64,000 nt of DNA from Clostridia bacterium (GTDB lineage Bacteria; Bacillota; Clostridia; Christensenellales; Borkfalkiaceae): NCBI GenBank assembly GCA_021203845.1, contig JAJQAK010000185.1, positions 1,731 through 65,730 on the forward strand, read 5' to 3'. Shown here one piece after another: positions 1 to 64,000 of the stretch. Numbering within the stretch: the stretch's first letter is position 1; each line of letters starts with the position of its first letter. The notes beneath the pieces are model-generated. The model was given only the letters and a program-made list of their open reading frames with translations, did not search any database and had not been told where the DNA came from. Position numbers and translations under genes: made by a program.

Positions 1-300
1 TTCCAACGCTACCACGGAATCGGTTTCTTCTTTGGTGTAGTAATTGTCTAAATTCTCGCTTTCGCCCTTTTCTCCCTTGAGGGTTTTCCCCGTGTCCTCG
101 CAAAGAACGAACGCATCACCCCTTTCTTTGACAAGCCACATCTCACCGTCGGGGTCAATTATCGTATCCCCCGGCTTGGGGTAAAAGTCATACGGGGTCA
201 AGTCGGCATAGTAAAAGGAGCTGTTTTCAGCCCCTTTCGCCGACACATATATCCCCCCACCTTGAACATACCCGATGCGGGTTTCTTCAATTTCTGCCAT
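1..300 (-). CDS. Tail-fibre-like protein, first 100 codons (gene continues past the left edge)
   Basis: ATG at 300-298 is preceded by GGAGGTGAG and the frame stays open to nt 1. Translation MAEIEETRIGYVQGGG...GEKGESENLDNYYTKEETD has collagen-like G-x-x triplets and a YTKxExD fibre-type motif. It is not in the ORF track because no stop lies in the window. Confidence 0.5.
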   Translation of the reverse strand, partial: MAEIEETRIGYVQGGGIYVSAKGAENSSFYYADLTPYDFYPKPGDTIIDPDGEMWLVKERGDAFVLCEDTGKTLKGEKGESENLDNYYTKEETDSVVALE

Positions 301-320
301 ACTCACCTCCTATGTGAGGT

Positions 321-1400
321 TTATTCTTTTATGGGTACAATCGCTATGCCGCCTATCGCAAGGTTGCTGTCCGCAGGCTCTTCGCCGTCCTCCCAATACT
401 CGACTATGTTCTGTCCGGCGACGACTACTCCCGCCTCATTTACGCCGACCGCGGAGTATGTGCCTGCTATATCCGTGTCCTCAAGAGCCGTCTTTGTGGC
501 CTCGGCGGTTTCTTTTGCCTCGTCGGCCGTTCCCTGTGCCGCCTCCGCTGCACTTTGAGCCGTTGCCGCGTCCGTGAGAGCCTGCGTCGCATCCGTCTGT
601 GCCTGCTCGGCTTGGGCTTTAACTTCCGTAACATGACCCTCGGCGGTATCTGCCGCGGCTTGAGCGGTTTCTGCGGCCTCTTGAGCGGCATCCGCGGCTG
701 CCTGTGCGGTTTTTACGGCTTCCTCGACATTCCCCTCGGCGGTGTTTATGGTCTCAATTTTCTCCTCAAGTTCGGCGACTTTCTCATCATACTCCGACTG
801 ATTTACGAGCCCGCCGATGATGTCGTCGATGTCGATTTCGAGTTCTTCACCCGTGGCGAGTTCTATTTTCAGCTTCTTTGTTTCCTTGTCATATTCACAA
901 GAAAGAATCATCTCCTCAAGTGGGAGGTCTATCACGGTCGTCGTTGTCGTGCCGTCCGCTTTTGTGAACGTAAACGTGTATTTGTACACCGCATCCTCTT
1001 TGTTTATGTTGAGGTCTACGACGTCCGCATACTCTTTCGCCCCCGAGAGGGCGTCCGCGACTGCCTCCTCTATCGCCTCTTGCGTCGCCGTGGAAACCGG
1101 CTTGTCCGCGTCTGCTGTGTTGTCAACGTTTCCCAATCCGAGAGTATCGGGGGTTATGTCGATGTTGCCCTGCTTGTAGCCCTCATCACCCGGCTGTTTG
1201 ATGCCCGTGACGACTCCGCCGTTCGTGATGGCTTGAATGAGCCCGTACAGCTCGGCTACCGCGTCCTCAACGTTCGTGGCAGTTATGCCATCGACCGCCG
1301 TGTAAACAATGTCCGCGCTCGTTTCGGGGTACAGTACGAGAAAGTCTTCCGCCGCCTTTAATTTAAGTTGTGATTTGATTTCGTTTGCCATTTTCGACAC
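321..1400 (-). CDS. Tail fibre protein with A/Q/E-rich coiled-coil stalk
   Basis: 359-aa ORF. It carries the motif LGLGNVDNTADADKPVSTATQ typical of phage fibre N-terminal regions, and a long AQAAADAAQEAAETAQAAAD heptad-like tract. It lies at the distal end of the tail module. Confidence 0.7.
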   Translation of the reverse strand: MSKMANEIKSQLKLKAAEDFLVLYPETSADIVYTAVDGITATNVEDAVAELYGLIQAITNGGVVTGIKQPGDEGYKQGNIDITPDTLGLGNVDNTADADKPVSTATQEAIEEAVADALSGAKEYADVVDLNINKEDAVYKYTFTFTKADGTTTTTVIDLPLEEMILSCEYDKETKKLKIELATGEELEIDIDDIIGGLVNQSEYDEKVAELEEKIETINTAEGNVEEAVKTAQAAADAAQEAAETAQAAADTAEGHVTEVKAQAEQAQTDATQALTDAATAQSAAEAAQGTADEAKETAEATKTALEDTDIAGTYSAVGVNEAGVVVAGQNIVEYWEDGEEPADSNLAIGGIAIVPIKE

Positions 1401-1414
1401 TCCTTTATTGTTTT

Positions 1415-3094
1415 TTATAATGCAAAACAGATTGATATGTTAAGCCCGTTGTCCGCAAGCCATGACATGAGTCGCCCGTTCCTATACATTGTCCAGAAAC
1501 TGTCCGTTGTCCCCAAATGTGAGGTGCGAAGCCAATACGTCGCCCCTCTCTTAAGCTCCTCGCAAGATTCGGAGGGGCTTTGGTCGCCTATGAGATTTTT
1601 GTAATATTCAAGTTGCTCGTCTTCTCCGACATACGTCTCTTTGTAGTCTTGGAAGCCCGCAAGCGTACAGCCTTCTATTGCCTTCGCGGAGTAGATTTCG
1701 GAAACTGCCGGTATGTACAGTTTTGTCGCCGTTTTTGTGACTTCCTCACCGTCCGCCACGCCCTTGTATGCCACCCTCAACACGCTTTGCAAGTCATCGG
1801 GGAAGTCCGCAAGTATCTCATCGAGTATGTCGATATTCATGTCCGTGTGCGTGTAGCCACCCTCATTCGTCGCGTTGTAATTCATGACGTACGTTGAAGC
1901 GGACAATCCCACGGTCTCAACCGTTATCGAGTTCTCGTCGTCGTGGTCAAATCCCGCGATTCTTATCTCTATCTCTTTCCCGCTTTTCGTCGTGAACTTC
2001 TTTGTGTCACCGAGCCGGTAACATCTTCTCGCTCGCCCCTCTTTGACGACTGCACTTATCGTGTCAAACGAATCCTCGGCGAGTGACTGTGATGCCGTTA
2101 TCTTTGTTATCGCTATGCCACCGTCCGCAAGCGTGTCGCTTTCCGTCTGCCCGTCTTTCCAATACTCAACCACGTTTGCCCCGTCTATCACAATGCCGTC
2201 TTTTGTCACGTTGACCTGCTGATACGTGCTTTCTTTCTCCTTGTCCGCGAATTTTCCGCCCAATGCGTCAACTCTTTCATTGAGTTCCGCTATCGCTTTT
2301 TCCGCATCCTCTTTCTTCATGTACGGCATCGTGAGCGTCACACCCGACAATTTCGCGCTTTGTTTGTTTAAAAGGTTGAGGGTGATTTTGTCGTCCTCTT
2401 GCTCCGCTTCGAGGCTTGTGCCGAACTCCAGCTCATTTATCTGTGTGCCGTTTATGGTCATTATATGGACGAACTCCCCGCTTTGGTACTGCCATAAATA
2501 ACCGCTGTCGGTGCATAGGTATATGTCGTTTTCGAGTACGTCTTTGCCCTTGCTCGCTATCTCGGCATAAATGTCCTCCGCCGTGTCTGCGAGTCCCGAA
2601 TAGAACATACCGCCCACAATGCGCCCCATAACCTGTGAGGCGTTTGAGTCGCCGAGTTTGACCTCCAAATGCCCCCATTTGTTTATGGTGAACTCCGCGT
2701 CTAACCAGTCCGCCGTGACTATTACAAGCTCGCCGTTTTCAACCTTTGTGCCTATGAATTTCGTTCCGGCTCTCTTTGCTTCGATTATCGCCTCATCCGC
2801 TTTCTCGTCTATCGCTTTGACTTCGGATATGGGTATTTTCGTCGGCTCGCCGTCTTCGTTGACTATGGTAATGTACCCTTCCGATTCCTCCAGCGCCTCA
2901 CTCTCATAGTCATCGGGGTTTTCCGACAATACCTTGATGTCCTCGGAGGTTAAATCACCCTTGACCTCCGTACCGTTTATGGTAGGGATGTTGTCAAGGT
3001 CGTTATAGTCCGGAGCGAATGACGTGAGGCGTTTGGTTATCTTCACCTCGGTGCTGTTTCCGCTCTTTCCAAACCTGTCTTCTCTGTGCTCCAT
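1415..3094 (-). CDS. Tail fibre / receptor-binding protein
   Basis: 559-aa ORF next to the other fibre genes. An internal segment (VEYWKDGQTESDTLADGGIAI) matches the C-terminus of 321..1400. The C-terminal globular part (EIRIAGFDHDD...ATYWLRTS) resembles Firmicutes surface-binding domains. The call rests on position and motifs. Confidence 0.6.
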   Translation of the reverse strand: MEHREDRFGKSGNSTEVKITKRLTSFAPDYNDLDNIPTINGTEVKGDLTSEDIKVLSENPDDYESEALEESEGYITIVNEDGEPTKIPISEVKAIDEKADEAIIEAKRAGTKFIGTKVENGELVIVTADWLDAEFTINKWGHLEVKLGDSNASQVMGRIVGGMFYSGLADTAEDIYAEIASKGKDVLENDIYLCTDSGYLWQYQSGEFVHIMTINGTQINELEFGTSLEAEQEDDKITLNLLNKQSAKLSGVTLTMPYMKKEDAEKAIAELNERVDALGGKFADKEKESTYQQVNVTKDGIVIDGANVVEYWKDGQTESDTLADGGIAITKITASQSLAEDSFDTISAVVKEGRARRCYRLGDTKKFTTKSGKEIEIRIAGFDHDDENSITVETVGLSASTYVMNYNATNEGGYTHTDMNIDILDEILADFPDDLQSVLRVAYKGVADGEEVTKTATKLYIPAVSEIYSAKAIEGCTLAGFQDYKETYVGEDEQLEYYKNLIGDQSPSESCEELKRGATYWLRTSHLGTTDSFWTMYRNGRLMSWLADNGLNISICFAL

Positions 3095-3097
3095 ATG

Positions 3098-3679
3098 TTA
3101 CCTCTCTACCGCCCAAAACCCGCTTCCGCAGATTTCGGGTCTTTTGCCGTTTTTATATTTCACTTCGAGAAAATAATCGCATACCGCCTCGTTCATTTTT
3201 TCAAGCTCGAACGAGGGAATTACAAGCACAACGTCGCCGCGCTCGAAGTGCATTTCTTTTCTGAACCCGTCCTGTAGCGGGCATACAAAGTCTATCCACT
3301 CGACGTCGGGAATGTTTTCTTTGTGTATCACGTTAAATGCGTGTCTGAATTCCATGCCCTTCTTCGCCGTTATCGTGAAGTAATAATCTTTGTTTATTTT
3401 CGACTCGACTTTGAACACGCCTTTGTGTATCAAAGTGATTTGCTGTCCGTTTTTTACCGCCGTGACATCGAACCAGCACGTACACGGTTTAAGTCTCTCG
3501 GTCTGCCTCGTCGTGAGCCTGAAACAATAGGCCCCCGCGCCGCGCGAATATCCCAAGTACACGGAGAGATTTAAGAAAGGGCACGACAGGTACACGTCCT
3601 CGGCGTTGAGGTCGTCTCCGAACTCGAACCAGTATTCCATCGCGTCGCCCTGAATGACCGATATTTCATAGTCCGCCAT
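3098..3679 (-). CDS. Hypothetical tail-module protein
   Basis: The track ORF is 3098..3757. I prefer the ATG at 3679 (MADYEIS...), which follows GGAGGTTGAC and sits directly after the stop of 3681..4013. Confidence 0.55.
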   Translation of the reverse strand: MADYEISVIQGDAMEYWFEFGDDLNAEDVYLSCPFLNLSVYLGYSRGAGAYCFRLTTRQTERLKPCTCWFDVTAVKNGQQITLIHKGVFKVESKINKDYYFTITAKKGMEFRHAFNVIHKENIPDVEWIDFVCPLQDGFRKEMHFERGDVVLVIPSFELEKMNEAVCDYFLEVKYKNGKRPEICGSGFWAVER

Positions 3680-3680
3680 G

Positions 3681-4013
3681 TCAACCTCCGTCTTCTTCCG
3701 TCGGCAGTGTGGGTATCGAGTGGCCGTTTTCGTCCGTGCCTTCGGGACTGCCGTCAACCATGAGCGTGGGTACGGTGTACGCGGCCGTCTCGTCGTACGT
3801 CACGGCTTTCGGGATATGTACGCATAAATACCCTTCGTCGTCAACATACACGTGCCGGTTTGCCTCATACACTCCGCTCTCGATATGCCAAAAATGAGGC
3901 CTGTCCAACGGCGTCCCTTCGTGTATGATTTCACCCGCCTCGTCGGTTTCCCAATCGACCCATTCCGTTCTCTCATACTCGGTTTTGTCTTTCTCGTCTT
4001 TTGTCTCCGCCAT
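3681..4013 (-). CDS. Hypothetical tail-module protein
   Basis: 110-aa ORF. The RBS GGGAGG lies 6 nt upstream of the ATG. It is tightly packed between its neighbours. Confidence 0.55.
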   Translation of the reverse strand: MAETKDEKDKTEYERTEWVDWETDEAGEIIHEGTPLDRPHFWHIESGVYEANRHVYVDDEGYLCVHIPKAVTYDETAAYTVPTLMVDGSPEGTDENGHSIPTLPTEEDGG

Positions 4014-4014
4014 G

Positions 4015-4440
4015 TCATTCCTCCCAAGGTATGTGTGTCACCTTTATGCCGCTTGTGTCCTCGTCGATTTCCTCGGATGTCTCCTTGTACTGTACCCTCA
4101 CCCTCACGGCGAAAGACTGGTACCCGTTCACGGTCGTGTTCACGTCAAATTGTCCGAGGGCTTTTTCTTTCGTTGTCCCTACGGGGTCACCGTCGTTAAT
4201 TATTTCGTCAAGGTCTTCGCTTGTGTACATCAAATATACCGTATTGATTGTGTGTGTCTTGTCGGTTTGGTCGTTTATGATTCTGAAGGTGAGCAAAATC
4301 ACGTTGCCGTTCACTTCCCTATCTATAAACTGTGCCTTCCCGACTTTAACCTCATCGTCCACCGTGTATGTGTATAATGCCTTTTTCAACTCGTCGGCGA
4401 AAGCGACGCGTCGTCCCTTTAAAAAATCACTCGTAAACAT
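4015..4440 (-). CDS. Hypothetical tail-module protein
   Basis: 141-aa ORF that overlaps its upstream neighbour by 14 nt, in operon-like packing. Confidence 0.55.
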   Translation of the reverse strand: MFTSDFLKGRRVAFADELKKALYTYTVDDEVKVGKAQFIDREVNGNVILLTFRIINDQTDKTHTINTVYLMYTSEDLDEIINDGDPVGTTKEKALGQFDVNTTVNGYQSFAVRVRVQYKETSEEIDEDTSGIKVTHIPWEE

Positions 4441-5155
4441 ACGTGTACCCAGCCTTCAATTCTTCGACGTATTTTTTGATGTATTGTCCGCACTGCCATT
4501 TTTGGTTGTAGTATTTTGTATCGCTCGCGTCCGTCATGTGCCGGAGCCCGCAACAAATTCCCGTTCGGGTGAGCCTGTCAACGACCGGCGACACGTGTAT
4601 CTCCGTCATGTACGGCGATATGCTGTAACTCAAAGAAACGCCCGCTGGCTTGAGAATCGGTAGTTTGTCAAGCGGTATCGACTGACCTTCAAGGTTGCCT
4701 ATCTCGACTATGACAGTTCCGGGATGTTCTTCGCTTTCTATGAACATGACCGAGTAATCGTCGCCCAAGATGAGCTTTATCTCGTCTACTATGTCCTGAT
4801 ATGTGCCCTGAGCCACGTTTGCCGCCGACTGGTACTTCAAATACATTCGATATTCTTCGTCTTCCAAAAGCGTGTATTCTTCCGCGGTGATAAGTTTCGC
4901 CGCATCCGCCCTCGACAAACAGAGTATGTCGCCTATTGCGTCGAGTATCTTCTCCTCGGCCACGTCCAAGTTTACAAACGCCGATATGGTGTATACCGCA
5001 TACCGCAATTCTTCCAGCTGTCTGTCCGTTTCGTCTGCGAGAATGTTGTTGAGGTTGCCCTTTTTGAACTGCTGTATCATGTCGTACATCGTGGGCTTTA
5101 TTTCATAAAAGTCCTCATACGGCAAATCGGGATTGTTCAGCTCGTCATCCGCCAT
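4427..5155 (-). CDS. Baseplate/tail protein in the position of XkdU or gpI
   Basis: 242-aa ORF immediately downstream of the baseplate-J-like gene. The call is from synteny only. Confidence 0.5.
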   Translation of the reverse strand: MADDELNNPDLPYEDFYEIKPTMYDMIQQFKKGNLNNILADETDRQLEELRYAVYTISAFVNLDVAEEKILDAIGDILCLSRADAAKLITAEEYTLLEDEEYRMYLKYQSAANVAQGTYQDIVDEIKLILGDDYSVMFIESEEHPGTVIVEIGNLEGQSIPLDKLPILKPAGVSLSYSISPYMTEIHVSPVVDRLTRTGICCGLRHMTDASDTKYYNQKWQCGQYIKKYVEELKAGYTYVYE

Positions 5156-5164
5156 AATTCTCTC

Positions 5165-6877
5165 CTATGCCGATTCGATTTTTACGGTAAGCCTGTTTTC
5201 AACGTCAAATACCGCTTTTTCTTCAAGGTTTACCGTTATGTACCTGTCCGTGTATTTATTTTCTGAAGGCTCGTCGCTCTCGTCCGTGCTTTTCGCCGCT
5301 TTGACGTTCATGTATGCCACGCCCGCCACTTTTGCGTTTATGTACGGTATCATCTGTTGTATGTAGATTGATTTGCCGGAGTCAAGCGTGTCAACATAAT
5401 CCTGAACGCCCTGCATCGTGAGCTCGGCGAGGTTTGTGGGATGGGTTTGATTCGGGTCGGTGAAAAGTGTGACTTCTACCCATACAAACACTTCGACAGG
5501 GCGCGCGAAGTTTATGGTAATGGAGCTGTTGTAGTCCGTGGGCACCTCCACGGACTCGGCCACGTCGTCGTTCGCCCCTCTCCATGTGAGTATTCCGGCG
5601 GGTTTGTAATTGTATATCTGCAAGGCTATGTCGGTCTTTTCTCCGCCGTCAACCACCACAAATATCGAGTGCGCGGGCATCCCTTCGGGGGAAACCTCAT
5701 CCGTATCGTTCTCGAAACATACGGCCGTCAATACCCCTTCGCAGTTTTGTAAAATCGCCGCCGATATACTCGCCGTCATCGCCGTTGACCTTGAGGCCTG
5801 TTTTGCCAAATATGACTGTCGCAACTGTTCGTCCGTTTCTCTTTCCGAGCCATATACCGCGATTGGCAAATTGCTTACCGCTTTAAGCCCCGTTATTTCG
5901 TTTATGATTGTATCGACCGCTCCGGCGTTCAGATGGTATTCGCCGTTTTCCTCGGTCTTGAACTGCATGACCGTGCTCATGCTTTCCGCCGTCATGTTCT
6001 TGCTGAAGTTCATCGCGGCGTTCGTGTACTCATCCCGCGAGGCGATTGATAATACGTCCGTACCGTTTAGGTCCTCTATGTTCGTTATGTATTTCGCGCT
6101 CTCGCCCTCGTTTATTTTTTCCAAAAGCCCTTCCAGTATTGCACGCCTTAAAGTCGTCTCATACTCGTCGTAGTAGCTCGATTCGACATTGTAATAAATT
6201 AACAGTTTTGCCGCGTATTGCTCGGTGTAATTGGGCGGCATTGAATAGGTATTCGTCTCATCATTATAATCCATTCCCAAGACGCCGTTTTCATAGTCGT
6301 GTATTATACCTATCTCGTCTTCGGTGAAAAGTCCGGCTTTTTCAAGCTCCAAATCTATGCTCGCCTTGGCGAGCGACGTGTACGCGTACTCCGTGTCACT
6401 CAACGTTATCGTGTACGTTTCTTCTTCAGAGGGCGACGGGATGCCGATAAGACATTTGTTGAATTCGTCCCTTGCGATATAGCCGTCGTTTACGGGCACC
6501 ATGTATATTGTGGGGCTCGCGCTCGTCGCTATTCTTGCCTCGTCTGCGGATATTCTCGTGCCGTCGTCGCCCGTGCATACGATATAATATTTTGTCGGCG
6601 TGCTTTCTTTTCTCGTGACTCCGGCAAACTGACAGGCGTAATCCAAATTTATGCCCTCGGCCGTGGAAGGAAACATATTAAAGTATACGGCCTCTATCGT
6701 TTCCCACATCTCCGCTATTTTGTCGGAAAGACTCGAAATGAGAACATTGATATAGCTTTTGGGATTCGTGGCGACGTCTATTCCCGTACCATTCTTTATT
6801 GCGAGTTGAAACTCCTCATATATGGCATCATAGCGTTTTCTGTTGAACCCCTGTTTGGTCACTCCGTAATCAGACAT
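5165..6877 (-). CDS. Baseplate J-like protein
   Basis: 570-aa ORF. Its size and position (after a gp25/W-like gene, before the fibres) are typical of the Baseplate_J family. Confidence 0.7.
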   Translation of the reverse strand: MSDYGVTKQGFNRKRYDAIYEEFQLAIKNGTGIDVATNPKSYINVLISSLSDKIAEMWETIEAVYFNMFPSTAEGINLDYACQFAGVTRKESTPTKYYIVCTGDDGTRISADEARIATSASPTIYMVPVNDGYIARDEFNKCLIGIPSPSEEETYTITLSDTEYAYTSLAKASIDLELEKAGLFTEDEIGIIHDYENGVLGMDYNDETNTYSMPPNYTEQYAAKLLIYYNVESSYYDEYETTLRRAILEGLLEKINEGESAKYITNIEDLNGTDVLSIASRDEYTNAAMNFSKNMTAESMSTVMQFKTEENGEYHLNAGAVDTIINEITGLKAVSNLPIAVYGSERETDEQLRQSYLAKQASRSTAMTASISAAILQNCEGVLTAVCFENDTDEVSPEGMPAHSIFVVVDGGEKTDIALQIYNYKPAGILTWRGANDDVAESVEVPTDYNSSITINFARPVEVFVWVEVTLFTDPNQTHPTNLAELTMQGVQDYVDTLDSGKSIYIQQMIPYINAKVAGVAYMNVKAAKSTDESDEPSENKYTDRYITVNLEEKAVFDVENRLTVKIESA

Positions 6878-7238
6878 CTATAACCACCTCCTCCGCGACC
6901 TGCGTGATGTCCGCTCCGTCCTCTATCGTGCATTTGAAACTCACGTCGCATTTTCTTGTACTCTTGTCTAAATCCACCGTCAAAGAATCGACGGAGACGA
7001 CTCCCTCGACCGACAATATCTCTTTTCTTATACGGCTCGCGAAAAGCGAAGTGGACGGGTTTTTCACGAAGACCTCCTCATAGTACGGCAACCCGAAATC
7101 GGGCCTCATGCGCCATTCGTTCAAAAACCACTTCAGCCGTATAATTATCGCCTGCGGTATGCTGTCCGTTATCTCGACGTCCCCCGTTATCGGCGACAAA
7201 TATAAGTCTCCGTCTTTTGTGATACGTAAGTCTTTCAT
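6870..7238 (-). CDS. Small baseplate protein (gpW/gp25/XkdS-like)
   Basis: 122-aa ORF overlapping the J-like gene by 8 nt. The pattern ...WRMRPDFGLPYYEEVF... is typical of this small baseplate family. Confidence 0.6.
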   Translation of the reverse strand: MKDLRITKDGDLYLSPITGDVEITDSIPQAIIIRLKWFLNEWRMRPDFGLPYYEEVFVKNPSTSLFASRIRKEILSVEGVVSVDSLTVDLDKSTRKCDVSFKCTIEDGADITQVAEEVVIDV

Positions 7239-7301
7239 TGTAAAACCCCGTGAGAGCCGCGAGGACGTTCTCTACGGCTCGTCTTTCTCTTTCTCGTATA
7301 T

Positions 7302-7910
7302 TTATTCGGGTTCGCCCGATTCGTCTGTATCGCCGTCCTCGTCGCTCTCTGCACCCTTGTCCGTATCGTCGTCCTCGGCGCTTTCCCCGTCCTCATCCGT
7401 GGAAGCGTACAAATGCCCCGTGACATACACATCGCCCTTGAGGACTATCCCGCCCTCCGTGAGAGTTATCTGCGCGTCCCCGTTCCGTATTATTACCGAG
7501 TCGTCTTTTTGCGCCGTTTGAAAATCTTTTCCGGGCGTCTTCATTATGCCGGGGATGCACACCGCACCTGACAGCGAGTGTTTGAGTGTTGAGCTTGTGT
7601 TGCCGAGTCCGAGCCATTTCTCGGTCGCCTGTTCGGAAAAAACGATAAGACAGTCGTCGCCTTCTTTTACGGGGAAAACCATGCCGCGGTCACCCGCGTA
7701 CGGAAAGACAATCGGCACTCCGGGGATGTCGGGATAGTTCAGCTCCTCACCGTTGAAATTCATCTTTGCCGCGGGCCTCACCTTTGCAAGTCCTTTGCCC
7801 GCATCCACCTCGACTATCTCACCGGGGAGGGCCGTGTGTATGTCTTGAATTTCATTGCTTATGATTCTTTTGAGTTGTGTCGGAAATTCCAACATCGGGC
7901 TTTTTGCCAT
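7302..7910 (-). CDS. Baseplate spike/hub protein (Mu gp45 / Gp138-N-like) with acidic C-terminal tail
   Basis: 202-aa ORF. The segment PGVPIVFPYAGDRGMVFPVKEGDDCLIVFSEQ resembles spike N-terminal OB-fold families. The C-terminus is a D/E/G/S-rich tail. Confidence 0.6.
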   Translation of the reverse strand: MAKSPMLEFPTQLKRIISNEIQDIHTALPGEIVEVDAGKGLAKVRPAAKMNFNGEELNYPDIPGVPIVFPYAGDRGMVFPVKEGDDCLIVFSEQATEKWLGLGNTSSTLKHSLSGAVCIPGIMKTPGKDFQTAQKDDSVIIRNGDAQITLTEGGIVLKGDVYVTGHLYASTDEDGESAEDDDTDKGAESDEDGDTDESGEPE

Positions 7911-7912
7911 TA

Positions 7913-8845
7913 CTATCCCTCGCTCTGCGTTGTGTAATCATCTGTCCATGTGGCTTCTTCCACGGTCGCCGTACACTGCCAGTCTCCCGAAATGTTGTCC
8001 CCCGTTATCTGTAGGTCGGAGACAAAATAAATGCCTCTCGCTATGTTTGTCTCAAGCATTATAAGAGACCCCACGCCTATCGCTCCGTTCATGAAGTACG
8101 TTATTTCGTAACCATACAAGGTGTCCTGCAGCGAGCCCGTGTCGGTTGAGTTCACGGCCGAGTTGTACACCCTTTTCGGTGTTCCCGTAAGCCCCGTTTC
8201 TTCATTGAGCAAAAAGATGTATGTGTCTATGCCCTCATTTGAGTACATGACCTGCAGCACTCCGTTTTGGAGCGACCATGAAACATCCGTCCCGTCGCAT
8301 ATCTCGGTAAGTATGTCCTCCGCATATCCTATGTGTACGTACCCGTTTCCGAATTTTTTCTGTTCAAGTTTTAGTTGAGCGTTCGCGGAGTATGTCACGG
8401 GCGTGCCTATTCTGTTTGACACGTCCGACAGAATTTGATATGCGGAAACTCCGGCGGCATATGATACCGCCAAGGTTGTCTGCGTCGTTTCCAAAAAACA
8501 GTCCACGCACTCTATCTCTATGTTCCAATCGGCCCCGTCCCTTTGCTTTGACAAATTCGTGACCGTTCCGCTGAACACCACGGGTCTTGAATCGCCGTAA
8601 CCCGCGCAAAGTTGCAGAGAGCAGTTTACTTTCGTGAGTATGTCGATATGCGCCTGCGACAAATTCCAAATGTTCATCTTTGCCGAGTTGTACGTTATCT
8701 CGTCCGTACGTTGCACGGAAAAACTTATGTGTATCGCTCTCCCGTCCTCGGCTTGCTGGCCTATCGTGAAGCCGTCGTATGTGCCGTCGTCGTTTTGCAC
8801 GGTCGCCGTGAGCCTGTACTGTCTGTCCCAGTTATGCTCCTGCAT
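7913..8845 (-). CDS. Baseplate hub / late-control-D-like (XkdQ-position) protein
   Basis: 310-aa ORF between the tape-measure-proximal genes and the spike. The call is from synteny. Confidence 0.5.
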   Translation of the reverse strand: MQEHNWDRQYRLTATVQNDDGTYDGFTIGQQAEDGRAIHISFSVQRTDEITYNSAKMNIWNLSQAHIDILTKVNCSLQLCAGYGDSRPVVFSGTVTNLSKQRDGADWNIEIECVDCFLETTQTTLAVSYAAGVSAYQILSDVSNRIGTPVTYSANAQLKLEQKKFGNGYVHIGYAEDILTEICDGTDVSWSLQNGVLQVMYSNEGIDTYIFLLNEETGLTGTPKRVYNSAVNSTDTGSLQDTLYGYEITYFMNGAIGVGSLIMLETNIARGIYFVSDLQITGDNISGDWQCTATVEEATWTDDYTTQSEG

Positions 8846-9167
8846 CGTATGCCTCCACTTCCGACTTCGTGAAATATGCTATTTGCGCGTTGCCGTTGTT
8901 GAAGTCCTCGCGCCCTATTCTGTCGAGTTTCGTGACGAGGCCGAAATAACCTTGCGGCAACTCTATGTATTGTCTGCACCAATGATTTACGGGGTATCTC
9001 GGCACCAGCTTTATGCTCGTTATGTATGGTGTCTCCGTATTGCGGTAAAAGCCCATCGACCAATATCCGCCTATGTAGTTGTAAGAAAACCTCAAGATGT
9101 ATTCCTTGTTTTCCAGTATGATTCTCGTCACGCTGTCGTTACTGTCGGGCGGTGTGAAATATACCAT
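8832..9167 (-). CDS. Hypothetical tail protein
   Basis: 111-aa ORF overlapping its neighbour by 14 nt. Confidence 0.5.
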   Translation of the reverse strand: MVYFTPPDSNDSVTRIILENKEYILRFSYNYIGGYWSMGFYRNTETPYITSIKLVPRYPVNHWCRQYIELPQGYFGLVTKLDRIGREDFNNGNAQIAYFTKSEVEAYDAGA

Positions 9168-9178
9168 GTTCCGCCTCC

Positions 9179-9691
9179 TTATTTATCGTACAGATACCCT
9201 ACGTCCAGCTCTCCCGTTTCCGTTGACGTCGTACCCGTGGGGTACTGCGTTTCTCCGCTGTAATCGTACGTCGCGGCACATACCGTTATCGGCGTCGTCA
9301 ATGTGACCTGTTTAAGCGATATGCTTATCTGCATGGCGTTTGAGTAGTCTTGTTCGGGAAAGCTCAAAGAGGTTATCGCCATGTTCTCATATATCGAATC
9401 GGGTGTCGTCAATGTGTACAACTCTCCCGAATAAAACATATCCAAGAGCTTGTCTTTAAAGTCTATAACTCTGTCCAGTCCCGAAATTTCCGTCCGGTGC
9501 GATACAATCATCTCGCTCACAAAAACTTCAAGCGACAGCTCCAACGGCTCCCTCAATATCGTGTCGGCCGTGTACGAACCGCTTTCGACGGGGTATTGCG
9601 GCACGGTCGCCGAATACTCGACGCTCCTTGAGACCACGCACTCGAACTGCAAGTCGCCGAGTTTTGACGGTACCTTCGCTATTCTCGGCAT
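9179..9691 (-). CDS. Tail/baseplate protein downstream of the tape measure (Mu gp43 N-terminal-like)
   Basis: 170-aa ORF. The call is from position, with weak motif resemblance (YPVESGSYTADTILREP). Confidence 0.45.
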   Translation of the reverse strand: MPRIAKVPSKLGDLQFECVVSRSVEYSATVPQYPVESGSYTADTILREPLELSLEVFVSEMIVSHRTEISGLDRVIDFKDKLLDMFYSGELYTLTTPDSIYENMAITSLSFPEQDYSNAMQISISLKQVTLTTPITVCAATYDYSGETQYPTGTTSTETGELDVGYLYDK

Positions 9692-9695
9692 ATCG

Positions 9696-9905
9696 TTACC
9701 CCCTTATGTCGTATACAAGATAGAACGCAAAAGCCAAAACAATCAACACGGCCGTGAACACGAACGAATTGAAGCCTTGTGCCTCAAGCCACTTTGCGAA
9801 CTTCCCTTTTTCTCGCCCTTCTCCGTGCGAAACAATCCAAGCGGCCACATATGCCACCCCGCTCGCTATTCCCGTCCAAAAACATACTATGCTCGCCGTG
9901 TGCAT
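9696..9905 (-). CDS. Small predicted membrane protein with two hydrophobic helices
   Basis: The ATG overlaps the tape-measure stop as TAATG (9907-9903), and GGGGG lies ~9 nt upstream. The 69-aa product is MHTASIVCFWTGIASGVAYVAAWIV...FNSFVFTAVLIVLAFAFYLVYDIRG. This is the only non-overlapping part of track ORF 9696..10313. Confidence 0.45.
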   Translation of the reverse strand: MHTASIVCFWTGIASGVAYVAAWIVSHGEGREKGKFAKWLEAQGFNSFVFTAVLIVLAFAFYLVYDIRG

Positions 9906-12070
9906 TATCTGACCCCCGCCAAAACTTTGTTTATCTGTTCCACGACCTGATTTGCTATGTCGGTCGCCGCGGCCGTCTCGGTCTTTTGCAAGTCCTTCCC
10001 GCCCTCGAACGTGTTGTATATCTGCGTGTTTGTGTTGAACACCCTGTTGTCGTACGTTACTCCGCTCATTCCGGACAACGCCGCCATTTTGGAAGCGGGC
10101 GAGAAATTGTCCATGACCATTTGCATTGCCAGCATGACGTTTTCTCGGAGCTTGCTTTCGGGGGCGACAATCTCGCCCTCGGTCATGTTGTCGCCTATAA
10201 CCGCAAGCCTCGGCATATTGCGCCCGATATAACCGCCTTCCGCAAGGTACGATATTCTCTTGAAAGATACTTCGTTTATTTCGGGGATTGCCGGTATACC
10301 CATCCATGTCCATATCTTTGACAACCCTTGCGTGAATCCGTTTATCGCCTTGACAAAGAAATTACAGAAAGCCTCAAAGCCGTCGATTATGCCGTTGACT
10401 ATCTTGATAAAGAAGTTGGCAATCGACTTGAACATATTCTGCAAAAACTCCTTCACATTATTGAAGGCGTCTTTGATTTTTTGAAAGAAGTCTTTTATTT
10501 TCTGCCAAATCTTTGAGAACCAGTCGCCGACCTTCGAGAACCATTCCCCCATGGCCTGAAACGCCTTTTGCAATAATTCTGTATCTCCAAACAGGGACGA
10601 CAATAACTCCGAAACAGTTCCGAGAGCGTCAAGAACCGGCTCCAAAAACTTCATTAGCCCCGAATTTATGATTTGTGAAATCATGTCGAACAGCGGTTGC
10701 AATAAATCAAGTATCGGCGTAAGCACGTTCATTATCGCCGTGATTAGTTCAACGATGACTTCCAAAATTGGCGCGAGAAGCGACATGAATACGTCTACCA
10801 ACTCCATAATGAGCTCAAGAATCGGCTCTAATGCGGCAAAAATCACGTCAAGTACACCAGAAATCAGGTCGGCAATCATTTCTATGACGCCCACTACCAA
10901 ATCTATTATCTTCGACACCGTGGGCATTATTTTGTTCACAAACGACATCACTATGTCTATAACCCGCGACACTATCCGCATGACCGGCTCAATGATGGAT
11001 GTTACGATTTTTTGACACGCGGCCATAATCTCGTTCAATGCGTCCATAACGACGTTGAAAAAGTCCATCATAACGTCATAGACGGGTGAAAGCAGGTCGT
11101 AAATTTGGTTTATGAAGTCAAAAATAAATGAGCAACTGTCTATAATGAGACTGAATATCGGCTCAAGGTACCCCAAAATCATTTCAAGATTTTCGGCTAT
11201 CATATCAGTGAGCCCCGTGGCGTCGTTTAGGTTTGTCAAAAACGTGCCGAGCGAGTTTTTGAACTCACCAAAGGCCTCACTTATCGTCACTCTTACATTT
11301 GAAAAACTTTCCTCTATCTCCTCCGACGAGCTTTCAAATGCCGTGTATAATTGCGCCGCGGTCAGCTTGCCTTGCGTGCCGAGCGACTTCACTTGCTGTT
11401 CGCTCATGTTGAGGCTTTCCGCAAGTAGTGAAATCGTTTCGGGCGACTCCGACATTATGCTGTTGAACGCCCCCGCGGAAACTCGCCCCGTTCTAAACGA
11501 CTCAACCAACGCGTTGTTTAGGGAGGCTATCTCGCTTTCACTCGCACCCGATGCCTTAAACTGCTTGTCGGCAAGCACAAGGAAGTCCGCGGCCTCCTCC
11601 GTCGTTTGGAAAAGGCTGTTACCGGTACGCACCAAGTCGCCTACGCTCTCGCCTATCGTAGAGTATGAAACCCTCAACTCGTTCGCGGCGTCGTTTATGT
11701 AGTCATGTACCTCGGCCGTGCTTTCAAGGTCGGTATTTATGTTGTCGAGTACGACGTCAACCTGATACCAAGCCTCAATCATTGAGTTTATTTCTTTTAA
11801 AGCGGCAATTATTGCGGTCGTTGCCGCCATTCCGGAAGATTTGAAGCTCCCCCACCAAGACTTGCCGCCCTGCTCGCCTTCGCTCTCTTTCTTTTTTGCC
11901 TCGTCAAGCCCTTCCGATACCTCACTCGTGGCATCGCTCGCGGCCTCGCTCGTGTTGCCGAGCATGGTGTTTATCTGCTCTTGCAGCCCGTCTATTTGGG
12001 ATTGAATCTGTGCGGTGGCGTCGCTGTCCAGCTCGAATCCGATTTGTATCACTAACTCGCCGACTGTCAT
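9905..12070 (-). CDS. Tail tape measure protein
   Basis: 721-aa ORF directly after the chaperone pair. It has a long helical, I/L/V/M-periodic central region typical of tape measure proteins. Confidence 0.85.
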   Translation of the reverse strand: MTVGELVIQIGFELDSDATAQIQSQIDGLQEQINTMLGNTSEAASDATSEVSEGLDEAKKKESEGEQGGKSWWGSFKSSGMAATTAIIAALKEINSMIEAWYQVDVVLDNINTDLESTAEVHDYINDAANELRVSYSTIGESVGDLVRTGNSLFQTTEEAADFLVLADKQFKASGASESEIASLNNALVESFRTGRVSAGAFNSIMSESPETISLLAESLNMSEQQVKSLGTQGKLTAAQLYTAFESSSEEIEESFSNVRVTISEAFGEFKNSLGTFLTNLNDATGLTDMIAENLEMILGYLEPIFSLIIDSCSFIFDFINQIYDLLSPVYDVMMDFFNVVMDALNEIMAACQKIVTSIIEPVMRIVSRVIDIVMSFVNKIMPTVSKIIDLVVGVIEMIADLISGVLDVIFAALEPILELIMELVDVFMSLLAPILEVIVELITAIMNVLTPILDLLQPLFDMISQIINSGLMKFLEPVLDALGTVSELLSSLFGDTELLQKAFQAMGEWFSKVGDWFSKIWQKIKDFFQKIKDAFNNVKEFLQNMFKSIANFFIKIVNGIIDGFEAFCNFFVKAINGFTQGLSKIWTWMGIPAIPEINEVSFKRISYLAEGGYIGRNMPRLAVIGDNMTEGEIVAPESKLRENVMLAMQMVMDNFSPASKMAALSGMSGVTYDNRVFNTNTQIYNTFEGGKDLQKTETAAATDIANQVVEQINKVLAGVR

Positions 12071-12357
12071 TTTTTAGCCCTCCGCATTTGTTCTTCCATT
12101 TTTTCCATTTCCTGACCCTCAATGTCTTTTTGCATATTGTAAAACGCATAGACGTTGAGAGCCTCATCCAAGGTGTATACCTCCTTTAACTCGTACATGG
12201 TCGCTATTTTGAAATGTATCATCATGTACATATAAAGTTCCAAGGTTGTGAATTGCGATAAGTCCAGCGTCCCGTACTGCTCAAGCGACGGCTTTTCTTC
12301 ACCGACTACTTGTCTGCTTTTGCCTTGCCAGATTGGGTGCTGAAACGAGCGAAAAAA
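12067..12357 (-). CDS. Tail assembly chaperone, -1 frameshift extension (G-T type product 12755..12351 joined to 12357..12067)
   Basis: Track ORF 12067..12426 is in the -1 frame relative to 12306..12755. The join is at the slippery heptamer T_TTT_TTC. Confidence 0.6.
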   Translation of the reverse strand, partial: FFRSFQHPIWQGKSRQVVGEEKPSLEQYGTLDLSQFTTLELYMYMMIHFKIATMYELKEVYTLDEALNVYAFYNMQKDIEGQEMEKMEEQMRRAKK

Positions 12358-12755
12358 CCCTGATAGTTCTCCTTTACCACATAAAACGCAAGGACGAATA
12401 TATTCTCTATGTCGCCCGCCATCCACTCGTCGAGTATTTCCTCGGTGAGGTATTGTGTTTGCCCGTCATAGTCAACCGCTATGTTGTCATGTCTTATAAG
12501 CAGTTTTTCGAGCGCGTCCTCAATCTGCTTCCCATCCGTGTCCGCAAGGCATTTCTCCAGTCCGTCAACAATCACGGACAAATCCAAATTCTTCAAGTCG
12601 CTCAAGTTGTCACCCTGAACGAAACCGTCAAAAAACGGCGTTATTATCTTCAAGACATCGGCCGAGAGTCTTACCGCCGTCATCGCTCTGAACGGCTTCA
12701 CGAAATATGAGTGTCCCCCGACTTTGTATTCTTTTGTCTCATCGTATTTGCTCAT
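12306..12755 (-). CDS. Tail assembly chaperone (gpG-like)
   Basis: 149-aa acidic ORF between the tube and tape measure genes, the canonical position. Confidence 0.7.
   Translation of the reverse strand: MSKYDETKEYKVGGHSYFVKPFRAMTAVRLSADVLKIITPFFDGFVQGDNLSDLKNLDLSVIVDGLEKCLADTDGKQIEDALEKLLIRHDNIAVDYDGQTQYLTEEILDEWMAGDIENIFVLAFYVVKENYQGFFARFSTQSGKAKADK
12351..12357 (-). promoter_or_regulatory. Candidate -1 programmed ribosomal frameshift site T_TTT_TTC
   Basis: The minus strand reads CAG GGT TTT TTC GCT in the G frame. After a -1 slip the frame reads CGC TCG TTT CAG..., which is RSFQHPIWQGK and matches the 119-aa ORF. Confidence 0.6.
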
Positions 12756-12860
12756 TTTTTAAATTCTCCCCATATATAAAAATTATCCCCCCTTACTGTT
12801 GCCGACGCCCCGCGTTTCGCAAAAACATCGGCAACGTGATATGGGGGAATCTGCGTGTAA

Positions 12861-13310
12861 TTAGGTACCGCTGAACTGCCACTCGTCAACGGGTCCGGTC
12901 TCTATGTTCCACTCACGGTTGTTTACTCCCTTGCCGTAAGTGATGTCCACGGGCTTTACGACCCAAGCCGTGTCCGCATGAAACAGCAACCCGCCTTTGG
13001 CGTCCTTTATCTCGATGGGGAACATCCCCTCGCCTTCCAGCCTGTCGCGTATGTAATAATTGTTTAATGTGTCGTTAGACGTCGAGGTTTGGAGCAACAC
13101 AATTTTAATTGCGTACCCCGTGTTGGGGTCCAAAGCCCTCGCAACCTCCCCGTCACAACCCCTTACCGAGGAAATGCCGTCCGTAAGAGGCGAAATTTGC
13201 ACGAATGAGTCGTCCGCCATTCCCGTTATATGGTGTGTTCCGATTACCACGGTGACGAGACGACTATTGTATGTTGAAACTCTCGTTGAAGATGCTGTTT
13301 CCGTAGGCAT
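12861..13310 (-). CDS. Tail tube protein
   Basis: 149-aa ORF immediately downstream of the sheath-sized gene. The call is from synteny. Confidence 0.65.
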   Translation of the reverse strand: MPTETASSTRVSTYNSRLVTVVIGTHHITGMADDSFVQISPLTDGISSVRGCDGEVARALDPNTGYAIKIVLLQTSTSNDTLNNYYIRDRLEGEGMFPIEIKDAKGGLLFHADTAWVVKPVDITYGKGVNNREWNIETGPVDEWQFSGT

Positions 13311-13326
13311 ATCTCATTCCTCCTTA

Positions 13327-14397
13327 TTAAGTCGTCAAAACTCCGGTTATTTCCACAAGGTGTATCGCGCCCTGAAGTCTCGCCGTGAAAGAGCAGCCCC
13401 TCAAGAACCTTGCCTGTTTGTCGGCCTCCTTCACGCTCGACAGCGTGGGCATCGTCACGGTGTAGCCCTCCACTTTGTTGCCCTCATCATCATACTCCGT
13501 GGTCGCTATGCCTCCGACGTTTTGTCCTGTTTTAAGCGATGTTATTATCTGATTTTCTATCATGGTAATGCCCGCCGTCGTGTACGGTACTTTCGCGTTC
13601 TCGGCAAACACGTTGAACACCCTTGTCTGTATGTCGTCCACAAGCCAGTCCCTGAACCTCACTATGTCCGTCCACTCGCCCGCGGTTACTTTCCCGTTCA
13701 ATGTTATGTTTCTTCCGGCGCAGTTGGCATACGAGTTGAAACCGAGCTCCGCAAGGTAATAGGCGTCCTGCGAATCCCACTCGTCGGGCGTCATTCCGCT
13801 GAGCGTCTTATATGCCCATGTTTCGCTGCCCGGCTGATACGTCATGTTCTTTGCAAACGCCGCGACCGCCATGTATTTGTTGTCCGCATTGTCCTCACCG
13901 AGCTTTGTGGCGTATGCCACGGCATAGTAATACGTCGCGTCTATGGGCATGGGCGAGTCTGCCTTGCCGTTTGCGGCTGCTCCCAAATCCGTGTCCGAGA
14001 CGTCAACCGTGAACCCTATGAGTTTGTGGTTGTCCTCGGCCCAGTCCGCCGCCGCTTTAAGATTCGTATCATCCCCGATAAGTGTAAAGCCGTACCATCC
14101 GTTGTTTTTGGCTGCCGTTTCAAGCGCCGTTTCAATGTCCTTATCCATGGACGTGTAGATGTAAAGCACCTCTGCGCCGTTTGCAAAAGCTATTCTCGCG
14201 GCATTGTAAATTTCGCTGTCTTCGCCCCATCCGCTGTACTGCACCTCCGACAAAGTGGTGTACGAGTTCAGTCCGCTGACGTTCCCATTTGCCTTTTCAA
14301 GGTCCACAAGCAACAGGTTGTTGAAAGCGCTTGTGTTTGCCGTGCCGTTTGATATGGAGATTGAAACGTTAACGAGGCTGTCGATTAAATTATTCAT
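13327..14397 (-). CDS. Tail sheath protein
   Basis: 356-aa ORF in sheath-then-tube order upstream of the chaperones and tape measure. Size and position are those of short (DUF3383-type) sheaths. Confidence 0.65.
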   Translation of the reverse strand: MNNLIDSLVNVSISISNGTANTSAFNNLLLVDLEKANGNVSGLNSYTTLSEVQYSGWGEDSEIYNAARIAFANGAEVLYIYTSMDKDIETALETAAKNNGWYGFTLIGDDTNLKAAADWAEDNHKLIGFTVDVSDTDLGAAANGKADSPMPIDATYYYAVAYATKLGEDNADNKYMAVAAFAKNMTYQPGSETWAYKTLSGMTPDEWDSQDAYYLAELGFNSYANCAGRNITLNGKVTAGEWTDIVRFRDWLVDDIQTRVFNVFAENAKVPYTTAGITMIENQIITSLKTGQNVGGIATTEYDDEGNKVEGYTVTMPTLSSVKEADKQARFLRGCSFTARLQGAIHLVEITGVLTT

Positions 14398-14398
14398 A

Positions 14399-15001
14399 TC
14401 ATTCTCCTTGTTTTTCGATATTGTCGGTTATCTCGACATCCTCGATATAACCTGTCTGCATATTTGCCAGTTCCGACGTCCCTCCTCCGCTCGCCGTGGG
14501 CTTCCAGTCTTTTCTCGCTATGCCCGCCCATCCGGTGAAGTGTTGCGTGAACGTCACAACTATGTCCTGCGTCGCACGATAATCATATGCCGTGTCGAGT
14601 ACGGCCGTTATGTCCTGAACCTGTGTTCCCGGCTGTATCTCTATGTCGTATTTCTCACTCAATTCCTCAACCACATAATATGAGGTAAGGTAATGCTCGA
14701 AGTCAATTAAATCATTCACGGCCGTATTGACTTGTATCGTCCCGCCGTTTACCTTTCTTTTTTCACCCTTGGAAAAGAGCTGTATGCGGATATTCGCCGT
14801 TGACGGCTGACTCTGCACCACGTCGTCCTCATATGTTTCTATGAAGTAAGTCGAGCGCTGTACATTCAAAAGTTTCAACGTGACGAGGTTTACGCCGGGA
14901 TTCACGGCCTTTTGCTCCTCCTCCCACATGACGTTTGTATCGGCGAAACATTCCTTGGTGATGTTGTATATTGCGGTCTTAAGCTCCTCAATCGTCATCA
15001 T
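14399..15001 (-). CDS. Neck / tail-completion protein (hypothetical)
   Basis: 200-aa ORF between the connector genes and the sheath. Confidence 0.5.
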   Translation of the reverse strand: MMTIEELKTAIYNITKECFADTNVMWEEEQKAVNPGVNLVTLKLLNVQRSTYFIETYEDDVVQSQPSTANIRIQLFSKGEKRKVNGGTIQVNTAVNDLIDFEHYLTSYYVVEELSEKYDIEIQPGTQVQDITAVLDTAYDYRATQDIVVTFTQHFTGWAGIARKDWKPTASGGGTSELANMQTGYIEDVEITDNIEKQGE

Positions 15002-15410
15002 CCGCCTCCTCCCTCGTCACATGAGGCGGCGGCTCTTGGTCACTTTCGGAAACCCTCTGCCACGTCGCCGTCCAGTGTCTCGTCGGCAAATGCTCATACC
15101 ACTGACAAGAGGAGCACTCATACCACTCACCGTCATACCACAAGAGGTCGGCCCTGTAACCTTGTATCGCGCTCGCCGTCTGTATGGGGAAATTTCCATA
15201 AGACGTAAGTGACTTCGTTTCCTTGTCGCCTTGCGGAGTGTGCTGTATGTTGCTCGAAGATGACTGTACGTCCAAAAGCACCTCTTTGTCCTCGTATGCG
15301 TCGTTCAGAAAATACCCGTCAACTATCTGCGCTCTCTTATACATTCGGAGGATGTAATTGTGTTTCCATATCGTGCCGAGCCCACCTTGATATTTAACGG
15401 GCATAATCAC
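14988..15410 (-). CDS. Neck / head-tail joining protein (hypothetical)
   Basis: 140-aa ORF with overlapping gene boundaries. Confidence 0.5.
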   Translation of the reverse strand: MIMPVKYQGGLGTIWKHNYILRMYKRAQIVDGYFLNDAYEDKEVLLDVQSSSSNIQHTPQGDKETKSLTSYGNFPIQTASAIQGYRADLLWYDGEWYECSSCQWYEHLPTRHWTATWQRVSESDQEPPPHVTREEADDDD

Positions 15411-15829
15411 TCCTCCTTCTTGCCGATGGAGATAACTATGTCTTTCTCCATGCCTTTGAGCGGTGACAGAATTTTATGTGTGTGCGGTATCTGCGACATC
15501 GTGGGCTCATCGTTCTCTATCGCGGCTTCAATGTTTATCTTCACCTGCTCGGCCGCCGATTCCATTAAATCGTTCGCATTGGTCGGTTTTTCAATAAACG
15601 TACTCATGTCCGCCCCGACATTTTCGAGAACGGTTTTTTTGTCCATGTGGTACGCCCTCGTCATAAACGGACGAGCTTGTATCTTGGATGTGCCGTACTC
15701 AAAGAACATCGCTATCGCCGCTTTATTGCCCACAAACCCGACTTTCGCCGACATATCTTTCAACTCATCCATACTCTGCATGAACTTTTCGCCGTCCTCT
15801 GTAAAACGAAATATGCACTGATTACTCAT
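15407..15829 (-). CDS. Head-tail adaptor-like protein (hypothetical)
   Basis: 140-aa ORF with a 4-nt overlap on both sides. Confidence 0.5.
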   Translation of the reverse strand: MSNQCIFRFTEDGEKFMQSMDELKDMSAKVGFVGNKAAIAMFFEYGTSKIQARPFMTRAYHMDKKTVLENVGADMSTFIEKPTNANDLMESAAEQVKINIEAAIENDEPTMSQIPHTHKILSPLKGMEKDIVISIGKKEE

Positions 15830-16233
15830 GGAAGTAAGCCTCCCGATATTGAAATTCTCGGCACGTACTTCGTTTTTAAATCAAGGTATTGTATGCCGTA
15901 AATTGTCAAAGCATATTCGGCGTCCGGTGTAGACAAGATACTGCCGCCCATCCAGTTGTTGAACGAAACGCTGACTCCGCCCTCGCTGTATGAACTCACA
16001 TGAGACGCATCCGCTATCGTTCCGAGTGACGTGTCCCCCTGTCCGTTCATCTTCATTTTGTGACAAATTAAAAGCGCCAAGGCAAGCGTGTAAACATCCT
16101 TGAATTTCTTCTTTGCCACAAGCGGAGACAAAGTTTTAATCATCATGTTGATTTCTTCGTCCGTAACCTCCGAAAATTCTGCGCCTATCGCGCGGATGTT
16201 TCTTAACACTTCCTTGGCGTCTTCTTCTGTCAT
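15826..16233 (-). CDS. Head-tail connector protein (DUF4054-position)
   Basis: 135-aa ORF following the capsid gene cluster. Confidence 0.5.
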   Translation of the reverse strand: MTEEDAKEVLRNIRAIGAEFSEVTDEEINMMIKTLSPLVAKKKFKDVYTLALALLICHKMKMNGQGDTSLGTIADASHVSSYSEGGVSVSFNNWMGGSILSTPDAEYALTIYGIQYLDLKTKYVPRISISGGLLP

Positions 16234-16235
16234 TG

Positions 16236-16502
16236 TTATGCCTCTGTGACCTCCGCGGTATCAGTCTCCTCGGTGTCCGTGGTATCTGCGGTTTTCTTGG
16301 ATGTCCTCTTTGCGGTCTTTGCGGCCTTGCTCTCGCTTGCGTCTTTATGAACGTAAAGCCTGCTGTCTACTTTTGAAATAGAGCTGAGAACGTTCACGTC
16401 GTCAAGCTCAACCTCGGCATTTGCCTCTATGATGTTGGGTTGAAGTCCGTGGGGCTTGCCGATGACGATGGTTTTGCCGGTCATGTTTTTGACTGTTGCC
16501 AT
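16236..16502 (-). CDS. Small hypothetical head-associated protein
   Basis: 88-aa ORF with a K/T/E-rich C-terminus, first gene after the capsid terminator. Confidence 0.5.
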   Translation of the reverse strand: MATVKNMTGKTIVIGKPHGLQPNIIEANAEVELDDVNVLSSISKVDSRLYVHKDASESKAAKTAKRTSKKTADTTDTEETDTAEVTEA

Positions 16503-16519
16503 TTTTTTAATTCCTCCAT

Positions 16520-16559
16520 ATAAAGAAATAGACTTTCGGAGGCCGTTGGCTCGGCCTCC
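16520..16559 (-). terminator. Hairpin downstream of the major capsid gene (possible partial terminator)
   Basis: On the minus RNA GGAGGCCG (16545-16538) pairs with CGGCCUCC (16559-16552) in an 8-bp stem with a 6-nt loop. It is followed by GAAAGUCUAUUUCUUU, an interrupted U-tract. Confidence 0.4.
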
Positions 16560-16613
16560 TTCGTCTGTTTATGCACACGATTCTATATATAAAATATATT
16601 TTCGTTGTCTGAA

Positions 16614-17669
16614 TTAGATGCCGACGGCAATCATGGCCGACATAGGATAGTACACGAGAACTCCGGCGACCCTCGCCTCGCAAAGAACCTTCATGGTGAG
16701 ATTCTGCGGCTGTACGGGATGCTGGTAGAACATCATGGGTATCTCAAGGGTGAGTTTGTCGGGGTCCTTCGTGTAAAGGAGAGCGACCGCCTTTCCATCT
16801 GCGGCATACGGATTGGTGTCGGGTGAGTTGCTGGAAAGCTCGTCGATGCCCTCTATCGACTTGATGTACGGGTTGTTTCTCTGCAAGAACGTGAGAATCG
16901 TTATGGCCTCGGTGTTGGGAATTCTCGTGGTGGACAGGTAAATAAACACGTCCGCGGGAACGAGCAACGTGTCGGGCTTCTCAACGTTGTGCGTGAGGTA
17001 AGAGACGGCGGCGACCATCCCGTTGATGTCGTCGAGAATCTCATCGGGGGTCTTGTGTCTCCAATCCGTATATCCGGAAGTCCCTTCGGGTACAGCGTAA
17101 AGAGGTATCTCTTGCTCCGGTGAAAGTATGCCGTACAGTTCGTACTCGCTATCGCCAGCCCATGCTATTCTGTTTATCTTCCTGTCTATCGCCTTCCTTG
17201 CGGACGTGCCCTTTTTCGCGTCAAGAGGGATGCCCTGATAACGGGCGGCTCTCATTTCCTGAACGCTGTATACATAGGACTCGCCTATCGACTTGATGGC
17301 GACGCTGGACTCTTTGCCCTGTACGTCTGCTCTGGGAAGGTCATCCGCATAATCTTTGATTATGTTGGCCTCACCGGTCATGTCGTATGTCTGATATACG
17401 ATTCTGTTGGCGCCTTCGTTTGCGTCACTCGAAACGGGGAAGCATTTGAAAGCGTTAAGTTCTGCATACTGAACGTCATAGGTCTTCTTCTTGATGTAGT
17501 CGAGCTGTCTCGCAAAGAATACGGAACCCATTTCGCCGCCATCATAACGTACCACGTTACCCACATCGGTTATGGTCTCATCAACGGCATGAAGTAAAGA
17601 AGAACCCCTCAGCACTTTCTCGTCATACGCGTCGTATCTCTTGTGCTTGTATATGTCTTTTGCTACCAT
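16614..17669 (-). CDS. Major capsid protein (DUF2184-type)
   Basis: 351-aa ORF. It follows the order scaffold-like, small protein, capsid that is typical of Mu-like/DUF2213-DUF2184 head modules. It has a strong RBS and a hairpin after its stop. Confidence 0.75.
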   Translation of the reverse strand: MVAKDIYKHKRYDAYDEKVLRGSSLLHAVDETITDVGNVVRYDGGEMGSVFFARQLDYIKKKTYDVQYAELNAFKCFPVSSDANEGANRIVYQTYDMTGEANIIKDYADDLPRADVQGKESSVAIKSIGESYVYSVQEMRAARYQGIPLDAKKGTSARKAIDRKINRIAWAGDSEYELYGILSPEQEIPLYAVPEGTSGYTDWRHKTPDEILDDINGMVAAVSYLTHNVEKPDTLLVPADVFIYLSTTRIPNTEAITILTFLQRNNPYIKSIEGIDELSSNSPDTNPYAADGKAVALLYTKDPDKLTLEIPMMFYQHPVQPQNLTMKVLCEARVAGVLVYYPMSAMIAVGI

Positions 17670-17688
17670 GATTTCTCATTTCCTCCTT

Positions 17689-18213
17689 TTAGCCTTGTCT
17701 GTAAAGTTCTACACCGGCCACGTAAACCTCTGCGGCCGTGTTCATGGCCTTGTCCACGGGCGTTATGAACCTTGCGTTGAGTTTGAGGTTGGTTTCCTCA
17801 TTGGTGAGGAATCCCTGCGTCTCGCCCTCCTGCGTGATAACGTAAACGTCATCGTTGAGCTGGGTCGTGATTCCTTCGGGAACTCTCGCCCAAATTCTGC
17901 CCCATGCGAGTACGTTTATCGCTACCCTTGAGCGTACGTAAAGTTCGCCTTCAAGCCCGTGCTCGGAAGTACGGTCGGTGCACGTAATGCCCAAAACGTC
18001 TTTGACCGTCGAGGCGCTCGTGGGGAGAACGACGGTTTCCGTGAGCGTGTCCTCAGTTTCCTCATCCTTTGCGTTTACGACGGCGACGCCGTACTTCATA
18101 ACGTTGAGCTCCTCGCCGTTTGCGAAAGAGTCAACAGCCATAGGCGTGACATCGAGCAGTCCGCCCGGTGCGCCAAAAAACGCCCTTCTTCCATAATGTG
18201 TCTGTGCGCTCAT
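17689..18213 (-). CDS. Head structural/decoration-like protein
   Basis: 174-aa ORF between the scaffold-like gene and the capsid gene. Confidence 0.55.
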   Translation of the reverse strand: MSAQTHYGRRAFFGAPGGLLDVTPMAVDSFANGEELNVMKYGVAVVNAKDEETEDTLTETVVLPTSASTVKDVLGITCTDRTSEHGLEGELYVRSRVAINVLAWGRIWARVPEGITTQLNDDVYVITQEGETQGFLTNEETNLKLNARFITPVDKAMNTAAEVYVAGVELYRQG

Positions 18214-18216
18214 TTC

Positions 18217-20277
18217 TTACTTGTCCTCCTTTTTGGTTTTAGATTGAGCCTCGATTTTCCTAATCATTCTTGCTCTCGCATCGTTCGACGACCCATTATC
18301 GTCCCGCTCTGCGAAGTCATAATTTCCGTCCATCTTGAACATCTGTCTCTTTTGATACTCGGTGCCTTTCTTTCTCGTCGCCGTTATGTCTTTTACCGCC
18401 ATGTCGTATGCGGCATTGATATAAGCATCCGACTTGCCGTCAAGCCTCAAGCTGGGTCTTACTTTCTTTATGACCTGTATCTTGGCTTTTCTTATGGGCA
18501 TCGTTTCGAGACCGTCAAGGTGTATCTGTCTGCCGACGACTCCGAGTTTCGCACGCTCTATGGCGGCTTTGTCTATCTCTTTCTGAATGTCCTTGCGACT
18601 TATGGCGGAGTCCATTCTCTTCGACTTTTTGCCGTCATGTCTGTGGTCTTCCTGATATTTCTTATTGCCGCAACAAGCACCCTCGTCTTTCTTGAAGCTC
18701 TCGATTGTAACCTGTCCGTCGTCCGTGTCGTCCTCGTCCTCCTCGAACTCCTCATCGTCCTCGTCCTCCTCGAACTCCTCATCGTCCTCGTCCTCGGTTA
18801 AATCGTCCTCAAGGTCTTCGTCGTCCTCATCTTCTTCAAGGTCTTTGAGCTCGTCGTCCTCGTCGTCGTTCAAATCTTCGTCGTCAAGGTCGTCATCCTC
18901 ATCTTCCTCAAAGTCCTCATCCTCGAAGTCGTCCTCGGTCAATTCGTCGTCGTCCTCATCCTCATTTTCCTCGTCGTCCAAATCCTCATCGTCTTCGTCC
19001 TCCTCGTACTCATCGGAATCCTCCGTGTCGTCCTCGTCCTCGGCAAGTTCGTCCTCGTCCTCGTCTTCGTCCTCCTCGATGTCTTCCTCAAGGAACTCCT
19101 CGTCTTCGTCCTCCTCAACGTCTTCCGTAACGTCAACCTCGGTTTCCTCGTCCTCGTCGCCTTTTTGGTCAGGGAACTGATAGTCAAGCTTCGCAAGCAA
19201 CGTGTCTATTATCGTCTCATAGTTTGCGATTATGGCCTTCAGGTCTTCCCCTCCCTCCTCGGCTTTGGGCTGAGGTTTAGGTTGAGGTTTAGGCTGTGCC
19301 TTGGGTTGCGCCGGAGTCTGTGCGGGAGCTTGAGCCTTGGGTTGCGCCGGAACCTTGGGCTGGGGTGCGACGGGCTTTGCGGGCGGTTGCTGAACGGGTA
19401 CCGCGGGAGCCGCATCCTCGGTCACTTCCTCTGCGACCACGGTCTTCTTTTTCGGTGTAGGTGCCGGTGTTTCCTCTACGTCTTCTACTTCCTTGGGTGC
19501 GACTTTCTTGGGCTGTTTCTTAACAACCTCTTTCTTGCCGGCATCGTCGGGTGTCGTAACGGCGTCTACGGGCTTTGCGACATCTACATCATCGGCATCG
19601 TTTTCCGTGCTCTTGTGCTTTTCGAGATACTCTTTTAAGAGTCTCGCAAGCTCCTGCTCGGAAACAACACCATCATGGTTGACTGTTTTTGTCTTTTTTG
19701 CCATTGTCGTGTTTCGACCTCCTGTTCTGATTGTTAAATCGTTTTTGCTGTCTATGTTGAGTCGTGCGTCATCGCCCGCACGGGCTTCCTGTACGAGAGC
19801 CAAGTGGTTCACCCGTATGTTTCTCTGTATCGCATCGTAGTGCATGCCGTTCCACGTCCCCGGAGTTTCTTCAAGGTCAAGGCTGTAACCTATCGACAGT
19901 TCCCGAAGCCCGCAATCTTTCATCGCATCCGCCTCATGAATGACTATCTCGGCCGTAACCTTGTCGTCCTCAAATTTCTCACCGTCCGTCAAAATCGTGC
20001 CGATATACTCACTGCCCACGTTGTCCTTGTCTATAAGACCCGCGCTGTGGGTTATGATTATCGGCTTGCCTTTATACGACTTGAGGCTTTCTTTATTGAA
20101 AACTTCTTCGGGGAGCCTTAACTCGCTCCGCTCCGTACCGTCACCATTTGCGTATTTGAAAATCCCCGTCCTCGTAAGCACGGGCTTGTCCATCAAATAA
20201 CCCTCCTCGGTGAAGTGCGTCGCGTATACATCCGTCCCGTCCAGTCGGATAACGCCTTTTAATTTAGGGATTTCCAT
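18217..20277 (-). CDS. Scaffold / prohead-maturation-like protein (DUF2213-type N-terminus) with P/A/Q/K repeats and a ~170-aa poly-acidic tract
   Basis: 686-aa ORF. The N-terminus [43 protein letters not shown] fits the DUF2213 pattern. It lies between MuF and the capsid gene. Confidence 0.65.
18690..19180 (-). repeat. Low-complexity D/E-coding tract with local tandem repeats
   Basis: On the plus strand this is a (tcc/tcg/tca)n run, including a direct duplication at about 18727-18795 that encodes EEFEEDEDD twice. Its antisense frame gives the poly-Ser ORF in the track. Confidence 0.9.
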
Positions 20278-20366
20278 TATCCTCCTCCTTTGTCGCTCTT
20301 TACCGGGACTCCCCGGTCAGGGCGCACACCCTGACATGAAATTTTCACGTCCCTTTGATTGTATTT

Positions 20367-21302
20367 TCATTTCTGATTCCCCTTATCGTCTTTTATCGGC
20401 AACGTCACGGCGTCCCTCTCGAACACCGGTATCGCGACGCACCTGCAACAGTAATCTTCACCGGGGTGACATCTTCGCCCCTCATATACCTTTCCGCTTT
20501 TCGCCTCGTGCCACATTTCGGGCGGGTCGTCCCAGCTGAATATTTTGCCGTCCAATGCTCTATGCGACGCCCTCACGCGCTCGTCTCTGCAGGTGAGCCA
20601 CTTGTATTTTGTGATTCCCGCGTCCCTTTGATATGCTTGCGTTATCTGTGAGTTGAGTTTCGCTATTTGGTCTCGCGATATGAGCTTCGCTCTCCGCTCG
20701 TCCATGTCAAATTTTGCCTGTATCTGTTTTTGCAGTTCTGTAACTTTAAGTCCCGATGAATATGCATTGTCTATAAGCTCCGACATCTGCGTCGCCATAT
20801 CGTCCGTAAGTCCTTGTATGAGACTCACGTTTTGCTCAACCCACTTTGAAACGTTGTCTTGGAAAAAATCACCCATGTAATAATCGTCGTAAATATTGAC
20901 TTTTAGTGTGTCATTTATGGTTTTCTTCCATTCCGTCAGGGCGGTTTTTTGCGTTTGCTCGCCGACTTTCAAAAGTTGCCCCACGAGAGCGGCGCCCAAA
21001 ATTATCTTGCTTGTGTTCTTGCGAATCACCGACAGTAACGCGCCGAGAAGCGAGGTAAAATTAAAAGCCGCGTCCGTGTGTATCTCATCCTTGTATGCCT
21101 TGAGTATCTGCGGCATAGCTTTCTTGTACTCCGCCCGTATCTTTTTTGTGTATCCCTCTAAAAGCCTCGTATAGGCTCTCTCCGCTTGATATGGGTAAAG
21201 TTGTATATGTGTCGGGACGAGCCGTTTCTTGCGTTTAAACGCGTTCCTCACGGCTCTGTCGGCGTCCTCGGCGATTATCGCCTCATATCTTTCGTTGTCC
21301 AT
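20367..21302 (-). CDS. Minor head protein, Mu F / SPP1 gp7 family
   Basis: 311-aa ORF. The C-terminal signature is ...RVRASHRALDGKIFSWDDPPEMWH...GRRCHPGEDYCCRCV. Confidence 0.8.
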   Translation of the reverse strand: MDNERYEAIIAEDADRAVRNAFKRKKRLVPTHIQLYPYQAERAYTRLLEGYTKKIRAEYKKAMPQILKAYKDEIHTDAAFNFTSLLGALLSVIRKNTSKIILGAALVGQLLKVGEQTQKTALTEWKKTINDTLKVNIYDDYYMGDFFQDNVSKWVEQNVSLIQGLTDDMATQMSELIDNAYSSGLKVTELQKQIQAKFDMDERRAKLISRDQIAKLNSQITQAYQRDAGITKYKWLTCRDERVRASHRALDGKIFSWDDPPEMWHEAKSGKVYEGRRCHPGEDYCCRCVAIPVFERDAVTLPIKDDKGNQK

Positions 21303-21329
21303 ATAAAATAAAAGAGCAATCGCTTGCCC

Positions 21330-21578
21330 TCATGTCGATATTTTGTTTAACGGGATTTCCCTGCATTTCCGGAGCAACCTTCGCCACTCTTTCAGCTCAT
21401 GCCCGACTTCCGATTCTTTCAACCTCGCAATTTCGGTTTTGCAGGTCTTTACGTACTCATCCACTTTCGGTTTGACCTCTTCGGAAATGTTCACATATCG
21501 CTCGCCTTCGCCACTTACAGCCATGTCCAGCCTGCGGGCGATTTCGGTAATGTCCGTTTCTATCTCTTGACGTGTCAT
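21330..21578 (-). CDS. Small protein, W-x-x-L-x-x-C-x-x-x-P family (paralog of 24325 and 24621)
   Basis: The track ORF starts at 21620, but that start lies inside a terminator-like hairpin. The ATG at 21578 (MTRQEIE) follows GGGGCGAG. The C-terminus is KEWRRLLRKCREIPLN. Confidence 0.5.
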   Translation of the reverse strand: MTRQEIETDITEIARRLDMAVSGEGERYVNISEEVKPKVDEYVKTCKTEIARLKESEVGHELKEWRRLLRKCREIPLNKIST

Positions 21579-21595
21579 TTTCTCGCCCCATATGA

Positions 21596-21618
21596 CAAAA
21601 GGGCGATACCTTCGCCCC
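21596..21618 (-). terminator. Leader hairpin GGGCGA-AGGUA-UCGCCC followed by UUUUG, just after the class-2 promoter
   Basis: The minus strand reads GGGGCGAAGGTATCGCCCTTTTGTCAT. A third segment GGGGCGAG (21589-21582) could pair alternatively with UCGCCC. Confidence 0.5.
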
Positions 21619-21642
21619 ATAGAATATAACTTGATTGATTAT

Positions 21643-21671
21643 ACTATACACATCAAATTAGGGTACGTCAA
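21643..21671 (-). promoter_or_regulatory. Class-2 promoter TTGACG-17-TATAGT heading the MuF/head/tail operon
   Basis: The -35 is at 21671-21666 and the -10 at 21648-21643. About 55 nt are nearly identical to the element at 51836-51885 (ATATGTAGT..TTTTATTGACGTACC.TAATTT...TATAGTATAAT). Confidence 0.6.
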
Positions 21672-21735
21672 TAAAAATTTCACTACATATGGTATTGTTT
21701 TTTTAAATATTTAAATTCGGGTATTTTTTAGCCTG

Positions 21736-23355
21736 TCAATCAATAAAATCTTCTATCATGTCGGTGAAGTAGTCCGGCATTTTTTCGCCTTTTACATACA
21801 TACAGAAAACCTCGGCAAAAAATTCACTCGCACTTGTCGAGCCGTAGTCCGAGACTTTCTTTATGTCGCCGGTTTGTTTCGCCTTCGCGTACGCCGCGCC
21901 GACTTTCAATGCTTGCTGATACTGCCTGTGGTCTTCTATATCCTTTTTGTAGGCCGTGTATGTTTCATACATCCGCTGTGTGGTCAAGTCTTCTATGTCG
22001 TCCATGTCTATCTGCTTGCTTGCGAGAAGCTCCGCATATTCTCCCTTGACCTTATCGCGCTCATAACCCCATTCCTCTATCAGACTCTCGCTTGCCCAGC
22101 ATCCGTCTACAAAACTTTTATTCATAAGTCCGTGGCCGAGTTCGTGAACCATAACCCCGGCGGCCGTGTCGTAAACCGTCCATCTTTTATAGCTCTTATG
22201 TTTGGGCTCGTTGAGTCCTATGTCTGTGGAGTATAAGTCTCTTATTCCTAACTCGCCGTCGTCTCTTGTGCCGTATCGCCAGTACGCACGGGCGTTCGCC
22301 AAGTCGTCATTCCACGATTTACTGCCGGTGTCAACTTCTATTTTACTCGGCACGATGCCGTAGTTTTCTCTTATCGTGAGTATGGCGTCGCTCATTTGAT
22401 TGGCCTTGTCGATATTCATTCCCGATACCTTTCCCCACTTCGCGACGTCTATTCCGAGTTCCTTGCTTAAATGGCCCGTAACCTCATCCTCGGTATCGAA
22501 GTGTTTATAGGTCTTGATTCCGGTTTTTCTCTTTTCTCCCCTGTGTTCGGCGAGCTTTTTCTGCCTTTCCGCTCTCGCTTCCCTCATCGGTTTCAGCTGT
22601 TCCAAAAGTTTTTTGTCCTTGCCTCCGGAAAGCGTGTCCATCATGTCATTATAAATCTCGGTGATATATTTCTTAACATCGGCATCTCCCTCATCGGTTA
22701 TACCGTCTATACTGCTTTTTATTTCCGTCAATATACGATTCAAGGCTTTGGTGTAATCCGCCGCCTTCTTACGTTTCCCTTGAGCTTTTAAGTCTATGAT
22801 TCTTTCATTTGCTCTTTTTGCGCTAAAAGCCGACTGTAATCCCTCAATGCAGCTTTGTATGGAATTAAATACGGAGTCCGCCATACCGCCTGTATTCTCT
22901 CTCGCCTTCTTGAGCTCGTCTCTGCCTTTGCTGTAAAGATTGAATATGTGAGCAAAATCCTGCGTGTATGTCTGGTACTTTATTGCGCTCTTTATGCAAC
23001 CCATTATTTCATCAACGCTCTCTCGTCCGGCGTCTATCGCCTTCTGCATCGTCTTATCGAAATCGCCTTTCTTTTTGAGCGTGCCTTTCTTCGGCTCAAA
23101 GCCCTCCATTGACCCGTGTTTCTGAAGATATGAGTATGCCTCTGTAGGAGAAATGCCTTTACCCTTCAATGCCTCCCAAGCCTGTTTGGGTGTCGTTTTT
23201 TCGGGTAAATCAATGCCGTATTTTTGACAAAGACCATACGGAAGTCGTGTGTTTCCGTGTCCCGTTTCCGAGGCCGTCTCGGTTTCGTCCTCATCGGCAT
23301 CCATATGCAAATACATTCGTATCATTCTGTTGCGTTCAAAACTTATGCATCTCAC
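21736..23355 (-). CDS. Module-tagged HExxH zinc metallopeptidase
   Basis: 539-aa ORF. The GTG start overlaps the upstream stop as GTGA. The N-terminus is MIRMYLHMDADEDE...GHGNTRLPYGLCQKYGIDLPEKTTPKQAWEALKGKGI. The C-terminus has VMVHELGHGL (about 22122-22155) and ...SEFFAEVF, a gluzincin-like third ligand. Confidence 0.75.
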   Translation of the reverse strand: MRCISFERNRMIRMYLHMDADEDETETASETGHGNTRLPYGLCQKYGIDLPEKTTPKQAWEALKGKGISPTEAYSYLQKHGSMEGFEPKKGTLKKKGDFDKTMQKAIDAGRESVDEIMGCIKSAIKYQTYTQDFAHIFNLYSKGRDELKKARENTGGMADSVFNSIQSCIEGLQSAFSAKRANERIIDLKAQGKRKKAADYTKALNRILTEIKSSIDGITDEGDADVKKYITEIYNDMMDTLSGGKDKKLLEQLKPMREARAERQKKLAEHRGEKRKTGIKTYKHFDTEDEVTGHLSKELGIDVAKWGKVSGMNIDKANQMSDAILTIRENYGIVPSKIEVDTGSKSWNDDLANARAYWRYGTRDDGELGIRDLYSTDIGLNEPKHKSYKRWTVYDTAAGVMVHELGHGLMNKSFVDGCWASESLIEEWGYERDKVKGEYAELLASKQIDMDDIEDLTTQRMYETYTAYKKDIEDHRQYQQALKVGAAYAKAKQTGDIKKVSDYGSTSASEFFAEVFCMYVKGEKMPDYFTDMIEDFID

Positions 23356-24278
23356 GTTGCGCCTCCTCCCTTTTTAGCGGAAACCAATTTTTGTTTAAGA
23401 CCAGAATGCGTTTTAATATTTGTTCTCCTCGCCCAATCCATAGGAATAATCAGAGGTTCATCGTCGCCACCGTGTGTCGGAAGCTCGATGCCCTTAATTT
23501 CCCATACACCACGCCGTGTGATATTTTTATCAGTGGTGTCAAAAAATGTCCCATCCAACCATTCGGGAGTTGCGACAGAAATGCCTTTCTCCGGTCTGTT
23601 TTCCATGGAATTATAGGAGTTGTGATACGTTCCACCATAAGTGTCGATTGAGGGCTCGCCGATTCTATAATATGTTTTAATTTCGGGTACGTCCCATTTT
23701 GGGTATTCCAGCCCCAAACACATCATCATCTGTGCATCAAATGACAAGTCATTAAGTTTGCCCCCATAAAGTAATTCTTCGTATGTCTTGCCTTCTGCGG
23801 CATATTTCTGTCCACGAGTTACCAAATCTCTTATTTTGTTGAGCGAGTATTGATTATATTTACCAAACTGTTTTTCTCTCGGATTAACATATTTTTTTTT
23901 CTCCACGTCTTTAGATGTGGCTCTTGCCGTATTTATGAAAACGATGTCGTTACTCTTGTCACTATTGTGAGGTTCTTTGTTGTTGTCTTTCGGTGCGACT
24001 GCCTTTTCTTTGGGCTTAAAGTCTTTGACCGAGCCCGTCTCTTTTAGGTGTCTGAACACTTCTTGAGCCTTAATGCCTTTTCCTTCTAAAGCATCCCATG
24101 CATCTTTTGGGGATGCCCCCTCCGGTAAATCTATGCCGTATCTCTTACAGAGCCCGAAAGGTATTCGGGTATTCCCACCATAATTCTTTTTCGGCTCTCT
24201 TTCTTCATCATCTTCGGCATCCAAGTGAAGTATTCTGTTAATCATGCGGACTCGCGCCTTTTCCGTTTCTGTTGACAT
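23352..24278 (-). CDS. Module-tagged protein with unknown ~200-aa cargo
   Basis: 308-aa ORF. The N-terminus is MINRILHLDAEDDEE...GGNTRIPFGLCKRYGIDLPEGASPKDAWDALEGKGI. Confidence 0.7.
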   Translation of the reverse strand: MSTETEKARVRMINRILHLDAEDDEEREPKKNYGGNTRIPFGLCKRYGIDLPEGASPKDAWDALEGKGIKAQEVFRHLKETGSVKDFKPKEKAVAPKDNNKEPHNSDKSNDIVFINTARATSKDVEKKKYVNPREKQFGKYNQYSLNKIRDLVTRGQKYAAEGKTYEELLYGGKLNDLSFDAQMMMCLGLEYPKWDVPEIKTYYRIGEPSIDTYGGTYHNSYNSMENRPEKGISVATPEWLDGTFFDTTDKNITRRGVWEIKGIELPTHGGDDEPLIIPMDWARRTNIKTHSGLKQKLVSAKKGGGAT

Positions 24279-24290
24279 ATTTCACTCCAT

Positions 24291-24315
24291 AGAAAAAGGG
24301 CGATTCTCTCGCCCC
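24291..24315 (-). terminator. Intrinsic terminator GGGCGA-GAGAA-UCGCCC-UUUUUC
   Basis: The stem spans 24314-24309 and 24303-24298, with the U-tract at 24297-24293. It lies between the small paralog pair and the next tagged gene. Confidence 0.6.
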
Positions 24316-24324
24316 ATGTTCGCC

Positions 24325-24609
24325 TCACATTATCGGCATATTTATAGGCACCTCGTCGCAGGCCTTGAGAACTTTCCTCCAGCCCTTCGTCTCGTCCTCG
24401 CCAATGCCCGGCTCTTTCAAATGCTTGTTGCAAATCTTTCTGTACCCACCAAGCCTTTCCTCGGCCCACTTTGACGCCTCACCGTATGTCATTCGGCCCT
24501 CTTTCTTCATTTTGTCGCCGTACATCAATAGGTCGTTCGTGTAACCCATTGACTCGACAACCTTCTTGTCTATTGCCTTTACTTTACCGTATAAAGTTTT
24601 CCATTCCAT
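24325..24609 (-). CDS. Small protein, W-x-x-L-x-x-C-x-x-x-P family
   Basis: 94 aa, MEWKTLYGKV...KGWRKVLKACDEVPINMPIM. It is clearly paralogous to 24621..24908. Confidence 0.7.
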   Translation of the reverse strand: MEWKTLYGKVKAIDKKVVESMGYTNDLLMYGDKMKKEGRMTYGEASKWAEERLGGYRKICNKHLKEPGIGEDETKGWRKVLKACDEVPINMPIM

Positions 24610-24620
24610 GATTTTACCCT

Positions 24621-24908
24621 CTACATCAACGGCATATCAATCGGCACGGCGAGACAGGCATCCAGCGCTTTCTTCCAGCCCTTGTACTCCTCACGGTTTG
24701 TCTCCGCGGTTTCCTTCATGTGTTTGCGACAGACTTTCTCGCATTTCTCCAGCGTCGCCCTGTACTTGTCGCAGGCATCCGGATATGTCTCCGCCCCCTC
24801 TTTTTTCATTTTACCGCCCGACAACATTAACGTGCTTGAATAGTTGAGGGCTTTGTGTACCTTCTCGTCTATCTTCTTCGCTCTGTCGTAAACGTCTTTC
24901 CATTCCAT
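24621..24908 (-). CDS. Small protein, W-x-x-L-x-x-C-x-x-x-P family
   Basis: 95 aa, MEWKDVYDRA...KGWKKALDACLAVPIDMPLM. Its RBS is GGGAGGTAG. Confidence 0.7.
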   Translation of the reverse strand: MEWKDVYDRAKKIDEKVHKALNYSSTLMLSGGKMKKEGAETYPDACDKYRATLEKCEKVCRKHMKETAETNREEYKGWKKALDACLAVPIDMPLM

Positions 24909-24934
24909 ATGACTACCTCCCTGAATTTTCCGCC

Positions 24935-24963
24935 ATTATACCACGCGAACCGTTATTTGTCAA
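24935..24963 (-). promoter_or_regulatory. Consensus promoter TTGACA-17-TGGTATAAT
   Basis: The -35 is at 24963-24958 and the -10 at 24940-24935, with an extended TG. The upstream element is GCGTAAAAGTA. Confidence 0.7.
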
Positions 24964-24982
24964 TACTTTTACGCAAAAATAT

Positions 24983-26632
24983 TCAGTCTAAATATTCTTC
25001 CACCAAGTCAATCATATAGTCGGGAAGTTCCTCACCTAGTGCGTATGCGGTGAAACATTCGGCGAAAAACTCGTGCGTGTTCGTCGCGCTATACTTTGAC
25101 AGATATTTCTCTATATCACCGTTGTTGCTCGCCCTTGAAAAGACTTGATTTGTGTCTATGTACAGCCTGACGGCTTGAGGATGCTCTCTGTATTTTTGAA
25201 ACAGGCTTCCGTAGTCTTTTGCCGTCTTTTCGACCTCATAGTTAAACTCGTCATAACTCATCGTGCCGTCTGCCAAGTCTTTCCCGTGTTCGTCGTAAAC
25301 GGACTTCCTCGCATTGTTGAGCCATTCGTCCATGAGTAGTGTGTCGTGGTAGTCTATTTCGCTTACGACCTTTTTCTCCATTACGCCGTGCCCCATTTCG
25401 TGCGTCACGGAGCCCCTCGGAGAGTAATTGACAACTATTCGTTTAAATCCATATCCGCTGTTTTTGATTTCGTTGTTGCCTTTGTATTCCAAATTCACCA
25501 AATACAGCTTGCTCGCTCCGTACTCCCATGCTGCGCAGGCGCCCTGTAGCGCCTTGTCTTGATACGTGCCCATCGCTATTGTTTGGGGCTTAATATCGTA
25601 ATCGACTTCCAGCGTCTGAAGCGTGCTGTATATCTCGTTCGCCTTGCCTATCGCGTCCGGTGAGGCTTTTCCGAGACCCATGACGTTCGACATATTGCCT
25701 TCCATTCCGAGTGCCTTACCGACGTCCTCCACGCTGTCAAACGTCCTATGTTCCACCAGTTTGGTCTTTCTTTTCTTCCCGCGATTCTTGTCACACTCGG
25801 CGCGGAATTTTTCTCTGCCTTTGACGTAATCCTCTTTTGCGTGTGCGGCTTTTTGTTTCATCATTTCGTCCACGTTGTCGAGGTCGCGTTGCAATTCGTC
25901 CCTTTTGGTTTTGAGCCAGCCGCTTATCTCCGAGTCACATCCGTCCGTCTTGGCAATTTCTGCATCCATCCACTTGAGCTTGTCATTGAGGCTGTCTTTC
26001 CAAAAAGCAACATCGCCTTTTTTGTTTTCTATGCTGTCCTTTATATTCTCAAATGTGTTGAGTCCCGAAAAATACCACGTGAGCGCTCTGACGGTCGCAT
26101 ACGTCGATTTTATTGCTTTCCCTTCATCGCTTCTCTTGTCGTATTTGTTTTCCATGTGGCGCATTACCGCGTCCCACTCCGGGCGGTCATGCACGAAATT
26201 GTCATATGTGCGGTAATCGGCCCCGTTGTCCTCCAGCTCTTTCTTCCATTTGTCGAAGCAGTTCTTGAGTTTGTCGCGGAAACCCGTGAACGTCTTTCTG
26301 TCCTCGCCGGACAGATTGAGCGTGTCTATGTCTATCGCTTTTTTCGCGGGCTTTGAGGTTTTCTTTTTCGGCTCGAAGCCTTTCACCGTGCCGTTCTTCT
26401 CAAGATACTGATACACAGCTTTTGAGTTTATACCCTTCCCCTCCAATGCGTCCCATGCGTCTTTGGGGGATGCACCTTCGGGGAGGTCGATATTGAAACG
26501 CTTGCATAACCCAAACGGTATACGTGTGTTCCCTCCGTGTCCCTTTGGGGATTCCCTGTCCTCGTCCTCATCGGCGTCAAGGCGCAATATGCGTCTTATC
26601 ATATTATCCCTCGCATTTCTTGCTTTCTGCAT
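24983..26632 (-). CDS. Module-tagged HExxH zinc metallopeptidase
   Basis: 549-aa ORF. The N-terminus is MIRRILRLDADEDED...GGNTRIPFGLCKRFNIDLPEGASPKDAWDALEGKGI. It also has SVTHEMGHGV (about 25376-25412) and THEFFAECF. Confidence 0.75.
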   Translation of the reverse strand: MQKARNARDNMIRRILRLDADEDEDRESPKGHGGNTRIPFGLCKRFNIDLPEGASPKDAWDALEGKGINSKAVYQYLEKNGTVKGFEPKKKTSKPAKKAIDIDTLNLSGEDRKTFTGFRDKLKNCFDKWKKELEDNGADYRTYDNFVHDRPEWDAVMRHMENKYDKRSDEGKAIKSTYATVRALTWYFSGLNTFENIKDSIENKKGDVAFWKDSLNDKLKWMDAEIAKTDGCDSEISGWLKTKRDELQRDLDNVDEMMKQKAAHAKEDYVKGREKFRAECDKNRGKKRKTKLVEHRTFDSVEDVGKALGMEGNMSNVMGLGKASPDAIGKANEIYSTLQTLEVDYDIKPQTIAMGTYQDKALQGACAAWEYGASKLYLVNLEYKGNNEIKNSGYGFKRIVVNYSPRGSVTHEMGHGVMEKKVVSEIDYHDTLLMDEWLNNARKSVYDEHGKDLADGTMSYDEFNYEVEKTAKDYGSLFQKYREHPQAVRLYIDTNQVFSRASNNGDIEKYLSKYSATNTHEFFAECFTAYALGEELPDYMIDLVEEYLD

Positions 26633-26656
26633 ATCGCGCCCGTCCTCCTTGATGTT

Positions 26657-26926
26657 CTAATCTACCTTCATCCCATACGCATCCTTAATGAACGCCTTTA
26701 TGCCCGCCATCGTCATCGGATATTTGTTTTCACAATTATGCCCGTTTTCATAGTCCGCTATTGCGGTGCCGACATTTACCACGTTGCCACCATAATGTGT
26801 GGACGAATTGTGACCGTAGTCACTATGTGTGTCCGTCCAAATCTTGCCGGTGTCCTTATTAAGGTACATAATCCCATAGTCCGGTGAATAGGCTCCACCG
26901 CTGTTTGCGGACTTAAATTCGCCCAC
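26657..26926 (-). CDS. Small hypothetical protein, H/G/N/Y-rich
   Basis: 89-aa ORF with a GTG start and a weak RBS. The start is uncertain. Confidence 0.35.
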   Translation of the reverse strand: MGEFKSANSGGAYSPDYGIMYLNKDTGKIWTDTHSDYGHNSSTHYGGNVVNVGTAIADYENGHNCENKYPMTMAGIKAFIKDAYGMKVD

Positions 26927-26933
26927 CGCTTTT

Positions 26934-28508
26934 TTAAGCCCACTCAGTTTTACTGCCCCCCCCCGAAGTGGTTGCCTTGGGGCTGTTTGCCGCTGAAACG
27001 TCGCTACCTTTACTTATGTACGGGAGGCTACTGTTTTCTGCCTGTCTTGCCGGCAAAACAACCCCTTCGCCGTTGTCGCCTTTAATGTAGATACCTCTGA
27101 GTTGCCCCGGCTGTTTTGCCCACGGTAGTTCTATTATTTTGTTGGCATAGTAGAACTTTGGATTCTCGAACTGGTTGGCCGTGTCCAAAAGCATTTGAGC
27201 ATTGATTGCCATCCTTGTTTTCCCTGAGGGCGTCTCGACGACATCTGAAAATCCGTTTATGAAAACGCCAAAATCCGAGTATTCTGCTCTCTTGTGTTCC
27301 TCTTTTGCTTTCGACTTGGTAGAATTGACGAACTTTGACAAATCATCCACCGTGATGGGAAGCTCTGTACGTGCAGTTCCCTTGGTATTGTCAATAATCG
27401 TGTACACCATGTGCTGCCAGTTATTTGTCGGCTTGCCGGGGTCGTCTGACACGCTGACGCCACTGTTGAACCTCACTCCCATGTACCCGTTGCTGTAAAA
27501 CTGTTTTCCCTCGCTGTCCACAAGAACTTTGTTGTTTGTGCCTACCTTCTTGTCCGCCGTCCTAATTAGCGCGTTCAACGATTTTGTCTGTTTCTTGCTT
27601 GTGACCGTTTGGGTATTGGGATGCGAAGCCGGTGTGTTTGCCTTTGCGGAGGTTTCCGTCGCAGACTTGGGAATCTCTTTTTTCTCAGGACTTGCGCTCG
27701 TGCCCTTGCCTCGTTCGAGCCCCTCCATCATGGCGGGTCTCACTTTCTCGTGCCATAACTTGTACGTTTCGGGCGCGAATTTGTCCTGTTTCCCCTCACC
27801 GTACAGCTTGTCGATTCTCTTGATGTTTTTGTCGAGGAAGTCCTTGAGTTGTTTCTTCTCCTCGGCAACCGTAGCCGTCATGATACCGGACGCCTCGTCT
27901 TTTTTGATTTGACTTTCCAAATGTTTTTGCTGATAGTACACGTATTGCACGTCCGCATGAGCCACCATCTTCCTCACGGAGTCGCGGCGCAACTTTCTCA
28001 TGTACTCGAAATTTGAGCCGGGCGTAACGCTCCCCTCCTGACCGCCTTGCTTCAAATCCTCTTTCAAGACATTGTTGAGCCTTGCCTTGACGTTCTTCAT
28101 AAGCACGGCCTTCTCTCCACTTGAGCCTTTGAGACTTTTGAACGTCTGCGTTGCGTGGTCTATCGCTCTCTTGGCTTGGGGATATTTTTTGTCAACTTCA
28201 GCGAATTGCTTTGACTGCCACCCTCTCGCCTCTTTGAGTATCTGCCTGTCTTTTGCCTCTTTGACTATCTCCTTTGCCGAGCCGGTCTTTTGAAGCGTCG
28301 CATAAGCCTCCGTGGGGCTCACTCCCTCGCCTTTGAGGGCTTTCCAGCAGTCCTTGGGTGAAAAGCCCGTTGTGTCGATGCCGAGAGCTTTGCAAAGTCC
28401 GTACGGCAGTCTTGTGTTCCCGCCTCCATGATGGGCCTCGCTTTCGTCCCTGTCGCCTTCGGCATCCATGTTCATAAGTTTGTAAATCATACGGTCTCTT
28501 TCTTTCAT
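26934..28508 (-). CDS. Module-tagged protein with helical linker and C-terminal clamp-like domain
   Basis: 524-aa ORF. The N-terminus is MIYKLMNMDAEGDRDE...GGNTRLPYGLCKALGIDTTGFSPKDCWKALKGEGV. The C-terminal ~190 aa are homologous to both repeats of 31569..32795. Confidence 0.7.
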   Translation of the reverse strand: MKERDRMIYKLMNMDAEGDRDESEAHHGGGNTRLPYGLCKALGIDTTGFSPKDCWKALKGEGVSPTEAYATLQKTGSAKEIVKEAKDRQILKEARGWQSKQFAEVDKKYPQAKRAIDHATQTFKSLKGSSGEKAVLMKNVKARLNNVLKEDLKQGGQEGSVTPGSNFEYMRKLRRDSVRKMVAHADVQYVYYQQKHLESQIKKDEASGIMTATVAEEKKQLKDFLDKNIKRIDKLYGEGKQDKFAPETYKLWHEKVRPAMMEGLERGKGTSASPEKKEIPKSATETSAKANTPASHPNTQTVTSKKQTKSLNALIRTADKKVGTNNKVLVDSEGKQFYSNGYMGVRFNSGVSVSDDPGKPTNNWQHMVYTIIDNTKGTARTELPITVDDLSKFVNSTKSKAKEEHKRAEYSDFGVFINGFSDVVETPSGKTRMAINAQMLLDTANQFENPKFYYANKIIELPWAKQPGQLRGIYIKGDNGEGVVLPARQAENSSLPYISKGSDVSAANSPKATTSGGGSKTEWA

Positions 28509-29995
28509 AATTTATCTTCCTCCCCCCACAATGCCTTAACCAATGCGGGTCTTACTTTTTCACGCATGAATTTTCGCCCCTCCTCACTCATCTGTCCTCG
28601 CTTGTAGGTCGTGTCTATTTTGTTGAGACTTTTGTTTAAGAAATTCTCGTACTCGCCTTTTTCATCTTCCAAAACCGAACTCGAAACGCCCTTTTTCTTC
28701 AGGCTGTCGAGCCGGTCTTGCATATGCTTTTGCCTGTAGTACATCCCCGTGACGTCGGCGGTCGCCATCTTCTCGGTTATGTCTTTCTCCCTCGCAGCAA
28801 GTTGTTTCTTTTCCTCCTCGTCTTGAGATTTGAGCCTTGCCCTCGTGGTGTCGCCAAGAGCCCGTTTGAGCGTCGTGTGGACGTTCTGCATAAGATACGC
28901 CGTGTCGCCGTATGAATGTGCGTTTGGGTCTTTTTTGAGCTCTCTGAACGTGTTATCGACGTCTGTGAGCGTCTTTGTAATTTCGGGATATTTTGCATCT
29001 ATGCCCGATTTGCTCTTAACGTCCTCAACCTTCACTATCGCCCTTTCTCCGTTCAATAAAGCGTTGAACTCCGCTTGCGCCTTTCGGGTCGCCTCCGCTC
29101 CATGCTTGGTCGCCTCGCCCACTTTGTCCGCGGCTTGAATGACTTTTTCGAGCCTTTCTCCGGCTTCGGGATGTCTTTCTTTGTATTGTTTTAGGTCTTG
29201 CGGATGCGAACCGAGCTCAAGCACTCCCTTGAGGTCTCTCACTTTGTTGCCGACTTCCTCAATGTCCTTATCGGTTGCCGTACTCGCTCCGCCTATCTTC
29301 TTGAAACAACTTGCCATCGAATTGTAATTGTGGCGGTAGAAGTCACTGTCGGCATCTATGTCTTTTAATGGTTTCAACATTTTGGAAAGCCGTTTTTTGT
29401 CCAGCTCGTCTGTTTCATTGTCTATAAGCTGTTGAAGCGTTTTTCCTGCCGCTATATAATCGGCGTTGCTTTCGTCTCCCCATTGGGGGTAGCTTAAAAC
29501 GCCTTTTGAGAGCATTTTGTCGAACTCTTTCAGCCTTCTTATACTTCCATTGTATGCCGTGGATATGCGGCTCGCCGCCGAGGCGGAATGTGGTATCGCA
29601 AGTTTTGCCTTATGTTCAAGCTCTTTATCGGTTATCGGCGTGTCCTCCGTGGCTCCTTTCGGACGATAATGCGTTGACGAGTGTTGGCTGTTCGTAGTCG
29701 GTTTTGTGCCCCTATAATGCTCCTGCCTAACCTTGTGCTTGTAGTTACTTATATTCTTGTACTTTTTGAGCGAGCCATATGCCTCGTCGGGAGTTATGCC
29801 CTCGCCCTTCAAAGCCTCCCATGCAGCCCTCGGTGACGTGCCCGCCGGCAAGTCTATACCGAACTCCTCACACAGACCGTACGGAAGTCGGTTGTTGCCG
29901 TGACCCCCTCCCTTCTTTTTCTTCGGCTCATCCTCGTCCTCCGCGTCGCCGCGAATGAGGCGATATATCATTCTCTGTCTTTCCTTGGAGCTCAT
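28505..29995 (-). CDS. Module-tagged helical protein, cargo unknown
   Basis: 496-aa ORF. The N-terminus is MIYRLIRGDAEDEDE...GHGNNRLPYGLCEEFGIDLPAGTSPRAAWEALKGEGI. It shares the linker motif YY.QKH...EKVRPA with 26934..28508. Confidence 0.7.
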   Translation of the reverse strand: MSSKERQRMIYRLIRGDAEDEDEPKKKKGGGHGNNRLPYGLCEEFGIDLPAGTSPRAAWEALKGEGITPDEAYGSLKKYKNISNYKHKVRQEHYRGTKPTTNSQHSSTHYRPKGATEDTPITDKELEHKAKLAIPHSASAASRISTAYNGSIRRLKEFDKMLSKGVLSYPQWGDESNADYIAAGKTLQQLIDNETDELDKKRLSKMLKPLKDIDADSDFYRHNYNSMASCFKKIGGASTATDKDIEEVGNKVRDLKGVLELGSHPQDLKQYKERHPEAGERLEKVIQAADKVGEATKHGAEATRKAQAEFNALLNGERAIVKVEDVKSKSGIDAKYPEITKTLTDVDNTFRELKKDPNAHSYGDTAYLMQNVHTTLKRALGDTTRARLKSQDEEEKKQLAAREKDITEKMATADVTGMYYRQKHMQDRLDSLKKKGVSSSVLEDEKGEYENFLNKSLNKIDTTYKRGQMSEEGRKFMREKVRPALVKALWGEEDKL

Positions 29996-31572
29996 CTTCC
30001 TTCTCCTTTGAGGCTTTTGCTTATCTCGGTAAGCGTGTTTCTCGTCATGTACCTGTATACCTTGGTTCTTCCCTCGGCGAACTTATACTTGCCTGCGTCC
30101 ATTCTGCTTACAGCATTGTCGCATTTACGTGCTATCTTGCCGAGCTGTGCGTTTTTCTTCGCCTCCGACATATCGGGGTTGTTGCGAATCGCGTCTATCT
30201 GTCCGCAAAGATTTCCCATGCTCTTGCCGTATGCGTCCATGTCTCGACTCAAATATTTCATATAATTGGGATTGTTCTTCGCGAACTTCGAGTTTGTGAC
30301 CTTGTCTTTCATTTTGGTAAACGCATTTTGGTCAAACGTGAGATTGCCGTAGTTCACTCCCGACTCAAAGACTTTTTCCGCTTGCTTGTGCTCGAAGTCA
30401 AGCCTCTCTTTTTGCCTGCTCATCCTTTCGCGCTCGGCCGCGATTTGGTCTTGCGACATCACCTTTTTATTGGTTGCTCCTTCTTCCTCCTTTTCGACGG
30501 CGGCCCCGCTTTCTTTGTCTCCGCTTTTCTTCTTGTCCCGCAAAAGCAACGCACCCATCGCGGCCCCTATGGGCCCTAACATGGCGGCAAGCACGAGTGA
30601 AAGAACTTTGGCGGCGGCTCCCGGCGAAGTCTTTGAATCCTGAACTTTCCCTTTTGCCTCTTGTGCGGGTTTCGCAACTTTCTTGTCAAACTCCTTTATG
30701 GTCTTGTCGTCGCGCCTCATTGTGTTGAGCGTTTTCATCTCACCGCTCCAGTATCTGTACGCCTCTTTGTCACCGTTTGCCTTCGCTATGGCCATCTGCT
30801 CCTTTATTGAGGCCGACAACTCCTTGTAGTTGTACTGCGGCGCTTTATACGGCGTGTTGAGAGGGTCTTTGCGGTATTCATTGAGTGTACCCTCATGCTC
30901 GGTTTTTGCCGTCTTTACGGCCGTCTTGGTCCGTTTTGCCTTCTTCGCCTGCTCTTTCTTGCCCGCAGGTTGCTTTGTCGCCATTTCTTGCTGTTGTGCT
31001 TGCTCCGAATTTTGCGCTTCTGCAACTTGTGCGGACGATTGCCCGGGATTTTCTTTCTTTACTTCAACCTTGTCCCCTCCCTCTTGAACGGTCTGCGTCT
31101 CAGTCACGGGTTGATTGCCTTGTGTGACGGTCGGCTCGGATATAGGCTGATTGCCCTCGGAAACGGGTGGCTGAGCGGACTTCTCTTTCTTCTCGCCCAA
31201 TCCCTCGGTCGGATTGACTTTCCCCGTGGCGGGCGCAACTTTCTTACTACCCTTGAAACCTTCTATCGTGCCGTGCTCCGCAAGGTGCTTATATGCGGCT
31301 TCTTGGCTTATGCCTTTGCCCTCAAGAGCTTTCCATGCATCCCCCGGCGTCGCATCTTCGGGGAGTTCTATGCCGTACTGCATACACAGTCCGAACGGCA
31401 ATCTCGTGTTTCCGTGCCCGCCTGTACTTCCTCCTCCGGAACTTTTGTGCATCCCGTGACTCCGGATGATTCTGTTGGGATTCTCCTCCTCGTCGTCGTC
31501 ACCGTCCGCGTCCAAATTGAGCATATGAGCCATCATTTTGGCCCTTGCGTCCCTTGCATCGTAGTGCGTCAT
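29992..31572 (-). CDS. Module-tagged protein with P/Q/E-rich region and one predicted transmembrane helix
   Basis: 526-aa ORF. The N-terminus is MMAHMLNLDADGDDDEE...GHGNTRLPFGLCMQYGIELPEDATPGDAWKALEGKGI. A hydrophobic stretch AAKVLSLVLAAMLGPIGAAMGALLL is encoded at about 30546-30630. Confidence 0.7.
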   Translation of the reverse strand: MTHYDARDARAKMMAHMLNLDADGDDDEEENPNRIIRSHGMHKSSGGGSTGGHGNTRLPFGLCMQYGIELPEDATPGDAWKALEGKGISQEAAYKHLAEHGTIEGFKGSKKVAPATGKVNPTEGLGEKKEKSAQPPVSEGNQPISEPTVTQGNQPVTETQTVQEGGDKVEVKKENPGQSSAQVAEAQNSEQAQQQEMATKQPAGKKEQAKKAKRTKTAVKTAKTEHEGTLNEYRKDPLNTPYKAPQYNYKELSASIKEQMAIAKANGDKEAYRYWSGEMKTLNTMRRDDKTIKEFDKKVAKPAQEAKGKVQDSKTSPGAAAKVLSLVLAAMLGPIGAAMGALLLRDKKKSGDKESGAAVEKEEEGATNKKVMSQDQIAAERERMSRQKERLDFEHKQAEKVFESGVNYGNLTFDQNAFTKMKDKVTNSKFAKNNPNYMKYLSRDMDAYGKSMGNLCGQIDAIRNNPDMSEAKKNAQLGKIARKCDNAVSRMDAGKYKFAEGRTKVYRYMTRNTLTEISKSLKGEGR

Positions 31573-32795
31573 TCTTCATACCTCGCTTTTTTCATGGTTT
31601 TATAATCTCTGGAATCCTTTATGGTATTGTACCTTACCGGGCACACAATCGCATCGCCGTCATCACCTTTAATGTATATGGGGTTTAACGGATTCCCTGA
31701 CAAATAAATTTTAGGATTTTTAAGCTGACTCGCCGTGTTGTATAAAAGCCTTGCGTCCATTGCGACATTACCCGCGCTCATCGCATTGCTGCCGTAAATT
31801 GAGTTTACCTCGTGCGGAAGATTCTTGTAGTCCGTCAGAACTATTTTGTAGTCCTCTTTGCTCGCGCGTTTCCCTGTCTCCTCTTTTACGACCGCCCCTA
31901 TGCCTTTCATAAACTTGGTCAAATCCTGCATAGAAAACTCTTTAAGTTCGTCCGTACAGGCCTCTCTCGTTTCGTCTATGAGATTGCACACCTTCTCCGC
32001 GACTTGAGATTTGTCCTCCGCCGGGTTCGCAATCACCGGCTTGTCATAGCGTATGCCCATGAATTTGTTGCTGAACACCTGTTTACCATCCGACGCATCA
32101 TACACTTTGGGGGCTTCATTGCTTATTCTCGCAAGTTTCTCCATCGCTGCGACGCGTTTTTTGTCGCCGTCAGATATGGGTTTCAGTGCATTGGGATTTT
32201 CGGGTTTCTGCGGAGCCGCCTCCTCACCCCTCGGTACATCCTTTATATCGGTTTTCTTTGCCTCGCCCGTCATCGGCATTATGAAGCCTTCACCGTCCGC
32301 TCCCCTGACTCCCAAAACGGCAACCCTTTTTGTTGCGTCTGTCATCGGGAAAAACTCGGCATCGGGGAAGATTTGTAAAGCGTTTCGTAGATATTTCGGG
32401 TCAACGCTTATTTCCTTGTCGCCGAACAAAAAACTTATGACATTCTTTTGGAATTTGCCTTCCTTTTTAATACCGTACTCTTTCTCGTACGGCGTCGGTT
32501 TGAGTTTCTTTTTCTGCTCGGCTTCGTCTTTTTTTGCCTTATCCATGAAATAACCGAGCTCCTGTGGCGTTATGCCGGCTTTCACGGCGTCGCCCCGATT
32601 GTAGTTGTCCAGCATATCCTCAATCAAGTCCATGAGGTGAAGGATCCTGTTGTCTTCTCCGACTTCATCGGTTATCGCGTTGTTGAACCTGAACGCTATG
32701 TCGCCATTCGTATAATATTGCCGCCCCTTACCGTCTTGTACTACCGGTTTTTCTGGCCATTTCTTCTCATCATTGAGTGCGTTTATGAGCTTCAT
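31569..32795 (-). CDS. Untagged protein with two tandem clamp-like domains (cargo half of a split gene?)
   Basis: 408-aa ORF whose ATG overlaps the stop of the module-only ORF as ATGA. Two internal repeats each end in ...D.(K/R).L.(N).....(P)....(I/V).(G..G.G)(F/A)I(M/V).P(M/V). Confidence 0.7.
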   Translation of the reverse strand: MKLINALNDEKKWPEKPVVQDGKGRQYYTNGDIAFRFNNAITDEVGEDNRILHLMDLIEDMLDNYNRGDAVKAGITPQELGYFMDKAKKDEAEQKKKLKPTPYEKEYGIKKEGKFQKNVISFLFGDKEISVDPKYLRNALQIFPDAEFFPMTDATKRVAVLGVRGADGEGFIMPMTGEAKKTDIKDVPRGEEAAPQKPENPNALKPISDGDKKRVAAMEKLARISNEAPKVYDASDGKQVFSNKFMGIRYDKPVIANPAEDKSQVAEKVCNLIDETREACTDELKEFSMQDLTKFMKGIGAVVKEETGKRASKEDYKIVLTDYKNLPHEVNSIYGSNAMSAGNVAMDARLLYNTASQLKNPKIYLSGNPLNPIYIKGDDGDAIVCPVRYNTIKDSRDYKTMKKARYEE

Positions 32796-33133
32796 TCTCC
32801 GAGCATTGAGCTTTTCCGTACTCGGAGCCTTTTTCGTCGCGGGTTTTTTTCGGTCATTTTCGCGTTGTTGCTCGCCTTGACTTCGCTCGCATACGGCTTT
32901 ATCGTGCCCTCTTTTTGGAGTGACGAATACGCGGCTTTCGGGTCAACCCCTTTGCCCTGTAAAGCCTTCCAGCAGTCCGTCGGCGAGAACCCCGTCGTGT
33001 CGATACCGAACTCCTCACAGAGCCCATATGGCAGGCGGGTATTGCCGTGAGAGCCTTTGCCTCGTCCTTCCTCATCCTCGTCCGCATCTAAATTGAGTAT
33101 GCGGGCCATCATTCTTCCTCTTGCATTTGTCAT
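32792..33133 (-). CDS. Stand-alone copy of the shared N-terminal module
   Basis: 113-aa ORF, MMARILNLDADEDEEGRGKGSHGNTRLPYGLCEEFGIDTTGFSPTDCWKALQGKGV..., followed by a short basic tail. Confidence 0.65.
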   Translation of the reverse strand: MTNARGRMMARILNLDADEDEEGRGKGSHGNTRLPYGLCEEFGIDTTGFSPTDCWKALQGKGVDPKAAYSSLQKEGTIKPYASEVKASNNAKMTEKNPRRKRLRVRKSSMLGE

Positions 33134-33136
33134 AAC

Positions 33137-35137
33137 TTACCTCAGTTTGTTGTAATCAAGTGGTGCCTGTTCTACCACCTCCAAGTCGATAAACCATTTG
33201 CCGTTCGTGTCCTTCTTGCATTTCGTTATCTTGAAATACGTGTCTCTTTGGAGCAACATTTCGTTCTCGTCGTGTATGTCGGCCGCCGTGAAATCTCCGC
33301 CTCTGTAATTGTGGTGCGTGGCATATGCGTTTGGGGCTATGTACGCGGCTTTCGTGCCTTTCGGACAGTAAATGTTCAATATAACGTTCCGATTGAACCC
33401 CGTGTCTTTGGAGGCCCCGCACGAGCAAAAGCCCGGCATATGCAGAACCTTGCCTTCCTTTATCATGTTCTGTATCTCGTCCATTGAGAGCTTTTCGACC
33501 CCCAGCGTCCGCTCGAAACCGCGGTCGGTCACGCCCCTCTTGAGCCACGTGTCGTTTTCCAGCGAGCTTTTCGCTATCAACTTTGTGAGCGTGTCTATGC
33601 TTTTTCTCAACTTTTTGTCATCGTAAATGGCGTCGTTGTTGCCTATGCCCTTGTAGCTGATTGCCATCATGTCTTTGTCATCGTATCCCGACAATGCCGC
33701 GGTCGCCCAGTATGAGGTTTTAGCATAATCCCCCACGGCCCTCAATTCGTTGTTTGTGGCATTGCTAAACAGCTTGTCCGCCATTCCTTTGAACTTTTCT
33801 ACGGACTCCGCTTTTGATTTACACCATATCGCGTTGTCCTTTCGCTCTTTTGTGAACGCCGAGTTGTCGAATTTGACGTGTTGTCCTCTTATGCAGTTTG
33901 ATTTGTTGGCTTTCGGGTTGTCGTACTTCCCGGCTGCCTTGTCTGCATTGGTCAATCTGCTCTTTAACGCACTTTTATATAAATAACTCAACGACGGCGA
34001 TGAGCTCAGTTGCCTGAGCCCACTCCACAGTTGTGCCTTGTATAACTCCGTCGAGTTTAGAAGTTTTCCGCCGTTTTTGATGTCGTCGCATTTTTCCTTG
34101 AGTTTTTCCCTTATCTCCTTAAGTCCTTCATTTCGTTCTTCAGCCGTGAGTGTTTTATTTTCCATCACGGCGGCTATTCCGTCAACCACCTTATTCATTG
34201 CCTCGGCGTATTTCATAATGCCGTCCGCGATTTCGTTCTCATAGTCCATGTGCTTTTGGCAGTATGTGTTCTCACTTAAATCGTCAAGCCCCTTCGCCTG
34301 TTTTGCCTCGTCGATTTGCAGTTTGTTTAAATCAAACGCCGAGAACCCTTCCGCTCCGGCGTATTGAGCCGCCATTTTGTCATGTTCATCGCTTATCTTC
34401 GCAAGTCCGCCGTAAATGTCTATTTTTGAGTCGGGATGCCGTGCGTTAAAATCGTCAAGCCGTTGCTGAAATTTGGGGGACGTCGCCGATGCCATCAATT
34501 CCCCATAATCTACCATTTTGCTGTGAAAGCCCCACAAATGCTCCGGCACGGTCTCTTGAAGCTTTTTATACGGCTTAAGTATGTTCACGTTGTATGACTG
34601 AATGAAATTTGCGTCGTCCCATAAATCGGTCAGTATTTTTTTGTTGGCGAGAAGCCTCTCCCTTTCCTTCGTATTGGTCGTGTAACCGAGTTGTTGGTTT
34701 ACCGAACTCATGGCAAGGGAGATGCTTTGACGGTCTAATTCTTGAGGCACTGCGGTGAACGGGTTTTTGTTTATGCTTTCCGCTATGGCTTTACACTTGT
34801 CGTATATGTCTTTCACACCCTTCGCCATTTTAGGCTCCTTGGGTTTGTTTTTTTTCTCCTCGACCTGTTTTCCTTCCTTCTCCTCAACGTACTTGTCTAT
34901 CGTACCGTCCTTTTCGAGAGCCGCGTATGCTTCATCGGCGTCTACCCCTTTGCCTTGCAAGGCGTCCCAAGCCTGTTTGGGCGTTGCACCTTTCGGGAGC
35001 TTGATGCCGAACGCCATACACAACCCGTACGGAAGTCTCGTGTTCCCGTGCGAACCTCCTCCGCCTCGCTCGTCCTCATCGTCCTCGGCATCCGTATGAA
35101 GATACCGCTGTATCATGTTTAACCTCGAAACATTCAT
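33137..35137 (-). CDS. Module-tagged ADP-ribosyltransferase (R / S-x-S-like / E-x-E type)
   Basis: 666-aa ORF. The N-terminus is MIQRYLHTDAEDDEDE...HGNTRLPYGLCMAFGIKLPKGATPKQAWDALQGKGV. The C-terminus has WLKRGV (about 33535-33555), GFCSCGAS (about 33410-33437) and ENEMLLQR (about 33244-33272). Confidence 0.75.
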   Translation of the reverse strand: MNVSRLNMIQRYLHTDAEDDEDERGGGGSHGNTRLPYGLCMAFGIKLPKGATPKQAWDALQGKGVDADEAYAALEKDGTIDKYVEEKEGKQVEEKKNKPKEPKMAKGVKDIYDKCKAIAESINKNPFTAVPQELDRQSISLAMSSVNQQLGYTTNTKERERLLANKKILTDLWDDANFIQSYNVNILKPYKKLQETVPEHLWGFHSKMVDYGELMASATSPKFQQRLDDFNARHPDSKIDIYGGLAKISDEHDKMAAQYAGAEGFSAFDLNKLQIDEAKQAKGLDDLSENTYCQKHMDYENEIADGIMKYAEAMNKVVDGIAAVMENKTLTAEERNEGLKEIREKLKEKCDDIKNGGKLLNSTELYKAQLWSGLRQLSSSPSLSYLYKSALKSRLTNADKAAGKYDNPKANKSNCIRGQHVKFDNSAFTKERKDNAIWCKSKAESVEKFKGMADKLFSNATNNELRAVGDYAKTSYWATAALSGYDDKDMMAISYKGIGNNDAIYDDKKLRKSIDTLTKLIAKSSLENDTWLKRGVTDRGFERTLGVEKLSMDEIQNMIKEGKVLHMPGFCSCGASKDTGFNRNVILNIYCPKGTKAAYIAPNAYATHHNYRGGDFTAADIHDENEMLLQRDTYFKITKCKKDTNGKWFIDLEVVEQAPLDYNKLR

Positions 35138-35147
35138 GTCTCACTCC

Positions 35148-37127
35148 TTACAGTTTGGAATAGTCGAGCGGAGCCTGTTCAACCACGGCAAGCGTTATGT
35201 GTATTTCGCCATAATCATCCCGCCTTATTTTCAGTGGCTTGAACCCCGTGCCTCTTTGTAAAATGAGCTCATCCTCAAATGTCGTATTGCTGAAAAAATT
35301 GCTGTCCCTTAATGATTCTTCTAATTTCTCATCCGATACCCCAAACGCGCTTAACCCCGACACATATAATGCGTTCATGCCTTTCGGACAGAATATGTCG
35401 AGTTTTATGTTGGAGTCCTTTGCCGTGCCCTCGGATGCTCCACATGAACAAAACGACGGCTGATACACGGTCTTGCCGCTGTTCACGGCTCTTTTCAGTG
35501 TCTCGTATGATGTGTTTTCTACCCCGAATAGTGCTGTTATTCCGGAGCCACAGACACCTCTTTCAACCCACACGTCTCTGTCCAGTTCGCTCTTGCCTAT
35601 TATCTCGGTCAATGCGTCTATCGCCTTTCCCTTGCCGTATGCGTCCATGTTTACGTTTCCCACGCCTCTAAAGTCCGACTTCTCCCAGCAGTAACCATTG
35701 GGGAAAAACGATTCATACCCACACAATGGAAGATTGAAGCCGTCTGAACCGCCCGTATAATCTATCGCCGATTCTATTTGCTCTGTGGTCGCATTTGCGA
35801 GCGCCTTTTTTGTGGCTTTCTCGAACACGCCCCTTGACATATATGGGTCATAACAGACAGTGGCTCTGTCCAGCCTGTCCTCGGTAAATGACTTTGCATT
35901 GAATTCCTTATACATTCCCTCAATGCAATTCTTCTTTGTTGCGTTTGGATTGTTGAACTTGCCCGATGCAATTTCCGAGTACGATGCGTCCTCCATTTTT
36001 TGGCAAAGTTCCCAGTCGGGGCGACATCTTTCTGCCATTTCGTTAATTCCGCAACGCATTGCGTCTTTATAAACCGATGGCCCCTCTCCCTTCAGCAATC
36101 TTCTGCAAAGTGTTTCATGTAACTCAAGATATGCCTGTCTTTGAGCTTCTTTATCGCCCTTTTGCGGTATCGCTTTAATTTGGGCGGCGATTTTGTCCAT
36201 ACTGCTTACATATCTCTCGGCACTTTTGATTATGTTTTCCATAAGTTTGGGATGTTTCTTGCCGTATCTTGAGTTCCGAAGTTTCTCCTCGGCCGCCACA
36301 AGTTTCTTCCTGTCACATTTAAGCCCATTTACATCATACGCTCCAAACACCTTTTTTGCGTCCGTTTCCATAAAGTCATAATACTCGGCTTTGTCTCTTA
36401 TCTTTTTGAGCTCTCCCCTAACTTTCTTGCCGAGTTCCGGATATTTTTCATCAATTTGTTTTAAATATCCTTTGAATTGTTTGTCATTAACATCGTCAGA
36501 CAAAAGATGGCGAATCATATGCGCCCTACCCTCAAGTTCGAGGCCAGACTCCATTTCTAAAAAACTGGCATATTTGCGCCCTATGTCGGCATATTTGTTA
36601 CAGAAATCACTCATCCCCTCGAACTTGCAGGCGGACAGCACTTTGTTTTCTTTCTCCTTGAGCCACTTTTTTTCATCCGCGCTCCTCGTGTCTTCACTCA
36701 AGCGTTTTCGTATGTTGTCCAAGCTGTTTTCCGTGCGATAGAATGACGGCACGAACTCCTTATCTACTCCCAAATTGTCAATATCTCTTTCGAGTATTCT
36801 GTTAAATACTTTACCTATGTAATCTATGTTGTCGTTTATGTCGTCCGCAAAATACTTTCTGCCGTATTTTGCGTCCGCGGCGTTCTCCTCGTTCCAATCC
36901 TCACCCTTTATCATCGCAACATAGTCATCTATCGTGCCATCCTCTCCGAGCGCCTCGTATGCCTTACTGAACCTCACCCCCGCCTGCCTCAATTCCCACC
37001 ACGCATCTCGCGGTGTGGCATCGGGTGGCAATTCAATACCGAACTCTTTACACAGTCCGAATGGTAACTTATTATTCCCATCCAAACGCAATAATCTTTG
37101 TATCATTGCCGCCCTTGCGTAGTTCAT
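35148..37127 (-). CDS. Module-tagged ADP-ribosyltransferase whose module lacks the acidic run
   Basis: 659-aa ORF. The N-terminus is MIQRLLRLDGNNKLPFGLCKEFGIELPPDATPRDAWWELRQAGV. The C-terminus has VWVERGV, PSFCSCGAS and EDELILQR. Confidence 0.75.
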   Translation of the reverse strand: MNYARAAMIQRLLRLDGNNKLPFGLCKEFGIELPPDATPRDAWWELRQAGVRFSKAYEALGEDGTIDDYVAMIKGEDWNEENAADAKYGRKYFADDINDNIDYIGKVFNRILERDIDNLGVDKEFVPSFYRTENSLDNIRKRLSEDTRSADEKKWLKEKENKVLSACKFEGMSDFCNKYADIGRKYASFLEMESGLELEGRAHMIRHLLSDDVNDKQFKGYLKQIDEKYPELGKKVRGELKKIRDKAEYYDFMETDAKKVFGAYDVNGLKCDRKKLVAAEEKLRNSRYGKKHPKLMENIIKSAERYVSSMDKIAAQIKAIPQKGDKEAQRQAYLELHETLCRRLLKGEGPSVYKDAMRCGINEMAERCRPDWELCQKMEDASYSEIASGKFNNPNATKKNCIEGMYKEFNAKSFTEDRLDRATVCYDPYMSRGVFEKATKKALANATTEQIESAIDYTGGSDGFNLPLCGYESFFPNGYCWEKSDFRGVGNVNMDAYGKGKAIDALTEIIGKSELDRDVWVERGVCGSGITALFGVENTSYETLKRAVNSGKTVYQPSFCSCGASEGTAKDSNIKLDIFCPKGMNALYVSGLSAFGVSDEKLEESLRDSNFFSNTTFEDELILQRGTGFKPLKIRRDDYGEIHITLAVVEQAPLDYSKL

Positions 37128-37157
37128 GCTCCCTCCTCATAATCATTCTCCGTGCAT

Positions 37158-37182
37158 TGAAAAAGCCGGTTTTCGCCGGCCT
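37158..37182 (-). terminator. Intrinsic terminator GCCGG-CGAAAA-CCGGC-UUUUUC
   Basis: The stem spans 37180-37176 and 37169-37165, with the U-tract at 37164-37160. It lies directly after the stop at 37200 and before the ART gene RBS. Confidence 0.6.
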
Positions 37183-37199
37183 TCAAGTTTGATGATATG

Positions 37200-37589
37200 T
37201 TATTTATTTTCTTTCGATTCTTCCAGTACGTCTCGCAAGGCTTCGAGTATTTTGACAAACACCTTGCTGTGTTGCTCGTTAAACGGGTTGCTTTGCATAT
37301 AATGCGTCACTTCCCGCCAGTACGAGAAATATAGGTTTCCGAGGTCTTTCCAGCTTTTGACTTCCGACAGGAGTTTCTTTAGCTTGTCCGCATCGTCCAT
37401 CGGTATCGGTTTACCGCCGCAATATTTCTCCGAAAAGCTCTTGCCATGGTCCGATATGAATCCATACTCTTTGGATGCTTTCATAATCTCCTCGCCTATG
37501 ATTCCGCGCACCGAAGAAGTTCTCAATCTAAACACGCGTAAATGCCGATTTACCAGTTTCAGCAGCTCCTTTTTGCTTTTCGCCATCAC
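37200..37589 (-). CDS. Small protein, paralog pair member (candidate ART partner/immunity)
   Basis: 129 aa. It contains ...ASKEYGFISDHGKSFSEKYCGGKPIPMDDADKLKKLLSEVKSWKDLGNLYFSYWREVTHY... Confidence 0.7.
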   Translation of the reverse strand: MMAKSKKELLKLVNRHLRVFRLRTSSVRGIIGEEIMKASKEYGFISDHGKSFSEKYCGGKPIPMDDADKLKKLLSEVKSWKDLGNLYFSYWREVTHYMQSNPFNEQHSKVFVKILEALRDVLEESKENK

Positions 37590-37972
37590 TCGCCCTTCTT
37601 TTCCAAAACTTCTATGAGCCTTTTGATTATCGCCGAGAACACCTTAACGTTCTCCTCGCTGAACGGGTCATCGTACTCGTCGAAATGCGTGACCTCTCGC
37701 CAGTACGAGAAGTATAAGCCCCCCAAATCCTTCCAGCTGTCACACGTAGCAAGCACCTTTTTGAACTCCTCATCGTCGCCGTTGGGTATCTCCTCGCTGT
37801 TGCAGTATTTCTCCGAAAATCTGTTACCGTGGTCTGACTTGAAGCCGTACTCGGACGCAAGGTCGAACATCTCATCGTTCATTTTGTCCTCGTTCCCACC
37901 TTTCCTGAACGTCTTAAGATGGCGTTTCAAGATGTCCAAAAGTTTCTTTCTGCTCAGTTTTTTCTCCGCCAT
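37586..37972 (-). CDS. Small protein, paralog pair member (candidate ART partner/immunity)
   Basis: 128 aa. It contains ...ASEYGFKSDHGNRFSEKYCNSEEIPNGDDEEFKKVLATCDSWKDLGGLYFSYWREVTHF... and overlaps its paralog by 4 nt. Confidence 0.7.
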   Translation of the reverse strand: MAEKKLSRKKLLDILKRHLKTFRKGGNEDKMNDEMFDLASEYGFKSDHGNRFSEKYCNSEEIPNGDDEEFKKVLATCDSWKDLGGLYFSYWREVTHFDEYDDPFSEENVKVFSAIIKRLIEVLEKKGE

Positions 37973-37998
37973 TTAGTCACCTCCCTATATTTGCGTCA

Positions 37999-38027
37999 AT
38001 TATAACACATATCCGCCACATTGTCAA
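37999..38027 (-). promoter_or_regulatory. Consensus promoter TTGACA-17-TGTTATAAT
   Basis: The -35 is at 38027-38022 and the -10 at 38004-37999. The upstream element is GCGTGAAAGTG. It sits 18 nt after the portal-fusion stop. Confidence 0.7.
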
Positions 38028-38045
38028 CACTTTCACGCAGAATAT

Positions 38046-41000
38046 TTAAGAGCTTTTCTTTTTTGTTTTCTTTTGTAGCTTTCCGGGGTAATCCACTTTG
38101 TCGTAGTCGAGCGGGTACTGCCCCACAACGGCGAGGTCAAGATACACTTTCCCATGCTCCCCCTCCGTGCATTTGAGAAGTTTGAACTCCGTGTTTCTTT
38201 GGAGCAGAAGTTCGTTCTCGCTGCCCACGTCGTAAAAATTCTCGCCCTTGTAATTGTTCTTGCCGCCGTAATAGCTTGCCGGGGCAATATATGCGCCCTT
38301 CGTGCCTTTCGGAGCATAAATGTTGAGTATGAACTTCTTGTCCGTGAATCCCGCGTTTTTGGATGCCGAACATGAGCAAAAACTCGGCTGCATGAACGTT
38401 TCGCTGCTCCCCACTTTCGCCTTGAGCGCGTCAAACGAAAACTCGTCAAGCCCGAACATATCGCAGATACAGCCCCTACTCGTGCCTCTTTGAAGCCACA
38501 TATCTTCAGGAATCTCGTTGTTGTTTAAAAACTCTGTCAAGTCCTTTACAGTCTTGTCTATTTTGTTCTTGGACATATCGACGTTGCCTATGCCGACGTA
38601 ATTGTCCTTCTTCCAGCCGTCCCGATACCCCGCGAGCGTCCTGTTGTAGTTTCCGCTACCTTTTGTGTACTCCCATACCGACGTGCGTTGCGGCCCCGTG
38701 GCATTGGCGAACGTCTCACGCGCCCACGGCTTGAGTTTCTGTACGGACGATGCTCTAGTTTGACACCATAAGGCGTTGTCCATTCTCTCTTGCGTGAACG
38801 CATCCTTTTCAAACGTGGTTGACATCCCCGGCATGACGTTTTCGGCACTCACGCCTTTTGCGTTGTACTTACCGTTGTGTATGTCGGAGTATGTGATAGT
38901 GTTTGCGAGTGAATCCACCAAATCACCCCACGTGCCGGCGCAAAAACCGCTTATCTTGTATAGCCCCGATACCATATAGTCCTTATATCCGATGCCTACA
39001 TTCGGGTTTGCGTAATTGTTATTGTCTTGTCTGTCCCTTGCCGCGACATTCAGTTTTACGCTTAAGTCTCTTAACTCGCCGATTTTCTGCGGAGCGGTTT
39101 TGTTGGCATCCGACGTTATCCGGTTTATTTCATCGGCGACTTTCTGCATATTGTCGATATATTCATCGACTTCCTCCCATTTCTTCTCGACGTATTTGGG
39201 ATGGGATTTGCCGTATGTGGAGTTCTCGATTTCTTCCATGACGTTCCCCGTCGCCACGTGGTTGGGCATGAGTTTATCCACATCGAACGCGGAATTGAAC
39301 AGGTCTTTTGCAAAATCGCTTTCCGCCTCTATCTCATTGTACATTTCGGCGGCATCCTCCCGCATTTTGTCATATGCCGCTTTTAGTCCCGGGATGTCGG
39401 AATGTTCTTCTATTGTCTTTTTGAAGTCCTCTCCGCAGATTTGATTGTAATAATAGGACGCGGCGGACATCGCAGTGGCTACGCGCCGAGAATCTTTGCA
39501 GTAGAGTTTCAGCTGCTCATAATCACTTATCTTTTTGTCGATTTCTTTCCAAACAGTCGCCATTTCACGCTCTTTGGCATATTCCGTCACAAGTTGCTTA
39601 TAATATTCTTTCAGCTCGGAGTCATATGTGTCTTTTGCATATTCCGAAATCATCCAGCCGCTATCGAACGATGGGTATTTGAAAGGGTCTAATCTTTGGG
39701 TAAATCCGTTTTCCTTTATAAGCTCCGCGTTCTCATCGTTTACCGTTTTGGTGCGGTCTATGAGGTCTTTGGCGAACACAACACCCTCCACGTCCTTGAA
39801 CTTTTCAGCGGGCTCGGTCTTTTCGGGCTCTTTGGACGCTTTCTTTGTTTCGGGATGTTCTTCGTTCACCTTCTCTACTATGCCCTTCGTGTTTCCGGTC
39901 TTTTCAAGCTCCGTGTACACGTCCGTGGGCTTAATCCCTTTCCCCCTCAAAGCATCCCATGCGTCTCTCGGCGCGGCTCCTTCGGGCAAATCTATGCTGA
40001 ACTCCTTGCAAAGTCCGAACGGCAGTCTCGTGTTGCCGTGGTATTTGTGGTGCGTATCCCTCGGCTCGTCCTCATCGTCCTCTGCGTCCGTGTGGTAGCT
40101 TCCCTGTTTCCAGTTTGTGTACAGCCTCACCGCGTCACCGAACGGATTAAACAGCAAGTCATGCATTTCCTCTAACTCGTCGAGTGTGTAATACTTGGGT
40201 TTCGTGAGCTCGCTTGTGTTTCTCGTCGTGGGTGTGCCCTCAAACTCCGTGCATATGAATATGTCGGGACGAAGCTCCGTTTCTTTGTCGGTCTTGCCTC
40301 TGCCTATTCTCACCATGACCTTCGGAATTATGGAGAACTCCTCTTGAGTTTCACGAATTGCGGCATCGAGACTGTTCTCGCCTTCTTCCAAATGACCGCC
40401 GGGGCCACATAATGTGCCTATGCCGTTGCCCTCCTCTCTCATGGCCGTGAGCACCTTGCCGTTATGGAGAACTATTACCCCGCACGAGGGTTTCTCGTAG
40501 TCTATTTCGTGTGTGTATGCATCGCCGGTCGTGGGTTTGCGATATTCAAGCTCCAGCTCCTCTTTGTAATCGCGCTTTATTTCGTCAAGCGCCTTCTCGG
40601 CATCGGTTTTTTCGGGGAACTCGAACGATTTGGCGTTCTTTTGTCTGTACGCCTCTTTGATTTCCGACAGTCGTATCTCCGCGGCATAATTGGGGTCATT
40701 CACAGACGAGTATTTCGGCGTGTCAACGGGCGCGTCCATAGGTATGTCGATGGGGGTGTAATCGGGGGTGTAAACGTCCCCTTCGTCCGTCTCGCTCTCT
40801 TTGTTTGCCTTACCGTATTCTGCCTTTATTTTTTCGAGTTCTTCACCGACGGAGTGGGGCTCGGCCTGAACGGACGTATCTTGTCCGGCTCTGTTTGTAA
40901 GACCTTCGGAATCGGGGTTATCAATAACAATTTTTTCGGAGAAATCAGATGACATGGGTGATTCCTCGGCCTGTCCTTCATTTTTCGTCTGTGCCCGCCC

Positions 41001-42908
41001 CTCAAGACCGAACCCTTCCGCGGTGTTTTTGTCTTTATATTCTTCTTTTATGTTGTTTAGAGCATATTGCGCCTTGAGACCGCCGAGAACGCTCTCTGCA
41101 GTGTTTTCTTCGCTCCCTTGATATTCTGCTCGTGTTTCGTTACGGGCCTCTCTGTCGCTTTCTGTGGGCTCTGACGACCTCACAAGCGGATTGTTCTTTT
41201 CATTCTCAACTCCCAGCTCCGTGGATGTAGGATTGCTGTTGGGTATGTCCTGTTTTGCCGGCTCGCCTATCTGCATACCCTTGGAGTTTTCCTCTTTCGC
41301 CTCCTCCTTCTCCTCATCGTCGGGGGTAGCCGACTGCGGTTCATTGGAAGCCTCTTGTCCTCCGTCGGGAGTCTGCCCTTGCCCTCCTCCGAGCATGGCC
41401 ATCATTTGAGACATCGGGTCGTCCCCTCCGCCTTGCTGTTGCGGCATATTGGCCATGAGCTCATCTTCCGGTATGTCGTCAAGCATGGTATCTATGTCGA
41501 AGTCATCCTCTTTCGCGAGCGCCTTTCTGACCTCTGTGGGGTCCAAAACTCCGAGCTGTATGTATTGGCTCGCCGTGCTTGCTTTCGTAGCCTGCGTGCT
41601 TGCTTTCGTGGCGTCGAGTTGTGCCTGTTCCGTTTCACTCAAGCTCCAAAGCGACTCGAACGCTATTTCTATTTTCGGCACTTCGTCTATTTTTTTCGTG
41701 TTGACGCCCGCCTGAAATATAAGTCTCAAAAGATAACCTATGTTGTTGCGAAGATTTCCCTCCTGCATACCGGCTATTTTGTTGTAGTAGTTTTCGAGGT
41801 CTGACTGACCCGTGGCGTTTTGTCCTGCGGGCGAGCGTCCGAAAAGTATGGTCTGCGGTATGCCGGTGGCCGCCGACAACATATTGCAAGTCGTGTTGAT
41901 TATGTCCGATACGCCCGTGTACGTGAACTGAAGATTTGAGTAGTCTTCGCCGTCCGCGTCCAAAAGCATGGTGTTCAAAAGCCCCTTGGCTTGGTCTATT
42001 GCGTCGAGTCTTTTAAGGACGTCCTCCTCACCGTGCTCTCTTGAAAGTTGCTCTTGCATCCCTTTCATTTTGTATATCGGTTGTACGGACTTCTCCAAAA
42101 ATCGGGGGCCGTCGTCGTGAGCCACCTGCACATTGCGAAGCTCTCTTTTTATGCGTAAATATTCCGGCATCCCCCACATCTCATATGTGAAGTTTGAGCA
42201 TTTTTCGGGCAGTCTACCGCCTTTAAAAAGTAAAACTCTTGACTCGTGTACCCAAAAACATCCGTACTTGCTCGCCACGTAGTACCTTTCGGGCTGTCCG
42301 AGCCTTGAGCCGCGCATTTTGAACGGGTCATGCCCGCTGTATGAAAACATGGTCGTTATGTCGGGCACTATGACGGAGCGGTCGTAAACCCTCATTTCGT
42401 CCACGGACTCTATGTTGTCCCAATCCACGGGCTCGTCTATGCCTCTCCCGTCGTTTATGAGCATGACAATCATTGAGCCACCGAACAATCTTTGCCACCT
42501 CAACGCGTCGGTTGCCTGTTCCTCAAAACTCAAATTCCGAAGCGACTCTTTGTAGAAGTCTATGAGCTTGTCGTCTTTCACGTCCTTGAGCGTGAAGCCC
42601 TTTCGCATGGCATCTTCAGCAGGCGCATCTATTATTCTCGCAAAAATGGCGTTGCCTTCGTATATGACGGCAAGCTCTCCGTCCATTATCGGGAGTTCTC
42701 TCTCATAATGGTAATGCTCCATCGTGTCTTTGGACGTGCCGTAGTTGTTTATCATGTTTACGTAGCCGTCCGCACGATACTCATCCATTCTGTAATCACC
42801 GGGATTGTAGTTGTATGTCTCGTAAGCGTTTTTGAGTTTTATCCCCGTCTGTTTCTCTACCGCGCGGAGATACCTTTTCATTATCGCTTTCTGTTTTTCC
42901 GAGTCCAC
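38046..42908 (-). CDS. Giant fusion: portal (DUF1073-type) - low-complexity linker - NUDIX hydrolase - shared module - helical region - ADP-ribosyltransferase
   Basis: 1620-codon uninterrupted ORF directly downstream of the large terminase gene. The NUDIX box GHLEEGENSLDAAIRETQEEFSI is at 40329-40397. The module HTDAEDDEDE...HGNTRLPFGLCKEFSIDLPEGAAPRDAWDALRGKGI is at about 39880-40095. ART motifs are MWLQRGT (about 38480-38505), PSFCSCSAS (about 38360-38390) and ENELLLQR (about 38197-38222). Confidence 0.75.
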   Translation of the reverse strand: MDSEKQKAIMKRYLRAVEKQTGIKLKNAYETYNYNPGDYRMDEYRADGYVNMINNYGTSKDTMEHYHYERELPIMDGELAVIYEGNAIFARIIDAPAEDAMRKGFTLKDVKDDKLIDFYKESLRNLSFEEQATDALRWQRLFGGSMIVMLINDGRGIDEPVDWDNIESVDEMRVYDRSVIVPDITTMFSYSGHDPFKMRGSRLGQPERYYVASKYGCFWVHESRVLLFKGGRLPEKCSNFTYEMWGMPEYLRIKRELRNVQVAHDDGPRFLEKSVQPIYKMKGMQEQLSREHGEEDVLKRLDAIDQAKGLLNTMLLDADGEDYSNLQFTYTGVSDIINTTCNMLSAATGIPQTILFGRSPAGQNATGQSDLENYYNKIAGMQEGNLRNNIGYLLRLIFQAGVNTKKIDEVPKIEIAFESLWSLSETEQAQLDATKASTQATKASTASQYIQLGVLDPTEVRKALAKEDDFDIDTMLDDIPEDELMANMPQQQGGGDDPMSQMMAMLGGGQGQTPDGGQEASNEPQSATPDDEEKEEAKEENSKGMQIGEPAKQDIPNSNPTSTELGVENEKNNPLVRSSEPTESDREARNETRAEYQGSEENTAESVLGGLKAQYALNNIKEEYKDKNTAEGFGLEGRAQTKNEGQAEESPMSSDFSEKIVIDNPDSEGLTNRAGQDTSVQAEPHSVGEELEKIKAEYGKANKESETDEGDVYTPDYTPIDIPMDAPVDTPKYSSVNDPNYAAEIRLSEIKEAYRQKNAKSFEFPEKTDAEKALDEIKRDYKEELELEYRKPTTGDAYTHEIDYEKPSCGVIVLHNGKVLTAMREEGNGIGTLCGPGGHLEEGENSLDAAIRETQEEFSIIPKVMVRIGRGKTDKETELRPDIFICTEFEGTPTTRNTSELTKPKYYTLDELEEMHDLLFNPFGDAVRLYTNWKQGSYHTDAEDDEDEPRDTHHKYHGNTRLPFGLCKEFSIDLPEGAAPRDAWDALRGKGIKPTDVYTELEKTGNTKGIVEKVNEEHPETKKASKEPEKTEPAEKFKDVEGVVFAKDLIDRTKTVNDENAELIKENGFTQRLDPFKYPSFDSGWMISEYAKDTYDSELKEYYKQLVTEYAKEREMATVWKEIDKKISDYEQLKLYCKDSRRVATAMSAASYYYNQICGEDFKKTIEEHSDIPGLKAAYDKMREDAAEMYNEIEAESDFAKDLFNSAFDVDKLMPNHVATGNVMEEIENSTYGKSHPKYVEKKWEEVDEYIDNMQKVADEINRITSDANKTAPQKIGELRDLSVKLNVAARDRQDNNNYANPNVGIGYKDYMVSGLYKISGFCAGTWGDLVDSLANTITYSDIHNGKYNAKGVSAENVMPGMSTTFEKDAFTQERMDNALWCQTRASSVQKLKPWARETFANATGPQRTSVWEYTKGSGNYNRTLAGYRDGWKKDNYVGIGNVDMSKNKIDKTVKDLTEFLNNNEIPEDMWLQRGTSRGCICDMFGLDEFSFDALKAKVGSSETFMQPSFCSCSASKNAGFTDKKFILNIYAPKGTKGAYIAPASYYGGKNNYKGENFYDVGSENELLLQRNTEFKLLKCTEGEHGKVYLDLAVVGQYPLDYDKVDYPGKLQKKTKKKSS

Positions 42909-42920
42909 CTTGCTCCCTCC

Positions 42921-44336
42921 TTATATCAACCCTTTCAGGCTGAACTGGTTTACTATCTCCAGTTCCGAAAACGCGTTTGCCGACGCGTCCACCATGTCCT
43001 TGAACTTGTAATCGGGAAAATTCTCCATCTGCATTAAATAACTCTCGTTCCAGCCCGCCGTGACGAGGCTGACGTTCCCCGCCTGCCATTGAGCGGCGAG
43101 CGGTTCCGCCCTCAACTCTTTTGAGCCGGTTTCTCTTTCCGCCCTTACGTCAAATCCGGCCAAGAACTTCACAAAGCTCTCCGCCTGTGCTTTGCCCGCC
43201 TGTCCGGGGTCTTGTGGAAGCCTTACTCTTACCCGTCCGTATTTTTGTCTGTCCAGCTCCGCCGTCTGTTTTATGAGACTCCTCACGTCCCCCGCGCCGA
43301 GCTGTTTGTTTATGACGTCGGCAATGACGTATCTTCCGTCTCTGCGTTTGCCCATGAGAACTCCGGCCGTATAGCACGGGTCGCCGCTCGCCGTCTTTTC
43401 GGTTGCGGCCAAATCCCAGCAGCGCACCCATCTGTCAACGTCTTTCGGGGCGAACGGCAGAAAACCGTCTTTTTCGGGAAGTTGCTCCCTTCTGAAATAC
43501 AGTCCCGCGGACGGCTTTATTTTCCAGTTGCCCATCAAAAGTCTTTCACGCTCTATCACGGACAATGCCTTGAGGTTCGCCATATACTGCGGATTGATTC
43601 TCATAAGCTCCGTGTTGTCGGTGAGCCTTGACATTATGAAGGTGACCGAGCGGGGCTCTTGTCTCTCCTCCTCGGTCTTTAACTCGAACCGCTCCCACAA
43701 TTCTTCGGGAGTGTCGGCCCATATTATTTCTTCGTCCCTTCTGACAAACCAGCGCAGTTTCCCACTTTTTTCGGGCACCGGATAGCCCTCGTCGTTAAGC
43801 CACCAGTCTATGAACTTTGCCACCCAGCTGTTTGCGTCGGGGTTGCACGTGGCTCTCACGAACGGCTTTACTCCGCAAGTCGAACGGTTACGGGACAACA
43901 TATAGAAAAACGTCTTTTCCGAAAAATGCGTGAGTTCATCGAAGCCTATGAAACATATCTGCGAGCCCTGCCATTTGGCGACGTCCTCATCTCGCTCTAT
44001 GTGTGCGAATGTGAGCCTTGACATCACCTCGCCGTTATATGAAAACGACCACTGACTCCTTGTGAGACTCGCATCGCTCCCCCGTATGCCTCTGTACATC
44101 TTGTCGGCTTCTTCCCAAAGCCCGCCCGGTGAAAAAATTTGGTTGTAGTTGTGTCTGAATATCGCGCCGCTGAAGTCTTTTACGTCCTTGTACCTTAACG
44201 GACATAAGAGAAGCCCGTATGACTTCCCCCCACCCGCCGCGCCGCCGTATATACAAATGTCGGCCCTCGTGGACAAGAACCTTTCCTGCGGCCCTTTCTG
44301 CGGTTTAAGTATCATTCCCGTCCCTCTTATCCGCAT
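42921..44336 (-). CDS. terL: Terminase large subunit
   Basis: 471-aa ORF. It has the Walker A motif ICIYGGAAGGGKS and a C-terminal nuclease-like region, in the position small terminase, large terminase, portal. Confidence 0.85.
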   Translation of the reverse strand: MRIRGTGMILKPQKGPQERFLSTRADICIYGGAAGGGKSYGLLLCPLRYKDVKDFSGAIFRHNYNQIFSPGGLWEEADKMYRGIRGSDASLTRSQWSFSYNGEVMSRLTFAHIERDEDVAKWQGSQICFIGFDELTHFSEKTFFYMLSRNRSTCGVKPFVRATCNPDANSWVAKFIDWWLNDEGYPVPEKSGKLRWFVRRDEEIIWADTPEELWERFELKTEEERQEPRSVTFIMSRLTDNTELMRINPQYMANLKALSVIERERLLMGNWKIKPSAGLYFRREQLPEKDGFLPFAPKDVDRWVRCWDLAATEKTASGDPCYTAGVLMGKRRDGRYVIADVINKQLGAGDVRSLIKQTAELDRQKYGRVRVRLPQDPGQAGKAQAESFVKFLAGFDVRAERETGSKELRAEPLAAQWQAGNVSLVTAGWNESYLMQMENFPDYKFKDMVDASANAFSELEIVNQFSLKGLI

Positions 44337-44877
44337 CGGGGAGTTGCACCTCTGTTTCTTCGGGCTTGTCCTTGGGTTTTTCTTCCTCGTCTATCGCGGG
44401 CAGGTAAATGACGACGTCGCTTTCGGGTGTTCCGTCCTGAACGGGCTTCGCGGCGAGCTGTCTGGCGACCTCGATTTTCTCTCGTTCCAAGAGATACTTT
44501 GGGTCTTGCCCGCTGTTCGTCACCAAGAACTCCGCGGCTTTCGTGTCTCCGTTTATGGCCTTTATGCCCTGCGCCACAACTATCGCCGTGGCATACGTCA
44601 TGTCGTCGGGATTGTGTATACCCATTTGCTCCAGCCGTTCTCTCACATTCCCGTCGACCTTCATTTCCAAAAACAGGTCTATGACCTCTTTTATGTGCTT
44701 TTTCCGTTGCGTCGTCTCCCGATGTGTTGCCGAGGCTTTTTCTATTAGTTTCGCGTGTACCTCCGGCGTGATTTTGTTTGTTTTTATGAGATTTTGCTCC
44801 GACCTCGCTCTGCCCGCGGCCTTTGAGCCCAGCAACTCGGTAACTTCTTTTCCCCTGTCGTTTCCCCCGTCCGGCAT
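44305..44877 (-). CDS. terS: Terminase small subunit (Terminase_2-like)
   Basis: 190-aa ORF. The segment ...TYATAIVVAQGIKAINGDTKAAEFLVTNSGQDP fits the SPP1 G1P-type small terminase pattern. It overlaps terL by 32 nt. Confidence 0.7.
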   Translation of the reverse strand: MPDGGNDRGKEVTELLGSKAAGRARSEQNLIKTNKITPEVHAKLIEKASATHRETTQRKKHIKEVIDLFLEMKVDGNVRERLEQMGIHNPDDMTYATAIVVAQGIKAINGDTKAAEFLVTNSGQDPKYLLEREKIEVARQLAAKPVQDGTPESDVVIYLPAIDEEEKPKDKPEETEVQLPDADKRDGNDT

Positions 44878-44881
44878 ATCG

Positions 44882-45622
44882 TTACCCCCATATGTTATAT
44901 TCTATTTTCTGTCTCCTTATGACTTTGCACTGTAAGACTTCCCGACCGGTTTTATTGTTTGTCTTTTTGATTATGTATTTGCCCCAGTCTTTTTGCAGCT
45001 TGTCGAGACTGTCGCGGTTTCTGTCCGTGACCTGATTCCATGGCGTACCCGACTTTATGTAATATCGGTTGTCTATCCATACGATTCTGTCCCACATCAT
45101 GCTCTGCATACAGTAGTCCATGCACTCCGAGAAGTCGTCGTCTATGAAATATCTCTTGCGTCCTATGACGCCGATTATTGCGTCCGCTATGCCGGTAAAC
45201 AAAAACGGCTCCGTGGGATTGTAGTTCGCGGGTGACAGCTCGTTAAAGCCGAACACGTGCGCTCTCGCGCCTTTCGCCATTGTCGCCGTGTTATGTATCG
45301 CCTCTAAAAACTCCTCTTGAGACGCGAGATTTGAAGCTCTCTCGCCGCTTGCCGACTTGACCGCCGTTATGTCGTCCCGAAACATTATCAGCGTTTCTTC
45401 CGCGAAGTTGTCCAATGCCCAGTTTCGTATCTGCCCCACGCTTTTCGCGGGACAACCGACTATCGGATTTATGAGGTTTCTTTCATACTCTGCTTTTTGA
45501 GTTTCCGGCACAAGAATTTCGGTGTCCGCGGGGAGGAGCTTACCTGTACTCACCCCTAACGGATTGCCTCGGCTTATGATTATGAATTTTATGTCACTCA
45601 AAGACGGTTTTCTTCCCTTCAT
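44882..45622 (-). CDS. Hypothetical protein (possible GT-A-like nucleotide-sugar transferase fold, very tentative)
   Basis: 246-aa ORF. The N-terminal beta-strand-like FIIISRGNP and the acidic FRDDI are the only hints. Confidence 0.3.
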   Translation of the reverse strand: MKGRKPSLSDIKFIIISRGNPLGVSTGKLLPADTEILVPETQKAEYERNLINPIVGCPAKSVGQIRNWALDNFAEETLIMFRDDITAVKSASGERASNLASQEEFLEAIHNTATMAKGARAHVFGFNELSPANYNPTEPFLFTGIADAIIGVIGRKRYFIDDDFSECMDYCMQSMMWDRIVWIDNRYYIKSGTPWNQVTDRNRDSLDKLQKDWGKYIIKKTNNKTGREVLQCKVIRRQKIEYNIWG

Positions 45623-46242
45623 TTTTTGTTTAATTTTTCAATCAATACCTTGCCGTCCAAAACTCTGCCGAGCCCCGTCTTTCTCGTCTTGCCTTCGTTT
45701 ATCTCGACGTCCTCAAGTCCAAATCTTGTGACCGCCTCCGACCACAAGCCTTCATTTCTGAACACAAATACGATATAATCGTAATGCTCGAACTGTTTGA
45801 GCTCCATTTCATTAAGCTCCTGCACGGGCTTTACTTCCGGAGTTTCCGCCAAATCGTTAAACCCAAACTTCGTCATGTCCATGGTAAGCCCTTTAAGTTC
45901 AAACCCCAGCATATCCGTCCATAACGAATACTCGCCCACTTTGTTGTCGGCGAGCCTGAACGCCTTAACCTGCTCCTCCGTCAAGTCCTCCGCACGTATG
46001 CACGGCACTTTGTCCATGTGTAGATGTTTCGCCGCCTCGTACCTCGTGTGACCGGCTATTATTGTGCCGTCCCTATCCACGATTATCGGGTTGCGAAAAC
46101 CGAACTCCTTTATGCTGTTCACGACGTACGTTATCGACTCTTTGTTGTTTCTCGGATTGAACGCATACGGCTTTATCTCGTCCAGTCCGAGCCATTCCAC
46201 TTCCATGCTGGCCATTCCTTCCCCCATAACAAAAACGCCCAT
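45619..46242 (-). CDS. ParB-like nuclease (ParBc) domain protein
   Basis: 207-aa ORF. It contains LDEIKPYAFNPRNN...SIKEFGFRNPIIVDRDGTIIAGHTRYEAAKHLHMDKVPC, the classic ParBc pattern. Confidence 0.75.
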   Translation of the reverse strand: MGVFVMGEGMASMEVEWLGLDEIKPYAFNPRNNKESITYVVNSIKEFGFRNPIIVDRDGTIIAGHTRYEAAKHLHMDKVPCIRAEDLTEEQVKAFRLADNKVGEYSLWTDMLGFELKGLTMDMTKFGFNDLAETPEVKPVQELNEMELKQFEHYDYIVFVFRNEGLWSEAVTRFGLEDVEINEGKTRKTGLGRVLDGKVLIEKLNKK

Positions 46243-46286
46243 GAACTTGTCGTGAGCGTTTGTGTGTTAATTTGTATGTCTGTTGT

Positions 46287-46544
46287 TTATGAATCGCAGT
46301 AGCGAATCGTGTCCTCTATAAACCCCGCGTCAGCATCCGTGACCTTGGCGTTCATATACTTTTTTGCGAGACGCAACATATCCTCCACCGCCTCGTCCTT
46401 TGCGAGACAGGCATCGTACCAGCCCTCAACCCAATCTTCTCGGTCTTTCTTGCTGTAGTCCCTCGGCGCATACTTCGCTATGAACTTGTGAATTGTCTTA
46501 AGCTGTTCTTCCGTGAGCTTTTTGGCTTCTTCGCACATATACAT
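46287..46544 (-). CDS. Small hypothetical protein
   Basis: The track ORF starts at 46559, inside the RBS GGGAGGTGAG. The ATG at 46544 (MYMCEEAKK) has proper spacing. Confidence 0.55.
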   Translation of the reverse strand: MYMCEEAKKLTEEQLKTIHKFIAKYAPRDYSKKDREDWVEGWYDACLAKDEAVEDMLRLAKKYMNAKVTDADAGFIEDTIRYCDS

Positions 46545-46576
46545 AATCTCACCTCCCATCTCTTTCTCTCAAGTAT

Positions 46577-46605
46577 ATTGTACCACGTCAAGCGTGATTT
46601 GTCAA
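46577..46605 (-). promoter_or_regulatory. Near-consensus promoter TTGACA-17-TGGTACAAT
   Basis: The -35 is at 46605-46600 and the -10 at 46582-46577. The upstream element GCGTAAAAGTA is nearly identical to the 24.9 kb copy. Confidence 0.65.
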
Positions 46606-46630
46606 TACTTTTACGCAACTTTCGGCAAAA

Positions 46631-48184
46631 TTATTGCTTCCATTCCTCGCTGCCCCATTCAACGGGAATGTCTTCGCCTTTTGCGTTTTTTGAACTCAAC
46701 ACTTTCGCGGGACGCCCGTTGTTGTCGATTCTCACGCAACTGTCGAAGCCCTGTCCGTTTGACATCTCGTCCCATACTTTTCTGCAGCCACCGTCTATCT
46801 CTCTCGTAATGTAACGGAGTGACAAAATACGTCCGGTCTTTACCGCTCTCGTCATCATTCTTCTTGCCGCGTTTGTGTTCTTGACGTCGTTGTATACAAG
46901 ATTAACCTCGTAACCCTGTTTCTTCAACGCCGCGAGATACTTCTTTATTTTCTTGGGGTTTGAGCCGACTATCGGGATTGCGACGTTCGCGCCGTCCATT
47001 GAACCGTCAAAGAACTTTGGCAACAGTTCTTGGTTGAGAATATCCGAGCTTTCCTCGTGAACTTTCCCCGCGCCTTTGCCGTTGTCAAATTCGGGCATCA
47101 TGCTTTTAACCACATCGCTGTCCATGACCATCGCGCCGTAATATTGTGATATTCTGTTCACGGCGACGGATGACTTGCCCGCGGCAGGCGGCCCCATGAT
47201 TAGGAATGCTTTCTTTTCTTTCTTTACCTCTCCAGTGTACTGCTCATCCCCGTTCTCATCTATCACGACACTGCCCGAATGAAGCATTTTCTCGACTATC
47301 GGCTTATGCACGCTGTCGATTCTGTCTTGGTTGTATACAACATTTCCGTTCTCGTCCCTTTCGGGAACGGTTTTGCCGTTGTCATCCTTCATTTTCCCTG
47401 TAAATTTCCACTGTGTTTGGTCTTTTTCGGGAGTTTGGTTGAGTTTCATAAGTTTCTTCACCATCGGGTTTTTTGCGAGCTCACTTATCGGGTACGTCGG
47501 GAACTCCATGAGGTCTTTGTATAGCCCCCTCGCTCTCTCCAATGCCACAGGCGGCTGGTAGTAATTTATACTGTTCACGGACAGTCCCGAAATTTTGGAA
47601 ATCTGTTCGGGCGACATTTTGCGCTTTTTCGCCATGTAGTCCAATAGCCGCGACAGGTTTCTTTGGTCGGCGAACGGTCTTTCCTCCTCATCCAGTTTTT
47701 CAGGATTGACCATTTTAAGTATCTTGCTTTTCGAACCGAACTCCTTTTCGGCATATGTCCTTAACTTGTCGTAAGCCGATTTGCATATATGGGCATCTAT
47801 CATACCTTTCCGCCTATGAGCCGCCTCGCTAAACTGTTCGGGGGGAGTATACGGTTTTTCTCGCTCTCTGCGGTCGCGTCCCGAACCTCCGGTAATCCCC
47901 TTGTCTCTCATTTCTTGAACATACGAGTCTATCGTGCCGTTCTTTTGCAACTCCGCAAACGCGGCCTTGGGCGTTATGCCCTTTCCGGCGAGAGCCTCCC
48001 AACAATCCGTCGGGGAAAACCCTTCGGTGTCTATGCCGAACTCCTCGCATAGACCGTACGGCAAGCGGGTGTTCCCTCCGCCTCCGCTTTGTTTCTTGGA
48101 GGTCTCCTCAGTATCGTCATCCGCATCCATATGCATTATTCTACGTATCATGCGGTCTCTTGCACTTATAAAATTCTTCCCCAT
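46631..48184 (-). CDS. Module-tagged zeta-toxin-like P-loop kinase
   Basis: 517-aa ORF. The N-terminus is MIRRIMHMDADDDTEE...GGNTRLPYGLCEEFGIDTEGFSPTDCWEALAGKGI. The C-terminus has the Walker A motif FLIMGPPAAGKSSV (about 47174-47210) and downstream zeta-like blocks (DSD..., GYEVNLVY). Confidence 0.7.
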   Translation of the reverse strand: MGKNFISARDRMIRRIMHMDADDDTEETSKKQSGGGGNTRLPYGLCEEFGIDTEGFSPTDCWEALAGKGITPKAAFAELQKNGTIDSYVQEMRDKGITGGSGRDRREREKPYTPPEQFSEAAHRRKGMIDAHICKSAYDKLRTYAEKEFGSKSKILKMVNPEKLDEEERPFADQRNLSRLLDYMAKKRKMSPEQISKISGLSVNSINYYQPPVALERARGLYKDLMEFPTYPISELAKNPMVKKLMKLNQTPEKDQTQWKFTGKMKDDNGKTVPERDENGNVVYNQDRIDSVHKPIVEKMLHSGSVVIDENGDEQYTGEVKKEKKAFLIMGPPAAGKSSVAVNRISQYYGAMVMDSDVVKSMMPEFDNGKGAGKVHEESSDILNQELLPKFFDGSMDGANVAIPIVGSNPKKIKKYLAALKKQGYEVNLVYNDVKNTNAARRMMTRAVKTGRILSLRYITREIDGGCRKVWDEMSNGQGFDSCVRIDNNGRPAKVLSSKNAKGEDIPVEWGSEEWKQ

Positions 48185-48197
48185 ACTTAAAACTCCT

Positions 48198-49925
48198 TTA
48201 GTCGTCCATGATTATCTTTGTCACGGCATCCATGTATTCCTCTATGTAATCGGGAAGCTGCTCACCCATGTAGTACATCGTAAAACACTCGGCAAACATC
48301 TCGCACGGCTTGCCGTCCTCATATGCGTATACGGATATTTTGCCCTTGTCACCATGTTTCGAGACCAAATCCCATAGTTTTTTCTCAACGAACTTCCCCG
48401 ATGTAAAAATGACATCTCCGGATTTTAATTTCGTTGCTTCTAGAGTCTGCTTGCTTTTTAACACATCGTCCACGGCGTCTCTCAACATATGTCCCAGCTC
48501 GTGAACCACGAGCGACTCCATTTCCCTGCCCTCTATGAACACATTGTGCCGGCGGCTAGGGTCGGTGTAGGCCTCTCTTGCTTTTTCCAAGTTTGCTTTG
48601 TCTTGTTTTTTTGCAGCGATGTCATTCTCAATTTGCGTTATCGCCTCTTTGTTGCCATCCGTTTTTGCGGTTTTCAAAGACAGCTCCATCTCTGCTATTG
48701 TCTCCTCGGCCTTGCTTATCATTTTGTCATATGTTTTTCTGTATGTTTTTATGGCGGGCAATCGGTTTGTGTTCAAAAAATCCATTTCGTGCCGGCCAAC
48801 TTGCCACCACGCGAGTTTTCCCGTTTTAAACCGATTGCTCGCTCCTATCTTTGCGGGTTTGACGCCATAACTTTCGTATATCGACATCAATGCATTGTTT
48901 ATTTGGTTGCACTGCTCGGCCGTGAACTGCTTTGTGGCATACGCATCCTTGCCGGCTGATTTGCCATGTGCGTCATTGTACATATCTATTCCGAGATTGT
49001 CCTTCGCCCATTTCGCGGCCTCGGCCGGAGTCTTGCACTCACTTACTTTTCGGACGCCCCGCTTGCCCCAGTTCGGGTTTTTCTTCAGCTCGGCCCTTGC
49101 TTCCTGTTTCTTTTTCTCTTGCTCTTTCCTTCTTTGCTCGGCCTCCTCTTGAGCTTTGCGTTTTTTTTCTTTGTTTTCCTCTAGCTGTTTGTCTATCTCT
49201 TCTTGCGGCATGACAATCTTATCGAGCATTTCCTCGCACCATGCCTTCACTTCGTCATCCTCACAGGTTTCCATAGCCTCTTTCGTTCGGCCTATATAGT
49301 CCTTCATGTACGATTTGTGGTTCCCCACTTCCGTAAACCCATGAGCAAGGGCGCTTTTGATATTTCTCGTTTCTCTCTCAACTTCCATTACCGCCGCCAC
49401 GGCTCTGTAATTGTCACAAATTGCTCGATAAACATCACTAACCCCATCGTCGTTTTCGTGTTTTCTGTATATCTCGTAGCTCTCACTTGGATAATTCGGC
49501 GGGTTTCCGGTCAGCCATTCCTTGCCGTTTTTTTCGTTGTCTCGTATTGCCTCGAACCACTCTCTCGTGGCTTTTCTCCTTCCCTTGAATGACTCCCTTT
49601 CTTGGTCATTTAGGTTTAAAGAATCTATCGGGTCTTTCTTTACGGTTTTACTCCCTTTCGGCTTGTACCCCTCTATCGTGCCGTGCTCGTTCAAATATTG
49701 ATAGGCCTCTTTCGGACTCACGTCCTCGCCCTTGAGGGCTTTCCAACAGTCCTTCGGAGTAAAACCCGTGGTATCTATGCCATACTCTTTACATAAACCG
49801 TACGGGAGTCGCGTGTTGCCATGTGAGTGTATTCCTCTCTCATTTCGCTCGTCATCGTCATCGGCGTCCAGCCGCAATATTCTGTTTATCATGTCGTGTC
49901 GTGCGTCGTTTGCCGTGCCGCTCAT
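48198..49925 (-). CDS. Module-tagged HExxH zinc metallopeptidase
   Basis: The track ORF starts at the TTG at 49940, inside the RBS. The ATG at 49925 (MSGTANDARHDMINRILRLDADDDDE...HGNTRLPYGLCKEYGIDTTGFTPKDCWKALKGEDV) is preferred. It also has LVVHELGHML (about 48482-48513) and EMFAECF. Confidence 0.75.
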   Translation of the reverse strand: MSGTANDARHDMINRILRLDADDDDERNERGIHSHGNTRLPYGLCKEYGIDTTGFTPKDCWKALKGEDVSPKEAYQYLNEHGTIEGYKPKGSKTVKKDPIDSLNLNDQERESFKGRRKATREWFEAIRDNEKNGKEWLTGNPPNYPSESYEIYRKHENDDGVSDVYRAICDNYRAVAAVMEVERETRNIKSALAHGFTEVGNHKSYMKDYIGRTKEAMETCEDDEVKAWCEEMLDKIVMPQEEIDKQLEENKEKKRKAQEEAEQRRKEQEKKKQEARAELKKNPNWGKRGVRKVSECKTPAEAAKWAKDNLGIDMYNDAHGKSAGKDAYATKQFTAEQCNQINNALMSIYESYGVKPAKIGASNRFKTGKLAWWQVGRHEMDFLNTNRLPAIKTYRKTYDKMISKAEETIAEMELSLKTAKTDGNKEAITQIENDIAAKKQDKANLEKAREAYTDPSRRHNVFIEGREMESLVVHELGHMLRDAVDDVLKSKQTLEATKLKSGDVIFTSGKFVEKKLWDLVSKHGDKGKISVYAYEDGKPCEMFAECFTMYYMGEQLPDYIEEYMDAVTKIIMDD

Positions 49926-49937
49926 GGCTTCACCTCG

Positions 49938-49967
49938 CAAAAGAAAAGGGCTTGCCCTCGCAAACCC
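49938..49967 (-). terminator. Intrinsic terminator GGGUUUGC-GAGG-GCAAGCCC-UUUUCUUUUG
   Basis: An 8-bp stem (49967-49960 and 49955-49948, one G-U pair) starts right after the stop of 49968..50258. Its U-tract overlaps the RBS of the next gene. Confidence 0.65.
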
Positions 49968-50258
49968 TCAATATTCCAAATGGTCGTATCGCTTCATTAT
50001 TATCTCACTCGCCAACTTGGAGACCTCCATTACCTCATCGTGTAATTCCTTGGGAAAGCCCTCACCTTTGGGATGTTCTTCCAGTGCCGCATTGATGATG
50101 TCAACAAGGTCACTGTTTGCCCGTTTTAAAACCTTATCCAAATAGTCGCATATCTTGTCGGACATAAACTCTTTTTCTTCTTCTTGCCGCCTCCGGAGGT
50201 CTTTGAGCCTCTTAAGCCGCTTGTCATACACCGCTTGCAATTTCCCAGCGTCTACCAT
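49968..50258 (-). CDS. Small helical hypothetical protein
   Basis: 96-aa ORF. The RBS GGAGG lies 7 nt upstream of the ATG. Confidence 0.6.
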   Translation of the reverse strand: MVDAGKLQAVYDKRLKRLKDLRRRQEEEKEFMSDKICDYLDKVLKRANSDLVDIINAALEEHPKGEGFPKELHDEVMEVSKLASEIIMKRYDHLEY

Positions 50259-50352
50259 ATTGCGCCTCCGATTAACTATTTAACACGTATAGGTGAAATC
50301 TGCCACATTCTTCAGCCGTTCCCATATCGCGCACCTCAAGACTTTTTACGTT

Positions 50353-50520
50353 TTAATAAATCGGCTCGTTCTTTAAATACTCCTTTTCGAGTTCAAACAA
50401 TTCATCGTACTGCTTTTCGGCATCCTCATCCGTTTCTCCGACGCCCTTCACGTCAAGCTCTATCATGCTCTCCGGTAGTCCGAGCTTTTTCAACTTGCTT
50501 CTAAATTCATCCTTCGTCAT
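50353..50520 (-). CDS. Small acidic ORF (55 aa), below the track cutoff
   Basis: ATG at 50520 is preceded by GGAGGTGATAAAGA. The product is MTKDEFRSKLKKLGLPESMIELDVKGVGETDEDAEKQYDELFELEKEYLKNEPIY. It fills an otherwise empty 248-nt gap. Confidence 0.45.
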   Translation of the reverse strand: MTKDEFRSKLKKLGLPESMIELDVKGVGETDEDAEKQYDELFELEKEYLKNEPIY

Positions 50521-51814
50521 TCTTTATCACCTCCGTGATTATATCGCCAACCTGTTTGGCTATCTCTCTGGGTTCGGTGTTATTAAGATATTCAGACCAT
50601 GCCTCCGCTATGAACTCACTGAGCCCCTGCCCGTTCTTTAGAACTTGCGGAGAAGTCGGGTATGACGAAAGCCCGGTCTCTATCTGCGCCTTCGACAGCG
50701 AGTTGTACAACTTGCGTATTTCAGGGTTCTTGCTTATGCCGTATGTGTGGTCTATCAAATGTCCCACCTCGTGGTCCATGATTGACTTTATTGTGTCACA
50801 ACCTTTAGGGTGAAATCCATTGTTGGACTCTATTCTTGCGTCATGTTCGAGCGAAGCGTAGTTGCCTGTGTTTGAATCCTCCACATAAATTCCGGCAAAC
50901 GGTCTTAAGGCCTCTGCCCACTCTTTCTTTTCCTCGTCATTGAACTGTTTGTATCCGCCGAAAGACTCATCCGTGTAGAACGCCCATCTGCGTCCCTTTT
51001 GCCTTATGAGGGCATTTCTGTTCGCCCACTCCTCGCACCACCAGTCGGGCTTTGACGGCAACGCTCTTTTCACAAACTTGAGGAGTATCGGTTTCTTTGC
51101 TGCCCTTATCTCCTCACGGATTGCGAGCAGTGAGCCGCAACACTGTATCTTGTCTTTGATTTTCGGAGCTCTCGCGAAATTGTCTGCCAAGGAGTTCGCC
51201 ATCGTTTTCGACACCCTAGCATCAACATTCCACCCAAACGAGCAGTTGGGCACTTTGAGTTCATTCTTTATATAATCCGTCACTCCGCTGTTTGTGGCCG
51301 CCGTACAGGGCGCGTAATGCGGCTTCTCTGTTTTCCCCGACTCATTCTTCGAGCCGTCTTTGTCGTCCTCTGAAGCCCCCTCCGACGCCTTATTTGCCGT
51401 GCTTTTATTTTGGGTCTCTTTCTTTACTTTGTCAACATACGGCTTGATGTTTTTGTCCTCTTTCAACGCTTTATAAGCGTCCGTCGCGCTTACGCCCTTA
51501 CCTTCCAGTGCTTCCCATGCCTGTTTGGGACTCGCACCTTCGGGAAGCTTTATACCAAACTCCTCACAAAGGCCGTATGGTAAGCGGGTGTTCCCGCCGT
51601 GCTTTACCTCACCCCCATCTCTTTCCTCATCCTCATTGGCATCCCCATGTGTCATGCGGAATATGTACCTGTCCCTCGCCATTTTTGCGTTTCCGGTGAC
51701 CGGCTTTCCGAGGTAACGCTCGATGTATTCTTTTCTCGCTCTTTCGGTATCTTTCATAACGCGCCCATATGCTAAAATCGCCTCGGTGGGCGATTTCTCG
51801 CCGTCAAGGCCCAC
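50507..51814 (-). CDS. Module-tagged HExxH zinc metallopeptidase (start uncertain)
   Basis: 435-aa track ORF. By alignment with its paralogs the start is more likely MARDRYIFRMTHGDANEDEE...GGNTRLPYGLCEEFGIKLPEGASPKQAWEALEGKGV, at about 51676. It also has IMDHEVGHLI (about 50746-50782) and SEFIAEAW. Confidence 0.7.
   Translation of the reverse strand: MGLDGEKSPTEAILAYGRVMKDTERARKEYIERYLGKPVTGNAKMARDRYIFRMTHGDANEDEERDGGEVKHGGNTRLPYGLCEEFGIKLPEGASPKQAWEALEGKGVSATDAYKALKEDKNIKPYVDKVKKETQNKSTANKASEGASEDDKDGSKNESGKTEKPHYAPCTAATNSGVTDYIKNELKVPNCSFGWNVDARVSKTMANSLADNFARAPKIKDKIQCCGSLLAIREEIRAAKKPILLKFVKRALPSKPDWWCEEWANRNALIRQKGRRWAFYTDESFGGYKQFNDEEKKEWAEALRPFAGIYVEDSNTGNYASLEHDARIESNNGFHPKGCDTIKSIMDHEVGHLIDHTYGISKNPEIRKLYNSLSKAQIETGLSSYPTSPQVLKNGQGLSEFIAEAWSEYLNNTEPREIAKQVGDIITEVIKNDEG
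51774..51802 (-). promoter_or_regulatory. Leader with three mutually pairing segments GGCGA / UCGCC / GGCGA followed by UUUU (attenuator-like)
   Basis: The minus strand reads GGCGAGAAATCGCCCACCGAGGCGATTTT. Segments 1 and 2 would form a GAAA-loop hairpin, while segments 2 and 3 would form a hairpin followed by a U-tract. Confidence 0.35.
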
Positions 51815-51835
51815 TGTATATAATTTCTTTATTAT

Positions 51836-51864
51836 ACTATACTCTTAAAATTATGGTACGTCAA
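51836..51864 (-). promoter_or_regulatory. Class-2 promoter TTGACG-17-TATAGT heading the effector/terminase/portal block
   Basis: The -35 is at 51864-51859 and the -10 at 51841-51836. It is nearly identical to the 21643-21700 element. Confidence 0.6.
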
Positions 51865-51932
51865 TAAAAAAGTAACTACATATAGTGGTTATTTCATGCG
51901 GGGGATTCGTGCCCCTTTCGTGGGGAGACGTT

Positions 51933-52883
51933 TCAAGCGGCGATTAAGCCGCTCTTTGCGCTCATCCTTTCCTCTGCGTCCGTCATGTACTTGCATATCT
52001 TGCTCGCCTCCGTCACGGCTTTAAACAGCGCGTTCGGGTTTTCCTTGATTGCCACCTTCCACGAGTCGATATACGCGGCCGAGTTCTCTATGTGGCTTTC
52101 CGTTATCGCCACACCGAACTCCTGACCTATGAACAGCGACGCTATCTCGGCTATGAGTTCTTCCTGCGCATATGTCTTGCTCCCGAAATGACCACTCAAA
52201 TCTCTGTTCAGCCTTTCCTTTGCGCCCGTCGAGTGGGCTATCTCGTGCAATGCGACGCCATAGAAGTCATCGTCGCTCACGAAGTTCTTTCTTACCGGAA
52301 GATGTATCTCGTCTTTCATGGGCACGTAGCAGGCCTCGCCCCCTCCGTACACTATCTCGCACTCACTCTCACTCCAGTTCCCAATGAACTCGTCTATGCG
52401 GTCGTTTATGTTCTCCGTGTGTTTCACGATGTATTCGGGCATATCTTTTATGAGGCTACAGTTGAACACCATATAGTATTTGCGGACGGTGTACACATTG
52501 TCGCGCAGATATTTCTTCGCCTCGTCCGTGTCCATGTCCTCCAGCGTCGCCCTCGTAAACGCCTTATGCGTCATTTTGTCGTACGTCTCGAAATACTCGA
52601 CGGGCACTCCGGCGTTCGTGCCGAGACATTTCCCCTCCTCGTCTCTCTTGAACGACAGTCCCGCCTTCTTCATGGCATTGAACGTCATCCAGCGGCAGTC
52701 CTCATACCCCCTCGCCATTGATACGAGCGACAACAGCAATTCATTGTCGCCCCTATACGGCTTTCCATTTGGGGACATCATATATCCGCCTTTCCAGCCC
52801 TGTTTCCAAACACAACCCTTGTCAAGGTTTTCCATCAGCGTGTCCACCAGCATTTTCTGCGCTTTCGATAACTTTTCTTCCAT
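51933..52883 (-). CDS. ardC: ArdC-like anti-restriction protein (ssDNA-binding N-domain plus HExxH metallopeptidase)
   Basis: ATG at 52883 follows TTGAGAGGTGACGGT. The N-domain pattern is ...PYRGDNELLLSLVSMARGYEDCRWMTFNAMKKAG. The C-domain has VALHEIAHSTG (about 52225-52255). Confidence 0.75.
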   Translation of the reverse strand: MEEKLSKAQKMLVDTLMENLDKGCVWKQGWKGGYMMSPNGKPYRGDNELLLSLVSMARGYEDCRWMTFNAMKKAGLSFKRDEEGKCLGTNAGVPVEYFETYDKMTHKAFTRATLEDMDTDEAKKYLRDNVYTVRKYYMVFNCSLIKDMPEYIVKHTENINDRIDEFIGNWSESECEIVYGGGEACYVPMKDEIHLPVRKNFVSDDDFYGVALHEIAHSTGAKERLNRDLSGHFGSKTYAQEELIAEIASLFIGQEFGVAITESHIENSAAYIDSWKVAIKENPNALFKAVTEASKICKYMTDAEERMSAKSGLIAA

Positions 52884-52989
52884 ACCGTCACCTCTCAATC
52901 ATCTATCCTTTCGAGCGGGCTCATTGGCGCGGGTTCGCTCGCCTCCCGCGGACGACGGGTCGCCCCGTCGTTTCGCCTTTCTCTCCTCG

Positions 52990-53238
52990 CTATGCGGCGG
53001 TCTTTCTCGCCCCCTTGAACATTCCCGTGTCACGGTCGCGGGATGTGTGCGGTTGTATCTCAACCTGCCAATATCCTTTGTTGTTTTGCCACAGTTTCGT
53101 AACCGCCGTGGGGGTCGTGTTTCCGAAGTACGTCGCGCGTACCGTCTCGCCCTCATCATTGACGACAGTCATCGTCCAGTAGTTCTGATTGCGCGCCGTG
53201 GTCTTTCTTTCTATCAATTCAAATTCATATCCCTTCAT
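52990..53238 (-). CDS. Small protein, duplicated gene (copy A)
   Basis: 82 aa, MKGYEFELIE...YFGNTTPTAVTK...EIQPHTSRDRDTGMFKG. It is paralogous to 55937..56185. Confidence 0.7.
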   Translation of the reverse strand: MKGYEFELIERKTTARNQNYWTMTVVNDEGETVRATYFGNTTPTAVTKLWQNNKGYWQVEIQPHTSRDRDTGMFKGARKTAA

Positions 53239-53336
53239 ATCTCACCTCTCAAATATCTCACCCGTGACCTCGGTCAAGAGCCTTTCTCTCCCCCTCATCA
53301 CACCTATATTATAGCATATTGTATTTACCATGTCAA
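53239..53336 (-). promoter_or_regulatory. Early promoter-leader cassette 1
   Basis: The -35 TTGACA is at 53336-53331 and the -10 TGCTATAAT at 53313-53308. Then come the invariant box ATAGGTGTGATGAGGGGGAGAG and ...GATATTTGAGAGGTGAGATATG. Confidence 0.75.
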
Positions 53337-53405
53337 TAGTTTTTTGCAAATATTTTAAAACTTTTTTTACTTTTTTCAAAATAATTTCAAAAATATTCAC
53401 GTATC

Positions 53406-53429
53406 CGAAAAGAGCCGGGATTGCTCCCG
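53406..53429 (-). terminator. Candidate terminator CGGGA-GCAA-UCCCG-GCUCUUUUCGG
   Basis: A 5-bp stem (53429-53425 and 53420-53416) plus a U-rich tail, downstream of the stop at 53498. Confidence 0.4.
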
Positions 53430-53497
53430 ACCCTCTTGGGGGATATGTAAAAAATCAAATGTTCTGACCTTATGTACTCCTTTTCTGTATCGCCCTT

Positions 53498-53857
53498 CTA
53501 CGAACTCTCGCGGCGACTCATTACTTCCTCGAAACACCCGATTGTCTTGTCCTCTATGGCGCTTGCCATCGGAAGAATCTTTTTCTCGATAAGCGGCACA
53601 ATGAACTTTCCCATGTGCGTAAACTTGTCGGCATCTTCCCACTCGCCCGTCTTTATGTCGTACGTGCCGGTGAGCTTGTCGGCTATACGGAAATGATTAC
53701 TCAAATCATACCAACCGAGCCCGTGTCTGTATACATCTAAAACGTCCGACCCGATTGTGAGTCTCGCGTAATAGAAATCACTATCGTCTTTCTGATTCCA
53801 AAGTATGACGTCGAACGCCGTTGCGGTCTTTGTCCTCTCCACTTCTTCCAGTCTCAT
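53498..53857 (-). CDS. Hypothetical early protein
   Basis: 119-aa ORF. Confidence 0.6.
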   Translation of the reverse strand: MRLEEVERTKTATAFDVILWNQKDDSDFYYARLTIGSDVLDVYRHGLGWYDLSNHFRIADKLTGTYDIKTGEWEDADKFTHMGKFIVPLIEKKILPMASAIEDKTIGCFEEVMSRRESS

Positions 53858-53927
53858 TCTATTCCCTCCGCTTTTATATGGGCTCTCCGCAAGCCGTTTG
53901 TTTCCCTTGAGTATTTACCCGTGCCTT

Positions 53928-54291
53928 TCAAATACTGCCGTGTACGCGCGGATATGAGCGTCTCATGGCGTTTTCGTCCACATTTACCCGACTGACTCTC
54001 ATAACCTCGACGCGTCCGTTCCTGATTGTCACATCGTAATCTTGGTTTTTAAGTTCAGGATGCGCGAACAGCAAGCCTTTAATTTCCATATCGAACTCAT
54101 GCGTTTCCGGCAACAGCCAGCCGTCGCTCATAAGCCCGTAAAGCCCGATATGCGTGCAGGAAGTATCGTCATTCCCATAGTAGAAGTCCAATGTGAGCCC
54201 ATCGCCTCTGCACTCCTTGACGGCCAATAAATCCTCTTTGTGACCGTTCACGTAAAGGCAGCCCTCGAATTTGTATCTTTCCAATATCATG
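53928..54291 (-). CDS. Hypothetical early protein (shares an F-[AS]-HPE-[LI]-K motif with 59724..60068)
   Basis: I prefer the ATG at 54291 (MILERYKF), which follows GGAGGCGTGAGGAC. The longer track ORF would overlap the upstream gene. Confidence 0.55.
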
Positions 54292-54294
54292 TCC

Positions 54295-54501
54295 TCACGC
54301 CTCCCCATATGTCTTGTAAGCCGAGCTTTCCGCTCTCTCGATATACTTGTCGATGTCGGCAACCTCTCTTGAAATCGCCCTGTACTGGTCCAAAAGCCCT
54401 TTTAAAAGGCTGTATGCCCGCATAAGTTCCGCAAGGTCGTATCTGCCCTCCGTCGCCATTCTGTTGATTCTCATCTGCATATCGAAAATCTTGTCTTCCA
54501 T
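54295..54501 (-). CDS. Hypothetical early protein
   Basis: 68-aa helical ORF. Confidence 0.5.
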   Translation of the reverse strand: MEDKIFDMQMRINRMATEGRYDLAELMRAYSLLKGLLDQYRAISREVADIDKYIERAESSAYKTYGEA

Positions 54502-54513
54502 ATCGTCACCTCC

Positions 54514-54879
54514 TTATGCCGTAACCGGCTCTTTGTGCTTTCTCGCGGCCTCCGCCTTATTGAGCTTCTTCGCCCTGTTTATAACGCTCACGGGGTTTCC
54601 GAGCTTCTTGTCGTATTTTTTCATCGCCCTCGCAAGCCGTATCAACATATCAAGCGTCTCACTGTCCGATATGGGATGCGCACCATAATAATGTTTGTCG
54701 ATAAGCATCTCAATCATGTAGTACATATCGCCCCATATGTCGCCGGTGTCCATGAACCCGAAGTCTCTTATGCGACCGATGATGAGCATCCTGCATATGT
54801 TGTACCACCGGTCGATTTCCTTGTCGATTGCCTCGCTGCTTATGAGCTTTACCTTTCCGTTTATGTATACTTCCGACAT
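54514..54879 (-). CDS. Hypothetical early protein
   Basis: 121-aa ORF. Confidence 0.55.
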   Translation of the reverse strand: MSEVYINGKVKLISSEAIDKEIDRWYNICRMLIIGRIRDFGFMDTGDIWGDMYYMIEMLIDKHYYGAHPISDSETLDMLIRLARAMKKYDKKLGNPVSVINRAKKLNKAEAARKHKEPVTA

Positions 54880-55166
54880 CTTATCCCCTCCTCAATCTCT
54901 TTCCTTTCTCTGTCCGTGAGTTTCCTTATGAACTCGCAAAACAACTTAATTGCCTTTTCCTGCTCCTCGGTTATGACCGCCTTGTGCATTTCAAGTTTCC
55001 GTTTCTCAATGTCGTAGCAACCGAAGTTCTTATTATATCCGTTCATTTCTTTTATGTCGTCGTGTGTGCTTTCAAAGCTGATAATGTTTGAGCCCATCAC
55101 CCTCGACGCTCTCACGCCGTCAAACTCCAGCTCGTAGATATATCCGAATCTCTCAATGTCCGCCAT
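54861..55166 (-). CDS. Hypothetical early protein
   Basis: ATG at 55166 (MADIERFGYIYE) follows GGAGGTGAGAGT. The track ORF extends spuriously upstream. Confidence 0.55.
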   Translation of the reverse strand: MADIERFGYIYELEFDGVRASRVMGSNIISFESTHDDIKEMNGYNKNFGCYDIEKRKLEMHKAVITEEQEKAIKLFCEFIRKLTDRERKEIEEGIRCRKYT

Positions 55167-55182
55167 ACTCTCACCTCCCATA

Positions 55183-55845
55183 TCACTCGTCCGCCCAGTA
55201 AGTCCAAATGTTGAGTTTTGACGTGCCGTATTTCTTGAGGTACGCCTGAAGTCTTTTCTCGAACCTCCCCCTCTCAATGAGGTATGCCCTCAAAAGATTG
55301 TACAGGTCATTCTCGGTAAGCGGGATGTACTTGTGCGGTCCGTCCACCTCCTCGCCGTAACAATCCCACTTTGCGGGGTTAAAGATGCTGAAGTAAGCGT
55401 GTTCCTCGCTGCCTCCGCAGTAGTGAGGCGCACCACTCACGCAATGATAGCGGGCAGGACATTCCAAAGCGTCCATTATCGGCTCGATTTTGCAATCGAA
55501 TTTGTCTTTCAAATTCTCGGCATAGAAGTATTTGCCTCCATCCGTTGCACATCCGTAAGCGGCCTCCGTCGCATCCTCGCTCTCTCTGTACCCTCCGCAG
55601 TAACCATACCCGAAACAGAAATGCGTGTCTATGTTCTCTTTCTCAATATCCACGAGACGCCCACAGTCAAGCTCTACAAGCCTCGCCGTTCTTCCCAAGA
55701 ACCATTTCACGTACCGCTCGTCGCCCCATGTCGCCCTGGCCATCGGCTCGAACCGCTCAAACAGCCTTTTCTGCTCCTCGACATCCGCTTTCTTTTCTTC
55801 TCCCGTCAAATAGATACTGTCAATTCTTCTCTTTACTCCATACAT
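55183..55845 (-). CDS. Hypothetical early protein, Cys/Tyr/Gly-rich
   Basis: ATG at 55845 (MYGVKRRIDS) follows GGGAGGTGCGAT. Confidence 0.6.
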   Translation of the reverse strand: MYGVKRRIDSIYLTGEEKKADVEEQKRLFERFEPMARATWGDERYVKWFLGRTARLVELDCGRLVDIEKENIDTHFCFGYGYCGGYRESEDATEAAYGCATDGGKYFYAENLKDKFDCKIEPIMDALECPARYHCVSGAPHYCGGSEEHAYFSIFNPAKWDCYGEEVDGPHKYIPLTENDLYNLLRAYLIERGRFEKRLQAYLKKYGTSKLNIWTYWADE

Positions 55846-55936
55846 ATCGCACCTCCCAATCTCAAAGTCCCATGAGCTCCTCACCCATCACATACTCACA
55901 TATCTCTCTTATCGACTGTCTTGGTCAAGCCGTGGC

Positions 55937-56185
55937 TCACGCTACGACCTTCCTTGAACCCTTGAACATTCCCGTGTCACGGTCGCGGGACGTGTGCGGC
56001 TGAATCTCTGCCTGATAGTAACCATACTTGTTCATGTACACTTTCGTAACCTCGGTCGGGGTCGTGTTCCCAAAGTACGTCGCCTGAACCACCTCGCCGT
56101 CCTCAAGCGTCACATTCATAACGTAGTAATTGCAGTTCCTTGCCGTCCTATCCTTTTTAACAATCTCAAAAGCATATCCCTTCAT
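55937..56185 (-). CDS. Small protein, duplicated gene (copy B)
   Basis: 82 aa, MKGYAFEIVK...YFGNTTPTEVTK...EIQPHTSRDRDTGMFKG. Confidence 0.7.
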   Translation of the reverse strand: MKGYAFEIVKKDRTARNCNYYVMNVTLEDGEVVQATYFGNTTPTEVTKVYMNKYGYYQAEIQPHTSRDRDTGMFKGSRKVVA

Positions 56186-56283
56186 ATCTCACCTCTCAAA
56201 TATCTCACCCGTGACCTCGGTCAAGAGCCTTTCTCTCCCCCTCATCACATCTATATATTACCACTTTCCGATGTGTTTGTCAA
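56186..56283 (-). promoter_or_regulatory. Early promoter-leader cassette 2
   Basis: The -35 TTGACA is at 56283-56278 and the -10 TGGTAATAT at 56260-56255. The leader is identical to cassette 1 from ATAGATGTGATGAGGGGGAGAG through to the ATG. Confidence 0.7.
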
Positions 56284-56344
56284 TACTTTTTTGCAAATTT
56301 TTTTGAACTTTTTCAAATTATTTTAAAATTTTTTCAAACAAACA

Positions 56345-56378
56345 CCAAAACAAAAGAACCGAGGTTATCTTCCCGGCT
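56345..56378 (-). terminator. Candidate terminator AGCCGGG-loop-CCUCGGUU-CUUUUGUUUUGG
   Basis: A 7-bp stem with two G-U pairs, then a U-rich tail, directly after the stop at 56388. Confidence 0.4.
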
Positions 56379-56387
56379 CTCTCGATT

Positions 56388-56819
56388 CTATGCCGCAAGT
56401 CTCGCATTTCCCGCAAGCCAAGCGGTTATGGTGTTTACCAGCGCCTTCTCAAACAGGGCCATGCTCATGTCGTATGCCTTGCCCCTTGTTAGTTTTTCGG
56501 GGGTGTATTCCGAATCAATGACTTCCGGAGCCACGCACACACAACGATATGCCGTTCTCAGCGCCTCCAAGGCCTCGTCGAAATTCTCTTTTATGAACTT
56601 CACAATTTCGTCCGTCACGAAGTCCTCTGTTTCTTCGGGCTCACACACACTCTCTGCTTCCCAGTAATAATGCTCGATTACTATATAGGAGCCGTCTATG
56701 AACGGCCTTACGCGGGCGTATACGACTTCAGGAGAGCTGTTGTGCAACTCGTCCCGAAGTTCATGTGTTTCTATGGCCCAATAGAACTCACTCCTCACGT
56801 AGTCGTCTATGTATGTCAT
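56388..56819 (-). CDS. Hypothetical early protein
   Basis: 143-aa acidic ORF. Confidence 0.6.
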   Translation of the reverse strand: MTYIDDYVRSEFYWAIETHELRDELHNSSPEVVYARVRPFIDGSYIVIEHYYWEAESVCEPEETEDFVTDEIVKFIKENFDEALEALRTAYRCVCVAPEVIDSEYTPEKLTRGKAYDMSMALFEKALVNTITAWLAGNARLAA

Positions 56820-57247
56820 TTTGCCTCCTTTACGGGGCTTATGCCCATTTTGCTTATAACAGAGTATTTCTTAACCTTCTCGCCATCCTCCTCCACGCAT
56901 TCCGTGTTAAGATACTCATAAAGATATACACTCACGTTCAGCCCATTTACTGCGTTCCTATACTTTTCAAGCAGGAAGTTGTTTCTGTCTCGAATCATGT
57001 CAACGGAGCAAAGAGAGATATACCCCTTCCCCTCTTGAACCGATGATTTGACCACGACATCGCACCATGCTGTTTCTCCGGTCGCGTTGTGAGTCGTATT
57101 TATGTCGATTTCGTACCCACTCGTCTTTTTGTCGTACAACTCAAACGACTCACTCGCATATATCAGCCTTCCGCCGTCTTTCTCAAGCTGCTCGATAACC
57201 AAAGTTTTTGCGGCCAACCAATCTTTTCTTTCCGCTGTCATTTCCAT
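56816..57247 (-). CDS. Hypothetical early protein
   Basis: 143-aa ORF with a 4-nt overlap with the downstream gene. Confidence 0.6.
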   Translation of the reverse strand: MEMTAERKDWLAAKTLVIEQLEKDGGRLIYASESFELYDKKTSGYEIDINTTHNATGETAWCDVVVKSSVQEGKGYISLCSVDMIRDRNNFLLEKYRNAVNGLNVSVYLYEYLNTECVEEDGEKVKKYSVISKMGISPVKEAK

Positions 57248-57251
57248 AGCT

Positions 57252-57512
57252 TCACCTCCCGAATCTCATTGATTTTATGTTTATATACCTGAAGTGCATA
57301 ACCCGTCCGTCCTCAAGCACAAGGTCTATCGTGCGGGCGTCCAGCCCCTCCATGTCCCATTGAAATTTACCCTCGAACGTTTCGCCGTTGTAGGTCGTCA
57401 CGGCACACGGCTCATTGTAAAGAGCCTCCATAGCGTCCCAACCATAATATCTGAAAACTTTGTCTTTCGTGCTAATTCCCGTATGCTGTCTTGTAAGATT
57501 TGTGTTTTCCAT
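57252..57512 (-). CDS. Hypothetical early protein
   Basis: 86-aa ORF. Confidence 0.55.
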   Translation of the reverse strand: MENTNLTRQHTGISTKDKVFRYYGWDAMEALYNEPCAVTTYNGETFEGKFQWDMEGLDARTIDLVLEDGRVMHFRYINIKSMRFGR

Positions 57513-57527
57513 ATCTGCAACCTCCTC

Positions 57528-58134
57528 TCAAAATTTTCTCATGTATATCTTGTCGAACAGTGTTGAGCTTACTCTTATGACCGCTCTGTAGTTGCCGTTC
57601 ATGTCACATCCACCGATTACGCGCGCCCTTGCGTATGCCCCAATGACCGCCTGCTCCAGTTTGGTTGCCTTCTCACAAACCTCATTTCTGTCCTTGCATC
57701 TAACCTCGATGTAGTTGTCCCAAATGTCGGCATACAGACTTATGTTAGTATTTTCACCTATGCACTCACCCATGTACTCATTTACAAACTCAGCGAGATT
57801 CCTATTCAAGAACTTCTCCGTGGCGTAGTCCTTACAAATTGTCAACCCGGGCTTTTTCTCCATGACGACACCGTTTCTTACTGACTCCATAATTCCCTCG
57901 ATTATGTCGTCCTCGTCACTATCTTTCCAGCTGAACCAGTAATCCGCGATATACCGGTCATCCGCATGGCTGTATTTCATGTCATATTTGCGCCCATTCT
58001 TAATGAAATAACGGGTTTTAAATGCCACCTCGTTTATTTCCCTCTCGGACACCCCTTTTGTGTTTGACCTGTCGAGGTCTAAAAACCTCACCCCTCTCAC
58101 CGTCGTGTATTCAAGAATCTTTTCGCTCGTCATA
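57528..58134 (-). CDS. Hypothetical early protein
   Basis: ATG at 58134 (MTSEKILEY) follows GGAGGTGTGAT. Confidence 0.6.
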
Positions 58135-58144
58135 TCACACCTCC

Positions 58145-58468
58145 TCAAACAATCACGCTCACGGTCGCCCCGTAAAGCCCTCTGTAATCCCTGTCGTGAT
58201 GGCAGTGGATTCTTGCCTTGCCTATCGCTTCGGCGATTCTGTATGCCCTTTCAGCCACGCGACTTTTGTTTTCGTTTTTGACCTCGGCGTACTCGCCATA
58301 CTCATCCGCGCACATGAACACAACCTCGCCGTCACTTGCCGCATCGTTCACGCTCTTGATAAACCCCATGTCGATGTACTTCATGGTTTTCTCGTCACAG
58401 GCGACCCGCACGCCATTTTTAAGCCCTCTGTTCATTATTGCGTTTCTCATAACCAGTTCTTTCGACAT
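58145..58468 (-). CDS. Hypothetical early protein
   Basis: ATG at 58468 (MSKELVMRN) follows TTGAGAGGTGGCGAT. Confidence 0.6.
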   Translation of the reverse strand: MSKELVMRNAIMNRGLKNGVRVACDEKTMKYIDMGFIKSVNDAASDGEVVFMCADEYGEYAEVKNENKSRVAERAYRIAEAIGKARIHCHHDRDYRGLYGATVSVIV

Positions 58469-58555
58469 ATCGCCACCTCTCAAACATCTATTTCTTGGGG
58501 TTTCCTCTCCCCCTCATCACACCTATATTATAGCATATCGGTTTTACCTTGTCAA
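58469..58555 (-). promoter_or_regulatory. Early promoter-leader cassette 3
   Basis: The -35 TTGACA is at 58555-58550 and the -10 TGCTATAAT at 58532-58527. It carries the box ATAGGTGTGATGAGGGGGAGAG. Confidence 0.75.
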
Positions 58556-58599
58556 TACTTTTTTGCAAGTTTTATTAAACTTTTTGCAAATATTTTTTT

Positions 58600-58642
58600 C
58601 GAGCAAAACAAAGGAGCCTCACTATATTCCTTTGAAGCTCCT
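58600..58642 (-). terminator. Strong intrinsic terminator AGGAGCUUCA-loop11-UGAGGCUCCU-UUGUUUUGC
   Basis: A 10-bp stem (58642-58633 and 58621-58612, one G-U pair) followed by a U-tract, downstream of the stop at 58721. Confidence 0.7.
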
Positions 58643-58720
58643 GTATCTTTATGCGTTCTTAGACCACTCCTTGCGTGCCTTTGTGAGACGGTCAATGTCG
58701 CTCCTCAAGACTCCTTTCTT

Positions 58721-59428
58721 TCAGTACCGGTGTGCTTCCCGCCATTCTTCTTCTCCCTTTTTTATTAACTCATCAACGTCTTTTGTCACCATGTCGGTAA
58801 AATATTTTACTTTGAAAAATGCGTTCTTTGAAATCTTTTCACCCATAGTCATTTTCGCAAGACACTCACCGAGGAACCAGTGATAATCTCTCCCCATTCC
58901 GGAAAGCGTTTTTAAGAACTCCTTGTCCTCTTGGTTGCCTCCCGCTATCTGCGTCGGGGCCACGTGGTACACATAGTCAAGTTTGTGTTGCTTTATACCC
59001 GATGAGTGGTGATTGATGTTGTCGATGAGCATACAGCCAAGCGCGAAAGCAGTTGCCGACTCTATCTCTTTGCCCTTAACACAATAATGCGTCTTTGCCC
59101 AATACTTTGCGTCGTCACCCATGCAGTCGCCCACGTACAACGTGTCCATGAAGTAATGGATTCCGGGATGGTCATCCACTTCCACCTTCTTGGGGGCGAT
59201 GTCATAGTTTTCGTGCATTGAAATCACGGTATCGTTTATCCTGTTGCACTGCTCCGCGGTGAGAGCGGGATGATATTCAACCGGTATCCCCAGCGTCTCA
59301 CTCAAATACTTCTCGCACTCCTCACGGGTCTCGAAATGCTCATGCTGCCTTATGTGCCTATGCCCTACATACGGACTCGTCGCCAGCCATTCCCTATGAG
59401 CGTTAATCCTTTCTTCTTTCTTTTCCAT
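58721..59428 (-). CDS. Untagged, catalytically degenerate paralog of the HExxH metallopeptidase cargo
   Basis: 235-aa ORF. LGIPVEYHPALTAEQCNRINDTVISMHENYDIAPKKVEV aligns with LGID...FTAEQCNQINNALMSIYESYGVKPAKIG of 48198..49925. AFALGCML replaces VHELGHML, and WFLGECLAKMTMGEKI aligns with EMFAECFTMYYMGEQL. Confidence 0.6.
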   Translation of the reverse strand: MEKKEERINAHREWLATSPYVGHRHIRQHEHFETREECEKYLSETLGIPVEYHPALTAEQCNRINDTVISMHENYDIAPKKVEVDDHPGIHYFMDTLYVGDCMGDDAKYWAKTHYCVKGKEIESATAFALGCMLIDNINHHSSGIKQHKLDYVYHVAPTQIAGGNQEDKEFLKTLSGMGRDYHWFLGECLAKMTMGEKISKNAFFKVKYFTDMVTKDVDELIKKGEEEWREAHRY

Positions 59429-59600
59429 AACTCACCTCTCAATATCTTATTTTCGGTTTCGAGCATTGATTAACTCTTTCGCACTAACGACCCCACCCGA
59501 CTCATTCCGACAGTGAAACCGCTGTCCCGCTACCATGTCTCTCAAATATCTCTCCCCCTCATCACATCTATATTATATCATGTTGTATTGCTCTTGTCAA
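59429..59600 (-). promoter_or_regulatory. Early promoter-leader cassette 4 (long-leader variant)
   Basis: The -35 TTGACA is at 59600-59595 and the -10 TGATATAAT at 59577-59572. The box ATAGATGTGATGAGGGGGAGAG is directly fused to ATATTTGAGAGA. About 100 extra nt follow before a second TTGAGAGGTGAGTTATG. Confidence 0.65.
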
Positions 59601-59723
59601 TAGTTTCACGCAAATAATTTCATTGTTTTACAAAATATTTTGGGGTTTTACTCAAAGAAAAGGCCCGCAGTTTCCCGTGGGTCTTTCCTGATAATAGAGA
59701 TTCATTTATGGGATGCGTGTAAG

Positions 59724-60068
59724 CTAATCTGTTTCAGACGCATCGTCCGTCTTTTCGTTCTTTGTTATTTCTATCCCTTTCTCTGAACTTACGTGAACCG
59801 TGAAATCCATGTCTTTGATTTCGGGATGACTGAACAGATATTCCCATACCATACGGTCGTGTCCGCTCATCGCGCCATTGCCGTTATATTCCCACTCGTC
59901 CGTCAAAACATAGTACGTCGCTATGAGTTGCATATCTGATTTGTAGACCTGCCAAAACTCCAGCTTTATCTCATCGTCTTCTATGCCTTTCCGTATCTGC
60001 AAATCGTCATAGAACGCAAACGGGCCACCGAAAAACTTCTCGATTGTATAAGTTTCAAGTATCGTCAT
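59724..60068 (-). CDS. Hypothetical early protein (F-S-HPEIK motif paralog)
   Basis: 114-aa ORF. Confidence 0.55.
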   Translation of the reverse strand: MTILETYTIEKFFGGPFAFYDDLQIRKGIEDDEIKLEFWQVYKSDMQLIATYYVLTDEWEYNGNGAMSGHDRMVWEYLFSHPEIKDMDFTVHVSSEKGIEITKNEKTDDASETD

Positions 60069-60471
60069 TCTCGACTCTCCTATTCCACCGCTCGCAAGCG
60101 TCCGTGCCGTTTATCGCCGAATAGAACCCGACGTCTGCGCCACAGCTTCCGCACTCTATCTGCGACTTCCCGAACACAATCCGGTAGTTTAAATTTATGT
60201 TTCCGCAAAACGGGCAGGCTTTGAGTTTCAGCGGCGGTTTTATGTCCGCGCCTTTCTGTTTAACAAAGCTGTTACCCTCGTGGATTTCGGATGTTCTTTT
60301 TCTCCATGCGACCGCAAGCTGCCACGGGTCAAATTCTTTCCCGACGAATATTGTATTTGCCCCGCACTTCGCATTTAAGCACTGTACGGCAAACATCTGT
60401 ACTCCTTTCTCTATTCTCGTCTCGCCTTCGCAAAACGGACAGCTCTTTGTCTCCGGTAATTTCTGTCCCAC
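60055..60471 (-). CDS. Tandem Lar-family (restriction alleviation) zinc-ribbon protein
   Basis: 138 aa with two copies of CPFC-(x)-C..CG...A..W(R/N)(K/R)R. The first copy has CPFCEGE...CLNAKCGA...AVAWRKRT. The second has CPFCGNI...CGSCGA...ACERWNRRV. Confidence 0.65.
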   Translation of the reverse strand: MGQKLPETKSCPFCEGETRIEKGVQMFAVQCLNAKCGANTIFVGKEFDPWQLAVAWRKRTSEIHEGNSFVKQKGADIKPPLKLKACPFCGNINLNYRIVFGKSQIECGSCGADVGFYSAINGTDACERWNRRVENDDT

Positions 60472-60490
60472 AGCATCTCTCCTCGTTTGT

Positions 60491-60901
60491 TTACTCCGCG
60501 TCTATCGCACGATTTGAGTACATGAAGTGGACTCCATGCATCCAATCATCAAAGTTCATTGAGCAACCCGTTCCATCGCCGACTCCAAACCCAAAGTCCG
60601 CACAACACACAAGCTCGCCGTCTTTAAAGCCGTTGAATGTCATCTTGCATCCCTTCCCGCCATAAGCCGAGGGCCTTATGACTGCGTTCTCTGTATAATC
60701 GCCCTCATCACTTAACACGGCGCGATTCCATGCGTCTTTGAGTTGCTTTCTAATGTCCATACCGGTCACCATATCGAAGCTGTTGACGGCCGTCTCGTAG
60801 TCCTTGCCGATTCCTTCCTCAATGTAAGCTATATCATTGTGTAAAAAACGCACATAGTCGATTGTCATCAGCAGTGTATCGTATTGCTGTTCATTCATCA
60901 T
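60491..60901 (-). CDS. Hypothetical early protein
   Basis: ATG at 60901 (MMNEQQYDTL) follows GGAGGTGTGAC and lies one nt after the upstream stop. Confidence 0.55.
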   Translation of the reverse strand: MMNEQQYDTLLMTIDYVRFLHNDIAYIEEGIGKDYETAVNSFDMVTGMDIRKQLKDAWNRAVLSDEGDYTENAVIRPSAYGGKGCKMTFNGFKDGELVCCADFGFGVGDGTGCSMNFDDWMHGVHFMYSNRAIDAE

Positions 60902-60902
60902 G

Positions 60903-61184
60903 TCACACCTCCATAACCGCCGCGATAACCGTTGCAATCCCGTTTATCGCAAGCCTCATTTCTTCCTCGTCGCCTTTGCGAACGTTGTTATTGAAAAGGT
61001 TGACGATTTCCTCACCGAGTGACTTTGCGTCTGAACAATTCTTAATCGCCTCTTTGAGATACCAAACAAAGTCATCCATGAATCCGTACGCCGCCCCACA
61101 AACCCCAAAATCTTCTTCTTTTTCAGTGCAAAGCTCCGAGATTTCAGTCATTTCCCAATTCGTTATGTTTCCAAGTTTCGCCAT
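60903..61184 (-). CDS. Hypothetical early protein
   Basis: 93-aa ORF, first gene behind cassette 5. Confidence 0.55.
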   Translation of the reverse strand: MAKLGNITNWEMTEISELCTEKEEDFGVCGAAYGFMDDFVWYLKEAIKNCSDAKSLGEEIVNLFNNNVRKGDEEEMRLAINGIATVIAAVMEV

Positions 61185-61283
61185 ATTTCACCTCTCAAAT
61201 CTCTATTCCCGTGGGAGTTTCAAGCACCTTCGCTCTCCCCCTCATCACATCTATATGTTACCATATTTCATGCCTCTTGTCAA
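61185..61283 (-). promoter_or_regulatory. Early promoter-leader cassette 5
   Basis: The -35 TTGACA is at 61283-61278 and the -10 TGGTAACAT at 61260-61255. It carries the box ATAGATGTGATGAGGGGGAGAG and ...GATTTGAGAGGTGAAATATG. Confidence 0.7.
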
Positions 61284-61330
61284 TAGTTTTTTGCAAAATA
61301 TTTGCGTTTTCTGAAAAATATTTTTTTCCA

Positions 61331-61364
61331 CAATAAGAAAAGACCCACGAATTTCTTGCGGGCC
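61331..61364 (-). terminator. Candidate terminator GGCCCGC-loop-GUGGGUC-UUUUCUUAUUG
   Basis: A 7-bp stem with two G-U pairs on the minus RNA (61364-61358 and 61348-61342) and a U-tract at 61341-61335, after the stop at 61407. Confidence 0.5.
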
Positions 61365-61406
61365 TTCCCTATGTTTTGAGAGGTTAAAGTATAATCATAT
61401 TTGTTG

Positions 61407-61649
61407 TCACTTCTCGGCCATCTCGACCAAATGTATCTTGGTAAGAAATTCACAAAACGTTACGACTGCATCGTGCATATCTTCAAAATACAAACCAATC
61501 AGGTCGTCATCCTTGCTAAAATCTGTTTTGTTGTATTTTATGTCATATGTCGCGTATGTCCTCCCGTTCGGGAATTTGAACTTCACGAACTTCGAGCCAT
61601 CCTCCCACACCGCGGCCAATGCGCAATCGAGTTTAACTATGTACTCCAT
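61407..61649 (-). CDS. Hypothetical early protein
   Basis: 80-aa ORF. Confidence 0.55.
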   Translation of the reverse strand: MEYIVKLDCALAAVWEDGSKFVKFKFPNGRTYATYDIKYNKTDFSKDDDLIGLYFEDMHDAVVTFCEFLTKIHLVEMAEK

Positions 61650-61657
61650 AATTCACC

Positions 61658-61915
61658 TCACATAAGTCCGGTTTCTTTGAGTTCTTCGATGAACTCCATA
61701 CAGGTCTTTTTGAACTCTTCGATACGTTCTGCTGTAAATATTTCAGGAAGATACTCCGAAAATATGAGCTCCCCGTTTCTATATGTGGCAATAAACCCGC
61801 TCGCCGCCCCGGTGAATATAACGTTATCATCCGTTTCCCGTCCGGGATGCGGAGTTCCAAAATGCATCGTGGCCACAACTCCGCCATCCAGTCTTGCTGT
61901 CAACGCGTGCTTCAT
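61658..61915 (-). CDS. Hypothetical early protein
   Basis: 85-aa ORF. Confidence 0.55.
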   Translation of the reverse strand: MKHALTARLDGGVVATMHFGTPHPGRETDDNVIFTGAASGFIATYRNGELIFSEYLPEIFTAERIEEFKKTCMEFIEELKETGLM

Positions 61916-62187
61916 TTCTCGCCTCCTATGTCTACAGGGTTTTCTTCGTGGAGTTCATTCCACTTGTCCTGTATTTGATAGATATTGAGTCCCTTTATTT
62001 CTTCCGCAGGTAAATCGTTGTAAGTTACCACGCTCTTGTACCCATGCCTCTTTTCTGCCGGAGTGAGGTACTCGTCATTGTTGCGAGCCTCACTTATCGC
62101 CTCGTTCTTATCCTTCCCGAAGTAAAGCACGAAACGCTCATTGTCCTCATTGATTTCATACGCCTTGTAATACCTTATCATTTCCAT
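61912..62187 (-). CDS. Hypothetical early protein
   Basis: 91-aa ORF with a 4-nt overlap with the next gene. Confidence 0.55.
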   Translation of the reverse strand: MEMIRYYKAYEINEDNERFVLYFGKDKNEAISEARNNDEYLTPAEKRHGYKSVVTYNDLPAEEIKGLNIYQIQDKWNELHEENPVDIGGEK

Positions 62188-62200
62188 ACTGTTCCCCTCC

Positions 62201-62443
62201 TTATGCCGCGTCTCGCATCATTGTAAGATAATTTGAAATGGGGTACATGAACTCGCTTCTGTTGCGTCTGTTCGTCCAGTAAATCATAAGCTCCTTCAAG
62301 TCCACCCTTGCCACGAGCCTGTCTCCGCGCCCCCTGTTGACAAAGAACATGAGGTTGTCTTGGGGGTTTTGGGTTTCCCCCTCGACGGCATACCTGACCT
62401 TCATGTCATAGATTCCCAAATATTCACTGTCCATAAATTCCAT
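62201..62443 (-). CDS. Hypothetical early protein
   Basis: 80-aa ORF. Confidence 0.55.
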   Translation of the reverse strand: MEFMDSEYLGIYDMKVRYAVEGETQNPQDNLMFFVNRGRGDRLVARVDLKELMIYWTNRRNRSEFMYPISNYLTMMRDAA

Positions 62444-62455
62444 ACCGTCACCTCC

Positions 62456-62782
62456 TCAAGCCACGAAATCCGCAACCTTGCCATTGCCGCAGTAGAGGTC
62501 TCTCTCTATCGCAGGCATTACCATGCGTCCGAATCTTACGTGTATCTCCTCAAGTTGCTCCTGAGTGAAGTACCCATACTCCCAGCCGTGTCCGAACTCT
62601 GCGAGCCCATAGAACTCGTATTTGCCGTTTTCGAGCTTATTTCCCTCAAGCACGAGCCATGTCCCAACTCCGTACGGATTGAAGTACTTTACAAGTACCT
62701 CAGCGTCGTTCCCCTTTCCATCCTGCGAGTAAATCGGATGTTTTGCCAACTTTTTCTCAATCTCTTTCGTCATCAACTTCAT
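62456..62782 (-). CDS. DUF2958-like protein (family common on conjugative elements and in anti-restriction contexts)
   Basis: ATG at 62782 (MKLMTKEIEKKLAKHPIYSQDGKGNDAEVLVKYFNPYGVGTWLVLEG...FYGLAEFGHGWEYGYFTQEQLEEI) follows GGGAGGTGACGAT. Confidence 0.6.
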   Translation of the reverse strand: MKLMTKEIEKKLAKHPIYSQDGKGNDAEVLVKYFNPYGVGTWLVLEGNKLENGKYEFYGLAEFGHGWEYGYFTQEQLEEIHVRFGRMVMPAIERDLYCGNGKVADFVA

Positions 62783-62798
62783 ATCGTCACCTCCCAAA

Positions 62799-63110
62799 TC
62801 AATAGTTATGCCATTCATCGGCAAGGTTGTCAAGCATTACTTGAGCCTCCCTCTTTTTCCCGCCGAAAATCGCACCGAGAACTTTTCTTATCTCATTTTC
62901 CGCATTGCGAACGCGGTCAAAAGTGTACATATCAACACGCCCATAATCACACCAGTCGGCAACCTTGTACATTTGATTGAGTACCCACTTCTCCGCACGA
63001 AGCTCACCGGCTTTCACCTTCGCATAAATCACATTGACCTGCCTACGAGTCACATCGGTTTCAGTCCAATGAGCAACCTTATCACCAACCCTACATTCTA
63101 CATCCTTCAT
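62799..63110 (-). CDS. Hypothetical early protein
   Basis: ATG at 63110 (MKDVECRVGDK) follows TTGAGAGGTGAGCGT. Confidence 0.6.
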   Translation of the reverse strand: MKDVECRVGDKVAHWTETDVTRRQVNVIYAKVKAGELRAEKWVLNQMYKVADWCDYGRVDMYTFDRVRNAENEIRKVLGAIFGGKKREAQVMLDNLADEWHNY

Positions 63111-63200
63111 ACGCTCACCTCTCAAATATCTTTTCTCTTTCGGAGGTTCCCTTCCCCCTCATCACATCTATATTATAGCATCTCCCATCCCTCTTGTCAA
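63111..63200 (-). promoter_or_regulatory. Early promoter-leader cassette 6
   Basis: The -35 TTGACA is at 63200-63195 and the -10 TGCTATAAT at 63177-63172. It carries the box ATAGATGTGATGAGGGGGAAGG and ...GATATTTGAGAGGTGAGCGTATG. Confidence 0.75.
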
Positions 63201-63253
63201 TAGTTTCACGCAAGTTTTTTTTAAATATTTTCAAATTATTTTCTTGAAATATG

Positions 63254-63282
63254 TTGACATCTGCAAGTGTGTATGATAGAAT
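63254..63282 (+). promoter_or_regulatory. Plus-strand consensus promoter TTGACA-17-TGATAGAAT, the only one seen on this strand
   Basis: The -35 is at 63254-63259 and the -10 at 63277-63282, with an extended TG at 63274-63275. It sits back-to-back with cassette 6, with about 54 nt between the two -35 boxes. Confidence 0.6.
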
Positions 63283-63288
63283 GGTTAT

Positions 63289-63375
63289 ATCAAAACAGAT
63301 TACACGACAATCTCAAATATCTATTTTTCTATCACAAAAGAACGCCCTCGGTTGAAATGACCGGGGTGCTCTTTA
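63289..63375 (+). ncRNA. Candidate ~85-nt sRNA with a 12-nt seed complementary to the early-leader RBS region
   Basis: It would start about 7 nt after the -10. It contains UCUCAAAUAUCU (63311-63322). It ends at the hairpin CCUCGG/CCGGGG (63346-63351 and 63361-63366) followed by UGCUCUUU. The extent is inferred, not measured. Confidence 0.35.
63340..63374. terminator. Hairpin usable in both orientations
   Basis: On the minus RNA it reads CCCCGG-loop-CCG(A)GGG followed by CGUUCUUUUGUG, after the stop at 63418. On the plus RNA it is a 6-bp stem with one G-U pair followed by UGCUCUUU. Confidence 0.4.
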
Positions 63376-63417
63376 CAACAAATAAAAGGAGCTATATATA
63401 TGACATACGGAGGTAGG

Positions 63418-63711
63418 TCACCGTATGGATATAATGCATTTTAAATGGCCGTTCTCATCCGTGTAGTATCTCGGCACAAGCTCGCCGGTTTCGTTTAAAA
63501 AAGCATCCATAGCTTTCCGAGAACTCAACAACTCGTCAAACAACGCCTTATAGTATAGTTTCTCCGCCTGCCTACCCGTAAGTTTTCCGGGCTTTACTTT
63601 TATAGATGTTTGCGGATTTACGCACAGAAAACCACCTTCGTAAAGACGCTTCAATATCGTCCATGCGCCTTGGTGATATATCTCTTTGCCTTGAGAGTTC
63701 AACTCGTCCAT
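63418..63711 (-). CDS. Hypothetical protein
   Basis: 97-aa ORF downstream of the methyltransferase. Confidence 0.55.
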   Translation of the reverse strand: MDELNSQGKEIYHQGAWTILKRLYEGGFLCVNPQTSIKVKPGKLTGRQAEKLYYKALFDELLSSRKAMDAFLNETGELVPRYYTDENGHLKCIISIR

Positions 63712-63715
63712 GTCT

Positions 63716-64000
63716 CTAATTAACCCACTTAATTATCGGGTCACCGCGGAAACCCTTCTCCCATACATACCAACCGAAAGCCATCGCACTATTCCCGTAC
63801 TTCACAAAGTCACCGTTTTTCGCGGCTTGTATACGGGACGAGCATACATACAGCGTCCTAAACGGCTGATTGTCGAACAATTCTCTCCGCTCCTTGCTTT
63901 CCAAAAAGGTGAGCTTCAAAAACATGGCAAGTTTCCCACCATCGGGAAGTAGATTCAACCCATGCTCTATGAACTGTCGTGCTATCTTGTACGGGGGATT
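63716..64000 (-). CDS. DNA N6-adenine methyltransferase, C-terminal part (gene continues past the right edge)
   Basis: The frame stays open to nt 64000. The reverse complement of 63959-64000 reads NPPYKIARQFIEHG (catalytic motif IV NPPY), followed by LNLLPDGGKLAMFLKLTFLE.... The 'M' in the track is an internal TTG. Confidence 0.65.
   Translation of the reverse strand, partial: NPPYKIARQFIEHGLNLLPDGGKLAMFLKLTFLESKERRELFDNQPFRTLYVCSSRIQAAKNGDFVKYGNSAMAFGWYVWEKGFRGDPIIKWVN

Follow-up and report, generated by a model that had tools for sequence, protein, structure and literature searches.

A candidate anti-leader RNA opposite the early cassettes of a phage contig

The shut-off of phage early genes is known mainly through proteins and transcription. 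T4 RegA is a protein that represses many early mRNAs by way of an AU-rich site in the initiation region. To our knowledge, RNA control of a phage's own class of early messages is hardly documented, and we know of no case in phages of Gram-positive gut bacteria. Small phage RNAs that pair with ribosome-binding regions have nonetheless been described: the sar RNA of P22, 68–69 nt long, has its own promoter, pairs with a ribosome-binding region and limits an early protein, and the c4 RNA of P1 and P7 (immI; Rfam C4, RF01695) pairs in trans at the ribosome-binding region of the phage's own mRNA (PMC12197685). The OOP RNA of lambda (~77 nt) is transcribed from its own constitutive promoter, convergently with the upstream operon, and ends at an intrinsic terminator (PMC12197685). 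The early regions of T4-type phages are also known to contain PeSL cassettes, in which a stem-loop terminator and a strong early promoter are repeated between ORFan genes, and recombination at these repeats shuffles the genes (PMC2839356, PMC4122927). We describe here a locus that recalls each of these systems, at which we tentatively prefer the reading that a promoter facing backward, P+, makes a short RNA that would pair in trans with the early leaders and lower their translation.

The window (the whole stretch of DNA analysed, 64,000 nucleotides) corresponds to positions 1731–65730 of a 73,661-bp contig belonging to a metagenome-assembled genome of 1.7 Mb. The GC content of the contig is 48.6%, versus 52.7% across the whole bin, and its minus strand holds nearly all of the long ORFs. 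The early region, at 53–63 kb, repeats one promoter-leader cassette six times (c1 to c6). Each cassette, read on the minus strand, consists of a stem-loop terminator and an A/T-rich upstream stretch; TTTGCAAAAAACTATTGACA, 17 nt and TGnTATAAT; an almost invariant 5' box, ATAGATGTGATGAGGGGGAGAG, and a variable stretch; and (A)ATAGATATTTGAGAGGTGA, 3–4 nt and the ATG. The locus considered here takes in cassette 6 and the DNA upstream of it and comprises the following features.

63108..63229, minus strand: cassette 6, with upstream element, promoter (63200-63172), 5' box, leader, SD and ATG; its copy of the leader 12-mer is at 63131-63120, and the ATG at 63110 opens a 103-aa ORFan
63233..63249, plus strand: UP-element-like A/T tract AAATTATTTTCTTGAAA, immediately 5' of the -35 hexamer of P+
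63254..63282, plus strand: promoter P+, with TTGACA at 63254-63259, a 17-nt spacer, TG at 63274-75 and TAGAAT at 63277-82 (extended -10)
63289..63375, plus strand: predicted non-coding transcript of ~87 nt, with its putative start at A63289, 7 nt past the -10 hexamer
63311..63325, plus strand: anti-leader seed UCUCAAAUAUCUAUU, complement of the leader consensus AAUAGAUAUUUGAGA
63326..63337, plus strand: U-rich extension UUUCUAUCACA, with G.U-containing pairing to the invariant leader 5' box UGUGAUGAGGGGGA
63337..63374 (core 63344-63369): hairpin lying between an A-tract and a U-tract; terminator for the minus-strand gene 63418..63711 and candidate bidirectional terminator that would also end the plus-strand RNA
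63385..63444, plus strand: AAAGGAG-N8-ATG and 14-codon ORF (ORF part 63400-63444), reached only upon read-through of the hairpin
63418..63711, minus strand: 97-aa ORFan, last gene of the methyltransferase operon

Followed along the minus strand, the spacer between the two ORFans (63111-63417) begins after the stop codon of the 97-aa ORFan (63418) with a 43-nt 3' UTR, continues through the terminator hairpin core (63369-63344) and its tail UUCUUUUGUG, and then contains a seventh copy of the leader motif (63325-63311) and a unique 63-nt segment (63310-63248) before the complete cassette 6. A similarity search with the 63-nt segment found nothing elsewhere in the genome. This segment contains exactly P+, from the -35 hexamer to about +22, and the homology of cassette 6 to the other cassettes starts at about 63247. 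The cassette-6 promoter and P+ are arranged back to back, their -35 hexamers 53 bp apart. The 3' UTR of the 97-aa ORFan (63375-63417, minus strand, 43 nt) carries two anti-SD-like motifs, ACCUCC and GCUCCUUU, and two SD-like sites are therefore present on the plus strand. The operon upstream of the locus (L124:447-3423, minus strand) encodes three DNA methyltransferases (phrog_799, phrog_67 and phrog_359). A PAPS-reductase-like protein (phrog_424; L124:6409-7236, minus strand) is encoded further upstream, past the promoter of the methyltransferase operon (about 69439 in window numbering), the leader of which has neither the box nor the 12-mer. A replication origin at the locus was also considered and dropped, since the GC skew is monotonic there, with no inflection.

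With a rule requiring an exact TTGACA, 17 nt, TGn and at least five matches of six in the -10 hexamer, P+ was the sole site on the plus strand of the whole contig, versus eight on the minus strand, in agreement with the preliminary description, which had presented it as the only plus-strand promoter. A first-order Markov model of the same composition gives a chance expectation of 0.005 such sites per contig, both strands together, so P+ is very probably a genuine sigma-A promoter; in the 304-nt AT-rich spacer, the expectation would be ~1.5e-4, as a rough estimate. P+ shares the signature of the phage's own minus-strand promoters, and the A/T tract in front of it is a near match, at 15/17 positions and with a register offset of 1 nt, to the UP-element consensus (AAAWWTWTTTTNNNAAA). 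The possibility that P+ originated as an inverted cassette was rejected, as nothing beyond the hexamers is common to P+ and the cassettes. Host promoters in three host-family genomes (G008, G087 and G191; loci L048, L049 and L050) contain TTGCGAAAAACTATTGACA or a close variant (TTGCATAAAACTATTGACA, TTTCGTAAAACTATTGACA) and are followed by the CIRCE operator TTAGCACTC-N9-GAGTGCTAA. The sharing of TTGCGAAAAACTATTGACA with these promoters shows, at the level of sequence similarity, that the phage early promoters imitate a strong host promoter type with an extended upstream motif.

The leader 12-mer, AGATATTTGAGA, is present in five exact copies (53247, 56194, 59540, 63120 and 63311) and in two copies with one mismatch (58478 and 61193), and all seven are on the minus strand; the mean number in shuffled sequences was 0.38, and none of 100 shuffles reached seven. 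The four exact leader copies and two near-matches reported initially were thus all recovered. At 63311-63322 the plus strand reads UCUCAAAUAUCU, and the match to the leader family there spans 15 nt (63311-63325, AATAGATATTTGAGA), beyond the 12 described previously. This is the sole copy agreeing with the leader consensus at 15/15 positions, and the only one with no SD after the motif. Its counterparts in the other leaders, together with the box, are listed below.

53247..53258, minus strand: target motif in leader c1, at -20..-9 of the AUG
56194..56205, minus strand: target motif in leader c2
58478..58489, minus strand: target motif in leader c3, with an A-to-G change that still allows G.U pairing (18-19 bp in total)
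59540..59551, minus strand: target motif in leader c4, at the 5' end of the leader and adjoining the box
61193..61204, minus strand: target motif in leader c5, with one mismatch
53286-53307, 56233-56254, 58505-58526, 59550-59571, 61233-61254 and 63150-63171, minus strand: box GUGAUGAGGGGGAGAG

Leader c4 (59429-59551, minus strand) is 137 nt long and has a degenerate second copy of the motif at the RBS, AAGATATT-GAGAGGTGA (about 59432-59445); the insert between its two copies, ~107 nt and GC-richer, may hold a 29-32-codon ORF or a structured element. SD-like sequences and 5' stem-loops that stabilise mRNAs have been described in Bacillus, and the box, which is predicted to form the 5' end of all six early mRNAs, looks like such a 5'-terminal stem-loop or SD-like stabiliser by analogy. 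In the MFE folds, the partners of its G-run differ: CUCUU in c1 and c2, CCCC in c3, CUCCC in c5 and CCUCC in c6. An internal RBS-motif copy with no promoter, AGATGATTGAGAGGTGA (52888-52904, minus strand), lies ahead of a 321-aa gene (51933..52898), which would be a seventh, weaker target, with a predicted duplex of -21.0 kcal/mol. In another contig of the same bin (C103; 14.5 kb, GC 48%), which encodes an SSB, TTGACA-17-TATAAT and the RBS GGATATTTGAGAGGTGAcaatATG are found on the minus strand at ~6850-7005, before a gene resembling a nuclease by eye. The RBS motif is therefore also present outside the contig studied here, and C103 may be a further piece of the same phage or a second mobile element.

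The transcript predicted from 63289 to about 63375, about 87 nt, is close to the ~85 nt initially proposed. Its predicted fold (MFE -20.3 kcal/mol, z = -3.16) places an open middle between a weak hairpin at the 5' end and a strong one at the 3' end, where the A-tract is paired with the U-tract, and the plus strand before the 3' hairpin has no SD and no usable ORF. Two plus-strand ORFs (63251..63355 and 63267..63416) were set aside because both begin 5' of the predicted transcription start. A known RNA family was ruled out by an Rfam scan of the window, which found none at gathering score; at E values up to 10, the region 62900-63750 gave only four chance-level matches, with C4 absent.

The seed is predicted to be mostly single-stranded and to take 1.5 kcal/mol to open, and the duplex energies are -13.7 kcal/mol for 12 bp and -17.0 kcal/mol for 15 bp. 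When the flanks are included, c3 gives 18-19 bp with G.U at the variant position (-24.2 kcal/mol), c6 gives 12 + 9 bp with a bulge (-25.0 kcal/mol), and c1, c2, c4 and c5 give about -17 kcal/mol each. After subtraction of the opening energies, the net values are -17.9 (c3), -16.4 (c6), -11.5 (c5) and -9.7 kcal/mol (the RBS copy of c4), and about -4.6 kcal/mol each for c1 and c2. With accessibility taken into account, the pairing is thus predicted to be good in three leaders and moderate in one, but weak in c1 and c2. The paired stretch extends from -20 to -9 of the AUG, within the 30S footprint. The 12-mer had been said to precede and overlap the SD; it does overlap the GAGA of the extended SD, but the complementarity halts right before the core GGUGA, and it does not reach the AUG, except for 5 nt in c3. 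The duplex is AU-rich.

When the open part of the RNA was slid along the whole minus-strand transcriptome, the 5' end of c4 ranked first among non-self sites, c6 third and c3 fourth, the second being an unrelated window (67946..67907); the start of the c2 gene and the internal RBS near 52900 were also among the ten best sites, at lower ranks. As the first percentile over all phage sites was already -17.1 kcal/mol, the raw duplexes of about -17 kcal/mol lie only at that percentile. The segment 3' of the seed (AUUUUUCUAUCACA) pairs with the 5' box at -10.3 kcal/mol, a value equalled by 3% of shuffles and by 11% of U-rich 18-mers, and in c4 the seed and box pairings together form a 27-nt duplex (-27.2 kcal/mol). 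This predicted extension of the pairing to the 5' box is only weakly significant, a weak hint. The seed flank also matches codons 7-10 of the c2 gene over 11 nt, but this was discarded as being at chance level.

The preliminary description regarded the hairpin and its U-rich tail as a possible end of the RNA. The hairpin (63346-63366, followed on the plus strand by TGCTCTTTAC) is indeed stable on both strands (-19.4 kcal/mol on the plus strand versus -18.0 on the minus strand), but the minus tail UUCUUUUGUG is good, whereas the U-tract of the plus tail (UCUUUAC) is weak. The terminators of the other five cassettes are more stable in the minus form than in the plus complement, by 0.2-10.6 kcal/mol, because of G.U pairs, and only the hairpin of this locus, out of the six, has a plus form no less stable than its minus form. 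This near-symmetry of the predicted stabilities fits selection for bidirectional termination. With a rough terminator score, which gave only negative values and was used for ranking only, the hairpin scored no worse on the plus than on the minus strand, with both orientations below the other five terminators. Some P+ transcripts would probably pass the hairpin, and the read-through RNA would be antisense to the 97-aa ORFan (63418..63711). At positions 66401-66422 of the contig (L124:1402-1423), the plus strand has a strong terminator-like hairpin (CCGTCCGGAAATTTTCGGGCGG, then TATTTTTCTT), located ~690 bases past the end of the window, 1.4 kb downstream of P+ and within the minus-strand methyltransferase operon; judging from its sequence, it could be the end of a read-through antisense RNA.

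Searches for relatives covered proteins, cassettes and host genomes. Both flanking proteins were singletons among 5.8 billion clustered proteins, and a megablast of 60000-64000 against phage records returned nothing. A 17-mer of the box gave only chance matches in IMG/VR, a 20-mer had no match in metagenome and genome contigs, and the 18 loci retrieved with a relaxed box-gap-RBS pattern were all unrelated. The methyltransferase relatives had no cassettes, and the early regions of the terminase relatives (identity of at most 69%) contained one different promoter and zero cassettes. In 400 host-family genomes, six matches were inspected: five were look-alikes of the host promoter type, three of them with CIRCE downstream, and the sixth (G186) was a lone cassette-like terminator-promoter unit unrelated to the locus.

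The direct orientation of the seventh copy is explained equally well by a reading that we consider rather unlikely as an account of present use, in which the 15-mer marks the junction where recombination between repeated cassettes, similar to that of PeSL mini-circles, put in or swapped a promoter module, while P+ would act locally and the pairing with leaders would be incidental. The local roles might be convergent or antisense transcription by read-through against the 3' end of the methyltransferase operon, collision with polymerases leaking through the terminator, or supercoiling coupling with the cassette-6 promoter. All seven copies are on one strand, the seventh pointing the same way as those of the leaders; a 191-nt promoter module sits between the copies at 63120-31 and 63311-22, and c4 offers a parallel in the pair of copies around its 107-nt insert, one adjoining the box and the degenerate one at the RBS. 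These two sets of bracket-like direct repeats are the only hints of cassette recombination here. The homology of the motif stops exactly at GAGA, where an SD would be expected next, and the weak plus U-tract, with the good terminator-like site 1.4 kb on, fits a locally acting promoter. In T4-type phages, recombination is known to act on terminator and early-promoter cassettes that lie between ORFan genes (PMC2839356), and the bracketing direct repeats and this precedent therefore make a scar origin of the seventh copy likely, by sequence and by analogy. However, origin is separate from present use, and a scar is compatible with later use in trans. Moreover, one would not expect a decaying remnant to match the consensus better than every other member of its family, the uniquely symmetric stability of the hairpin would be left unexplained, and no target in cis that obviously called for control was identified.

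It is also conceivable, though we think it improbable, that there is no functional RNA, P+ being silent or neutral, for example through occlusion by the cassette-6 promoter complex, and that motif and promoter-like site alike are evolutionary debris, the early region being hyper-plastic. The singleton status of both flanking genes and the surroundings of ORFan genes and duplicated cassettes would suit such debris, but a site of this kind is hardly expected by chance, it has the signature of the phage minus-strand promoters, and a strong antisense promoter without a function would carry a cost. Far less credible is an mRNA for a micro-peptide, with P+ transcripts reading through the hairpin and the 14-codon ORF (MTYGGRSPYGYNAF) being translated. 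The AAAGGAG-N8-ATG and ORF that the preliminary description had offered as a read-through alternative are present, their spacing is good, both RBS and ATG are in the 43-nt non-coding spacer past the minus-strand stop codon, and a weak plus terminator-like site comes next (63471-63488). However, the ORF runs across the last nine codons of the gene on the minus strand, its peptide is neither hydrophobic nor signal-like, the RBS is paired with GCUCUUU in the predicted 212-nt fold, and a 110-nt leader with a strong hairpin would precede the ORF. Other readings share the remainder of the probability. As for the trans-acting antisense RNA first suggested in the preliminary description, which is our preferred reading, it agrees with a promoter beyond chance expectation, the lack of an SD or ORF before the hairpin, the predicted open seed, the symmetric hairpin and duplexes within the 30S footprint, but it is weakened by the halt before GGUGA, the two weak leaders out of six, the poor plus U-tract and a promoter of host type with the same timing as its targets.

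According to the preferred reading, P+ would be a real promoter for the host sigma-A, the sole one facing backward in the phage, and would yield a short non-coding RNA of ~87 nt. Its open middle (63311-63337) would be the antisense of a sequence common to the six early cassettes, pairing with AAUAGAUAUUUGAGA, which adjoins and overlaps the SD, and forming a weaker duplex, by way of G.U pairs, with the invariant 5' box. The duplex, lying inside the 30S footprint, would reduce initiation, and the 18-27-bp duplexes with c3, c4 and c6 might permit cleavage by RNase III. The early genes would thereby be dampened in translation as a class, or shut off with a delay. P+ is of the constitutive host type, so the RNA would be made alongside its six target mRNAs and would be outnumbered by them. 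The seed most likely derived from a leader fragment left by recombination and was later captured downstream of P+.

The wider proposal, that in a virulent-type Clostridia phage one small RNA controls a whole class of early operons with a seed born from a fragment of a targeted leader, caught behind a promoter of reversed direction, is one that we put forward as doubtful. If it were true, a recombination scar could turn into a regulator, and the RNA would be a regulator evolved from a copy of its target. The promoter, seed and hairpin together occupy about 120 bp, and with its six defined targets this compact locus lends itself to easy testing with reporters. If instead the RNA were inert, the locus would still record PeSL-like cassette shuffling outside the T4 group.

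The proposed RNA would have in common with trans-acting base-pairing sRNAs its own promoter, the absence of coding capacity, a predicted open seed and a 3' hairpin, albeit with a weak U-tract. It resembles the c4 RNA of P1 and P7 in acting in trans and in pairing near the RBS of the phage's own mRNAs. However, c4 is cut out of the transcript that also carries its single target, ant, and its pairing sequences are in loops, whereas the RNA proposed here would have its own promoter on the opposite strand, a linear seed and six target operons, and its phage would have a Gram-positive host. It falls outside the C4 family (RF01695), since the Rfam model found no match and its production differs. Like sar, it would be short, with its own promoter and pairing at a ribosome-binding region. 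However, sar is made from the strand opposite its target and is therefore fully complementary to it, whereas the RNA proposed here overlaps the RBS of none of its targets and carries only a 12-27-nt copy of target sequence. With OOP it would share a similar size, its own promoter, a convergent arrangement and a hairpin end, but OOP works in cis, together with RNase III, and covers the 3' end of cII, whereas the terminated form here would end 43 nt before the upstream gene, with overlap only upon read-through. The overlap of the 87-nt form is limited to the upstream operon's terminator and 3' UTR, with no RBS included, and, as judged from its position, the proposed RNA is not cis-antisense to any RBS in the manner of sar or OOP. 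The class-wide repression of early genes would recall RegA, with an RNA as the effector in place of a protein, and the proposed RNA, if real, would be the RNA counterpart of that T4 repressor. The PeSL cassettes are the closest analogue both of the six cassettes and of the scar origin of the seventh motif: here too a stem-loop terminator followed by a strong sigma-70-type early promoter is repeated, six times and in the same orientation, between small, putatively non-essential genes, and the cassettes of this phage additionally carry a conserved 5' box and an RBS-proximal motif.
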